A DNA stretch of 63,984 bases, filler included, from Thelocarpon superellum (Eukaryota): assembly GCA_026025795.1 (NCBI GenBank). It is 3 parts of 3 records of this genome, joined end to end, with 100 filler letters (N's around TTAATTAATTAA, not from the genome) between each part and the next. Parts side by side here need not be neighbours in the genome. Positions count along the whole stretch, not along the records: positions 43,635 to 63,984 come from JAPEUG010000326.1; 2 more parts are not named here. One strand, given 5' to 3'. Below the pieces are notes generated by a model. It was not told where the DNA came from. It searched no databases and saw only the letters and a list, made by a program, of their open reading frames with translations. The translations under genes were made by a program, and so were the position numbers. Numbering within the stretch: position 1 is the first letter of the stretch; each line of letters opens with the position of its first letter. Shown here piece after piece: positions 1 through 63,984 of the stretch.

Positions 1-128
1 TCGATTGGAATGACCCGCCTTCACCGTTCACCTCTCGATCTCTCCTCGTCCAGCCCAAAAGACACAGTATGGATTTGTGATGGCATCGATCTCTACGCGA
101 TGAAATTGACATCACCATATTTGGCCAT

Positions 129-183
129 GACGAGACGAGACGAGACGAGACGAGACGAGACGAGACGAGACGAGACGAGACGA
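129..183. repeat. (GACGA)n pentanucleotide microsatellite
   Basis: About 11 perfect GACGA units read directly. Confidence 0.95.
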
Positions 184-1027
184 AAAGCGTAGAGATGAAA
201 CATTTATGAGTATACGAAAGCGGCGCTCTATCATTATCGCTATCCATTCCATTCACGGTCGTTCGGTCATTTTCCATTTCCTTCGATTCAGCTATCCAAT
301 CATCCCTAACCATTGCGGAATCAAAGCTGATTTGGCAAGAAGAGGTGTTTTCAATCCGAGCTCGTGCTTGTGCCTGTGCTCGTGTTCGTGTTCATGCTCA
401 TGCTTACTTTTGCAACTGCGATAGCCTTCTGGTCTTCCGTTTGGCGGGTGGATGTGTAGGCGAGTAAGGGTGCGAGGCAGCGGGAGTCAGACTCGCGCGA
501 TTGGTGAAAGGCGGTTCAATGTTGTGGGCGGGAGTGTGTTGGAGTGTATGTGGGCGGGAGTGTATTGGAGTGTATGTGAGTGCATGGGCAGAGAAGGGAA
601 GGATGGAGAAGGGAAGGATGGAAGGAGAAGGGGGCTTTTCAACGTATTTCTTCCTTTGTCAGACCAACGCGGACTTGGATGCAACGAATGAATGAGTAAA
701 TTGACATGACATGATATGACAAGCGTTCTTTCTTTCCTTCTATCTTTCCTGCCCATTACGCACGATGAATCATCTCGAATAAGTTTTGATTAGGTTAACC
801 TTCCGAATTTCATGTAGCCTCTGTCTCGGTCCCCTGGACAAGTATACTTTATCGGAGACGGGTACTCTAGCCGCGCATAGGGTATCATGGGTATGACCCA
901 AGAGCTAAGACGCTGATAGAGCTACCCTGAGCAACGTACTTGAGCAACGTGTCACAAGTCGTAGTCCTCATCTTCGTCATCTCGTCTCATCGTCTACTCA
1001 TCAATCTTCGGCCATGAAAGAATGAAC

Positions 1028-2692
1028 TCATCCTCCAAAGATCTGATCGAGGAGGACTTGGCCAAAGACTTCGGCTCCAGGAGATCCCGTCATTCGCCGG
1101 ATGCGATTTCCCTTGCGGTCACTCAGCCAACCCTGCGAATCTCCTGGAAGGTCCATCTCCACTTCATTGTCCCTCTGGGCCTCGACCTTGGTCTGGGCGT
1201 GTCGCTTGCGAGTGCGGCGGTCTACGACGCACATTCCTCGCGTCCACTGCCCCGCCGTTTCGATACGGATGTCTTCCGGACTGCCTGGCGAGAGCTGCCA
1301 TTGGCTGGAGCGCGTGCTTGACGTGAGGGCGTACCCTGTCCGCAATATTTAGCTGGTGACCGTGATGTCGGTGAAAGGGACGATACGTACAGATGCACAG
1401 AGGGTCATGCATGCTCAGATGCGGCGGTCCCTCATGCAAGGAGCCTAGCTTGTCGATAGTTGGGCTGAGGAACGCATGCACCCATTCGGCAAGGGGGCTT
1501 CCTTGCGAGTTCAGGGGCCCCACCTTGGCTTGGAATTCATCGCCCAGGAGGAGGTGGGGCCGAGTGATGTCCAGGGAGAAGAGCGTGAGCTTGAGCGGTC
1601 GAGAAAGCTGAGCGGGGTAACCTGGTAGATGGGGATGAGAGAGGGTATGCATGGAGGAGGGAGGCGGTGGGGGCGGAAAGGTTGACGCTGGCGTCGGCGA
1701 CGTCAGGGCGAATACTCGCGCCGCGGCCACCGAGTCGGCGTAGGTATTGAATTCCGCGACTGGGGAGATCTACACCAACATGAGCGACGTTTGACGAGGG
1801 GCCGGCCTTCACTTACGTTGCCGTGGCTCTCGACCGCGCCACCCATAACAATGACCTCTTGCGCCCGCAGGAACGTCTCCGGATCTTCCGCCGCGGCAAT
1901 GGCAAGGTTGGTCAGAGGGCCGATGGCAACAATAGTGATAGTGTCTGCTTCATTCTCCCGAAGGAGACGAAGGATCTCCCGGTGCGACTGGACTTGCGAG
2001 GGGATGAACAGGGTGGATGCGGCCGCCATCTCCTGGCCGAGAGGGGGCGCGACATGATCATCCGAGGTCGTAGGGACCGCCTCAAAAAGAGTCGACCATG
2101 TCTCGCGTGGGGTGAGGTGGGGATGCTTGGGATGCTCCATCAACGCTCCCATGTAGACCATCATCAAGACTTACACTGAAGGAAACCCCGCCAAGTCCAT
2201 CGTTGCCATCTAACCGCCGCGTCAGTCAAGATGAGACATGCACCATGTGCCCAGAGGCCGCACGGAAATAGTCTGCCATGACCATCTGGTCTTCCAATGG
2301 CTTCTCGGCGCCCACCGCGACAACGGGACGGCAGGCCCTGAGTGCTCCGAAGCCCTCGGGCCGCCCTTTGCTTCGGCGCCACGCGAGTTCTCGCGAGATT
2401 ACATAGAACATCGACACCACGTTGCGGAGACAACTTGTTCATTGTGTCAGCAAGATCGGTCACGATCACCGTGGACCGTCCCGTCTTGCACATACTGTTC
2501 AACCTCCACATTGCCAAAGGTCACCGAGAGCAGCATGACCTCGACATCTTCTGCGGCGGCGGACAGGGCAAAGAGAATGGCCAGGATATCGTCGACCCTG
2601 AGATGTGATCAGCTGACGCGAGTACTACTGCTGGCTCATGCCGACGCCCACCCTGGGTCGGTGTCGATGATGATCCGTCGACGAGGAGCCAT
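1028..2692 (-). CDS. Inosine/uridine-preferring nucleoside hydrolase, multi-exon
   Basis: Spliced N-terminus MAPRRRIIIDTDPG-VDDILA, then VTFGNV, TIVAIGPLTNLA, VIVMGGAV...GNV and MHDPLC family motifs; GT-AG introns join the ORF pieces; last exon ends QIFGG* at 1028. Confidence 0.9.
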
Positions 2693-4746
2693 GATTGTCT
2701 TGAACGCTGCTCCGAGCCTGTGCAGCTGTAGGTGCAGATGACGGGACAGGGACAGGAATGGTCCTACACAGCTGTCGCCCGATTGGCCGCCTGGTTGGGG
2801 GTGAAACGTCGGCGAGTGGTACTCGTACTCGTACACCCAGCCATGCTTGCGCCTGGTGTACGGTGGGTCCACTTTGCCACCACCTCCTTGCTTCGACGGG
2901 ACCGACACGGGCCTTCAGCTCCCCTCACCGTGCTCCACGCTGCTTACGTGTGCCGCTCAATAGGTAGTCTCCCGGGATCAACAATGGCGGTCTCCATCGC
3001 CGAAGCCTTGACCTGCATCAGGATGAGTACATTCCCCGCACGCCATGGATCGCAGCAACGCTCTCTTAAGGGAACTGGACAGTTTGCTCTATGTTACTGG
3101 ATCGTATCCCTACCGCCACGACAGAATGCGTGCCAAGTCGCGGGCTTTCGTCCTTACATAAGACGCACTTTAGGTAATTACGGTTTGCACGATGGGTGTC
3201 TTGGACGCACAGCACGCCAGGTACCGAGATGACATGACTCGGCCCGCTCGCTTGAGAAGGCTTCAGCAGGTCCCAAGTCGTAGGTCGAGGCGGAAGTGGA
3301 GGCGGGAGCGTCGTGTTTGTTCGTGCGCCATCGTGGACGGGATCTGGCCCACTCGGGAAGGTGCACAGGCACGCGGAAGCTGGCCCCCGCCACGAGCAAA
3401 GCATTGACCAGAGTCAAGACGGTGCCGGAGCTTGGCGTCACTGAATCGGACGATCGATTAAGTCAATCGATAAGGCTGCCTCGGCTCCAGAAGTGAACAG
3501 ATTGCGGTATTGAGCAGGTGATGAACAACGAACAACGTGTCGTTACCAAGAAGATTCTCGACATCACACGGACGTAGGTCTTTCAACGTTCCTTACCTGG
3601 TATGGCTGAAGTCTCTCCGTACGAGTAGTTTAGCGGGCGCCAGGCATTCAAGTGTGGTTCGCGGTTCGTGACGCAGGCAGAGGAATGGTACTTCGTCCAT
3701 TACCTAAGATCTGCGCGTCCTCTAGCTCCAGCAGAAGTGACCAGTCCCCACACGGCACCCCTACCACCGCCGACGTTCCCCCGAGCCCGGCAATTTACGC
3801 GGTCGTGCCTTCCGAATACGCCAAAGGCCAATCGAACGAATCACACGGCGTGCTGGCCCGGTCTCGCTGCTCTCCCTGTTCCCTTCAGGAACAACGACAT
3901 TTGCCGCTGGGGCTCATCGCGGCACTTGACACCTGGTGCATTGACTGCAATACCACGCGTCCGCGGACCACGTCCTAAGACAGCTCCGACCGCCGTGGAT
4001 CACCTCTGTATCTCTCTCCATCTCCCTCTTCCACGCGCGGTATCGACGAGACGACTCCGGACGCTCTCGCTTCATCGCCATTTTCACCTGGGGGATCAGG
4101 ACGAGAATTAGTCCGCCTACGCCCACGTCCACGCCTACGAGTAGGCCTACGCTCAACGAACTCAGCCTGGCTTAATCCACACACCTCTCTCGCACCTGCC
4201 TCTCGAAGTGAACACTGTTCATTTGAACACGCACCTCCTCCTAAACGTCCTCCATCTTCCCATCCCACGCGTTCAACGTGCCACCTCCCACCCTGGCGAG
4301 ACTCCAGCGCACTCTTTCGTCGAACCCCCTCAACATCCTTTGCTACCCATTCTTGTAGGCTCGCCCGGTATTCTTGGCTCTTGACCACCCACCTGCCCCC
4401 GAACTGTATCCTGCGCATCTTGGCGGGCTTTCCCCCAGCTTTTCGCTCTGTGCATCCTGAGCCAGGGAGGCACCCCACCGAGATTGATCGATAATTCACT
4501 TCGTCGCAGTGACGGCCCGGTCCGAGGAGAAGCCTTCGCTCCGTTTGGTTTCGCTAAGCACGGCGAGGGAGGCCTCTCCTTACCTCTCGACGCTTTTCCC
4601 GGCCATCGCCGCTCATCGGTGGGGGTGACGCGCTAGGACCCGGACGCACTGTGGTCCTGCCGCCTGACGACGGTACAAGACGTTCCCTTCACCTCATTCC
4701 ACTACGCGGAGCTAATGCGATGGCAGGACGAGGACCGGCTCACACG

Positions 4747-6174
4747 ATGGAGCCGTGGCAGTCATGGGCGGCGTTGCTTCTCGGGGGAGGAGCGGCGTGG
4801 TATTACTACAACAACACGCGGAGCGGTCCGAGGAAGGCGGGGCGATCCGCGTCAATAAGCCAGAAGGCCGAACGGAGCCAGGCACGATCGCATGATGGGC
4901 ATCGAACGAAACGAGGCAAGGACCGAGACGGCGTGACAGCATCGCCCGACCTTAGTGGCAACGATAGTCGGGAGGGCCTCTCGAGCGCGCCCAACAGTGA
5001 CCGAGACAAGGGACGGAAACCACGCTCCGAGAAGAATGGTCCCAAATCGGCGCTGGGCTCGGCGGTCGAAACGGTGGAGAGCACGAAGAGCATGGAGACA
5101 GCGAAGAGCCCGCCGAGCGACGATGGTGATGTAGCCAAGGAGACGCTCGACAACAAGGAATTTGCGCGGCAGCTTTCGGTGCTCAAGACGGGCACTATAC
5201 TCCCAGCGCCCCTGAAGACGGGCGGTCGCGTCAAAACGACGAAGCAGGCTCGCGCCAATGCTGACGCTGCACGTCTGTCGGTGGCGGAGTCGAGCGGGAC
5301 GTCCTTTGGGTCGCAGAACGCATCCACGCCTTCCTCGACTACCGGGGCGGACGCCGATGACGACCTCTCACCCGCCCTATCGCCGGCCTTTGGTGCCAGC
5401 TCGGCTGGTCAGAGCGTGACGGCGGAGATTGCGGACATGCTGGAAGCCCCCGCGCCCGGCCCGGCGATTCTTCGGCTCACCGAGCCTACCCAGTCGTCCC
5501 GGCCGTCGAAGCCAGTCCCTAAGAAGACGGCGCCGGTCGAAGAGACGAAGAAGCAGCGCCAAAATCGACGCAAGGCCGAGGAGCGAAAGCTTGCGCGAGA
5601 AGAGGACGAGAAGCAGCGACGCGTCTTACTCGAGAAACAGCTCCGTACCGCGCGCGAAGCCGAGGGACGACCGGCCAAGAACGGCCTCTTGAGCGCCAAG
5701 GTGCCCGCGTCATCGGCTTGGTCCAGCACGCAAGGTCCACCGAACGGCAACCACGTTCGAGCGGCGCTTTCGTCGACGGCGAGCAATGCGCCGCTGCTCG
5801 ACACTTTTGTCCCGGAGGCGGTACCAGCCCCGCGCCCTAATGGCACGGCAAATGGCGCCACCAATGGCTTGAAGCCGGCCGAGGCGCCGACTGGACGGAT
5901 CTGGGACCGAGATCTTCCATCGGAAGAGGAACAGATGCGGATGATCCAGGAGATGAATGACGGCGGATGGTCCACGGTGCCGAAAGGCAAGAAGAGCAAG
6001 AGCAAGAGCAAGCGCGCGCCTGTCACGCCCGCGGGGACCAACGGTCACTCCACGGCGAATGAGAGCAGCGAGAACGAACGGGTGGATGAGGGTGCGCGCA
6101 CCCCCAGTACGGGCGAGCCGATCAGCGGAGTCGGCAACGCGCACGTCAGCGATTCCGACTGGGCGGTGGTGTGA
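4747..6174 (+). CDS. Uncharacterised fungal protein: N-terminal membrane anchor, long disordered region, coiled coil
   Basis: ORF 4651-6174; the likely start MEPWQSWAALLLGGGAAWYYY follows a 5'-UTR intron 4673-4726 (GTACAA...GCTAAT...CAG); charged coiled coil ETKKQRQNRRKAEERK; C-terminus DSDWAVV. Confidence 0.8.
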   Translation: MEPWQSWAALLLGGGAAWYYYNNTRSGPRKAGRSASISQKAERSQARSHDGHRTKRGKDRDGVTASPDLSGNDSREGLSSAPNSDRDKGRKPRSEKNGPKSALGSAVETVESTKSMETAKSPPSDDGDVAKETLDNKEFARQLSVLKTGTILPAPLKTGGRVKTTKQARANADAARLSVAESSGTSFGSQNASTPSSTTGADADDDLSPALSPAFGASSAGQSVTAEIADMLEAPAPGPAILRLTEPTQSSRPSKPVPKKTAPVEETKKQRQNRRKAEERKLAREEDEKQRRVLLEKQLRTAREAEGRPAKNGLLSAKVPASSAWSSTQGPPNGNHVRAALSSTASNAPLLDTFVPEAVPAPRPNGTANGATNGLKPAEAPTGRIWDRDLPSEEEQMRMIQEMNDGGWSTVPKGKKSKSKSKRAPVTPAGTNGHSTANESSENERVDEGARTPSTGEPISGVGNAHVSDSDWAVV

Positions 6175-7917
6175 GTGGGACTAACGGGCTCAATGGGGCG
6201 TTTCCTTTCCCTGACGATGAGGCGAGCGACGCCAGACTGTTCGGACGCGACACATGGGTGTTGCCTTGCGCCCTTTTTTCTTGTAAACTGTCTTCTTCTT
6301 TCCTTCCCTCCTCTTTGCATGGACACGCGACATGCGATCCCGCCACCAGGTGCGTGCTTGACCTTGCGCACAAGTACGCACGATGCGTGAGGGTGCGCGA
6401 GGGTGCGCGATGGGGCGAGGGGTTCCGGTAGTAACCGCTTTGATCCTTCTCTTCGAGGCGTCGTTCACTTCCGCCTCATGCTTCTCTCCGGGACAGTCGA
6501 TTGCGGCGGCCGGAGAGAGGAGGTCGTCTCCTTGGGTGGCATACTGGGCTTTCTCTGCTTGTACTATTGTATTATTGTCTCCGCACTTGTGTAGCATAAG
6601 GAGCCCAAGCTGAAAAGCGTCACCAATTGTGCCCAGCCTAACCCCACCTTGTACGGGTACCACGTTGCCATATCACCATCTCGCCACACGCGGAACATGT
6701 TTGGTAACGATGTGGAGAATGATAAGGTACGAAGTTCTACGCTGGAACGGTACTAGACCAAGCGGACATAACGGTGGCAGAGGCAGACGGATCTACAACA
6801 AGGCGGGGTAAAGGGTCCGCAGTGACGGTACGAGTACGGTAAGTTGGTGCTGGATGTGCATGAGGGACGGGCGGAGTTGAGCGAGGGAGGGGAGGGTTGG
6901 GACGCGACGCGAGCGACGCTATGCCGGACGACCGTCTCAGCATAGGCAGTGTCAGGGCGCTGCAGGGCCCCGGGACCCCGTAGCCGCGTGATCGGTCGAA
7001 TGTCGCAAAGCCAGGCCGGGCCAGGCCAGAGCAGGACTTTTTTCTGGAAGATCTTCGATCGGTTCTCGCTGTCGACGTTGGTCCGAGAACTCCTGCTGAA
7101 GTTCGCGCCGGTGCTTGCACTGTGGCGATGTCTGGTACTTGGTAGCGTTGCGGGCGGTCTTGCGACTGGCATCTAAGCTGTCAACGTTGTTGCGGTTCCA
7201 GCGGGCGATTTCTTGGCATGAGCACTCCGTGTGCGTGCCCGTGGTCCGAGTCGCCGTGTGGCGGGCATGCGCACTCTGTACGGGACGAAGTACTCCGTAC
7301 GATATTCCCCGTGGCTGCCAGTAGTGCCAGGATACTGGCAAGCCGCTTCTACAGAGCACTGGCTGCTGGAACCCATACTATGGTGTGATTGCCGGCTATG
7401 GTGTGATTTACGACGGGGCAGCACAAGGGAAGCTCGTCGCAGTAGCCGCCGGAGGAAGAGGGCGACATTCGTACTCGCACCGATCCCAGGAACGGGCAGC
7501 TGACGGAGACTGGGTCGACTCGTAACTGTTCTCCGTGAATTCGATAGTTGGTCTGGCGACCTGTTACTGGTGGTGGCGGCGGTCGTTCGGTCTTCACGCC
7601 GGGACGCTACTAGCTTGAGCTCTAACGCGTCGCTAATAGCGAAGAACGGCAGTTGATCGCTGCGGTAAATTCCATTTCTAGATCTGTCCAGATATCCTGT
7701 GCTCGTGTCGAAAGCCTCACCCTACGCCGTTGCTCTCGCTGCCACCTGCTCGTCTGGTTCCACCGCTCCCTTCCGCACTCAGCATCGACCACTGTGTCCA
7801 GGACTTGGGCACCACCGCCATCTGCCATCTGCCGTCCCCGGCCTGCCTCCTCTCCTGAATGTGCCTTTGATCCCTCGCTCTCGCCCTCACCCTCGCTCCT
7901 CGCTCCTCGACGTCACC

Positions 7918-9143
7918 ATGGCCCAAATACGGGGAACGGCGGGTTACCATCTCGCCAATCAGAATCCCTTTGCCGGCCCCAGCAGCGCCGAGGCCACCAA
8001 CGACCCCAGCCCGCTCGATGCGATCCGAGAGCAGACCAGCAAGATTGAGGATTGGTTGGATACGATATCCGAGCCTGTGAAGCCGTGGGTGTCCCGCCGT
8101 CGGTCCTGGGTCCCGTCGAGCCTGGCTAACCCGTCGACGCAGGTACCTTCCTGCCATCGGCCGATTTCTGATTGTCGTGACCTTCTTGGAGGACGCCATT
8201 AGGATCGTGACCCAATGGCACGACCAGCTGTTGTACCTGCATGACTTCCGTTCCAGTAGGTGGACGTGGATGGCCTTCCCGGCCTAAGGCGGGGTCATGG
8301 AGCTGACGTCGATCGCGCAGTTCCCTACGGGGTCACCCACGTCTTCCTCATCGTCAACGTCATCGCCATGACCGTGTCCTCGGTGCTGGTCATCATCCGC
8401 AAATACAGCGACTATGCGGTAGCGGGCTTGCTGGGGGTGGTGGTTACGCAAGCGCTGGGATACGGACTGATCTTCGACCTGAACTTCTTCCTGCGCAACC
8501 TGTCGGTGATTGGCGGGCTTCTGATGGTGCTGTCGGACTCGTGGGTGCGAAAGAAGTTTGCGCCGGCCGGCCTGCCGCAGATCGACGAGAAGGACCGCAA
8601 GATGTACTTCCAGCTGGCGGGACGCGTGCTGTTGATCTTCCTCTTTATCGGCTTCGTCTTTGCAGGCGAATGGAGCGTCGGCCGCATCGTGGTCAGCGTG
8701 ATAGGATTCATTGCCTGCATCATGGTGGTGGTGGGATTCAAAGCCAAGTGGAGTGCGGTGCTGCTTGTGTTGATCCTGAGCGTCTTCAACATTCTCGTCA
8801 ACAACTTCTGGACGGTGAGCAGAAGTGCGCCTGGGAGGGTTCAATCATGGACTACGCTAACAGGCGACGGCAGCTTCACCATCAACACCCGCACAAGGAC
8901 TTTGCCAAATACGACTTTTTCCAGATTCTGTCGATTGTGTAAGTCCGCTCGCTTTGCACCCTCCTGCATTCCACTACCTGCGCGATACTCCTGCGCACGA
9001 CTCTCCTGCGCGAATGACTATGGCAGGAAAGAAGAATGGAGAAGCTAACGATGGACGTTGTGACGAACAGTGGCGGCCTCCTCCTACTCGTCAACATGGG
9101 ACCGGGTCAATTCAGCGTCGACGAGAAGAAGAAGGTGTATTAA
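7918..9143 (+). CDS. ERV29: SURF4/Erv29 ER cargo receptor, 5 exons
   Basis: Spliced YLPAIGRFLIVVTFLEDAIRI, FFLRNLSVIGGLL, DFAKYDFFQILS and a dilysine C-terminus DEKKKVY*. Confidence 0.95.
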
Positions 9144-9201
9144 GCTGGGCTGGGCTGAGCTGGGCTGGGCTGGGCTGGGCTGGGCTGGGCTGGGCTGGGC
9201 T
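9144..9201. repeat. (GCTGG)n microsatellite immediately after the ERV29 stop; (CAC)n and (CCGA)n tracts follow at about 9310 and 9436
   Basis: Read directly. Confidence 0.9.
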
Positions 9202-9912
9202 CCATGTTGTGTTTCCTTTCCTTGTTCGCCTCTCTTGTCGCCTCTCTCCTTCCCCACCGCATCCTTCACATGTCCCCTGTCCGCCGTCCGCTTGTCCTCC
9301 ATCGTCATCACCACCACCACCACCACCACCACCACCATCCTCCCTCCTACTCCTCCTCCCCCAATCTTAGCGGATCTCCTGCGGATCTTGCGAGTGGATA
9401 TCTATAGTGGATCTCGTAAAGGATCTACAGTGTATACCGACCGACCGACCGACTGACCGAATCGACGTTCTCAATGCATCAATGCATCAACCATGACCTG
9501 TACTCACTCAAATATATCTACACCTACCTAGGGTGAGCGGGTGTATATTTCCAAGCGTCACGTAAATTGGATGTTCGCATCTTGTCGTGGTGCTCTCATT
9601 GCTCTCGTTGCTCTCATCGCTCGTCGCTCGTCGCTCGTCACGCACGATTAGCGCACGCCGCTTCTTCATTGCTTCTGTCATTGCTTCGTATGCTGTCGCT
9701 CCCCACCACTGACGACCTCTGATCACTTCGTTCGGCCGCATCTCGGTGTGCTACACTATCTGCAGATGCTTTGCGCAGCTTTGGTCTCAGATCACCTCAG
9801 ATCACTTCAGATCATCCAGCTACGAGTTCCCACCGACCAAACAATACTCCCTTATCCCCCTTCCTTCCTCCCTTCCTTTGTCATTCATTGAGTGACTGCA
9901 TCACTGACTGCA

Positions 9913-11229
9913 TCACTGCATGGGCGCGATCGACGATGATGATTGAGACGGGCCGGAAAAGGAGGATGAGGTGCTAGTCGAGAGGGTGGTGGCCGAGAGA
10001 GAGGGCGTGAGGAACGAGGGCGTCGAGGCGTTGTTGGCGGCGGCGGCGGCGGCCTGGGCCTGCGCCACGATCTTGGAGTCGGACGGGAAGATCTTCAGAC
10101 TGGTCCACTTGTCCAACAGCGGTTGCATGGGCTCGAGATCCTTGGGCGACAGCAGGTCAAATTCCGTGCCCACCACGACGAAATGCACAAAGGAGCTGTT
10201 GAAGTGTCGCTCCAGGTCCAGATGGTAGAAGGGGTGCTCAAAGTGGGCCCAGTAGAGATGGGCATACACCCGAAACATCTGCTTGTAGATGTTCTTGCAG
10301 TCCCGCACAAAGTTCTCCGGGAACCCCGACGATTTGCCCACCCAATCTCGGCCGAGTTGTGAGAGCGGAGCGGAGAGCGAGGTGGGGCCCATGGCGATGG
10401 GCGTGGTGGCCCCGGGAGTATTCAGCCCACCCGAGGCATAGGTGGCGGGCGCGGCGACGGAGGTGGTGTCGGTGGGGAAGAGGTTGGCGTCCAGGATCTT
10501 GCCCGAGATCCATTTCTGCACGAGCGTGATGTATTGACATGCTGGAAGTCGCGTCGGTTGGCGATTGCTGTCCAACCAGGTATACGTGTGTCTGTTTCCC
10601 GTCAGCACATTCGCTCACTCAGGTCGCGCAATGGCACACGTGGGTGTGGCGAAGGTGGCCCAACGTACGTGCCAGCCGACATGGTCGGGCAATCAACGGG
10701 ATTGCATATCAGGGCAATCTGGCCATTCTTGCGAAAGGTCGATTGGATCACCGTGATGAACTGTGAGAGTAGACGGAATTGTTCGACGACTGCAGGTGGA
10801 CATTATCAGCCTGCGTCCTTCATCCTGTCGGCGAGGGATCCCCAGCGTACCGTGATGTGCCAGCCATTCACCCTGGTCGACCGACTTGGGCTTGGCGGCC
10901 AAGGTCATGTAATTCCCCTTGACAATGAAGATCTGCATGCCATCTCGGAGGAACAAGGGCATCGCCGGCGCGGGCGTGGGCGCCGGGGCCGGTGGAGGGG
11001 CCGAGGGGGGAAGCATGGTGTTCTCGCCGCCGCCGTAGGCGTCATTCTGCGACAGGGTGGAAGAGAGCGAGGGTGAGGTAGGCACGGGTGGAACGCGGGG
11101 AGCGGTCAAGCTGGAGGTAGGATGGAAAGAGGTGGGTGATGGGCTGGGTGATCCACCGCTCTTTTGGTTGCCGGATTTATTTGCCGGACGGCCGAACCCC
11201 TGGCGAACGGAATTCAAAAAGGAAGCCAT
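9913..11229 (-). CDS. MOB2: Mob1/phocein-family kinase activator, Mob2 type, 3 exons
   Basis: FIVKGNYMTLAAKPKSVDQGEWLAH, CPTMSAG, HTYTW, QMFRVYAHLYWAHF, HFNSSFVHF. Confidence 0.9.
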
Positions 11230-12436
11230 GGTCGCTCCCAGTCTGCCCTTGTCCTGACTCTACCCTTTGGTCTCGCTCTCGCTCTCGCTCTCCGTCTCCA
11301 CCAAGATCCAAGACACCCAACTTGTCCACGGCACGCCAATGCAGAGCCAGGCAGAGCCAAGCAGCAACGGTGCCACACACGACCAGGTCGGTGTAGGATA
11401 TGCGGCGTCAGGTCGTCGGTGACTGTGAAGCGCACCACCGTCCTGGAGACTAGGAGGGGCCGGCGTAATCCTCGAGCGAGGACGGGGAGGGGAGGTGGTG
11501 GTCAAAGGCGCGCATAGAAGAGGCAGGGATCGTCGGTCGTGAGAGGTGGGTAGGGAATAGGGAGGCGTACGTTTGCACGACTGGACTCCCGTTGAACGTG
11601 GGACGTGGGGTGTGCACGCGGCACGCTGGACGCTGGACGACGGTGGGTGTTGCCAATCTTCGACGAACAGGATGTATGGGATGAATGCGATGGCAGGTTG
11701 GGAGTCGTGGGTCACAGTTAGATTCGACGTCGAAGACACGGAGACTGGAACACGACCCGACCAGCTAGTCAGGTAAAGACTACGAGTCTGGCTGGTTTGA
11801 CTTTGTGCTTTGCTTTGCGCAGAAGAGGAAGATTTCCCAAAAAGGAGGAACGAGGCCGAGTAGTGGGCCGGGACTGGGTGACAGGGGAATGGTATCGTCC
11901 AGTTTGGCGTGTCGGTGCTATCGGGCAACGTGACAGGCGTGACGCCTCTGGTGAAGAGCCGCGGTGCCACCGTCGCTGTACGACGGACTTTCAGTGGTCG
12001 AATGAGAGGTCGAATGGTCGAAGAGGTCCATCCGAACCGTCACTCAAAGACGGATCCAACTCGCTTCGCTTGGCCACCTGCAAGCGCACTTGCACTTGCA
12101 CCTGCACTTGCACTTGCATCCGCGCTCGATTTCACTGACCTCTCGGGTGCGTCGGTCGGTGTCTCGGTCGCACCCCGAGCGAGCACGGCGACAACGCGAT
12201 TCCGGGGGTGCAGCGTCAGTGGCTCTCACCTAAACCACGTCTCGCTTGCGATAGAGCCGGCCACACCACTCAGGCCCATCCAGCACGTCTCTTCGCATGG
12301 TAGAGGTCAAGTGAAGAGCGCTTGGCGGGACAACAATAATTACGTTAGTGGCTTTGCATTGCGACAGACTCCATTCTTTTGCTTCGTAGGCCCGATCTTC
12401 ATTGAACCCTTCTGACGATGTGGACCTTCGCACTAC

Positions 12437-12506
12437 TGTTGGAATATATGGGTACCATACCGCTAATCAACTTACCCAGCTAGCTATTTACTCACACTTA
12501 TCGACA
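12437..12506 (+). mobile_element. Degenerate LTR-like repeat remnant (copy A)
   Basis: Starts TGTTGGAATATATGG (Ty1/copia-like LTR start) and ends ...TCGACA; shares two sequence blocks with 23338-23390; no clean target-site duplication. Confidence 0.35.
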
Positions 12507-12651
12507 ACTCTTCTTGTCACGCTCTTCGCAAGCTGCAATCAACGCTCTCTTGCTCTATGACCCTTCATTCTTTCTGAAATCCAACTTCAGTCGTTACCGT
12601 CAGAATAGACATCGAGCAGCAAGCGTCTAGTGAACGAACACCTCAGCCACA

Positions 12652-14145
12652 ATGTCTGACTCGGCCGATTCGGGACTGGAGGCGGAGGAGCGGAGGAAAG
12701 GCGATGGCTTCGTCGAAAGCGATCCATCCGACGCAAGTGATGGCGGACTCTTTGGCTCGGACGACGAGGACCAAGCTCCGTCTAAACCCAGGTGTGCACC
12801 CTGCAAACACACGTCGATCGGTCCTATGGCTAACAGCATTGACAGTGCGCGGCATCTCGACGATGAGGAACTGGATTCCGGCGACGACGAGGGCCGGCCA
12901 GACCGCACGGCCGATGCAGCGGACGATGGAGAGGGTGAGGCCGACGCAGATGAGATGGAAGAAGACCATAACATCATGGACCTGAAGTTTGGCATCCATG
13001 CCGTACCTGAGGGTAGTGATGGCGAGACCTACCTGCTCAAGTTTCCCTCCTTCATGGGCATCGAGCCCATGTGCCACGACGACGGCTTCGTCATGCCCGT
13101 CACCGACCATCATTTCGGCGATGCCCCGCCTTCCTCCACCTTCTCTCCCTATGCCGTCGCGACGAGCACGGTACGCTGGCGCCATTCGGAGAAGGACCCG
13201 TCGATTTTGGAATCCAATGCGCGCATCATCCGCTGGAGTGACGGCGACCTGACCTTTCAATACGGCGGCAATCCGGCCGAGTCCTTTGAGTTACCTGCCA
13301 AATCCTTGGCCCCTCTACGCACGCCCTCGGGCAAGCCGACGCCCCATTGGCGCCAGGGCCGAGACGGCAATAGCGGGTCCTACCGCGCCGAAGATGATTC
13401 TCACACCTACCTTACGACGACGCACGAAAGCGCGGGCCTCCTACGTGCCACGCATCACATTACCACATCGCTGAACCTCCTCTCCAGCTCCATCGCCAAC
13501 GACGACGCCCTCGCCAAACTGCAGAACTCGCTCGCGGCCGCGGTGCGCGGCAACAAGACGACGGCGGATGGCACGCTGAACATCCTCAACATCACCGAGG
13601 ATCCGGAGCTAGCCAAGAAGAAGGCCGAACAGGCCGAGAAAGAGCAGCTGCGCGCGGCGCGAAAGATGCAGCAATCGCAGATGCGCGACGCGGAGCGCAC
13701 GAGCCGACAACTGGCCAAGCATGGACTGGGCCGGTCGGCCGGCCTCAGCGTCGACGACCTCGAAGAAGACGGCCGGTATGCCGCGGCGCGCAAACGCTCC
13801 GGCGCCACGGCTCCACGTCGCAAGGCGCCCAAGCGAGGCGATAGCGACACGGACGACGACATGCCGCGCGGTCGCACGCGCGAGGACGAATACGACAAGA
13901 CGGATGATTTCCTCGTGGACAGCGACGAAGAGGAAGAGGAGATGGAGGGCGATGGCGACGACGACGAAGACGACGACGGAGAGGAGGAACTCCTTGATGA
14001 TGCTCCGAGGGCCTCGACGTCCAAATCGAAGGCGAAGGCGAAGGCGGATGCGGAGACGGATGCAGATGAAGATGGTGCCGCCGCCGCGGCTGGACCGCGC
14101 ACCAAACGGAGACGCGTGGTGGATGACGACGAGGAGGATGACTGA
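12652..14145 (+). CDS. LEO1: Paf1 complex subunit Leo1
   Basis: Acidic termini; Leo1 core TVRWRHS...LESNARIIRWSDGDLT; probable in-frame 54-nt intron at about 12792-12845. Confidence 0.92.
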   Translation: MSDSADSGLEAEERRKGDGFVESDPSDASDGGLFGSDDEDQAPSKPRCAPCKHTSIGPMANSIDSARHLDDEELDSGDDEGRPDRTADAADDGEGEADADEMEEDHNIMDLKFGIHAVPEGSDGETYLLKFPSFMGIEPMCHDDGFVMPVTDHHFGDAPPSSTFSPYAVATSTVRWRHSEKDPSILESNARIIRWSDGDLTFQYGGNPAESFELPAKSLAPLRTPSGKPTPHWRQGRDGNSGSYRAEDDSHTYLTTTHESAGLLRATHHITTSLNLLSSSIANDDALAKLQNSLAAAVRGNKTTADGTLNILNITEDPELAKKKAEQAEKEQLRAARKMQQSQMRDAERTSRQLAKHGLGRSAGLSVDDLEEDGRYAAARKRSGATAPRRKAPKRGDSDTDDDMPRGRTREDEYDKTDDFLVDSDEEEEEMEGDGDDDEDDDGEEELLDDAPRASTSKSKAKAKADAETDADEDGAAAAAGPRTKRRRVVDDDEEDD

Positions 14146-14389
14146 TTTGATCCATGGATGAACCGACGGACGCATGGAAGGAAGGATAGAAAGATTCCTT
14201 TTGTCGGGTCTACTTTGGGCCATTTCCTCTGGAGTAGTCAAATCACATCAACGGTCCGTTTCTCTGAGACTGGCGATGCTCAGTCGAAGTCGAGTAGGTC
14301 CCGGTACTTATGTATAATGATCGTGAAGGTAACTCCTTGCCATGCTCGCTCGTCCTCAGCACTCCATTGCAAAAAATCCACAAGTCACG

Positions 14390-15684
14390 TCAAACGTCCA
14401 CCGCAATGTTCTTGGCCACGTGACTGACACTCTCCATCAGCTTGACGCAGAGAGGGTTTCCACTGGCGTCCACGCCACCCGTGCAGGGTTTCGAGGCGAA
14501 GAGAGATGCACCTGCCGGCGAGGGGGGGAATTGGGCCGCTGGGTCGCCCGCGGCTATGGCGGCATGTGCCCGGTTCATTTCCTCGCGAAGCTTGCGCAGC
14601 CGCTTTTCCATTCGCACCAGCACTTCCATGAAACCGCTCTCTCCGAACTCGTCGTCCCGCGACACGGCCATCTCGTACTGGATCACACGCCGGGTCATTC
14701 GTCGCCACTCTTGTGGTTCCATGCGCAAGGTGACACCGAGAGGACAGTCCGGACTTCCCGCGCGCAGACCCAGGCTTTCCCGCGCCACGTCCGACACCCG
14801 CATCACTCTCATCTCGCCACGCTCGTCGTGTCGCTTGGCGTCTTCGTCGATCCACGTCGCCATCTTGGCGTAGCCGTCGGCGATGGTGGGGAGGACGGTG
14901 CCGAGTAACATCGTATTTTGGATTGCCAGGGCGGAAGATGTGGCGCAGTTGTGGCAGTCCAGGCATGACGAGGCTACCTTTGTGGCCTTGCGCAACATCG
15001 GGAGCCCCCGAGGCCATTGTGGATCCAGTGATTGGAGCATGTTTTGAGTGAAATATAGATTGGCCAGGCAAGCACAACCACCATTGGTCTCCTCCGCAGG
15101 TGCTACTACGCTCGTGGACGATTCCGTGATCTCTGGTGTTTGTATTTGAGCATCGCCACTCATCAGGCCTTCGAGCGTGTATCCCCTTGGCACGGTCAGT
15201 TTCCAAGGTGCACTCCTCACTAATGTGCACCACATCTTACCCCCACGCCGGTCCAGCCTGCTTCCTTATGGTGGACCCACAATCGGGGACCCCGCTGGTC
15301 ATGTGGACATCCGGATAGGTTGACAGGGATTCAGATCCTGGATCCGGGAAGAACACAGAGTCGTGGTCAGCGGGAACCTGACTGGGCGCTGGATCATGGA
15401 CAGTGGCCTGAGCCCCACTCTGATCCTCACTGCCTCGTCTCTTCCGCGGCCGACCCATAGGCTTTCGAGAAGAATATTCGCACGAGACATTGATTCTCAC
15501 GCAACGAGAGCAGCCCGAGCTCTCGCCGGAGCATTTCAACTTCCTTGCCCCTGGAACGGAAATGATTATTATGGGAGTTGCAAGCATGCGGGAGTGAGAT
15601 CAGGAACGTACGGCACCGGTCGCAGGCGGCATGTGTCGTGTTAGCATCCAGAGCCGCTTCATTCGAAGCCGGATCGTTCTCCAT
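14390..15684 (-). CDS. Zn(II)2Cys6 transcription factor with AflR/GliZ-like cluster-regulator layout, 3 exons
   Basis: Spliced ACDRCR-ARKLKCSGESSGCSRCVRINVSCEYSSRKPMGRPRKRR; C-terminal CACLANLY...CLDCHNC region. Confidence 0.88.
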
Positions 15685-16255
15685 CTCGGGAGCTGCAAGA
15701 GCTTGCTGCTCGAGAGAAATTCGAGAGATCAGGAGCGCAAGATTAACGAGCAGAGTTGGTCCCTGGCAGTGAAGAAAGACGAAAGGAATTTGGACGTATG
15801 GAGTGCTTCTTATATTTGGGAGCGACCTCTTGCCTGCTCAAGCTCTGGTAAATGCGAGCTTCCCCCGTACTCCCCGCACCCAGGGCGCTGACAAATAGAA
15901 AACGGAGGACCGCCTCAGACTCAGTCCCCATAATCTAGAGTGGTGATCGGCGCGAGATCACGTGAGTCAGAAAGGTCAATCAGCGTGTTGCGCAGTGGGA
16001 ATACAGTGTAGATAGTATTGAGGCTATGTTAGCTTAATAAAACTCCGCTTGGGTCTCCATATACCAATTATATGGGAACCGATAAAGCAGCATTTCCCGT
16101 TCCGCCTTCCATGACCAACTGCTGATTATGTCATCTTCCAACACAGCGAGCGTGTTGTCGCGTAAAGCTGCCTTTCTGGACGGACACCAACAGTTGGATT
16201 TTGAGTGGAAAATGGACATTAGACCACTACTCCCCTTCAACCCCACAGCGCAACG

Positions 16256-18749
16256 ATGGTCGTCACATCAAATAGCAAAAAGCGAAAGCCCAACCTGCGG
16301 GAGCTACCAGACCCAGCCGATGTAGCTTCCGATGACGAATTTGAGACGGGGTTGTTAGATGGTGCTATATCAGACGGAGGGGAAAGCAGAGACAGTGACC
16401 AGGAGCTGGAGGAGAGCGATGACGAGGAGATTGACGATGAAGAGGGAGAGGGCAACAGCGGATTGGAAGATGGCGGGGATGGGATTGACGGGAACGAATT
16501 CCCCTTGTCATCCCTGGACAATGATGCTCGGCCACTTCGGTCTCACACCGCTGGCCAAACGAGAAGAGCGAAATCGGCCTCCAACGCCGAGGACCGAGTC
16601 ACGGAAGCTGCCGAAGCAGCAGGAGATGAAGATCCCGATGCTGAGCTGGCCTCCAACTACACTGTCACCACAGACGCCAATGGTAATCCTCGATATGTCT
16701 ACCGCGAGATCAACCCGGTCTATGACTCGGACGACTCGGACGCTCCGGCCACGACCAATACCATTGGCGACATTCCCCTCTCATTTTACGACACGTATCC
16801 GCATATTGGCTATGATATCAATGGAAAGAAGATCATGCGCCCCGCCACAGGAGAGGCTCTGGATGCCTTGTTGGAAAGTATTGATGTTCCCAAGGGCTGG
16901 ACCGGACTGACCGATCCCGCCACCGGGCTGCCGCTGGAGCTAACCCAGGAGGAGTTGGAGGTGTTGAAGATGATTCAGAAGAGCGAGATTCCTGAAGAGG
17001 GATACGACCCTTATCCTGTACGCCACTCCACACGTCTAATGGCGCATAGCTGATCTTCCTAGGCGACGGTCGAGTATTTCACCAGCAAGACCGAAACGAT
17101 GCCTCTGAGTGCTGCGCCAGAGCCAAAGCGAAGATTCGTGCCATCCAAGCATGAAGCAAAGAGGGTAGGTTCCCTGGCAGACAAGTCCCGGTAGAGTGAT
17201 ATGGTGCTGATAAAGTGGATAGATCATGAAGATCGTTCGGGCCATCCGAGAAGGACGGATATTACCCTACAAGCCGCCATCGACAGAAGAGGAGGATCCC
17301 GACGTGATTGACTATGATCTCTGGGCCGATGAGAAGCCACGTCCCGATCACGTCATGAACATTCCTGCGCCTAAACTACCGCCGCCGGGCTACGAACAAA
17401 GCTACCACCCTCCGCCCGAGTATCTTCCGACGCCATCGGAGAAGAAGGCGTGGGAGGCGGCGGACGAAGAGGATCGCGAAGCAGACTACCTCCCTACCAG
17501 CTATGACGCATTACGAAAGGTGCCTGGCTATGATCAATTCGTCAAGGAGCGGTTCGAGAGAAGTCTGGATCTGTATTTGGCGCCACGCATCCGGAGGAAC
17601 AAGCTGAACATTGACCCGGACTCGCTCCTGCCCAAACTCCCATCCCCCGAAGACCTCCGCCCCTTTCCCACCACGTGCGCCACCATCTTCCGAGGACACC
17701 GAGGTCGCGTACGCAGTCTCGACGTTGACCCAGCGGGCATCTGGCTAGCCAGTGGCGGTGACGACGGGACGGTGCGGGTTTGGGAGGTCTTGACAGGCCG
17801 ACAAGTATGGAACGCCACGCTAGCCAAAGATGACGTGGTCAACGTCGTCCGATGGAGGCCTGGACTGGATGCATTCGTCCTTGCCGCAGCGACGGGTGAG
17901 AGCACGTACCTGATGGTGCCGCCGCTCGTCAATCCCGAAGTCGAAGCCAGCAGCCGCGAGATCATCGACGCCGGCTGGGGCTACGCAGCGGACGGCAAAG
18001 CGGCTCCATCCACAGCAGCAGGCGAGCGAAAAGACCCACCAGCAACTTGGACCCGACCGAGCGCCAGCCTGGCCGACAACGACGTCCTCATCAAGATCAC
18101 CGTGCGCGCGCCCATCAAAGTCATCGCATGGCACCGACGCGGCGAGTACTTCGCCACGGTCTCGCCGACGGGCCACAACAGCGCCATCGCAATGCACACG
18201 CTCTCAAAGCATCTCACACAGCTCCCCTTCCGACGCCTGCGCGGCCTCGCGCAGACGGTTCAGTTCCACCCCTCCAAACCCATCCTGTTCGTCGCCACGC
18301 AGCGCTCGATCCGGAGCTACGATCTCGTGCGGCAAGAACTGCTCAAAACACTGCAGCCCGGCGCGCGCTGGATCTCATCCATCGACGTGCATCCCGGCGG
18401 CGACAATCTGATCGTGGGATCCTACGACCGCCGACTCCTCTGGCACGACATGGATCTGCAGGCTGTGCCGTACAAAACGCTGCGATACCACTCCAAGGCC
18501 ATCCGCGCCGTGCGCTTCCATCCCGGCGGCCTGCCGCTCTTCGCGGACGCCAGCGACGACGGCAGTTTGCAGATCTTTCACGGCAAGGTCGTCGGCGATC
18601 TCATGCAGAACGCGACCATCGTGCCGCTGAAGGTGCTGCGCGGTCATCGTGTCGAGAATATGCTCGGCGTGCTCGATCTCGTCTGGCATCCTACCCAGCC
18701 CTGGTGCTTCAGCGCCGGCGCGGACGGTACGTGTCGTCTGTGGATGTAA
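16256..18749 (+). CDS. ERB1: Ribosome biogenesis protein Erb1/BOP1
   Basis: [55 protein letters not shown]40 repeats ending [10 protein letters not shown]; two introns near 17018-17062 and 17165-17223. Confidence 0.97.
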
Positions 18750-19024
18750 CAGGGAGGAGGGGCATCTGTCGCTTGTGGATACAACGGGGACTGCAGACGG
18801 CCGTTGACGGATTGATTGTGTATATCTGATCGCCAGCGGGAGTCATGCTGTAACGAGACGTAACGTAACGTAGTACATGGAGAAGACGAGAAGACAGGAA
18901 AGGAAGGAGAAGAGGGCTTTTTTGGCAGTGCTTCCTCCGTCGTGATGGTCATCATGGCCTCGTTATGCTGGAACTTTCCAGTCGTTCCAACTCGTTATCG
19001 TCATCGTCATCATCATCGTCATCA

Positions 19025-20800
19025 TCATACCCGTAGGCTCTCTAACGTCATTACTACCCACTCCATCAGACGGCCTGGATCATCGTCTGCTGACGCGGGT
19101 GCCGCCGTCGGGGTAGTAGACGTGATTGTCGTTATCGGTTCCGGTGCGGACGCGGGGGCCGTCTCTACTCCCTCCATGGCGTCAGGTCGCGCGTCTGACG
19201 CTGGTGTAGGTGCAGGTGAAGGTGCATGCTGCCCATTACTACCAGGCTCTGCACGACCCAAGCACCGCTCGACAACATGCTGGTACGTCCGGCCCGTCTT
19301 GCTGCCCAGTCTGGGCACGAGGGCCGAGAGGACCACCTTGTCGCGAAATGCAGCGGGGGTGTGTTTGGGCTTATGGAAGTCCTTGAGGTTCTTCCAGAGC
19401 CCGATCTCCAGCAGGACTAGGCCTAACGAGTAGATGTCGAAGGCCTTCCGATAGCTCTGGCGCCATACCCCCAGCGAGTCCGGGTGCCGGTACAGATCCG
19501 TTCCGGAGTCGTTCTTCGATGCCACGGTCATCTCGTCGAGGTGTTCTGGCCGTGCGCTGTCGAAGCCCGTGACGTAGGGGGAAGAGAGAGTGGGGGTGGA
19601 GGAAGCGGCGGAGGGAATGTCGTTGAAGAAGAGGATGTTGTTGCTGCAGAATGTCTTGTGGAGCCAGTCTAGAGAGTGTACGGACCAGAGCGCGATCGAG
19701 AGCGTCTGCGCCAGCTTGAAGCGGTCTTCCAGGTCCGGCGTGCGGAGCTGGTTATCGTCGATGAGCGAGATGAGCGTTCTTGGGATGGGGCTCGGCGCGT
19801 ACGGTGGAATGCGATATGTGAGGCCGTAGCGGGCGTGGGCCGAGTCATCGAAATAGCCCATGCAGTCGAGCGTGTGCAGGTCAGGATGACGGTTGGAGGC
19901 CGAGTGTTCCATACGAGCGAGATTGTCTACGCGTTGGTAGTAGATGAGCCGCGTGTCAAGATCGGCGTCGGCTTCGTAGGTAATCCACTCGATGATGATA
20001 GGCTCTTGGGGGCCGTCCTTGGTTTTTTGGTATTGTCCCGTGATTCTTTTCCTGTCATCGTCGGTAAAAGTGAGCTTGTCTCGCGCGACCTTCAGCTCGG
20101 TCGTGGGTTTGAACTTGGTGGAGTCTTTCGCGTCGAGGTTGATCCGCAGCTGCTTCAAATTTGCTGTCGTATTCAGTTGTGGATACACGCCACTGGACGC
20201 ATCCTCGAGTAGGTTGAGCTGGCTCACGTCCCGCTCGGCCGTCTGCAGGAGCTCGTAGGTCCAAGTGCGCTGGAAGGTGGCGATGCGAGCGGGCGGAAAC
20301 AGTCGCTCCAGTCCGTCGTTGAAGTCTTTCAGATCTCTCAACAGCACCTCGAACTTCTCCTTGTCGTTGATCACCCACTTTGTCCGCATTTTCAGACCGC
20401 CCCAGTGTGACGTGGATGATTCCGTCGCCTTGCTCCCGCCCTTTTCGTCCACGTGCGACGCGGTCTCCTTGACACCGTAGCGATCCCGCAGCTTCTTGCT
20501 GTTACCAATGGTATCGAGCAGCTGCTTCAGGATCACCTCGGCCAGTTTCTTGAGGCCATCACTATCGCCTTTGGCAGCACTCAAGTGGGCATCGAGTTTG
20601 CCCTCGGCGACACCCCATTCTCGGCCCCAGACGATGAAGCGCATCTCCTCGATACGCACCTTGCAGATCAGTCGCTCGCTGTCTTTGCCCATGTTGGTCG
20701 CGGTGGTAAAGACGGCGTAGGATCGCATGCAGCCGGTGTAGATCTGTCCCAGGACGCCGATAGTGCCCACCACGCCGAGGGCCGTCCCGAGGACCTCCAT
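19025..20800 (-). CDS. HeLo (prion-inhibition and propagation) domain fused to a degenerate protein-kinase-like domain, intronless
   Basis: Hydrophobic N-terminal helix MEVLGTALGVVGTIGVLG; HeLo motifs KVRIEEMRFIVWGREWG and KWVINDKEKFEVLLRDLKDFNDGLERL; kinase-like WLHKTFCSNNILFF, GFDSAR, LYRHP, DIYSLGLVLLEIGLW. Confidence 0.88.
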   Translation of the reverse strand: MEVLGTALGVVGTIGVLGQIYTGCMRSYAVFTTATNMGKDSERLICKVRIEEMRFIVWGREWGVAEGKLDAHLSAAKGDSDGLKKLAEVILKQLLDTIGNSKKLRDRYGVKETASHVDEKGGSKATESSTSHWGGLKMRTKWVINDKEKFEVLLRDLKDFNDGLERLFPPARIATFQRTWTYELLQTAERDVSQLNLLEDASSGVYPQLNTTANLKQLRINLDAKDSTKFKPTTELKVARDKLTFTDDDRKRITGQYQKTKDGPQEPIIIEWITYEADADLDTRLIYYQRVDNLARMEHSASNRHPDLHTLDCMGYFDDSAHARYGLTYRIPPYAPSPIPRTLISLIDDNQLRTPDLEDRFKLAQTLSIALWSVHSLDWLHKTFCSNNILFFNDIPSAASSTPTLSSPYVTGFDSARPEHLDEMTVASKNDSGTDLYRHPDSLGVWRQSYRKAFDIYSLGLVLLEIGLWKNLKDFHKPKHTPAAFRDKVVLSALVPRLGSKTGRTYQHVVERCLGRAEPGSNGQHAPSPAPTPASDARPDAMEGVETAPASAPEPITTITSTTPTAAPASADDDPGRLMEWVVMTLESLRV

Positions 20801-21615
20801 GGTGAAGAGGGAGAGATACGAGGAAGATCCGTGCTGCAATGAAGCGCTGGTAACGTCGTGAGCGGTACCCGGATCTTAGTCGTGATTACGACAATGAACG
20901 ATGACCTGTCTCAGATGAGAGAGCAGAGCCTCACAGATGAGACTCTTCCTCTAGGTTGCGTAAAGGAGCAGCAGACGCAGGGCAAACGTCCGGTCACGTC
21001 GCCAGCTCTCGACAGAAGCCGGGCCTATGCAGGCACGGTGATCACGGTGCCTTCCCGACGTGCGTCGGAGCCAGTTGGTTTTAGCGGAGCGCCCGGCCCA
21101 GCGGGACGGTTAAGTGGTTCTAGGTAAACGATAGAAGCGGCCAATTGCTACATTAACCCTCAACCCCGACATGGTCGGTGGCGTGCACCTCTTCATTGAC
21201 TCCTCAGACGCATGGTGATTGGGGTAGGCTTTCCTCGCAGCAAGCACCCACTATTGCTGCTTAACCTGCACTATCGGGGCTTCATTGCGCCATCCCCTTG
21301 GCATGGGTGGTCAAGCCACGACCGAGGTGCAATTATTGTGCGCGAAGCTTGTGCCGGGCAATACTGCAAGCTTGACTGGGCACATGTCCTCGACCTAGCT
21401 CGAGCTTGCCCTGCAGGAAAATTATCCAATTTCGTTCTAACAAGCAGCCCGTGGCCTGACCATCTGAGTAAACAGAACTTGGCTTGCACCACATCGATGG
21501 CAGGTCCAATAATAACCAGTGCGGGTAAGTATCGTTTCGACTAGAGACGCAGTCCCATCGGTCACGGATACTTGGAGGGGGGGCAGCCCTGACTCGCGAA
21601 GACTCTCTAGCTCTA

Positions 21616-21738
21616 ACAGTATCCACCTAGAAACCGGCCACACCTAGAAACCGGCTACTTTTCTCTCGACCCTACCTCCACAATCAGCCACAACTCCACC
21701 ACCACAACTGCTACTTATCAACCCTTAGAGATGTAAGT
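21616..21738 (+). mobile_element. Probable left end (terminal repeat plus leader) of a Fot1/pogo-type DNA transposon, truncated by the contig end
   Basis: TA at 21614-21615, then ACAGTATC and two copies of CACCTAGAAACCGGC 17 bp apart, then a C/A-rich leader running into the contig break. Paired direct repeats inside the terminal inverted repeat and a TA target are typical of Fot1/Pot-family elements. Confidence 0.6.
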
Positions 21739-21838
21739 NNNNNNNNNNNNNNNNNNNNNNNNNNNNNNNNNNNNNNNNNNNNTTAATTAATTAANNNNNN
21801 NNNNNNNNNNNNNNNNNNNNNNNNNNNNNNNNNNNNNN
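21739..21838. other. Artificial contig linker N44-TTAATTAATTAA-N44
   Basis: Exactly 100 bp, with stop codons in all six frames; identical to 43535-43634. Confidence 0.98.
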
Positions 21839-21900
21839 AGAGACAAATAGAAACGCCGTAGATGCACATGGAAGGAAAGAGAAAGACCAGGGACACCAGA

Positions 21901-23219
21901 TCAGCCGGCTTTGCGGCTCCGTCGAGACCCCGGCGTCTTCTCAGACGATTTACTGCTCCGCGTCGTCGCTGCCGGCTGCCCATTTGTACCCGCGCTCTTT
22001 GCGGCCTCTTCCTCCTCTGTTTCCTTCTTTTGCAACGCTCGCCTCACGGCGCCTTCTTTCTCGATGCGTTGGATCTGCTCCTCGCTCTGTTGCCAGAGCG
22101 CCTTGGCCACGCTCTCGTCCTTGATGTCGCTCCGCGCATAGACAACCTCGCGGCACTCCTTGATCATCTTACCGCCGTGTCCCGTGCCGAGCTCGGCCTC
22201 CATGGCCGCGCGGAGAAAGCTCTGCGCGCCCTGGGCAGGGGACTTTAGCACCAGCCACCAGAGCGGCCAGGTGATGAGGTACAGCATCAGGCCCCACAAG
22301 GAGCCCGCCGTCAGCCACCGCCGCATCCCCGGGGTGCGCGACCAGCCCGGGTCGACGACGATGACGCGGGCGTTCATGGGCTGCTTGTCCGGCCGTTGGT
22401 AGGCGTCCAGATGCTGCTGGAAGCTCTGGGCAAAGACCATCAGGGCCAGCTTGCTCGACCCGTACACGCCGCGACTGGAGAAAGTGGATGCACGCGGAGA
22501 TACACGTGGGGATGCACGCGAGGCCGCCGTCTTGGGCTCGAGCTGGGCACCGATGTAGGTGGCGCAGGTCGCCATCAGCACGCGCACGTCTCGGTCTGCC
22601 GGCTGGGCGCGGATAGCGGGACTGAGGATGCTGAGGAGGTGGAAGTTGGCCAGGTAATTGACCGCCCAGTTCACCTCCAGTCCATCTCCCGTCTTCTCGG
22701 CTGCCGTCGCAAGGGGCGCCGTCATGGTGGCGGCGCAGAGGATCAGCAGGTCGAGCCGTCGGGGCGGCGCGTTATCCACCCATCTGGTCGCGAACCGCCG
22801 GATGGAGTGGAGGTCGGAGAGATCCACCTGCTCGGCATAGATGAGCTCGTTGGAGGTCTGTGAGCGGAGGTCTTCGATGTAGTCGACCAGAAAGGGGTCC
22901 GAGGGTGGGTAGTGGGTCAACAGGATGATCTGGGCACCCCGTTGCGCCAAGGCCAGGGCAACAGCCGCACCGACCCCAGAAGTTCCGCCCTACATGGGAC
23001 ATTAGCCATCCATTTGTCGCCCGGCCGAACTCTTCACCGGACCGTGATCATGACCACCTTGGAGTGCATCAAGCGCTCCGAGGTGTTGGAGGCACCGCCA
23101 AAGTAGACCTTGAGGAGGTAGACCAGACCCAGCCATGGCAGGAGCTTGAGGAGTGGATAGACGAAAGGAATACTTGAGAGGCCATTGAAGACCGCCTCGG
23201 CGAGGATGGGGATCGGCAT
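21901..23219 (-). CDS. Membrane-anchored short-chain dehydrogenase/reductase (PBR1/retinol-dehydrogenase-like)
   Basis: ERLMHSKVVMIT-intron-GGTSGVGAAVA, EQVDLSDLHSIRRFATRW, NYLANFHLL, catalytic YGSSK, VDPGWSRTPGMRRWL. Confidence 0.88.
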
Positions 23220-23337
23220 GATGGGAGGTCAACGGCTCCCACTACGGTCGGTGGGGAGGCATCGAGACCACGTCATCTCACGTCGCAATGCAAAATGGTC
23301 GCCCATTCGACATCCGAGACACGAGAATTCCAGGCCC

Positions 23338-23453
23338 TGTGGAGTATATGGATGATCACGTGCTCTCTTACCTAATCATTTACTAGTTAGCAGCGCTTAC
23401 CGAGACGGAACCCTATACTATAAAAAGGGTCGTCTCGCAGATAGCTTATTTCA
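23338..23453 (+). mobile_element. Degenerate LTR-like repeat remnant (copy B) containing a TATA-in-hairpin element
   Basis: TGTGGAGTATATGG start resembles copy A; TACCTAATCATTTACTAGTTAGC block; inverted repeat CGAGACG-GA-ACCCT...AGGGT-CGTCTCG around TATACTATAAAA. Confidence 0.35.
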
Positions 23454-23576
23454 CCATCTGCACCCTCCATTGTGATTGGTCCAACTAGCTGAATCCAAGA
23501 GGGAACCCTACCTAAACCTTCAGCGCCTCGAGCCTGTGTGATGACTAAGCAAGTCTCAACCGCATTGAATTCATCC

Positions 23577-23744
23577 CGACAACGAAGCACACGGAGCCAC
23601 AGATCTAATCATGGCCATCTTGAGCTCTGATCAATGCATTGTCCTTGAGAAACATGGGTGCGACAACCAAGCACACAGAGCCAAGGACCTAATCATGGCC
23701 ATCTTGAGCTCCGATCAATGCATCGTCCTTGAGAAACACAGGTG
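23577..23744. repeat. Tandem duplication, 2 x 84 bp
   Basis: Units 23577-23660 and 23661-23744 differ at about 9 positions. Confidence 0.93.
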
Positions 23745-23983
23745 CTATTTCAAGCCGGGCTGTCTTTTCAACGTCTTGTAGTTTCACAGCTACGTTTCAA
23801 CTATTCGCCGCATGGACATGCAATGCTTCTTGATGATGGTCAAGTAACACTATAAGATGCCGCGGCTGTCCCAGCCAGACTGTCGCGGATGGGTCCGGCA
23901 CTGCTCTCTTTCCTGCTCATTATTTCCACCATCACGCTCCCTGAGAATCGAGCAAAAAAGTGCATTTGCGTGCTTTGGCCAAG

Positions 23984-24482
23984 ATGCAGTATTTTCAGGT
24001 ACGTTTGCCTCATCTTCCGGGAGGTGCAGCGGTGGCTCGCTGGTGCCCGTCAGACGATAAACTAACCACCCACCATCGACCAGATCAGCCTGGTATTGTT
24101 AGCCGCGGGCGTCACAGCCACTAGAGCTGCCGGCGTCGCCAACTACACCAGCTACTACGACGATAGCTGCACGAGTGGTAATACCTCGACACTAGGGCCT
24201 TTGGGCGCATGTGTTGCAATGGCTCTTCTACCGAACATCGCAGTGGCCGTGTCCAACACGACGACTCTCGGCGCCAACGTGCATTGCTCCACCCAGTTCT
24301 TCCTGGACGCGGGCTGTACCCAGTGGGCTACGGACTCGTTGGACTTTCCGCGGCCGCGCGCGTGTTTTGGACAGGTCTCGATAGAAGGCAACTACGTGGG
24401 CGTTCCGTACAACGACAAAGCACGACTGAGCAGTACCACCTACGCCAAGACTGTTTGTCCTTCGGCGTTCCATGGCTATTGA
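23984..24482 (+). CDS. Small secreted cysteine-rich protein (about 137 aa, 6 Cys), effector-like
   Basis: Exon 1 MQYFQ; intron 23999-24083 (GTACGT...ACTAAC...CAG); in-frame ISLVLLAAGVTATRAA signal peptide; several N-glycosylation sequons. Confidence 0.75.
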
Positions 24483-24753
24483 TGATCGTGGTCCGTCTGG
24501 GATGATCGGGTCCAATGCGAGGGTCGCCAGTGACGCCCGTCTGCGAGGCTGCGTCAGATGGCTGGGCTACCATGGCATTGGATCGAAGCTCGACTGGGGC
24601 CGTGGAGATGGTTGTACTCTGAGGCGTATCATTTCTAGAATTCACGTTCTTCTAACCTACGCCAAGCGCTATGCCCCATGTGCCCTTCTGGCGTTTGTAA
24701 GCATACGCTGGTATGCAGGTGGAGTGGAGCCGTCGTTGGTCGTGCGTCCAATC

Positions 24754-26135
24754 TCATTCCTCGACCTGGGTCTCATCCTCATCCTCGTCATCTTCTTCAT
24801 CTTCCTCCTCCTCGACCACGTCGATGGCCGCTTGGGTCGAAGCCCGTGGCCCGTCCCACTTCAAGAGGGCTTGTTGTTGGTCGTCGCTCGTCCACACCGA
24901 GCCCATTCTCATGTCCGGTGACTCGTGCACCAGCCCGGCCGGCGCGCCGCAGCACCCCATGCTCACGTAGGTCACGTTGCACGCGCAAATGTCCGTGGCT
25001 GCGCCTTGCTGGATCCCACGGCGTGCCTGACGGGCGAGGTCGCGGGGGTTTATTCGCGTACGCTTGGGGCGACAGCGGAGGTCGACTTGGCCCCCCCGCT
25101 TGCGCTTGCGGCAGTCACAGGTGCTGCCACAGTCGCTGCTGCCGGTGCAGGCTCGATTGGCGCAGCGCTGATACGGCTGCGATCCCGCCGCGCAGCCATT
25201 GCGATCGCGATTCGTGTTTGTACACGACAGCCGTAAGTTCGCGAGATGCGCAAGACTTGGGACACTCTGCTGCGGCAGAGCGGCGGCGGCAACTGATGCG
25301 GCGGCTGGCTCGCCGGGTTCCTGCTCGTCCCAGGGGCAGGTGCCATTGACGCACAGCCGCGATGTTACTTCTTCCTCGCCCGAGCCAGTCGAGCTCCCTC
25401 CCCTAATCATCACGTCCGATGGCTCACCCAAGGACGTATCTTCATCCATGTGGCCGACAAACATTCGATTCCTCTGATCCCATGTGAGATAACGAGAGCT
25501 CGGCATGCGCCACTGGATGCGCCCATTCACATATTCGACTTCTGCCGCCTGCAGACCCCGCGAGGCCGCCAGGTCCGGATCGACGCAGTCGCAACTACTC
25601 TGGCACGGTATGAGATATCGTTTTCTGAGTTCCGTTGCTGCCTCCGCGTCACCGTCACCGCCACCCGATCCTGGGGAGTTTGCGTCGGCCGGCTTAGTGC
25701 AGTTGCGCGCCCATGTCGTGGGCACGGGGTGTCCCACGAGCATTGCGGCCCGTTCCGCCATCGTGTAGGGCTGAGCTTCGCATTCGCAGCCAGCATATCG
25801 ACAGAGCGTCGCCACGTTGCCTTTCATCTTATCCACCGCCCAGCGCCACCGATGAGGGATAGGGTAGAGTGACATGGGATTATATGGGTAGAGCGACGAG
25901 GGACCGTCTGGTGGGACCACGTTCCATTCGGTTATGTCGCAGGCCAAGGGATCGTGCATCTAAGTTGCCTCGTAAGCCTCAAGCTTCATCGTGGCAGCGT
26001 GTGGCAGCACGTGACGGGAACGGGGAGGATGAGACCTACAACGGTCGCGGTAACGGTCGCACCGAAGTAGAGAGGGCCGAGCAGTAAGAGAACATGGCAG
26101 TATGGCAGGCCGAGCAAGGGAAGGGAGAGCCACAT
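24754..26135 (-). CDS. Secreted cysteine-rich protein (about 433 aa) with acidic tail
   Basis: Exon 1 (26135-26040) is a hydrophobic leader MWLSLPLLGLPYCHVLLLLGPLYFGATVTATV; phase-0 intron 26039-25960 (GTAGGT...TAG) joins the 401-aa ORF; many Cys, including a C-terminal CACNVTYVSMGCC motif. Confidence 0.72.
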
Positions 26136-27508
26136 GGTGTCGCAACGTTCGCGCACAGATTCAGAGCAAGGGAGGAGGGAGAAGTGCGCAGCATGGCCAG
26201 TCCAGGCGATGGCCGGCAAGACAGTGCGGGACGCGGGATGCGGGACGCTGACCGATTCACCCAGGATCCAAATTCGAGCTCATCACATGGGACGCTCAGG
26301 CGCTCGAGAGCAGTGCTGGGTGGTGGGGCCTAGTTATAGGTGCAGTCCCATGTGTCCGCGATCGAGAGGCTTTCGCTGCTGCTCATAACATGGCTGACAG
26401 CCATGATTATCGGCCTGATGCGAGCATCGGCCACAATCCCGCGGGAAGACGCCGGTTCTGGCGCCGGTGTAGGCTGGACCGGTCCAATCATTCTCGCCGG
26501 GCTGCATGCTGGCCGTCCCAGGAGCTGCAAAAAGCCTCTCGTTGTTGGTTGCGGGCAGCCAATGCCTGTTCGTCGTACCGGTTGGAGTGGATCGGTCGCG
26601 TTGGGTTCGAAAGGTATGGTCCGATGAAGGCATAGACAACAAGGAAGCGAAAGTCAACCCATCCGTCGTGCCCCGCGGGACATTAAAGTGCGCGCCCTGC
26701 GTGCGCCTGTCAGGATTCAGGCCTGGCCTAGCGAGTGATGCCACGCGGGAGACAGCCGGACAGGATGGTGCTGCGGCAGGCCAGCGCGGGTACCGGTGGA
26801 CTGCCTAGTCTACCACTGTTGGCCTCCCGCGCGACTAACATTTTACTGGTACCCATCTGCCGCTCAGTAGCATCCCGTAGAAAGTGCTGCTATCTCGCAA
26901 GTGCGGGGGAACGTCAAGGTCCATGTAAAGAGTGCGCGACCAACGAGGCGACCGGTGAGGGGCGAGGGGCGAGGGGCGATGTTTGGCGAGGGGCGTGGCG
27001 AAGTGGAAGTTCGACCCACCCAACACCGGCATAATTCCCGGCTTGATTGGCACTTCCTGCCCAGAAGCCGACGCATTCCGAGAGGGATTGACGGGCACGG
27101 CGGGGCTGAGGCCAAACTTTCCCATTACTGCCTGGATGGAGGAGTGGCGGTAAGAGAGTGGTGCATGAGCAGAGTCGATCTCGACGGTGGGCTGAGATCC
27201 ATTGTGCGGGTCGTGGTGATGGTCGCGTGCTGGGGGGATCTCCCGTGCGCGAGATCGGAAGTCAAACTCTAGCACTTCACTGTACGGTACTACATGAGGA
27301 CGGAGGCAAGCAACTTCGGACACATGCGTCAAATGCACGACAGAGAGTATCCCAGTCGTCGGGTATATGCGCCACACCCGCTCGGACGAGAATCCTGCCA
27401 CCGCCCGGCCTCCCAACCAGCCAAGCACCCGTATCGCACAACAACCGGGCCGGCAGTGGGATGACATCGACCACCTGCTACCCCATCACCTGTCACCTTC
27501 TGCCGTCC

Positions 27509-28234
27509 ATGGCAGATGAGGAAGAATACCTCGTGCCCCTTCAGGACCAGCGCGTCTTTGGGGCCGGGCTCAAAAGGAAGCGCGTCCAGTTCGTCCCATC
27601 CTCCGCCGCATCTGCCTCCACTCCGCCCGCCTCCGCGGCCGATGGCACTGACGGCGGCCATACCGGAGCCTATTACCTCTCCATCGTCCTGCAGGACCCG
27701 ACCCATTCCGGGTCGACTGACGGACTGCCTCAGAAGCGGGTGGCGGCGGACGAGGGCAAGCGCGATGGAGGTGGGGTGACGTCGGTCTGCGACGTTTGCC
27801 ACCTGCCCATCGACGGCGATCCACACTCCAATGCTGACGAGCCCCGCGATGGCGGGACGAGGCCGCACGAGGCCTCCCTGGCCCATCAGGTCTGCCTCAC
27901 GCACTCTCATCTTCCCTCGCATCTGGACCGGCGACGGAAGGGACTGCAGTATCTGGAGGCCTATGGCTGGGACCCGGATAGTCGCCGCGGCTTGGGTGCA
28001 TCGGGCGATGGCATCCGGGACCCGATCAAGGCTCGGGCCAAGTATGACACGCTCGGCGTTGGCATCACGCGACCTGTGGAAAAAGCCCCCGGCACGACGA
28101 AGGCGAAGGTCGTCAAATTCGATGCCAAACAGGTCCGGCTGCGCGAGGCGGAGGCACGCAAGAAAGGCGAACGTCTTCGCCAGACCTTCTACGGGAACGG
28201 AGAGCTGGAGAAATACCTCGGCCCGCAGGAGTGA
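27509..28234 (+). CDS. G-patch domain protein with zinc-finger-like motif (GPANK1-like)
   Basis: CDVC...HEASLAHQ; G-patch KGLQYLEAYGWDPDSRRGLGASGDGIRDPIK...LGVG. Confidence 0.88.
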   Translation: MADEEEYLVPLQDQRVFGAGLKRKRVQFVPSSAASASTPPASAADGTDGGHTGAYYLSIVLQDPTHSGSTDGLPQKRVAADEGKRDGGGVTSVCDVCHLPIDGDPHSNADEPRDGGTRPHEASLAHQVCLTHSHLPSHLDRRRKGLQYLEAYGWDPDSRRGLGASGDGIRDPIKARAKYDTLGVGITRPVEKAPGTTKAKVVKFDAKQVRLREAEARKKGERLRQTFYGNGELEKYLGPQE

Positions 28235-28422
28235 CGGGCGTAGACGGCCTCGTGTTAGATTTAGTGGGGATGTGACATGAGATGTGAGACATGAGACATA
28301 GTATATATTACTTTACCCCGAGCATCATGATCTACGGAGTGGTAGAGCCCCGGGCAAGTGCAGTCTACGAGGGATGACGCCTCCAGCGCCAGAGACCCGG
28401 TCAAGCCATTCATCCGCCTCGC

Positions 28423-30990
28423 TCATTTGTCCTTCTTGAGCGAAAAGAAGTGATGCTTCTTTTTCTTGTCGTCCTTTTTCTCGTCCTTCCCACTGCTCGA
28501 GCTCTTGATCGGGCGGGGCGAGGCCGGCACGCTCTGGGGCGTCGAGCTACCGTTGGGCGCCCGGCCACCACCCCGTGGCTCCAGCGACATGGAATGCATG
28601 GGGACCGTGGGTGGGACGGGAGCCGCCGCAGCCGTGGGTAGTGACGCGGAGGAGGAAGCCTGGCTCGGCGGCGGGCGTGGCTGTGGCTCGGGTTCGAAGA
28701 GGTGGGAGGGGGCTTTGGGCTTCGGCCGTTCCGACGGGAGATCCAAGCGCCGACGGTCAACGCTCAAGTCGCCCACTTGACGCAGGAAGAGGCTCGGCGT
28801 GATCATGTGCGACGTGGCCAGGATGACTTCGCGATTGCTCGCGCGCGAGAGGTCATAGCAGGCGCGCGCCTCGGCGTATGTCGCCCCGCCCGCCATGAAG
28901 ACGACGACGCGCTGTCGAGGCTCCGACGCCGCCGAGCGAGCTCGGGCCCAGGTCGGCTTGGCACTGCGCAGCGACGTCTGGGAGAGATCGGCGGCGGACG
29001 GCCCGCTGGCGCCGTCCAGCTGCGGTTTGGTAAAGGGAAAAACGTTCTGATCGAGTGTGCCCGCGCCGTACTCTTCGAGCATTGACTTCAGCTTGGGCGA
29101 AAAGCGCGACAAGGCGTATTCTTCGCCCGAGCTGGCCGGCCGCTGCGGTTTGGCGAACAGCGGGGCGGGCGCAGGCTTGCTGTCCTTCAACGGTCGTTGG
29201 ACTCGGGCTCCGAGAAACTCGAGGTTCATGATGACCTCGGCGTCCTGCGGCGGTAGTTGCGCATGGGCCAGCAGTTTCTGCGTGTCGGCGGGGACCAGAC
29301 CGTCCCGCCAGAGGAGGTAGAGCAAGATCAGGCGAAGCCGATCTGCCGCGCCGATGCTCTCATCGTCCAGCAGGCGGACCACTTGGTCCGCCAGGTTTTT
29401 GGGCTTCCGGCCGTCTTCGTCCAATCCGGTGGCCAGTGCCTAGCCTCATTAGTGCAGGCCATGCCATCGACGTCAAACGGGCCCACCTGTTCCACGGACG
29501 CCAGGTCGGGGAGCTTGTTCTGTTGAAAGATGTTCATGCACTCTTGTGCCATGCTCAAGTGTAAGGCATACGCCTCCTTCAGCTCTTGGAACTGGGGGAG
29601 CCCGGCCAGCATGTCCTTGATGGCGTTGAGACTGGTCGCCTGGTCGCCCGAGCTAGCCCCCGGCAGTGAGCGACGTGTGGGCCAGGGATGGAGGGTCCCT
29701 ACCTCTGCGCAAAGTGCGGGTTCTCGTGCAGGAACTTATGGAAGTCGCCCATCAACTTCTCGATGGTGTCCTTCATATGTCGGTGGCGATTCTCCACCCA
29801 GATCTGGTCGCGCTCCCCAATCTCCATATCTTTCACCTCCTCCGTAGGCTCGCCCTCGTTGACGACGGTGCGATACATGACCTTCTCACCCTCGCGAATG
29901 GGCAGCAGATCATGGGCCATGGCCTGGTACGTGAACTCGTGGACCAGTGGCGACGTGAGATCCATGCTCCGATCGACCACGAACAGGGCACCCCGAGGTC
30001 GATTGACCTGGGGCGGAAAATCGGCATGGAAGTGGGCATAGTCGTCCAGATCGTCTTGGATGAAGTGTGCAAGATGGGAACAGAGCACGGCCGCGTCGTG
30101 CGTTGGGATTGCGGGTCGGTAGTAGCGGATGGTGGGATACTCTCCAAGCGAGACGCACAACGAGACGATCTACCAGGCAGGGGAGAGGGTTACCGGGGAA
30201 TCTTTTCATGGGCTTGGTTGGAGGAGCAAGGGCAAGGATACCTTTTGTGCCAGTGATCGCAGGTGTTCCTTGACCAGATTACTACAGGCCGGGTGGAATA
30301 GAACCGGGAAGCTCCACGGGTCGCGGAAAGTGACTAGGTGGGACTCGCGGGGGAAGTAGTCGGCCGAGAGGACGTGGAAGCCCGCGATCATGTCACGGGC
30401 AGTAGGGATCGAGTCCAATCTTGTTCGCATCCGCGAGTCCAGCACTGAGAATCATGTCAGCCTCTCGATGGCCACGTGTGGAAGAGCGGTCGGTGAGGTG
30501 CCCACATCCGGTCCAGATTAGGTAGGCACTCCGGTATCGCCGCCGTTCAAAGTCGGCCATGAGACAGTCGACGATATGGGAGAGAGGCGAGAGGATGTAG
30601 ACGGCATCGGTATCTCGGTTCATGGGTCGCTTCTCCTCAATCTTTTCGATATCTGAGGCGCATCAGCGGCGGCGGACTGGATCGAGATCAAGTGGCTAGG
30701 GAGCCCCCACTCGTAACATTCTGATTCAAGATATCATCTTCGCGCACCACGTTGTCGATGAGCTTCTTACTGGAGCCATCGACCACCAAGACTTTCCACT
30801 ACGATGAATCTCCACATCAGCCGTATGCTCGCCGGCGGTCAGGAATGTCCAGATCATGACGTACCTCCCCGCGGGCCGAGTGCCGGACGGCGTCGAGGAT
30901 GACTAGGATGAGAACGATCGTTAGCATGCTTGACTGCGCATAAGAGGGCAGCGTACGCTCGCGCTGGACATCAATCATGGACAGCGCCAT
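28423..30990 (-). CDS. SEC1: Sec1/Munc18 protein, many exons
   Basis: [76 protein letters not shown]. Confidence 0.95.
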
Positions 30991-31508
30991 GGTGGGGTAG
31001 TCGTGTGCGAGGCCAGTCGCACTCGGTCAGGACGGTCAGACTCGAGGCAGATGCGCCAATCGAGCCAGGATCAGCCCCGAACCCGAAAGGTAAGGAAACA
31101 TGCAGCGAAACGGTCCAATTCATGAGTCCAATCGACCGTGGTGCAGTCGGACAGGCGCGAGTGCGGTGGAGGTGGGATCCGTTGCCTGGGCCGGGCGTGG
31201 CAGCACTGGCGGACTGGTGCGTCGCCGGTCGTCGGTCGACTTGTCCCGCCGTCCCGCTGTCCCGCTTGGATCAAGGTTCGAGCTTCGTCCGGTCAAGGGA
31301 TCCCCGCGGAGCGCGGAGCGGACACTTGACGTAGCCGAGTTTGGGCTGTCAATTTTCGAGACCGATTCACGTCACTATCGAGTCTCTTCGTCGTCACCTC
31401 TTCACGTCCACTCTGTTCCTCCGGGTCAGCCAGCTATTCTTGATTCGAGCTTGACCCTTCTTCGTGACCTTCTGGCCATGATCAAGCCGTGCAAACCCTG
31501 AAGCGGGA

Positions 31509-34038
31509 ATGAATGCAGGCCATGCCCGGCTCGGAGAATGCGTGTTCTGTGCCTCGCGAGCCCGGCTGCTACACCCTGGCCTGTCTCCTTGGACGACTCC
31601 GCGGAGAGCCTCGTCCCAGGCCAGCCTTACAGCAGGTCACTTCCCAAAAGGCGATGTACCCAATGTAAGACGGGTGCGTGCCCGCCCCGATGAGACGGTG
31701 TGTCCCTCCCCACTGGTATGCACCCGTACGGTCACACCAGGCCACCACTCGACGGTGCTAATAGGATCGACAGACAACATCTACCCTGCATGTCCCGGTG
31801 GCAAGACGTCCCACCCTTCGTGGCCGGAGTACCCTCAAGCTGAACATAGGGAAACTCCAACGGGGAACGGCGGAAGAGCCATTAAAGCGCATCATTCGAG
31901 CGCGACTGGATCATCTGACGAGCGATCCGGACGATTCCGTGTGGCGACAGTCGTTGGGCCTAGATCATGCGCATTACGTCGCGGCATTCCGGGACTTCCG
32001 GGACCACGTCATCGCCGGGGCGCTGAAGGAGCGGCAGGAGAGCACACGGCCGAGCCTGGAGACGCTGAGCAACGCATACATCGACGCGGGCGAGGACGGG
32101 ATCGACATGGAATTGCGGTATGCCTTCTTCGCCCGGGTGGTGGAGGCCAACTTCACCGAATCCGACACGCACAACCAGGCGAAGCTGGCCGACCTACGCT
32201 ACCCGCTCGAGTGGTTCCCCGCCACCCGCGCCATCCAACGGACCATCCATCTCCACGTAGGGCCGACCAACTCGGGCAAGACATATCATGCGTTGAAGAA
32301 GCTGGAGGAAGCCAAGTCCGGCGTGTATGCGGGGCCTCTTCGTCTCCTCGCTCATGAGGTCTATGCCCGCCTCAATGCCAAAGGCATCCCTTGTGACCTG
32401 GTCACGGGCGACGAGCGGAAGACCGCAGAGGGGGCGGAGCAGGCGGCGATGAGCAGCTGCACGGTGGAGATGGTGCCCCTGAACGTCGAACTGGACGTGG
32501 CGGTGATTGATGAGATCCAGATGATCGGATCAGCCGACCGGGGCTGGGCCTGGACGCAGGCGCTGCTCGGGCTCAAGGCGAAGGAGCTTCACCTGTGCGG
32601 CGAGGAGCGAACCGTGCCGTTGATTCGTGATCTAGCGACGGCCATGGGCGACAAGCTCGAGATCCACCAATATCAGCGTCTAAGTCCTCTCCAAACCATG
32701 ACGCGAAGTCTCAAGGGCGACCTCAAGGCGCTAGAGAAGGGCGACTGCATCGTCGTATTCTCACGCCTGGGAATCCACGCGATGAAGAAGGACATTGAAC
32801 GGATGACGGGAAAGCGATGTGCGGTGGTATATGGCAGTCTACCACCGGAGACGAGAGCGCAGCAGGCAAGGCTATTCAGCGATCCGAACAACGACTATGA
32901 CTTTCTCGTCGCGAGCGACGCCATTGGCATGGGCCTGAACCTCAGCATCAAGCGCATCATCTTCGAGTCGACGCAACGCAACAACGGGATGGAATTCAAG
33001 ACGCTCGAGGTCGCCGACATCAAGCAGATTGCAGGTCGAGCGGGTCGATATCGAACAGCGCAGCAGGCCACCAGCTCTGAAGAAGATTCAACGACGGACG
33101 AAACCTCCGGCTTGGAGACATCCGCCCTCTCCGCCCTCACCATCTCCGCACCAGCATCCAAAAGCGTGGGGTACGTGACGACGCTAGAAAAGGCCGATCT
33201 GCCCATTGTGCAGCACGCGATGAGCAGCAACGCGGACATCATCACTTCAGCGGGCATCTTTCCCCCGGCCTCCGTTCTGCAACGATTCGCCACCTACTTT
33301 CCCGAGCACACGCCCTTCAGCTACGTGTTGATCCGCCTCCACGAGCTCTCGCAGATCCACGCGCGCTTCCACCTGTGCGCACTAAAAGACCATCTCGCCG
33401 TTGCCGACATCATCCAACCTATTCCCGACCTCTCAATCGCAGACCGCACCACCCTGTGCGCCTCGCCCGCCAGCCTCCGTGATCCACGCGGGCCCAAGAC
33501 GCTGCTCGCCTTTGCGAAATGCGTGGCGCGCCAATCAGGCGGCGACCTGCTCGACATACCCGAGCTAGACCTGGACGTACTGGACCAAGACGCCACCGGC
33601 GGCGGCGGCAGCAGTGGCGAGAGTAACAACAGCAGCTCGGGGGGGAACATCAAACGCGCGTCGCTCCAACCCCTCGAGAGCCTGCACAAAGGCCTGATGT
33701 TATATCTATGGCTCAGCTACCGCTTTGCGGGGGTATTCACGAGCCGCGCGCTCGCCTTCCACGTCAAGGCGCTCACGGAGGCGAAAATCGACGAGGCGCT
33801 GGCCGCGTTCGCGTTCGATCAGAAGGCTCGACATCGCATCAAGCGCGTCAGACGCCAGGCTGTCATTGACTCCCTCAAGCGGGAGATACGAATTGAGGGC
33901 ACGGGTGTGGGTTTGGGCGGGAAGGGCCTTGGTGGCGGTGTCAAGGACGTTGATGAACCGAGTACTGCGTCAAGCGTCCCGCCTGATCTTGCGCTGCCTG
34001 TGAAATGGTCGCTGGAGAAGACAGGGGCGGTGGCCTGA
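31509..34038 (+). CDS. SUV3: Mitochondrial RNA helicase Suv3
   Basis: HVGPTNSGKTYHAL, GPLRLLAHE, DEIQM...RGWAWT, VYGSLPPETR, ASDAIGMGLNL, QIAGRAGR; 5' intron ending at about 31773. Confidence 0.95.
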
Positions 34039-34454
34039 ATCGTTGCTGTACGTATTACCATGTGATATCAACCTATCGGCACTGTCATGATAGACGGATG
34101 GATAAAGAGGGGAAGGAGTCCAATACTTCGTAGACGCATACATGTACATATCACATACGTATACCTATCACCTCACATCATATCACCCACTATGACTCGG
34201 ACTCTGGATCTGACTCTGGCCACTGCTGGTAGTTGCCACTATTTACTCTCATCCCGTCTCCTTCCCTTCTCTTTTCGTCTCTTCTCTCGCTTCTCTTTTC
34301 CCTCTGGTCTATGTACGGATGCTGACTTCCTGGACTGACGATGAAACTGGCTGCAGAGCTCGATGATTTCCTTTTTCAACAACGTCACATGGGTCCACGC
34401 GCACATGAATACGCACACGCATACTTACACGAATTTGAACATATGAGGCTACAG

Positions 34455-37400
34455 TTACTCGCCGCCGGCAGTGGCCGTCGTCGCGGCCGGTGTCGACTGG
34501 CGAGAAGAGGGGGAGAAGGGCGGAGGTGGCGGCGATGGAGGCGACGACGGCGCCGCTTGTTGCGCAAGAGGCGGTGACAGCGAGATGGGCGTCGCGGCCT
34601 GGTCCGGGAAAAGCTCGCGTCGAAGGTTGGGAAGAAATCGCTCGAGGCGCCGCCACGTCTCCGTCCACAGCTTGGCGTTGGCGGGCTTCTGCGATGGCGG
34701 GACCAGATATCCCCCGCTAGACATGACGAGGATGATGTTCTTCAGGCTCTCGGGCACGGCTTCTTCCTGTGAATGGCATCCTGTGTCAGAGTCGAGGGGA
34801 CGAACATGGAGCGTTTACCACCTACCAGATTGTCCCCCTGTCCACTGTTCATCAACCGGTCCATGATATCCAGAATCTGAAGCCAGAGGTCCAACATCCC
34901 CTCCCACTCCGACAACATGACCAGATAATGGAGGAAGATCTTGCAGAGTAAGGTGGCAGCCTGCACTCTCGTCTCGCCCATGCCAACGGGATCAGATTGG
35001 TACACCTCGGGCTTTAGCAATCGGACGATCAGCGGGAAGAGCACCTCGCCAAAGATCGCCGTCCACTCTTGATGATCGATCGACGTGAGCTCCGGCGACA
35101 CCAGAGATCGCTGCAGGCTGGAGAAAGCTTGGTGTCGAATCTCACGGCAAGGATTGATGCATTGTTGCTTCAACGCTCCGAAGATTGGCGACCAGTATGC
35201 CGTCCACGCTGTCTTGTCATCAGTATGGTCGTCACGGTCCACGGCACATCGTGCTCCACCTACCCTCATGTCGCTCCAGCTGAGATTGCTTGATTAGATT
35301 CTGCACACGGCCCGTGAACTGGTAAATGATCCCAATTGACCTCGCGCCCCGCCGCACTGCTTCGTCCTCCCTGCGACCCGTCAGCTCTTCCCCAATCAAC
35401 GTATCGGTGAGACGCACGGGCGTTGGGCAGGCTTCGGCGACTTCCCCTTCCGAGCCGTCGCGTCCTGCTTCTGCTCCGTGATTGCCCCGATGCTGCCAGC
35501 CGACGCGAATTCGTTCAGTTGAGAGACCGCCAACTCATAGTTATCGGCAGTGATGGCCGACGAATCGCTTGCAGTAACGTCCTCGACGATTGCAAACACC
35601 ATCGCCGCACTCTCCTTGGCCGCACCAAGGGTCTCAAGGATCGACCAGAAGTCCGGAGAGTTCGTCATCTCGATCCGGAGCGATCCCGACTCGCGAAGAC
35701 AGAGTGCGATGCCCTTCAAGATGGACGTAGCTGACTGCTGTTGGATCGATGGATCGAAACTCGAGATCGCGTGGAGCACGACCGGGGGCCGCAGAAACGA
35801 ATGATGCTACAGGGAATCAGTCATGACCGGGTCGGAGCAGATTCATTCAACTCACGTGGCTCGCCCGGAGCAGATTGAGGAGGTAGAAGATGGTGCGAGA
35901 GAGGACGGTGGCGTGCACATTCTTCGCATCACGCATCACGGATTGAAGCGATTCCGCCACGTCTTTGCCAATCACAGCCATGGCCGCGTCATCGCGGAGG
36001 GCCAAGATGGTGCACAGTTCCAAGATGAAGACAATCGAGGGATCATAGACGATCCCCTTCGTCGTTGGGCGTGGTCCGTTAGTACTCGGAAGGGAGACCT
36101 CCGGCTTCACCACAATGACGACTGGGGACTTCTGCTCAGGCAGGTAGGCGAGCAAGGCAAGCACGAGAGCCTGGATAGAATCCACGGGCATATCACTGCA
36201 TTTGATCAGCGGACGAAGTGCATCAGCATCGTGAACGCCGCACTTACAGCACATGCACAAAGATGTCGTCCAAGAAGCACGCGCTGATACAGTCCAGCGT
36301 GCACAGACTGCTCTCCAATTCCTCCTCCGAAGGCTCCGGCGGATCGTCAGCCGCATAGCTCGACAAATACGAGGTAAAGGCGGACAGGATCCCATTCTCG
36401 TTGGCCTTGTGACCTCGCTCGACGACCTGTGATGGACTCTGCAGCGGAATCGGGCTGATCTCCAAGGCCGTCGCCGCCGGCGGTGACATCAACGAGTTGA
36501 CGAACAAGTTGAGCCAGATGCGTACAATCTATGGGACGATCAGTCGCATCCATGCCGATCGACTCCATGGATCAATACGTACGTGTTTCCACCCGTCTCG
36601 GACCACGCCTTCGTTCCCCGTCACGACCCGGAAGAGCACGACGGTGGCCAGTTGGGCTTTAAAGTCCCGCCCGAACTTGACCGCCAGCTCGCTCACCATG
36701 ACGCTGTGGTCATTGACCTGTACCTCGGTGTTGAGCGAGGTGTTGGGCGTCTGCTCCGAAGCCAGGCTGCTGATCGAACTGAGACAGAAGATGATGTGAT
36801 CCAGCGCGTCGGTCAAGCTGTACTTGGCCGCGATGCTGGCACACTGATCGAAGCCCGTCACGACGCGCGAGAACACGGCATCGTCCGAGGCAGACATGAA
36901 GACGTACGACAAGGTCGCCACCACCGGCTTCCACGTGGCCGCGAACATGTCGGCGTCAAAGATGTTGGTGTCGCAGATCGTCAGCGAACCGGCGGACTCG
37001 GTCTTGAGCAGCAGCTCCTTCCAGGCATAATCAAAGGCGTGCTTGTTGTCGTGCTCATCCGGGAGAATGATCTCGTTGGTCCGGATGGAGTCGTAGATGT
37101 CTTGCAGGTACTGCGGCTCAAAGTCCTTGCCCCCATTCACCCCCCGGAGGTTCTTGGCAAAATCGGTGTAGGCCATCCGGTTCTGCGTCTTGACGTTGGG
37201 ATTGTGCTGATCCGTATTAAGCATGATGATGGCGTACGTGAGCACGTACACGGCATCCTTGTCAGCGATACCCTCGGGCGTACACGTGGCACAATACTTC
37301 TCGGCGAAGCTGGTGACGATCCGTTCGATGAGCGGCGCTTCACCGGGCAGGCGGAAGGACTCGAGCAGCTCGCGGATGGCCTCGTCCACGCGCTTCCCGT

Positions 37401-39741
37401 TGAATTCGAAGAGATCAAGAAAGGCCTCGAGCAGTTGCTGGTGCGATCGCTTCGAGAGATATTCGCCAAGCTGCTTCTTCGAGACCCGCGTCGTCCCTTT
37501 CAAGAAGCGCGTGACCGCGAGCGGGTCGTCGGCCTCTTCGATGATGCCGTTCGACACGAGGTAGGCGATCCCGGCCTTGGGGTTCTCGTTAAACTTGCTG
37601 GCCCCGCGAATGATGATCTTCTTCAGCGCGCGCTGCCGTCGGAGGAGATCCACGTCGGCGTAGCCCTCTCGTCGAGGTTCAGCGTCGAGGCGGTCGGCGA
37701 TGAACTGCACGTAGCCGAGCAGAGCATCCAAACACAAGGGAGGAACGTTGGTGGTGCTCCACGTGGCCGAGTCAGGGAAGGCGTTGCGTGAGAGGAGGCC
37801 AACCATGTCTTCGCAAAGATCGCTCCGGTCGACCTCGCAGTCATAGTTGACAAACAGCTCGACCAGAAAGCTCGGAATACGTGCCAGCGCACCGACGCTC
37901 TCGACCATGGCCTCGCGGGCATCGGGCTTTCGCGACCCCCCTTCCATGCCGAGCTTCTGTCGATCTTTGACCGGGACGGGCGTGGAGCGACCACTGCTCG
38001 ATTGCGAGGGCGAGGCACGGACGAGCTTCGGCGCTTGAGGGACGCCTGCATAGAGCGCGGGATCGATGCCGAGTTCCGACGGAATCTCGACGCGGGGGTG
38101 GAGACAGGCGACTAGGTAGGAGAGGAAGAGTTCTTGCTGCAGTTTCAGCAGGCCGCGACAGGTCGCGAGAAGGGTGCCGGTCAGGCGCAGGGACTCGTGG
38201 AGGATGGACATATTGTCCGACCGTACCAGCTGGAACAAGAACCGGCAAAGATGATCCCGGGCCAGTTCAGACAAGCTGGGGTGCTTGGTGATGGATGGTC
38301 CGGCGACCTCCAAGGCGACGTCAAGGATACGCATCGCCATGACCCGCATATTGTCCGTGTGTTGTCGATCATGTGGGTCCAGCAGATCCACGAGGACTCG
38401 AAACAGTTCACGGATCGAGGGGAGAGAGTACGGCTTCGCTTCAGGGCTTTCGGGAGCATGGGGTTCGATGCGCAACGACTCCGTGTCGATGCCATTGGCG
38501 GGCGCGCTCGTAGCCTCGGTCCCGCTTGCTGCGGTTGCCGCCGCGGTACCCGGTAGATCGCCGGAGACTCGACCAAGGCTCGACGGTGAGCGTTCTTCGC
38601 TGGACTTGAGTCGAGGGGAGGTGACGTTGTTGCCGTTCTTGGCAGGATCCATCTTGACCGAGCGCATGTCCTCTCTGGTCTCTTCCTCCAATGCGCCGGG
38701 ATCTTCGCCGGCCTCGACCTCGAGATGCTTCAGCCGTTCAAAGATGACCTGACACATGGCGACCATGGACATCTCGGCGGAGCGACGAAGGAGCTCGGAG
38801 AGGCGGATTTGGCAGCACATGCTGAGACCCGTCTCCATCATCTCGCACACACTTTCGTCGCCCAGCAGTTCTCCCCCGGGGCCAGAGATCATGCCTTCCA
38901 TGAGCTTCAGGATCCGTAGGAGCACGATCTCGTCGGCGGAGGAGTCACTGGCTTCGAAGCGGCAGTGGGTGATGGCGGACGAGAGCAGCTGCATGGCCAA
39001 CGAGAGCCGAGGGGAGTCGGCGCTGATAAGGTTATATGCGAAGAACTTAGTGATGGCGACGAGAGCGAGCGAGGTGATGGGTGCGGACGTGGAGGAGGAC
39101 CGGATGACTTGCAAGAAGGGGTGAAGCAGTGCGGGGGTGTCAAAGGAGCGGATATCTAGTCGAGGTCAGCGGGGCTCGAGCAAGCGTCCGGGTCTCGATT
39201 GAGCTCCGGCCTTACCTCTACAGCCAGCCAGGTCACTCCGGAGATGGGCAAATGCCGAGATCAGCGGGTTATCCTGCATGCTCTTTCCCTTCTTCCCGCG
39301 TAGACCCCACCGGATGGCGACAGCGCTGTCGGCCTCCGCGGCCTTTTTACCTGCGGCCGGTCCGCGACTCCGTGGAGACCTCCAACCAGCCACGCCATCG
39401 CGAGGGCTCGGGGACCGAGGATAGTCGAAGACGGTGCCGGAGGGGGCCGGGCCCCCGCCACCAAGGATGGCGGAGACGGAGGAGTGTGCCCATCGTGCAT
39501 GTTTGCGCATGGCTGACGTCACGGCGATGCATTCCGTCGTGATCAAGGCGACGGGGTCGACGGCCACAGATATGGCCGTCGACCGGGTGAAGGTCTGGGA
39601 CATGGGGGTGAGGAGGGCTCCGGGCGCCGAGGAAACGGGCATCAGCCTGGACGACAGGGTATGATGGGCAACATTGATCTGCTCCAGAGATGTTGGGCCA
39701 GGCCGCGACGCTACGAGTTGCGAAGATGGGTCATGATTCAT
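34455..39741 (-). CDS. GEA2: Large Sec7-domain Arf-GEF of GBF1/Gea type; start may instead be the ATG at 39603
   Basis: AMRKHARWA, LFVNYDC, Sec7 motif FRLPGEAPLIERI, YAIIMLNTDQHN, HDS regions; five GT-AG introns. Confidence 0.95.
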
Positions 39742-40694
39742 TCCTCCTGCAGGCAGACCTGGAGCATGTGAGCTGTTGCGTGAGCATTTGGGACTCGCGT
39801 CGTGTGTCCTGGTGCTGGGACCGACAGTTTACGGCCATGCACCGGTCCCCAGAAACTCTCACGTACCGAGACAAGTGTTGACTGTATCTCCCGACTGCGT
39901 CGAGGAGGAGACGGAGCGCTGTCTCGGGGCAGAGATCAATCAGTCAAGGACTCGACCAAGTTCCCATGCACCAGCCGTTCCGCTAGTGAAGTTGGGAATA
40001 TGGGCAATGCCTCGTGCGTGGTCGTCGTGGGCTTCTGCTTGTCACCGCTGGCGGCGTTGGCGAGGACAGCTCGACCGCTACGCCCAATCAACCACCTCGT
40101 GCTCGCTGCCGATACAATATTTCGCTGTCGGTCATCGTCGCGCGGACTCGGTCACGGTCACGGTCCAACAGCGCTACCCGTGGCCGTATGCCTTCTCACT
40201 ACTGCGGATCGGAGGGACCACATGTGCACCGGGTGACGCCACGTGATCATGGAGAGGGGTGGTGATGAGATAAGTTGATCTGGCGCAGAGGACGCGATCT
40301 ATGACCTGCCGCAAACCCACCAGCAGCGGATGGTGGATGAGAAAAAGATATATACAGTAGATATCCTCGGCGGCGATGAGCAAGGGGGCACAACCCAAGG
40401 TCGAGACAAATGCAGAATACAGACGCCCTGTAGAAGTGATATCGCAGCCCCAGCGGGCGGAGATTCATGTTCGCTAATCCAACAGGTCGACGGCGGGTTT
40501 GCGTAGGTGGTCCAGAGGAAGGGTCTTCCTACGACTTCTGTGTTCAGCAGATGGAGGCCGCATCGATGCAAGGTGGCTGGTCCTTAGGACTTGAGCCCCT
40601 GGCCTGACGTGGCTTGATTGGCGTGCCTGTCCCATCGCGGGAAGTCGAGGCACACCATGAACGCGCCCGTCGTGAGCACGAATGGTGTGCCGCT

Positions 40695-42570
40695 TCATTC
40701 GAGCGGCGTCGTCTCGGTATCGCTCGTTTGCGTCGTCGACGTCATGTCCATCGCCTCAAGCTTCGCGTTCACTTCATCCTTCGCGGCGATTATGGCCCCA
40801 TCCTCGATCTCCGTCGCCGTACTGTCCCCGGCCTCGGTCTCCGCGTCGGCCGAGCCTTTCTGAAGCTCCGCTGCGGGCGCTGCCTTGGGCACGTCCGCCT
40901 TCTCCTTCTTGACCGTGTCCTTTAACGCCAGGTTTTGGATGTCCGTCTTGTCCTTCTCCCACTGCGTGTTGGGGTCGTTGAACTGCTCCTTGATCTTCTT
41001 CGTCCGCTCGGCCCGGTCCTTTTCCTCCTTCTCGCGCGCTCTCCGTTCTTGCTCCATCTCCTGCGTGGCGGGGTTAGCGTCGGGCAGGCGGTGCAGCGAA
41101 TAGACCAGGGCGCGCATACCTCCATGTGCCGGATGTCATCCACGCTTGGCTCGTACAGATGCCAGATGGTGTAGTGTGGCAGGCCAACGACCGAGAATTG
41201 CATCCGTTTCGCCATCTGGCCGCTGTCAGCGCGCGGTAGGACGCCTCGAGGCATCGCGTGGAGCCATACCTTGCCGAATCCTTCCGTCTCGGCGTGCTTC
41301 TCGAAGCTGAAGGCGGGGAAGTGCACGCCGGCGCGAAAGACCTTGGCTTTGGCCAAGATGCTGACGCCACCCACGCCATCAATCTCCATCTCCATGTCCG
41401 GGTCGCCGTAGGGATCGCGCAGATAGGCCAGATGCGGTCGCCACGTGGCATATTCGGCATAGCCCTCGACGATCACCGCGTCCTCGTCCAAGGTGTCGGC
41501 CAAGGTGAGGGCCGTTTCGGACTCTTGCCATGAGTTGAGATCGTATGGCTGTTCGCCACCCAGCCAGTCTGGGAGCGGGCGCCAGATATCTGCCGAGCAG
41601 AGTGGTTAGCACGCATGCATCAGGCGAGGGAGAGAGGCCACTCATGGCGACAGTCACACGTACTTGGCACGATGACGTCTTTGTTATGGCGCATCAGGTC
41701 CTCCAGGATGGTGAAGGGTGCCGTCTCCACGTCGGCGTCGCGCCAATACACCCAGCTATGGTAGGGGCGAAGGGCGGCGCTGAGCAGCCAGTTGCGGGCC
41801 TGGGCCATGAGCTTGCGGCGCGTGGCCTGTGCGGCGAAGCCATGGCGACTCTCGACGTCCTGGTTCACCTTCTGGCCAAAGTCCTTCTCGATGACGGAGA
41901 TCTCGCCGTAGGGCATGCGTGGGTCTGGACTATTCTGCAGCTCGTTGAGGAGCTGCGAGAGCAGCGTGAGGGTGTGGTCCTTGGAATCCGAGACGAGAAA
42001 AGCCAGGTCGATGAGGTGGTGAGGATAGGTGAAGTTGTAAAGGTGCGAGAAGAACATGGGCAGATGCGACTCGGCATCGCGCAGCGGCGCACAGAGGAGA
42101 ATCCGTTCGTCCCGCTCCCAGCCGCGCGCCGTGCCCTGCACATTGGCGAGGTCATAATATCGCACCGTCTCCAAGGGAAAAGCTTCGGAAGAGGAGAAGA
42201 CGCCCAGGACGAAGGAGGGCACGAGCGCGCCGCGGAGCGACGGAAAGAAGAGGAGGATCAGCAGGGTGGACAGACCGCCAACCAGCAGTAACCGTAGCAA
42301 GAGTTGTCTTCTTCTTCGAAAGGCCGGCTGCGTGCGCGGTTGGAATCTGCATCAGGTGCCGTCAGTCATTGTTCTCCCTCGCGCGTCCGATCACGGCATG
42401 AGGTCGACGTAGCGCTTGACCCAGCCGCCACCATGTCATGTCCGTCCGCGTCCGCGTGCAGGAGGATGTTAACATGGCCGTGCTCAGGCCTGTTCAGGAT
42501 ACGCTTACCGATGTGGGGAGATGGAGAAGGTGCCATTGGAATAGGCAGTGGCTTGATGCCGTGGCATCAT
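40695..42570 (-). CDS. ANP1: Anp1/Mnn9/Van1-family Golgi mannosyltransferase subunit
   Basis: Exon 1 MMPRHQATAYSNGTFSISPHR, transmembrane helix, YPHHLIDLAFLVSDS, RRKLMAQARNWLL, WRDADV, DGVGGVSIL, ETEGFGK, WHLYEPS. Confidence 0.92.
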
Positions 42571-43534
42571 CTTCTTGGAGGATGCCGATGCATGCGTGGG
42601 CAACATCCAGTCCAGGATGGGGGCCGGCCAAAGGGGACGCCGGTCGATGGAGTCGAGGGCCGGAGGTTGGTGGAGTGGTCGCTAGCGCCCCGAGCGATGA
42701 GGAGCGGGCGGCGCAAGGGGCGTCGCGATGGCCTTGCGTCGAATTCCTGGGACGAGGGAGAGGGCCGAGCTTGGGTCGGGAGAGGTGTGTCGAAGGGCTC
42801 GGACGCGGCGACCGGATCGCGGATGATTTGGGGGGCTGGCGCTGAGACGGACGCGGGAGCGGACGCCAGAGAGCATCACGAAACCGAAAACAACGGCATG
42901 TTCAGCATGATGCAGTGGCCATGGCGCGATGAACGAGGTCAGCTGGCGGGTGGAGGTCGCCCGGATGTTGATGATGGGGAGGGAAATCTGACAATAATCT
43001 ACCTAGCCCTGTTTCCGAGAAAGGCACGACGCACTTCTCGAGGCTGAAATGAGAGTTTCATGCATGGGCCTGTAGCGCCCCCTACGCGTTGACGCCCCAA
43101 CGTACGGGAGCGCCACACGATACTGAGAGACGAGGGCGAGTACGGAGCGCACTCCGCCGGCGTACTCTTGCCCGTACAGATCCTTGGTTTCCGTATGTTA
43201 CTCGTACTACGTAGCCCTCATCCGCGCCGTCGCCAAGAGCATGCGACGAGGTCTCCCACGCCTACGGCGGACTGCAGCTCAAATCTTGCTCTCGCCCGAC
43301 GTCGCTCGCTGGTCAGGGGGGTGGCCGATCTCCGCCCACGGTTGTTGCCACGATGTTTCTTCGGCTCCAGCCGGGGATGTCCGCAGATGGGGTGGGGCTC
43401 CATGGCCCCCAGTGGCCCTCTGCGTAACTCCGCGTTGTGAGCACTCGGACGCGCGATACGCTGACGCACTCCGCCTCGGCCAGCTCGTCTCGTCCAGCCG
43501 CTTGCTAGCTGGGCGAGGGACCTGATGTTTCAAA

Positions 43535-43634
43535 NNNNNNNNNNNNNNNNNNNNNNNNNNNNNNNNNNNNNNNNNNNNTTAATTAATTAANNNNNNNNNN
43601 NNNNNNNNNNNNNNNNNNNNNNNNNNNNNNNNNN
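43535..43634. other. Artificial contig linker N44-TTAATTAATTAA-N44
   Basis: Identical to 21739-21838. Confidence 0.98.
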
Positions 43635-43833
43635 ACGAGTGCCTACTTAGGCGGAGGATACTGACAAGACCTTCAACTGCTCCCCCCGCCAACACACTCT
43701 TCTTTGATCTGCACCTCTCGCTCTTCTCCCTCACTACCTTGCACCACCTTTGATCCACCGGCTTGCCCGACACCGCTGTCGACCTTCTTGTCCTGTTACT
43801 GTGCTGCCCGCGTCGTGCGAGTCTTGCATCACC

Positions 43834-45821
43834 ATGTCGGAACGCTACATCCCCGAGCACCGTCGGACGCAGTTTAAGGCCAAGGGCACCTTCAAGCCCG
43901 AAGAGCTACGCCGTCGTCGTGAAGAGCAACAAGTGGAGATCCGTCGAGCAAAGCGAGAAGAGAATTTGGCCAAGCGGAGAGGTATCACGGGCAGGGATGG
44001 TCAGGTCACCGTCGGCGGTCCCGGCGCGGGGCTGGGCGCTGCCCCCGACAGCGACGATGAGGGCGGCAACATCGAAAGCCAGGTACGCACTCCTCTTTTC
44101 ATGACCCGTTCCTTACATATGCTCTCTGCGCCGTCGGGGCGCCATGCCATCGTGCCCGTGCTCTGCTTCCATGGATGGCGGGCGACGGGTGGGTTGGGGC
44201 ACGTATGCGGTGGTCCAGTCTCAAATATCACCAGGCGCCGTCGTCCCTTCAGGCGCCGTCGCAACCCTTCCATTGCAGGGTGCGAGAAGACGTCGTGGAC
44301 GGTCTGGCTAATGTGTTCCGCTCGCGGCCAGCTCAATGTCGAACTCCCGCAGATGGTGCAAGGCGTCTTCTCCGAGCAGATCGATGCTCAGATCGACGCC
44401 ACGACCAAGTTTCGAAAATTGCTCTCCAAGGAGCGAAACCCGCCCATCGAAAAGGTCATCGAGACGGGCGTGGTCAGCCGCTTCGTCGAATTTCTCCGGT
44501 CGCCACATACTCTCGTGCAATTCGAGGCGGCCTGGGCCCTCACCAACATCGCCTCGGGTTCGGCCCAGCAGACCCAGGTCGTCATCGAGGCTGGTGCCGT
44601 GCCCATCTTTGTCGAGTTGCTGAGTAGCCCGGAGCCGGACGTGCGGGAACAGGCCGTCTGGGCTCTGGGCAACATCGCCGGCGACAGTCCCGCATGCCGC
44701 GACTACGTCCTCGGCGCCGGCGCGTTACGCCCGCTGCTCGTCTTGCTCGGTGACAACCGCAAGCTGAGCATGCTGCGCAACGCCACCTGGACCCTGAGCA
44801 ACTTCTGCCGGGGCAAGACCCCCCAGCCTGATTGGGTGACGGTACGTCGGGTGGTGTGACGGCCCCTTCCCGCGGACTCGTGCTGACTCATCGACCCCAG
44901 ATTCTCCCCGCCCTGCCCGTCTTGGCGAAGCTGGTCTACTCCCTCGACGACGAGGTTCTGATCGACGCGTGCTGGGCCATTTCCTATCTCTCCGATGGCT
45001 CCAACGACAAGATCCAAGCCGTCATCGAGGCCGGCATCCCGCGTCGCTTGGTCGAACTGCTCGTGCATGCCTCGACCTCGGTCCAGACTCCGGCCCTGCG
45101 CTCGGTGGGCAACATCGTGACAGGCGATGACGTGCAGACGCAGGTCATCATCAACTGCGGCGCCCTCCCCGCGCTGCTGGCCCTCCTGGGCTCGACCAAG
45201 GACGGCATCCGCAAGGAGGCGTGCTGGACCATCTCCAACGTCACCGCGGGCAACTCGACCCAGATCCAGGCCGTCATCGACGCCAACATCATCCCGCCGC
45301 TCATCAACCTCCTGTCCAACGGCGACTTCAAGACGCGCAAGGAGGCGTGCTGGGCCATCTCCAACGCCACCTCGGGCGGCTTGCAGAAGCCGGACCAGAT
45401 CCGCTACCTCGTCTCCCAGGGCTGCATCAAGCCGCTGTGCGACCTCTTGGGCTGCCCCGACAACAAGATCATCCAGGTCGCCCTGGACGGGCTCGAGAAC
45501 ATCCTGAAGGTGGGCGAGATGGACAAGGAGGCCAGCGAGATTCCAGCCGACCAGAACATCAACAAGTACGCGCTCTTCATCGAAGAAGCCGGCGGCATGG
45601 AGAAGATCCACGACAGCCAGAACAACGCCAACGAGGAGATCTACATGAAGGCCTACAACATCATCGAGAAGTACTTCTCCGACGAGGATGACGCGGCGGG
45701 CGACGTGAGTGAGCTAGCCCCGGCCCAGCAGGGCGAGGGTGGCACCTTTGGCTTCGGCACCCAGGCGCCACAACCCGGCAACTTCAGCTTCGCTAATGGC
45801 GGCGACTCCATGGACATGTGA
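43834..45821 (+). CDS. SRP1: Importin-alpha (karyopherin alpha)
   Basis: IBB domain [29 protein letters not shown] repeats [35 protein letters not shown]; introns 44083-44331 and about 44842-44900. Confidence 0.98.
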
Positions 45822-46803
45822 TGGGTGATTCAACTCACCCGCAGGCGCAGGCTTCCCTTCCGCCCTGGTGCCGAGTGCGGACGGTCGGGCCACCGATGCT
45901 AATCGTGTTGAGAGCGCCCATGCGGTGGACGGCGGACCTGCGAGGAAATAGTTGCTTTCTGCGTGACCCTTCCCCTGAACGATTTCCCTTCTCCCCTCCC
46001 CATGCGCCCGTCCCATTCCCATCCCCACCCTACCCACCACTACCCATACCCTGGCCCAGATCTTCCCTCCTCCAATTCGCCTTCCCCAACTTCCCTTCCC
46101 TCTCTTCCTGTCCCAACCCGGACGTCCCTCCCCACTGCCCATGCTCACATCGGCCCCCACCGTACCCCCGTCCCCTCCCCTCCCCCGCACACCACATGAT
46201 ACGACCTCTGTTAGCGAGAAGCCCTGGCCCCCCTCGGTTTCGCTCTCGTCTGGTGGTGTTTTTCCGGATCTGCAATGTCGATAGAGCAAGTGGACGAGTG
46301 TCAAGACCCAATCATGTATCTTCCCTAGAGCCTGACGGCAAGGCGCAACGGCACATTTCGCCTCCAGCTGTGCTCTCGCTTCATAGAGACTGTAGACGTC
46401 CATTCCAAATAGACGATACGGTGCGACGGTGCTACGGGTCAGCCGCTACTCAGTGGGGCGGATGAGGAGAACGCGTGCTGATCGATATCCTGCATTCCGT
46501 CATCGTCACCTGGCATTCTCGACTCTTTGCTGACTAATCAGATCGACACGTCTCGCTGACACGTCGACCCAGGCCTCTCCCCAGGCACCACGCACCCTGA
46601 AAGAGCCGTCTCAAGTGTTGTGTACACGTTACAGCGCGGACACCATGGAGCTAGACGTTCGACAACTTGGTCAGTGCTCCTCCTAGAGTACTCGCACGGC
46701 CTTCCACTGCTCGTAGTACAAGCTCTCCTCGCCGCGGTCGTCCGTCCTCACCCTCTCTCGCCCCGTCCCCAATCGTCAGATTGCCCCCCTGCGTGCGGGA
46801 ACG

Positions 46804-47738
46804 ATGTCGACAGTAGGCCAATTCAACACCAAATCGCCCACCATCAAACGCATCCGTAAGTGTGGGCTCACGCTGGCTTGTCTGCTCCAACGTCAACTGA
46901 CCTGACCCGTCCAGTGCGTGAGGCGGCCGAGCTGTCGACGTCCCCGAGTCCCGACTACCATGCCGCGCCCCTCGAGACCAATCTGTTTGAGTGGCACTTC
47001 ACGCTGCGGGGTCCGCCGGCGCCCTCACCCTACGCCCATGGCCTCTACCACGGTCGCATCGTCCTGCCGGCAACCTATCCGCTCCGGCCGCCGTCCTTTC
47101 GCTTCCTCACCCCCACTGGCCGATTCGAGACGAACCGGGAGATCTGTCTGAGCATCTCGGGCCACCACGAGGAGACGTGGCAGCCGGCCTGGGGCATTCG
47201 CACCGCCCTGGTGGCCCTTCGAAGCTTCATGGACCAAGAGGCCAAGGGCCAAGTTGGGGGCCTGGACACGGACGTCAGCGTGCGCCTGCGTCTGGCCCAC
47301 GAGAGTCACGCCTGGACCTGTACCGGCTGTGGCGGCCGGAGCAACACCGAAATCATCCAGGAGGTCGTGGACGCAGCGGAAGATGTAGGTGGGGAGAAGC
47401 CGAAAACGGAGGAGGTCCCCGTGGAGCTGCGGCTGGCTTACAAGGACGAGCTGAGAGCGACGACGGAGAAGCCACCGGACGGGTCTACGTCCGCTACGAC
47501 CGCGGTGGCACCCGCACCCGTCGCCAGGAACCCTGTCGGCGTCCCGACAACCCCAGCGTCTTCCGTCCCCGCCTCTCGACGAGCTGCGATCCCCACCCCC
47601 ACGCGGCCGCTTCCTGCTGTTGCCCTTGGCGAGACGCAAGGGGCCAACAATGGGATTCCAGTATGGGTAGATCGGGCGATTGGCATCGTGGCAGCATGTC
47701 TTTTCTTGATGCTTGCCCGAAAGGTGCTGGACCTGTGA
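46804..47738 (+). CDS. Tail-anchored ubiquitin-conjugating enzyme of UBE2J/Ubc6 class
   Basis: FNTKSPTIKRI-intron-REAAEL, NLFEWHFTLRGP, TPTGRFETNREICLSISG (active-site Cys), C-terminal transmembrane helix. Confidence 0.92.
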
Positions 47739-47953
47739 GTACCGTCCATCGTCCTGGAGACAAGAGACGCGGCACTTGCGGCTACCGGTCTGTGATCTTG
47801 CATCTGATATCCTTCCCGGCGTTACGGATGAGCAGTTGGAGGGCGGTTCATTGGGTTTGGAGAGCGTCTATATGGCGCCGCGCTCGTCCAGGGTCGAGAA
47901 GTCACTGAGGCTGCCACATAGAAGGATTGCCATAGAGCTGTCCGGCAATATTA

Positions 47954-48925
47954 TCAAGACAGACATAACAGGCTCTCCTCGCCAAACTCTGCTTCCACAG
48001 TCCCTTCGTCGCGCAGCATAGACCCCAGCCAATGCCTCGCGCCCTCGACCTGTCTAGCGCCGAACTTGACCACGACCAGGCCGCGGACGGCAGCGGCCGT
48101 CCAAAGCACCCCGTCGTGCACTTCCTTCTGCTGTCGGGCGACTCGTGCCAGCTCCATCCCTTCATGGGGTGCGGCTGCGCCATGAGACCAGTCCTTGGCG
48201 CCGATGCGTGGCAGCGCGGCGAACTCCTCGAGGAAAGAGATGCCCAGCTTCTCAAAGAGCGGGCCGCGGAGCACCAGCGTCCCAAAGACCCCGAGGTCGT
48301 GCATCCTCTGATGAAGCGGCTCCCGCTCGCCCACGGTGCCGTCGCCTTCAAGAAGGACGTTGTCTCGCAGGAGCAGAGTCGGTCCCTCGTTCCCCGGCAG
48401 GGCATATACTTCATTCCGACCACTCCAGCGCCAGAGACCCCACCGTTCTCCCCGGGCCGTTCGACCTTCACTTAGCCAATCCAACAGGCAGAGACTGCTC
48501 CGGTCGGACGCCAGGTGGAAGATCTGCCGCTGCTCGTAGACACTCTCGCTGAACGGTTGAATGGGATCGGGCAGGTATAGCAATGCTCCATCTTCTCCAA
48601 TGCATGCACTTAGGTTCTGCGAGGTGGTGACGGTGCGACGCGGCGCCTTGAAGATCCTCGTGCTTCCCTGGGTGACGAGGGACAGGCGAGCTGCCGCGGC
48701 CACGGTGATGGACAGGCGGATCTCGTCGCCTGCCACGAGGCCCCCGCCATAGGTGAGTAGAAAGACGAGGATGCTCTTAGCCGTGGCGGTGGGGGTCGGC
48801 GACACCAGCTTCAGGGGATAGGTGTAGCTCAACGCCTTCAGATTCGGGGCGCGCGACGGGAGCAGTTCCACATGGATCGTGCCGGTGCCCGCGCTGGATG
48901 TTGAGGGGGCAAAGGGCGAGGTCAT
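47954..48925 (-). CDS. ureD: Urease accessory protein UreD
   Basis: YTYPLKL, LTYGGGLVAGD, TQGSTRIFK, LPDPIQPF, LDWLSEGRTARGERW. Confidence 0.95.
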   Translation of the reverse strand: MTSPFAPSTSSAGTGTIHVELLPSRAPNLKALSYTYPLKLVSPTPTATAKSILVFLLTYGGGLVAGDEIRLSITVAAAARLSLVTQGSTRIFKAPRRTVTTSQNLSACIGEDGALLYLPDPIQPFSESVYEQRQIFHLASDRSSLCLLDWLSEGRTARGERWGLWRWSGRNEVYALPGNEGPTLLLRDNVLLEGDGTVGEREPLHQRMHDLGVFGTLVLRGPLFEKLGISFLEEFAALPRIGAKDWSHGAAAPHEGMELARVARQQKEVHDGVLWTAAAVRGLVVVKFGARQVEGARHWLGSMLRDEGTVEAEFGEESLLCLS

Positions 48926-49587
48926 GGCAAGCACAGTCTTCCCTCCGCATGTCGAGCGACGGGACAGGGTCACTTGTATCTCATGTGTCTACACGCTTGC
49001 ATCTCATCTTGTAGTAACAGAGCATACCGATTGCGCTGCCAACTTGACGGGGTTTGGCTACGCCGGATCAGTGGCCTGGACAGAGCTCCGTCTGGAGTGT
49101 GCGGAATGTCTGAGCAGATTGGCCGACCGTCCGAGTACGGGAGCAGTCATTCAACGTAACTTCGTACTTCGTCCTCCGACCCCGAATGGAAGCGAATGTG
49201 TGCGAGACAGGCTGCACCCCGCCATTAGCCTTCACATCCCCCCCTCCTGTCCGTCAAGCTGAGATTGCACCAACCCCTCCATCACACCTTCGCCGTTGAG
49301 GACCTCCATCCTGCGAGACATCATCAGTGCTTGCTGTGGTAGATCCTGTCAGGAGCGTGGTTGGATCGCTACCTGTTGAAGCTTGTGCTGCTCTCGGGAC
49401 TGCCTGACGTAAGGTAACGATGCTCGATTTCCATTGCACTGCGTTTCATCGGTCCAAGACCCACCCGTCCTGGGGACTCTTTTGGTGATCCTTTTCGCGA
49501 TCTTGCCCGACATTGCCTGTCTCATCGTTCGTATAACGGGCGCAGTGGAGCCTCGTGGCCGTTGCCAGACTCGTCGATCCGATAAAG

Positions 49588-50979
49588 ATGAGCACGGCGC
49601 GGACGATGGCGCTGCCAGTGATAAGTGCCGCGGCGATGGCCTTGGTGGGAGCGCTGTATCGGCCGCTGGCGCTCCGTTCCTCTGTGCTCGGCGTCCTTCG
49701 ACCCCAAGCGGGTATCGAGAACATACACGGCGGGGAGGTGCAACGCATTCCCGATACCTTGTATTGCGAAGATTTACATTACCACTCACCGTCCGGGCTG
49801 CTCTTTACCGCAGCCGAGGACGACGAGACGAATCGTTGGAGATGGTATCCCCCGTACGTAGGTCCCATCCGCTGCGCTCGAGCCCTCCCAGGGGCTAACG
49901 TGCGAGGCCAGGCTGGGGCATTGGGAGGATCCAACCGCGCTGGGCCGCGGTTCCATCGTCGTGATCGACCCAAAGGTAAGTTTGCCTCCGGACCTCTCCC
50001 TCCGTTGGACCGTGTGCCGGCTCGTGGATCTGACTCGAGGTAGACCATGGCCACGACGCGGTTAGCCTTGACCGGTTTCTCGGGGCCCTTTATCCCCCAC
50101 GGCATTGACCTGTGGTCGCCGCCGGACGAAGCCGGTGCGGTCCTGATCTTCGCGATCAACCACCTGCCCAACCCTGCGTACGACGGGCGTGGTCAGACGG
50201 ATGTGCCCCGTGCCCGATCTCGTGTCGAGTTGTTCCACCATGTCTTGGGCACGTCGGAGGCCCGCCACCTACGATCCATCTGGCACCCGTTGGTGCGCAC
50301 CCCGAATGACCTCTACGCTGTTGACGCGCACCATCTCTACGTGACCAATGACCATTACTATCGGGAGGGTCTCATGCGCCTCGTGGAAGATCTGGGCTAC
50401 CAGACCGTGGCGCCGTGGACGGATCTGATCCACCTCCACCTCACCGATCTCCATGCCACCAACGATACGGCCGGCGTCAGGGCGACGGTAGCGAATCACG
50501 GGATCCACAATAATAACGGCTTGGGCCACGGCCGTGACGATGGGGAAGTGGCCATTGGCCGCGCGGCGGCGGGGGTCATCGTCCTGGCACGCCGAGGTCC
50601 ATCGCCCCCGCTCCACGTGGTCGAGTCGATCCAATTTGAGAGCACCGTGGACAATCCCTCGTACTTTGCCGATCCTTACGTGCATGAGACGGGCCGGGAT
50701 GCCAGCGGATTCGTGGTGGCAGGGCTGGCTCGCGCCATTGCCTTTCCCGACGGCTCGGACCCGGTGGTGGTGTGGTTGGTGCAGCGGAGCGAGGCCACCA
50801 ACGAGTGGAAGAAGACCCTCATCTTCCAGGATGATGGGCGCATGATTCGCTCGGCCAGCACGGCGGTCTTGGTTCCTATTCCGCCCAAGGCGAATCAGGG
50901 CCGGAAACAAGCCTGGCTCTTTGTGACCGGGCCCATCTCCAAGTCGATTGTCGTCTCCAAGATTGATCTCGGGCTGTGA
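49588..50979 (+). CDS. Paraoxonase/arylesterase-like beta-propeller, 3 exons
   Basis: Hydrophobic leader, YCEDLHY, PHGID, FAINHLPNP, RTPNDL...YVTNDH, NNGL, VDNPSYF. Confidence 0.88.
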
Positions 50980-51165
50980 CAGGACCGGATCAGGTATGTC
51001 CCAGGGGGTCGACCCCGATTCTCCGTAGTCGGCGCGTGGCGGGCACTTGTCGCACACCTGAGCCGGTGCTCGTACATTCATAGGTCAAGAGTGTTGCGAA
51101 TCCTGGTCGAGAAGCGACTCGGAGTATAGGCAACCACTGCACTACCGTTAGAGCACCGTCCTTCC

Positions 51166-51595
51166 TCAGTCCTCGTACATGTTTAAGGACTTGATTCGCG
51201 AGACCAAAAGGTGGATGAGGTGCACCCATGTCAAGTACGCCATCCTTGACAGCGTAATCCCATTGGCAGAGCTGTTGAATGCTCGGGTGGATGAACAGGC
51301 TGGCTGGCGAGGATTTGCAACATTTACGACCTGGGGCCGCACATTCGTGTACACGGGAGGCTCCGCATGGGAGGGACAAGTGGCCAACACCCGTGCTCTT
51401 AGAGCACTCCACATTAGCAAACCTCCAACAGTATTGAAGGCCTCGGTCAAAGAGTGATGCAATAAGACAGATGCTGTTGGTAAGTACATCAATTGCGGGA
51501 CAGGTCTGGCGACCAATGGTAGGCCGATCCAAAGTACAAGGGTGGGGAGCAATGCATGGGCTTAGGAGGCCTCGATTGCACACTTGGTCCCCGTG
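51166..51595 (-). pseudogene. Possible decayed HNH-endonuclease-like gene fragment
   Basis: One frame reads TKCAIEAS*AHALLP ... FNSSANGITLSRMAYLTW, loosely like fungal HNH_2 motifs; in-frame stop; weak. Confidence 0.22.
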
Positions 51596-51751
51596 TCGCC
51601 ATGTCCCCGGACTCGCCTGCAACTTGTAGTTACGAATAGTGAATCTTCACCACGTTAGACGACAGTGGGTGACTACTCTCTCGCTGCCACCTACAGTTGT
51701 AGTACTACTACTTAGTATGCTAGTAGCTACTGTCAGTACGAGTATAAGCAG

Positions 51752-51873
51752 GCAGTAGCAGCAGCAGCAGTAGCAGCAGCAGCAGTAGCAGCAGCAGCAG
51801 TAGCAGCAGCAGCAGTAGCAGCAGCAGCAGTAGCAGCAGCAGCAGTAGCAGCAGCAGCAGCAGCCGCAGCAGC
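51752..51873. repeat. (GCA)n tract with a 15-bp higher-order period (GTA every fifth triplet)
   Basis: Read directly. Confidence 0.95.
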
Positions 51874-51941
51874 ACGTACGGCCAAGCACAGGACTCGTCC
51901 CAGCAGTTCTTGCACGGTTCTTGATCCCGTCGTGGTTCCTC

Positions 51942-52017
51942 CGTACTTGCTCCGTAACGTACTTGCTCCGTAACGTACTTGCTCCGTAACGTACTTGCTC
52001 CGTAACGTACTTGCTCC
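51942..52017. repeat. Perfect 16-bp minisatellite (CGTACTTGCTCCGTAA) x 4.75
   Basis: Units start at 51942, 51958, 51974, 51990 and 52006. Confidence 0.97.
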
Positions 52018-52234
52018 TGTCGCCGCCCTTCCCCCTAGGCCTTCGGCAAATATTGCAGCGCCGCGCCGCGCAGCGCCGCACACCAGCCAACACGTCCCGC
52101 CGGGTCAACACGGCCATCAGAAATCTCCACCACTCCCCGGTCGCCCCCCACCGCGCGCGCATCTCAACCGCCGCCATCGCCATCACCCTCTATCGGTCCC
52201 ATCCAATGCATCCGGGTCCCCCGCCGCCCTCAAC

Positions 52235-55200
52235 ATGAACTTCGGCCTCAACCTCGCCAGCCGGCCCAACGGCGACGCGCTGCCGCCCGCGCCCATCAAC
52301 GACGAGCACGCGATGCCACGGCGCAAATCCGGACGCGTCTCCAAGAAACCCGACCTCTACCTGCAAGATGCCACCCTCCCGCCCAACGGCCAATCCGCCA
52401 AGCGGAAGCGCGTCTCCTCTGGCATCCTGGCCGCGCCCGACGACGAGGATGACGACGCGTCGGCCGATGGCAGCGACGACCCCAACCAGGACGGCTCCGA
52501 CGCTGACGCCGACGCCGACGCCGACGCCGACGCCCCGCCCCGTGGCAAGAAGCGCAAAGCCGCCACGGGCCGAGCCGGTCGACGCCCCACGACCGCGGGC
52601 AAGTCCGCGGCCGCTGCGTCTGGCGCCATCAAGAGCCTGGCCGTGCGGAGCGCCGTCGAGCGACCCACGCCGCGGACGACCAAAGGCCGCGCGGGCCGGA
52701 CCGTGGTCAATGGCGACGTCGCGAGCTTGTATGGTGAGTGACGTGCTGTCCGTCGCGCAGCGGCGCCCCTGATGCTGACCGTGATCCTCGTGCAGCCGAC
52801 ATCTTCGACAGCGGCAAATCGCTGGAAGACGTGGCGGCCGACTGGACGTCCCGATACCAACGGAATAACCTCGAGGCCATGCGCGATCTGGTCAATCTGG
52901 TGCTTGAGGCCGCCGGCTGCGATCTCCGGGTGACCGTGCACGACATCGATGACCAGGATAATGTCACGGGGAAGCTTGGGGATCTCCAAGACGAGTATCA
53001 AGCGGTAAGTGTCCCCGGCCCGCCCACACGCCCAGCGCGGCCTCGCCGGCCCCTGGCTAAGCCCAGCGGCAACGGATAGCAAAGCATCACAGACTACCCC
53101 TTGATCTCGCGCGCCCGCGTCCATCACTCCTTCCGCGCCACTCTGACCGCCTTCTTCCACGCCCTCATCACCACCATCGATGCCTCGTCGGTGCTCTACT
53201 CCGACCTCGCCCTGATCGAGAACATCCAGGTCTGGGTGACCACCATGTCCTCCTCCGCTCTGCGCCCCTTTCGCCACACCGCCACCGTCATCGCGCTCGC
53301 CATGGTGACGGCGCTCTGTCAGGTCGCGGTCGACATCGCCGAGGCCAACGCCAAGACGTCGCGCCAGCTCGAGAGCGAGACGAAGAAGCCCAAGAAGACG
53401 GTCAACCTCGGTCGCGTCAAGGCCTTGCAAGAGAAGGTCGAACAGGGCGCCGAGCGCCGCGAGATCGTCGAGAACACGATCAAGGACATTTTCGACACCG
53501 TCTTCGTGCACCGCTATCGCGACGTGGACCCGCGCATCCGCACCGACTGCGTGCAGGCCCTGGGCGAGTGGATCCTGACCCTGCCCGACTACTTCTTCGA
53601 GGGCCGCTACCTACGCTACCTGGGCTGGGTCCTCTCCGACACCTCGGCCCCCACGCGCCTGGCCGTGATCAAGCAGCTGCAGCGGCTCTTCAAGAGCAAG
53701 GCCAACGTCGCCAACCTGCGCTCCTTCACCGACCGCTTCCGCGCCCGCCTCGTCGAGATGGCGAGCCGCGACGCCGACGCCGGCGTCCGCGCCGCCACCG
53801 TCGAGCTGCTCGACTGGGTGCGCGACGCGGGCCTGCTGGAGCCCGACGACGTCGATCGCGTCGGCCGCCTGCTGTTCGATGCCGACGCCCGCGTGCGCCG
53901 CGCCGTCGTGGGCTTCTTCGCCGAGAACATCAACGACCTGTACCAGAGCAAGGTGGAGGAGCTTGGCGGCGAGACCACCGTGGGCCGCGCCCTGTCGCGC
54001 AACGCTGCCGACGACGCCGACCGCCCGCGCCTGTCGTGGTTGAAGCTCAAGTGCCTGGTCGAGGTGCTGCGCAGCCACGACGTCGACGGGCCCGACGGCG
54101 CGTCGCGGCACATCGCGCCCGGTCCGCCGGGCGGCCAGGACCTGCTGGTGGCCAGCGGCGTGGACTCGCGCCTGTCGCTCGCGGCGCAGGCCCTGTGCGA
54201 GCATCTTCCGGAACTACGGCAGTGGGAGGTGCTGGCCGGATACCTGCTGTTCGATCACTCCGAGCCGGCCCCGACCAAGGCCAGCCGGAAAAAGTCGATC
54301 AACGTCGAGGCGGAGGTGAAGAAGGCCTACCGCCTGACGGAGCCCGACGAGGCCATCCTTCTCGACCTACTATTGGCCGCCGTGCGCGCCAACCTCACCG
54401 AGGCCGACGATGCCGACGGCAGCAAGAAGGGGCGGAAGAAGACCAAGGTCACCAAGGCCGATGCGGTCCAAGCCCAGGAGAGCACGGCCCGCCACCTGGC
54501 CGCGCTGATCCCGCGTCTCTTGCAGAAATTCGGCGACGCGCCGGCCACGGCCTCGGCCGTGCTCCGGCTGGAGCACCTCCTCAACCTCGACGTCTTCCAA
54601 GCCCTCCGCCAGGACTCCACCACCTACGCCGCCCTCCTCGACGACATCAACCGGCAATTCCTCACGCACGCCGATCAGTCCGTCCTGGGCGAGGCCACCG
54701 CCGCCCTGCTGCACGCCAAGAGCTTCGACGAGCTCGAGGAGGTGACGGAGAGCAAGGTGCAGCATCTCTGGGACGACACCGTCGACACCTTCCGCGCCCT
54801 GATACCCGACACTGCGCTCGCGCGACGCGGCCACCTGCACGCCGACACCGTGGCTGGCCTCCGAAACACGGTGCGACGCATCAGCAACCTCGCGGGCATC
54901 TCGAATTGCGTCGACGTCCTGGACCCGGCCCCAGCCACGTCGGTGAAGCGTGGCCAGCCCGCCGTGCCCGCCGTCACGCCGCTGCGGAGCCTGCTCGATC
55001 TCGTGGCACGCGGGTCCGTGGCCGACGACGGAACGGTCGATGAGGGCCTGGCGGCCATGGAGGATGAGCTGGTCGCGTGCGCCATCCGGGCCATCTTCTT
55101 CTACTTCATGTGGCAGCTCACGTCGCTGAAGGAGCGGGTGAACGAGGCGGCATCCATGGCGGTGGGCGAGCTCCGTGCGCTCCGGCAGCGACGCGACGCC

Positions 55201-56007
55201 TTTGCCACCAGCCTCATCCTCCTCGCCCACTACCGCACGGGCGTCGACGAGCTCCGCCTCACCGCGGCCGGCGCCTTCTGTGATCTCTACACCCTCTTCT
55301 CCACCCTGCGCCAGGTCCAGCTCCCGTCGGAGGAGGTTGTCGCCGCCGAGCTCCTGTCCCAGCTCATCAGCGAGGTGTCCAGCGAGCACCAGACCGTCCT
55401 TCTGGCCGTCTACACCGCGGCGGAACAAGCTTATGGGAAGAAAGTCGGGCGGTCGCTTGAAGCGGGCGAAGATGACGCGCCCGTCGACGACGCATCCGAG
55501 CCGGAGTCGGACGGGGGTGAGGAGGAGGACGAAGCCGGGCAGCACGAGCGACGGCGCGTGGCGCTCGTCTACGAACAGCGCTTGTGCGAATTGGTGGGCA
55601 AGATGGTCTTGGCGATGATCGCACGCGTGTTGGATGCCTCGGGCCCGCAGAAGGGGAAGCTGAAGGAGCGCCTGCACCGCAATCGCTCGCGGCTGGGCCC
55701 GAATTTCCGCGAGGTCGTCGCGTACCTCGACGCCTCCAAGGCGAAGCGGCGGCCGCGGGCCGGGACGACCAAGGCGGCCGTGGCGGCCGTGGCGGCCGTG
55801 GACGTAGCCGTGTCCGACGCCGTCGCCCTGGACGCCGAGGACGACGAGGCCGGCGCCGAAGACGCGCCCGAAGACATCGAAGAGGGCGACGAGGAAGACC
55901 TACGGAACCGGGACTTGGCCGCAGCCGACGTCGAGGCGGACAGCGACCACGACGGCGAGGCGGCCGACCCGATCGAGGAGGCCGAGGATGAGATTATGGG
56001 CGACTGA
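52235..56007 (+). CDS. SCC3: Cohesin subunit Scc3/STAG; start may instead be at 52313
   Basis: MSSSALRPFRHTAT, VFVHRYRDVDPRIRTDC, YLRYLGWVLSD, FRARLVEMA; introns 52734-52795 and about 53005-53079. Confidence 0.96.
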
Positions 56008-56616
56008 ACGACGGAGCGACGGAGCGACGGAGCGATTGACGTGCATGCCTTTTCGTGCTGGTCTTCTGTGCGCTCGCTGTCTCTTAGCGTTTGCGTCGTG
56101 CTGTGGGCATTCAATGTGCCCCCGGGTACGACACGCCGATTCGTAGTGGCGGCGTGAATGGTGGATGAAGTTCCTTTGCCCACAACTGACGGCCACGACA
56201 ATAGTATTATATGTACAGTACACCACCTTAGTCTCGCGTGAGAGTGATGAACGACCCTTCTTCTACCTCTTTCCCCTCTTCAACGATTCTCTCTCCTCTC
56301 CATCTTCCAAGGACACTGAACTGTTCACGATCCACCAAGCAACGTCGCGTGTCCTGCCAAGTCGGTAACAGAGACTCGATCGGCTGTCCTTCAGTCACAT
56401 CGCCCTCCTCTGTGCCCGACCACGTGACCGTTAGACGAGCTGCCCCGCCTTGCACTCTCAGTTGGACACCCGCGACATTCTTCTCCCCGCCATTGATCGA
56501 AGCTGGTGATCCACCACGCCCGCTCACTGAACCAAGAGCTGCGGTCGCCTTGTCTGCAACGGGATGGGTTGACGGGCATCCTCGAATCCCATCGCCCCCG
56601 GGGTGGGCAGGTCCTC

Positions 56617-59600
56617 ATGGCCATGAGCTTCGACGGGTTGATCAGCCATCTGCTTGACGAGATTGCCCTGTGCGGCGAACAAGGTACGAGGTCTACGTGG
56701 TCGTGGTTTCATAGCTTCATCCCACGAGCTGCCACATCGCGGCGGGGACCGGCGCGTGGAATGCAGGTACCCAGGCGGAATCCGTCGGGCGCCATGGGGC
56801 ATCCGTCGCGGCTCCCGTCAGGTTCCCCGTCTGCTACGGCGAACTCGTTTTGGCTCCCCGCACGAAGCGGCCCTCGTTCGATTCCCACCATCGCACTCAG
56901 TTTTTCCTCAGATCATCCAAGCGTCCGCGGCCGAAGCACAAGAGGCTGATCTCGAGAACAGGGGCCTCAACGGAAATCATTTTCGATCATGTCGAGCGCT
57001 ACTACCATGACGCCAATCGTGCCAGTGTCGTGCTCGCGCCGCCTGTGGATCGCTCAAGCTCGAGCGCGGTAGACACGCCGGCGTCGACCAGTGCCGCGCG
57101 CCGGGCAGCCCTCGCACTGCTCAGCGGGAGCGTGGTCACGGCTCCGGCGGCGGTGGATCCGCCGTTGCGGTCGAAGATCTGGCAGTGGATGATCAAGCAT
57201 CCCGATGTCATCCTCGACCCCAATGGAGATGGCCCCTCGCCCGCCCATGACTCCACGGCGGCGCGAGTGCGGGTCAGTCAAGATCGTATCTGGCATGCCC
57301 TGACCGGCCACGGCGTTGACTGGGCCCGCTGTCCGCGATCCGAATTCCATTGTCTTCCCTTCATTGCCTCCTCTCGGGAGGCAGGCCTGCTCCAGACCGA
57401 CCTCATCAAGCTCACGAACCAAGATAAACGCTCCCTGCCCAAGCGGACCGATGCCCTCCACCAGAAGGGCTACATCGAGAAGAAGCCGGCGTTTGCCATC
57501 GCCCGCGGTCAACGGACCTCGCTCTTGACCCTGCGTCGCTTCGTCTCCTCGGTCCCCGCCATTCCCCAGGCGGATGAGCCCAACGTCGCCCGCCCGGCAG
57601 CCCCCGTCGAGCAGGGGTCGGCCGCGTGGACGGGCACGACGGTGGATGGTAATGCCCTCACGCACGCCGTCTTCACCATCCTCAAGGAGTCGGAGCTCAT
57701 CACTCGCCACGACTTGAAGCAAAAATTGGTCCGTCGCCGTCGCGGAGGCCGGCTGACCTGCGTGAGAAGGGAATGCTAACGGTGTGTGCTGGATAGGAGA
57801 TCCTGAAGCTGCCTTGGCAATCCCGCCTGGTCGCGCGTCTGGTCCGTAAGATGGAGTTCCTGGGCTTTGTCCGTCGTATCCGGGCTGCCTCGGAATACTC
57901 CAAGGGCGATCATTACCATGCCTGCATCAAGCTGATGCGCCTCCCCAAGGCCGAGGAGATGCAAGTCCTGTGGCGCGTCTCCCAAGAGGACTTTCGCCAG
58001 GAAAAGCCTGGGCCGGCCGACGACGAAGGCGAGGATCACGTCGATGACGCCCCAGACATCCTCGCCACCGCCTCGCAAATCGATCCCAAGGCCACCGCGG
58101 CGGGATCCCACGCCACCTGCCTCTCCAGCCGTCAGCTGCGTGAGCTGGGACGCAGCCTGCCCCAATGGAAGCCGCATGTGCCGCTGGGGAACCTCATCTT
58201 TGACGTGGTGGCCAGCGCAGGCACCCAAGGCATGAGCACCATGGCCCTCAAGGCCCAGACCTTTGGAGGCTTCTACAGCCGCCCGCTCGAGGTCACGCTG
58301 GATCGATTCACGGAGAATTTCCGCGTGTCGCAGCCACCACACCTGCGCCATCTCGCCCTCATCAAAGACGTGGCTCAGGTCGCACGCACTCCGCATTACC
58401 AGTACTACACCTACGACAACTTCCAGAAGCTCGTCGACGCCGGTCGCGCCACGTGGGAGGGCATCGGCACGGCCAGCAAGCAAGCGACGAAGAAAGCCAA
58501 GGTCAAACCCATCCGCGCTGCGCCCGTCGACGATGGCCGACGCGATGCCTATGGCTTCCCCCTCATCCCGGCTAGTAGGTTCGTGGGGAGTGGGGGGACT
58601 GCGACGTTACGAGAGAGCGTGCTAGCCGCCGCGGTAGAGCCAGCGTACATCAGCGGTCGTGATTTCATCCTCGTTCATCACGGCGGTGGCAGCGTCGGTA
58701 CGTGGTCTGGCCGTTCCCTGCTTCATCTGGCGCCCACTGATTCTCTAGGCCTGGGAACCTCCTCGAGTGAGCATCGCCCTGAAGGATATGCCGCCGTCGC
58801 CTCGTATCGGAGACGACAGGTCCCCGTCGATCCAAATGCGCCGCAGAAGGTCCGCGGCCGGCCGAGGAAGTATCCCAAGGGGCAAGAGCCGTATACCACG
58901 GCCAACAAGGCGAAAGCTCGGCAAGCACTGCGCGCAAAGGCGCTCGCCCAGGCCGCCGCAGGAGCCTCGCCCACTCCCCGTGGCAGGCCGTCCAACAAGC
59001 GCACCGCGTCCCAGGCTGGCCTCGCGTCCGAACCGGCGGAGACCAGCGAGGTGGTTGAGACGCCCGTAACCACATCGGCCACCTCCCAGACCCTCCCGCC
59101 AGCGGCAGATCCGTCTCCGCCCCCTCCGTCGCCTTCGCTCCACCCGTCCAGTCCATCACCGGCTGATTCGACCGTGACGGAGCAAGTCCGAAAGGGACCC
59201 GCGCCCTCGACACCGACCAAACCCAGTCCAGCGATCCAGGCCACAGCGCGGCCGCGCACGGCGAGGAAAGAGCCCGAATCCTCTCAAGGGCCCGAACCGC
59301 CCGCTTCACCCCTACCCTCCACCGGTCCTTTGCTCCCGGCCACGTCGCCGCCGTCGACCTCGAAGGGTCCATGGCGGGTACAGATCGATCCACCAGGCTC
59401 GACTCCCGTTCCGGTCAAGCGACGAGGCCGGCCGAGGAAACGGTTGATCGCTGTCATCCAGTCCGAAAAATTGATGACGCTAGATTGGTTTGCGGCCTCC
59501 AAAGCCCTCGATGCGCCCGCCTCGCAGGTCGAGGCGCCGCCCGTTAGCCTGCACGCCGACTCCGCAATCGATCTGCTCGAGGTCAGTCCTGCCGCTGACC

Positions 59601-62600
59601 TTCCGGCAAGTGACGTCGACGCAGTGGCCCCAGCGGAAGCCACTACAGGTGCTGCCACGACGACCATCCCACCCAAAACACCTCCCACGTTCATCCTCGA
59701 GTCATCAACAGGGAAGCGTGGACGGGATGGCGAGGATCTCCCGGCGACGCACACCCTCCCATTCACGCGATCCCGCGACCTGCCGATCGACAAAGCGGAA
59801 GCGCGGGCGACGAAACGGAGGCGGCCAGAGCCATCAGATTCACCGATCGATGCCACGCCCGACGAGGCCACTCCCGCTGTGGTCACCCCCCCGGCACTGG
59901 CCGAAGGATCTACAAATGGCGTCGTCGGGCTAAAAGGGGGCGGCTCGCTGACCTTCTTACGTCGAAAGATCATCCTGGACTTGGTCGACCGTTACGGCGG
60001 CGTCTTCGCGGGCGATAAAGAACTCTGGTACCCGTACAGCATGATCTGGATGAAGCAAAGCCCGGCAGCGGGGAAACCGGACGTCAAGACGTTGAAGAAG
60101 ATCCAAAAGGCCATGGTAGATGCGGGCCAGCTGCGGTCCATCGTCTTTACCTTCCATAACTCCAAGGGCACTCGATGCCAGAAGACCATCCTGACCCGCA
60201 GCCACATCGACCCAACGTCACCGCCGGTGCAGGAGCTGCAGCGAAGGATGCTGGAGGCCGACGGCGAGCATTATGTGCCCCCCGAACTGGGCGTATCAGC
60301 CATGATGAGGAGGCGCTTGGACCAGAGCTCGCACGGCATCTATGCGGTCATGCCCAAGGCCGTCGTGGTCGAGAACACCCGCGAGACGGTGACGTTGCAC
60401 AACAATCCCACCGACAAAATGTTCAACGGCCCGAGCTTGCGGGAGCCGGGCACGCGCAAGCGGAAGCGGAAGCGGATCCGTGGCGATTGGATGTCGGATG
60501 GCGAGGGGATCGAGGCCGGGCCGAATGGCCCAAGCGCAAAAAGCCAGCAACGCGTGCTGTTGAACGACGCGGAACAGCGCGCGGCCGCCGCGACGATCAA
60601 GCGCACGATGGACTCGAACTTGTGGCGGTCCAAGCGCCCCACCGCGCCCCTGCCCGCCAGCGTGGCGCGGGAGAAGGGTCCACGGCCTGTCCTCCCGCCG
60701 GCCCGATCCGCGGCCACCATCCACCCTGCCTACATCTCTCCCGCACCGGCTCCTTTAACATACCAGGATGAGAGACGGACCGATGCAAGACAAGTGGGCT
60801 GGAAACCGAATTCAGACAACACTGGCGCGCCCGAGGCCGACGCACCCACCGTGACATCACCGTGGGACCATCCATCGCTCATGACGCTGCGCTCGCAGAT
60901 CGAAGACGTCCTGGCACAGACCTCACAGCCCTTCCACGCGCCATCGGGAACGTTTGGGACCATTGGGGTCTTGCGCCAGATCACCGCGCCGTCGGCGCCG
61001 TCGATCGAAGCTCCCGCGCGGATGCGGCGGGGCAGCGAGGGTCTCTTCCAGGTGGGCCACGTGGGGGTTGACCACTTTGGCTTCGTGCCTAGTTCGCTCC
61101 AGGATGCCACCGTGGTCGAGACCCCGCGCCCGATCTCCAAGCCAGCTCGTGTACCCCGAGCTCACCGGACAGCGAAGTTCCAGGAAGCGATCATGGCCCC
61201 GCCATCGAGCGAGGCCCTGCAGGCGCAGCAAGAATACGAGGCCAAGCTACCCCATTCGCTTGAGGATGTCCTCGCACAGAAACGCAAGGGACGTGTGGTG
61301 AATCATGCCATTGCCAAAGATCCCATGTGGAGCAAGTTTGAGTATGAGGTCTACCGCGTCCAAAGCTGGGAAGAGCGTGACCCGGTGCTGTGGACCGGGA
61401 CCTTGCGGGACTTGCGATTCATCAATCACACCGTGCTCGTAGTGGAGCTGGCCGCGGACCACTCCTACGCCTCTCTCCTCTGGGAGCCGAGCGACGTGGC
61501 GTCCATCAGGGCCCCACCCCAGCCGACAGGGTGGGCTCTGGCCACGACGGCCCCCCCGCCGTCCCCACCGTTTCGTCGCGTGCGCGTCGCTCGGCCGGCG
61601 CCGGTGATACCAAAACCGTTGAAACCCGCCAAAGCCGCGCGGGTGGCCAAACGGGCGATGGTGTTCAAGACGCGGAGTCTGACGACCGTGAATCTACCCG
61701 CTCCCGACCTCGTACCGCCGGCGGGCGGGTCAGGGTTCCTGGGCCCAGTGAGCACGGGTCTCACGTCGGCCATGGCAAAACGACGTCGGGTGCGACGTGG
61801 CCGGCTCGTGTCGACGGCCGACATCTTCTCCAAGGACGATGATCAACGGCTGTTGACGGCCGTCGCCGTGGTCCGCACGCTGATCGGTGGCGTGGGTCTC
61901 CTGATTGATTTTGTGATCGTGGGCAAAGTCCTCCCGGCCTTTGATCTCCCCACGATCCAGCGACGATGGACCGACATCCGGCAGCGGAACATGCCCCACA
62001 TGGAGAAGCTTCAGGCCGAGTTTCAGGAGTTGTTCATTCCGGCCTACGAAGCTGGCGAGGTGCCGCGGATCGACTACGAATCCCTGGCGGACTATGATTG
62101 GAATCATTTGGTGGATTGGGCGCAGCGGAAGCTGAACACACCTCGACCGCAGATCTTGCCCAGCTTCCCAACGCAGCGGCACGTCTTTGACGAGCTGTTC
62201 ACCGTGGAGCTGCCGCCGGTCAAGGCGGCGTCTTGGCGGGATGAATATTTTGGCGTGGGCGCCCCACTGTTCCGACGGGGGGAGATGCTTCGGGCCCGAG
62301 CGTGGACGGCGACCCTGCCAAGCGCGCGGCCGGCGACGAGCCACGAGGCGATGGCGATGCGCGTAGCGAAGTCATGGATACGCGCCAATACCATGGCGCG
62401 CGAGGACGGGTACGATGCCGAGACGGCCAACGCCTTGCTACTCTCGCTTGGGGAGGAGGCGCTGCAAGCCGGGTTTGACGAGCTGCGCGCCGACAAGCTC
62501 ATGACGCACGTGAACCGGGAGCGAGCGGTACCGGGGCGGAACTTTGAGATGTCGGATCACTTCTACCACGGACTCAAGAAGGGTCTTCACGAGGGCCAGT

Positions 62601-63199
62601 TCCGTCGCGCCGCAGCGATGAAGATCGACCTCGACCGAGCCTTTCAGGCGCGCGGAGCCGCCGACTTTTCCTACCACGCCGACGACGGGCACGTGCTAGC
62701 CATCACGAACCTGGTGGCGCATCGGCGGATTCATTTGGTGCCGCGCAACATGCCCAGCAACCCGTTTGGCTTGATGGACGGCGACTACAAGACGCGGTTC
62801 ATGGATAAGTCCAAGATCCACTTTGGGCTGGCTTTGATGCCGACGGCATCCTACGTCTACGGGAACCCGCTGCTGCCTCTCCCACCGCTTCCCCCACACC
62901 CCCCGCCAGCGGACCAGCAGCCGATCCCGGCGTGGCGCGACATTCACGGCCGCGTGGTGCCGTTGATCTGGGCCAAGGCGATCGCGGCGGTGTTGAACCT
63001 CCTGATCGTCCGGCCGGGCATGGGCATGGACGAACTGGTGCGATGCCTGGCCCCAAGCCTCGAGGAGTGGGAGCTGCGCTTGTTGATGGACTGGATGCGG
63101 AGGGCGGCGGTGGTGGCCGAGGTAGATGAGGGATGGACATTACGTGAATGGTGGTGGATGGATTTGCATTCTCTGGAGTCTTTGGAGGGGAGCAGATGA
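56617..63199 (+). CDS. TFC3: TFIIIC B-block-binding largest subunit (Tfc3/Sfc3/GTF3C1)
   Basis: N-terminus FDGLISHLLDEIALCGEQG; winged-helix region GLLQTDLIKLTNQDKRSLPKRTDALHQKGYIEK; RRKIILDLVDRYGGVF; C-terminal EWWW; introns 56684-56961, about 57729-57797, and a probable 51-nt in-frame intron near 58698. Confidence 0.9.
56875..56905 (+). promoter_or_regulatory. Pol III B-box-like element (CGTTCGATTCCC) followed by a T5 run, within TFC3 intron 1
   Basis: GTTCGATTCC matches the tRNA B-box consensus GGTTCGANYCC except at the first base; function is inferred. Confidence 0.5.
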
Positions 63200-63284
63200 G
63201 AGGGAATGGATCCACGTCGCAAGCGAGGGTAAGGTGAATATGTAGGATATGAGAACGAGAGGGGAAGTGAAGTGTTATCTCCTT

Positions 63285-63984
63285 CTACCCAGACCGGCCA
63301 TGCAATGCCCGATAAGCCTGTAAGACATCCTTTCGCGCGACGCCCAACTCCTCTCTCTTGCGCAGACTCCCAGCCGCACGGGGCACGTTGACGACGTCGA
63401 CAGCGGCGCCGTGTTTGACTTTGAACTTGGCCGTCGGGACGACCGTGAGTCGAGGTGGTTCCTGGACGACGTCATGGAGGGGTCTCCGGCGCGCCTTGGT
63501 CACCTTGCCTTCATCGTCGTCTTCGTCGTTCCCGTCCTCGTCTTCGTCAGAGAACAAGGCGTCCTGTCCCCCTCTCTTCCCCCCCTTCTTCCTCTTCTTC
63601 CTCGTCGACTGTTTCGTCTTCTTCTTTATCGCTCCATCGACACCACGTTCAAAGAGCAAGGACGACCCCCCGTCTCCGTGCGCCCAATCCAACATATCCT
63701 CCTCCGCGCGGGCATCTGCATCTTCCAGCTCCTCCCGGCGCCGTTCCTGGATCTTCCGCTCTTCGTCGCGCCACTGCTGCTGCAGTTTCTGCATCTTCTT
63801 CTCCGTGCGCGTCTGCGCCGTCTTCAACCCGGCCGGGTCTCTTCCGCGGCGTCCTTTGCGGATCAGGCCGGAGACGGGGATGGCCGCGTCCACGCGGGCG
63901 GCGAAATCCGCCATGTGCTCCCCCGGGAGGATTTGGGGATGTGCATGGGAGGAGGTGACCTCCCCAGTGTTGTCTGGGTTGTGG
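63285..63984 (-). CDS. CCDC137-like basic (probably nucleolar) protein; 5' end lies outside the window
   Basis: ILPGEHMADFAARVDAAIP, LHDVVQEPPRL and ARKDVLQAYRAL motifs; frame stays open to the window edge. Confidence 0.7.
   Translation of the reverse strand, partial: HNPDNTGEVTSSHAHPQILPGEHMADFAARVDAAIPVSGLIRKGRRGRDPAGLKTAQTRTEKKMQKLQQQWRDEERKIQERRREELEDADARAEEDMLDWAHGDGGSSLLFERGVDGAIKKKTKQSTRKKRKKGGKRGGQDALFSDEDEDGNDEDDDEGKVTKARRRPLHDVVQEPPRLTVVPTAKFKVKHGAAVDVVNVPRAAGSLRKREELGVARKDVLQAYRALHGRSG

Follow-up and report, generated by a model that had tools for sequence, protein, structure and literature searches.

An isolated B-box conserved near the start of tfc3/sfc3 in Thelocarpon superellum and other fungi, a candidate site of TFIIIC self-control

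Results

Structure of the tfc3 locus

The window, by which the whole stretch of DNA analyzed is meant (63,984 nt, in three parts joined by filler), was taken from a MAG of Thelocarpon superellum, a lichen-associated fungus. The gene at 56617..63199 (+ strand) was identified as the orthologue of tfc3/sfc3 (tau138), which encodes the B-box-binding subunit of TFIIIC, from the Pfam domains of its product (B-block_TFIIIC, E = 9.4e-23; DUF6581, E = 2.2e-108) and from 100% identity of the 501 C-terminal residues searched with a protein from a Thelocarpon superellum MAG. The upstream neighbor in the window is a cohesin SCC3/STAG gene, and P0018 is the sister protein of the tfc3 product. Exons, introns and the elements discussed below are collected in Table 1. 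The deposited model takes a further 51 nt out of exon 3, and metatranscriptome contigs (runs X1 and X2; share 0.08) cover 57124-57401 alone.

Table 1. Positions of features at the 5′ end of tfc3 and along the gene, counted in the window
Feature	Position	Strand	Remarks
GATCGAAGC	56495..56503	+	One-mismatch B-box-like 9-mer, -122 from ATG
Exon 1	56617..56683	+	22 codons + 1 base; MAMSFDGLISHLLDEIALCGEQ-G; same N-terminus in P0001
Intron 1	56684..56961	+	278 nt, phase 1; GTACGA donor; AG acceptor
Isolated B-box GTTCGATTCC	56876..56885	+	Core 9-mer 56876-56884
TTTTTCCTCAG	56901..56911	+	T-run and possible alternative acceptor, candidate
Exon 2	56962..57728	+	B-block_TFIIIC winged-helix domain; Pfam PF04182, E = 9.4e-23
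Intron 2	57729..57796	+	68 nt; GTCCGT ... GCTAAC ... AG
Exon 3	57797..63199	+	DUF6581; weak eWH_GTF3C1 match

Intron 1 had been given the same coordinates and length in a preliminary description of the locus, and these were borne out: the N-terminus and the intron 1 junction of the deposited protein P0001 agree with the window, the exon 1 N-terminus is conserved in P0002, P0013 and P0016, and removal of the intron fuses MAMSFDGLISHLLDEIALCGEQG with ASTEIIFDHVERYY to give an N-terminus that fits orthologues from Peltula, Pseudocyphellaria and Penicillium. Judged by the P0001 junction and these N-termini, the intron is genuine. A branch-like site, CTGAT, lies at 56946-56950. Retention of the intron would extend an ORF from 56497 to 56949, with its stop (TGA) at 56947-56949, and reading of the sequence places the same TGA in frame if the alternative acceptor at 56911 is used, as had been proposed. 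The RNA fold of the intron gave a z-score of +0.77, so its structure is not unusual.

The B-box in intron 1

The string GGCCCTC-GTTCGATTCC-CACCATCGCA was present as described earlier, as were TTTTT at 56901-56905, 16 nt past GTTCGATTCC, and TTTTTCCTCAG ending at 56911. The box lies 192 nt from the intron 1 donor, some 260 nt past the ATG, and 77 nt separate the 9-mer from the acceptor. It conforms to the B-box consensus, including the invariant C, in both forms (GGTTCGANTCC and GWTCRANNC) given in PMC3395662 and PMC4228148, and matches GGTTCGANTCC at 10/11 positions, the base before the box being C where GGTTCGANTCC has G. Upstream of the ATG, the window has a one-mismatch sequence only, GATCGAAGC, at the place where most orthologues have a perfect box. 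This 9-mer still falls within the loose consensus GWTCRANNC (PMC4228148), and from its sequence a weak or decayed upstream site is possible.

Within the window alone, the motif is no more than chance. GTTCGANNC was observed 7 times vs 11.5 expected, GTTCGANTCC twice vs 0.82 expected (20/100 shuffles reach 2), and a search for GGTTCGANTCC across the window returned 0 matches. The significance of the box derives solely from the orthologues. The sequence facts of the preliminary description held, and three points were not borne out: significance within the window, tRNA likeness (below) and an unusually long intron. Intron 1 was compared in the window with intron 2 of the gene, at 68 nt; orthologous first introns have a median of 150 nt and reach at least 200 nt in 20/51.

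Conservation of the box across tfc3 orthologues

Eighty metagenomic tfc3 loci were sampled by exon-2 protein patterns and similarity alone, so that sampling was independent of the motif. The loci are metagenome contigs, and their taxon breadth was inferred only via clustering with four named proteins. The equivalent of exon 1 was located in 65/80, and in 62 loci and the window the model placed a phase-1 intron at this codon. Collapsing of duplicates left 51 distinct 5′ regions and intron-1 sequences, window included. Lineages were defined as 26 clusters at 60% protein identity; since many loci are closely related, raw counts overstate independence and the 26-cluster counts are safer.

A perfect GTTCGANNC was found in 49/51 distinct 5′ regions, comprising 35 with the box upstream only, 9 with it in intron 1 only (the window among them) and 5 with both, and in 24/26 clusters. 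Three of the intron-only regions (L058, L061 and L059) include just 91-159 nt upstream of the ATG. By comparison, 6.8% of size-matched control windows from the same loci contained the box on average, and never more than 16% (200 draws). The two regions without a box have one-mismatch forms, GTTCAATTC and ATTCGAACC, at the usual place, and among the 14 unmodeled loci that extend 450 nt or more upstream, 12 contain a box within 1.2 kb. The absence of a B-box from orthologous introns or promoters had been named beforehand as an observation that would refute the idea; a box was found in the intron in 14/51 and in the intron or upstream in 49/51.

An unbiased hexamer scan of 26 sequences ranked GTTCGA first (24/26 vs 3.65 expected, p about 8e-19), the second-ranked hexamer reaching about 2e-7. 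After GTTCGA, C stood at position 9 in 62/87 occurrences in 5′ regions vs 35/166 in background, and positions 7 and 8 were free to vary. Sequence around the box was not conserved between lineages. A conserved 10-nt 3′ extension of the S. cerevisiae type was absent across lineages, in which just C-richness at +9 to +14 was seen, and GGCGAC..CAA was common to some clades; the extension may be peculiar to Saccharomyces. A synteny search for the cohesin SCC3/STAG neighbor gave 0/50 loci, which ties the box to tfc3 and not to the adjoining gene. In one clade (L028, L038 and L042) the upstream box is inverted with its position unchanged, which argues for a site that functions as DNA.

Upstream boxes, found in 40/51 regions, sit 57-134 nt before the ATG. 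They are the commoner form, and the intronic place, which the preliminary description had treated as the essence of the element, is a recurrent variant: about 11/26 lineages have a box in intron 1 in addition to or replacing the upstream one, and at least 8 changes are needed to place the intronic state on the tree. The 51 distinct introns contained 16 matches to GTTCGANNC, all on the sense strand (antisense, 0) and spread over 14 introns; 2000 dinucleotide shuffles gave a mean of 0.57 introns with a match and a maximum of 5. The distance from the intronic 9-mer to the acceptor was 48-77 nt in 11/16 listed sites, those outside this range including L027, L058 and the second site of L061.

Searches for tRNAs and other Pol III genes

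The box had been described as part of a tRNA-like tail, possibly tRNA-derived. ARAGORN found 0 tRNAs in the window and no tRNA in 60 orthologous loci; Rfam at gathering score gave 0 matches in the window and none in 20 orthologous loci (100,878 nt). With the threshold relaxed to E <= 10 over 56400-57200, three weak Rfam matches were returned, tRNA not among them; these (mir-596, cow-rumen-1 and sR38; E = 1.7-9.3) were far under their gathering scores and were rejected as noise. No A-box was found upstream of the boxes, the best matches having 2-6 mismatches (3 in the window) and no fixed spacing. The T-stem in the window is unpaired, G53-C61 being the only possible pair, as had been recognized. 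The sequence likened to a tRNA-Gly 5′ half (GTGGTTT, 56703-56709 ... CTGCCA, 56729-56734) precedes the B-box by 142-173 nt; in a tRNA gene the spacing would be about 52 nt. Thus neither the cloverleaf, the A-box nor the paired T-stem of a tRNA gene, tRNA pseudogene or tRNA-derived SINE was present, and in the window as in the orthologous loci the box is not part of a Pol III gene, as is the case for ETC sites. A tRNA-derived origin was not upheld here or in the orthologues.

Discussion

The sequence and its conservation indicate, with fair confidence, that selection has kept GTTCGATTC(C) in intron 1 as an isolated, ETC-type B-box near the start of tfc3. The presence of a B-box at this end of nearly every related tfc3 copy suggests that TFIIIC governs its own synthesis, and by analogy the gene for its largest subunit is probably repressed by TFIIIC through this site; that the effect would be repression rather than activation is purely what we infer. 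The earlier proposal was supported in part. Its core, a functional and probably autoregulatory B-box, came through the comparison with orthologues that had been named as its refuting test, and no support was obtained for a tRNA origin, for a special role of the TTTTT run or the 56911 acceptor, or for the intronic place as its essence.

Four other readings were weighed against an isolated B-box. The motif could be the site of another sequence-specific factor and not of TFIIIC, reflecting ordinary promoter wiring at tfc3, and indeed the G that canonically precedes the box is unconserved (A 9, C 14, G 8, T 5 at position -1 of 36 sites). This is unlikely: GTTCGANNC obeys the B-box rules exactly, with GTTCGA invariant, two free positions and an invariant C, it is tied to the very gene that encodes the B-box reader, and it is without enrichment elsewhere in the loci or the window. 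It is decidedly unlikely that the element of the family is real and the intronic 10-mer of the window a chance match, Thelocarpon using GATCGAAGC or having no site. In favor of this reading are the chance-level frequency of the motif in the window, the box contained in about 6.8% of same-size control windows and the canonical place of GATCGAAGC. Against it, the window lacks a perfect upstream box, and the 8 other distinct sequences in that state all have a sense-strand intronic box; the box of the window moreover agrees with GGTTCGANTCC as closely as stated above, and its flanks show the bias general to the sites (G at -7, C at -5).

That the element works at the level of the pre-mRNA and not as a DNA site, whether by switching splicing, by signaling intron retention or as a T-loop-like RNA motif, appears highly improbable. 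The majority of boxes lie upstream of the ATG, one clade has its upstream box inverted, and no conserved pairing was seen around the box in an intron of ordinary folding; the shared sense orientation of the box in all 14 introns that have one, which would suit such an element, can be explained by common descent. The truncation of the protein at 56947-56949 that retention or the 56911 acceptor would cause speaks in its favor. Slightly less probable still is that the box is a remnant of a tRNA gene in decay, or part of a tRNA-derived SINE or of a small intronic Pol III transcription unit. The T-run stands at about the place of a tRNA terminator, and the weak flank bias falls on what we take to be tRNA positions 46 and 48. 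T-runs are, however, to be expected toward the 3′ side of fungal introns, the flanks differ between lineages, and the tRNA searches, the missing A-box and the unpaired T-stem all speak against this origin.

ETC sites in S. cerevisiae and COC sites in S. pombe are loci bound by TFIIIC only. The tfc3 box, a probable site of this type, resembles them in having no A-box, tRNA gene or other Pol III gene nearby and in being kept between species. Yeast ETC sites are intergenic and have a common 10-nt 3′ extension, as described in PMC3395662; set against the table in that paper, the extension was not found at tfc3 boxes.

The closest known parallel is TFC6 in S. cerevisiae, which TFIIIC represses via the promoter B-box ETC6 (PMC3334521); TFIIIC binding lowers TFC6 transcription about twofold (Kleinschmidt et al. 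2011, as summarized in PMC3334521). In both cases a Pol II gene that encodes a tauB subunit of TFIIIC has a lone B-box at its 5′ end. The gene differs, being that of tau91/Tfc6 in yeast vs tau138/Tfc3 (Sfc3) in Thelocarpon, as does the place, a promoter vs an intron, and the conserved extension next to the yeast box is not seen at tfc3. ETC6 moreover rests on measured repression, whereas the tfc3 box is known here from its sequence.

In the mechanism that we propose, the tauB module of TFIIIC would bind the B-box at tfc3, occupancy would climb with the level of TFIIIC, and bound TFIIIC would cut the Pol II output of the gene, giving negative feedback. From an upstream box, TFIIIC might hamper the promoter or the transcription start; from an intronic box, as in the window, it might form a roadblock that Pol II meets early in elongation. 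The box would have shifted between the two places through binding-site turnover, of which the two-box lineages and the one-mismatch upstream relics in intron-only lineages (window included) look like intermediates. TFIIIB and TFIIIC are able to roadblock Pol II (PMC5052057), and the arrest of elongating Pol II by a tightly bound Pol III factor at tDNAs (PMC5052057 and PMC4228148) is what is proposed for the intronic site. In the documented cases the block is an entire tRNA gene, at which TFIIIB is the chief obstacle, whereas tfc3 has a lone intronic B-box. The literature search found no description of a lone B-box in the intron of a protein-coding gene as a roadblock, and we know of none.

More broadly, TFIIIC autoregulation via an isolated B-box could be ancient and general in the Pol III homeostasis of ascomycetes, the target having switched between groups (TFC6 in Saccharomyces, tfc3/sfc3 across Pezizomycotina) and the site migrating between promoter or 5′ UTR and intron 1, where as a roadblock it would hold back Pol II in a concentration-dependent manner; we rate this proposal at slightly below an even chance. 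If true, TFIIIC would be the first general Pol III factor to throttle its own Pol II gene from within an intron. To our knowledge, TFC6/ETC6 in S. cerevisiae is the sole documented case of TFIIIC self-regulation. Listings, abstracts and passages of the literature covered gave no earlier account of a tfc3/sfc3 B-box in filamentous fungi. A commentary asked whether further TFIIIC subunits are autoregulated (PMC3334521), and the box at the tau138 gene in 24/26 sampled fungal lineages offers a comparative answer. For annotation, lone B-boxes by Pol II genes can be functional and are not necessarily tRNA debris. The conservation described here suggests a widespread circuit, in which the target gene would vary by fungal group and the position of the box would be flexible between upstream sequence and intron.

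Comparative loci and gene models

Relatives of tfc3/sfc3 (tau138) were gathered from JGI/ENA metagenome contigs using an alignment of the exon-2 domain as the query. From 190 pattern matches, 112 relatives were confirmed and the best 80 of the 112 were retained (L001-L080). Because protein similarity was the sole criterion, the choice of loci was blind to the motif. In 65 of the 80 loci, the exon-1 peptide ..[FL]D.L[IV]..LL..[IV]AL.G..G could be recognized, with GT after it at the shared phase-1 site; for 62 of these, an acceptor was chosen after which the conserved protein sequence resumes. Adding the window brings the models to 63, among which intron 1 has 51 distinct sequences. The models of L036 and L059 were inspected by eye. 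Sampling was confined to this one set of tfc3 relatives, whose taxon breadth was judged from branch lengths and four named anchors (Thelocarpon, Peltula, Pseudocyphellaria, Penicillium). The tree came from a quick IQ-TREE search of 285 columns, in which several deep forks were without support.

The tfc3 gene of the window

Exon 2 contains Pfam B-block_TFIIIC (PF04182, E = 9.4e-23) and exon 3 contains DUF6581 (E = 2.2e-108), with a weak eWH_GTF3C1 match in exon 3 under the curated cut-off. The top database match of the product, 'hypothetical protein M1838_003090' from a Thelocarpon superellum MAG (P0001), was 100% identical across the C-terminal 501 residues, the part searched, and its N-terminus as printed is that of the gene model. 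On the basis of these domains and the P0001 match, the gene was confirmed as the Tfc3/Sfc3/tau138 orthologue, encoding the B-box-binding subunit of TFIIIC. Removal of intron 1 fuses ...EIALCGEQG with ASTEIIFDHVERYY; since the deposited protein has the identical junction and the N-termini of the Peltula, Pseudocyphellaria and Penicillium orthologues agree with the spliced exon 1 model, intron 1 is real. P0001 is 2061 aa long, against 2078 aa for the continuous ORF; the 17 missing residues (51 nt, about residues 640-660, exon 3) are in frame in the ORF and imply a predicted additional short intron.

Features of the tfc3 region in the window
Feature	Positions	Strand	Remarks
Cohesin SCC3/STAG subunit gene, upstream neighbour	53080-56007	+	Pfam STAG 8.4e-40, SCD 2.1e-33
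One-mismatch upstream copy, GATCGAAGC	56495-56503		-122
tfc3 coding region	56617-63199	+	2078-residue protein after removal of two introns
Exon 1	56617-56683	+	last base is first base of Gly codon
Intron 1	56684-56961	+	278 nt; GTACGA donor, CTGAT 56946-56950, AG acceptor
B-box, GTTCGATTCC	56876-56885	+	intron 1, about 260 nt past the ATG
T-run, TTTTT	56901-56905	+	intron 1
TTTTTCCTCAG, possible alternative acceptor	ends 56911	+	intron 1
TGA stop	56947-56949	+	intron 1

The B-box, TTTTT, TTTTTCCTCAG and TGA of intron 1 all lie where the preliminary description had placed them. Its proposal that intron retention would meet a stop also held, the intron-retaining ORF (56497..56949) terminating at the TGA, which a message using the alternative acceptor would meet as well. 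Its view of the intron as unusually long was not confirmed: among the orthologues intron 1 is 71-694 nt (median 150), and because 20 of the 51 distinct introns are at least 200 nt, a long first intron is typical of tfc3 and not special to the window. Many lineages have a long intron 1, with or without a B-box; in the L004, L010, L013, L032 and L040 groups, box-free introns measure 235-283 nt.

Taken by itself, the window gives no statistical support for the motif: GTTCGANTCC was observed 2 times vs 0.82 expected (20 of 100 shuffles reach 2), GGTTCGANTCC 0 times vs 0.17 and GTTCGANNC 7 times vs 11.5. A second GTTCGAGTCC at 60610-60619 (-), antisense within tfc3 exon 3 (codons ..MDSNLW..), is probably a chance match, because the downstream coding parts of the loci hold the motif at background density only; its orthologous place lies outside the extent of the fetched loci.

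Position of the box in orthologues

An intronic B-box, as claimed for the window, recurred in orthologues: GTTCGANNC had 16 sense-strand matches, spread over 14 of the 51 distinct introns, with no antisense match, and 2000 dinucleotide-preserving shuffles gave a mean of 0.57 introns with a sense match (maximum 5). A second and far commoner place was a sense-strand GTTCGANNC 57-134 nt upstream of the ATG, found in most loci. When the 5′ region was taken to start 330 nt ahead of the donor and to end with intron 1 (51 distinct), 35 had the upstream box only, 5 had both and 2 had neither, and 9, the window among them, had the intronic box only, a call less certain for L058, L061 and L059, whose upstream sequence is 91, 121 and 159 nt, respectively. 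Both box-less regions have a one-mismatch version at the usual upstream place (L035, GTTCAATTC; L065, ATTCGAACC), and the first G is likewise replaced by A in yeast ETC2 and ETC4, as listed in a table of PMC3395662. Among control windows of matching size drawn from other parts of these loci, an average of 6.8% had the box (maximum 16%, 200 draws).

With proteins clustered at 60% identity, the box was present in 24 of 26 lineages (only upstream in 13, only in the intron in 7, in both places in 3, mixed in 1). The intronic state, seen in about 11 of the 26, the window's included, required at least 8 changes on the IQ-TREE tree. Among the 18 loci without a model, 4 had no upstream sequence and 12 of the other 14 had a box at most 1.2 kb upstream of the match; none lay within that distance in L029 or L068. 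A one-mismatch upstream copy at the canonical place is common in intron-only lineages, as in the window, L007 and L011 (GTTCGAACA) and L017 (GTTCAAAGC). Together with the five sequences that have both boxes intact, these copies fit a required site that would have drifted in position, lying upstream in some lineages and in intron 1 in others.

Form and specificity of the motif

GTTCGA was the top hexamer in an unbiased count (24 of 26 lineage representatives vs 3.65 expected, p about 8e-19; next-ranked hexamer, p about 2e-7). Position 9 was C for 62/87 GTTCGA hexamers in the 5′ regions vs 35/166 in the rest of the loci, and positions 7 and 8 were free to vary. Judged by sequence, these constraints are those of the B-box rule, GWTCRANNC / GGTTCGANTCC with a critical C, as given in PMC4228148 and PMC3395662, and the tfc3 boxes are isolated boxes of ETC (extra-TFIIIC) type, although they lack the 10-nt 3′ extension of yeast ETC sites. 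GGCGAC then CAA(A/C) occurs 2-3 nt past the upstream box in L010, L032-L037, L041, L056, L062, L072 and L075, and may represent an extension peculiar to certain lineages, comparable to that of yeast but different from it.

The L028/L038/L042 clade has the upstream box reversed, along with about 12 nt of flank (gcactgc GTTCGACTCCT gg), but no nearer to or farther from the ATG than in its sister clade (L036, L050, L052, L055, L060), where the orientation is sense. The change looks like a small inversion that retained the site, and a box that keeps its place when inverted speaks for a protein-DNA site. The cohesin SCC3/STAG gene lies beside tfc3 in 0 of 50 loci, so the box travels with tfc3 and not with the neighbour. 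Nor is the motif a general promoter element in the window or loci, its frequency in the window and the control windows being no higher than expected. CACGTG (E-box) is also enriched in tfc3 5′ regions (10 of 26 lineage representatives vs 1.75 expected), occurring upstream in the window (56421-56426, 191-196 nt before the ATG), L002, L059 and others, and may constitute another conserved element of the tfc3 promoter.

The tRNA-like tail proposed for the intron was rejected, with ARAGORN, Rfam, T-stem, spacing and folding all against it. ARAGORN found no tRNA across the window, T-stem pairing was limited to G53-C61, and the proposed tRNA-Gly-like 5′ half (56703-56734) sits 142-173 nt before the box. 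Rfam gave no family in the window at gathering score and no tRNA at E ≤ 10 across 801 nt, and the folding of intron 1 was not better than that of shuffled sequence (z = +0.77). Sixty orthologous tfc3 loci yielded no tRNA, and 20 (100,878 nt in total) yielded no Rfam family; no A-box accompanied the boxes, the closest matches having 2-6 mismatches and no fixed spacing.

Possible role in TFIIIC autoregulation

A B-box by itself is enough for high-affinity TFIIIC binding via Tfc3 and Tfc6. Comparison of orthologous sequences shows that purifying selection acts on a B-box-type motif at the 5′ end of the B-box reader's gene. Among known systems, ETC6 at S. cerevisiae TFC6 comes closest; TFIIIC bound there lowers TFC6 transcription about twofold (PMC3334521). 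The tfc3 box differs in the subunit gene, in lying within an intron in about 11 of 26 lineages and in lacking the yeast ETC extension. No account of a B-box at tfc3/sfc3 in filamentous fungi, and none of a B-box acting autoregulatorily from an intron, was found in the literature covered, which took in few subscription journals and no supplements.

It is quite likely that the box is a selected TFIIIC site acting in autoregulation. Were it so, negative feedback would perhaps be the likelier form, but the box may instead regulate tfc3 positively, or its role may be purely architectural (nucleosome-free region, boundary). DNA-bound Pol III factors halt Pol II (PMC5052057 and PMC4228148). At an upstream sense box the remainder of TFIIIC would reach towards the promoter, suggesting promoter or start-site interference; at an intron 1 box, the simplest mechanism would be an early-elongation roadblock, the intron offering a place free of coding constraint for such a site. 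In either position, box occupancy would report TFIIIC abundance, and tfc3 would be throttled in response.
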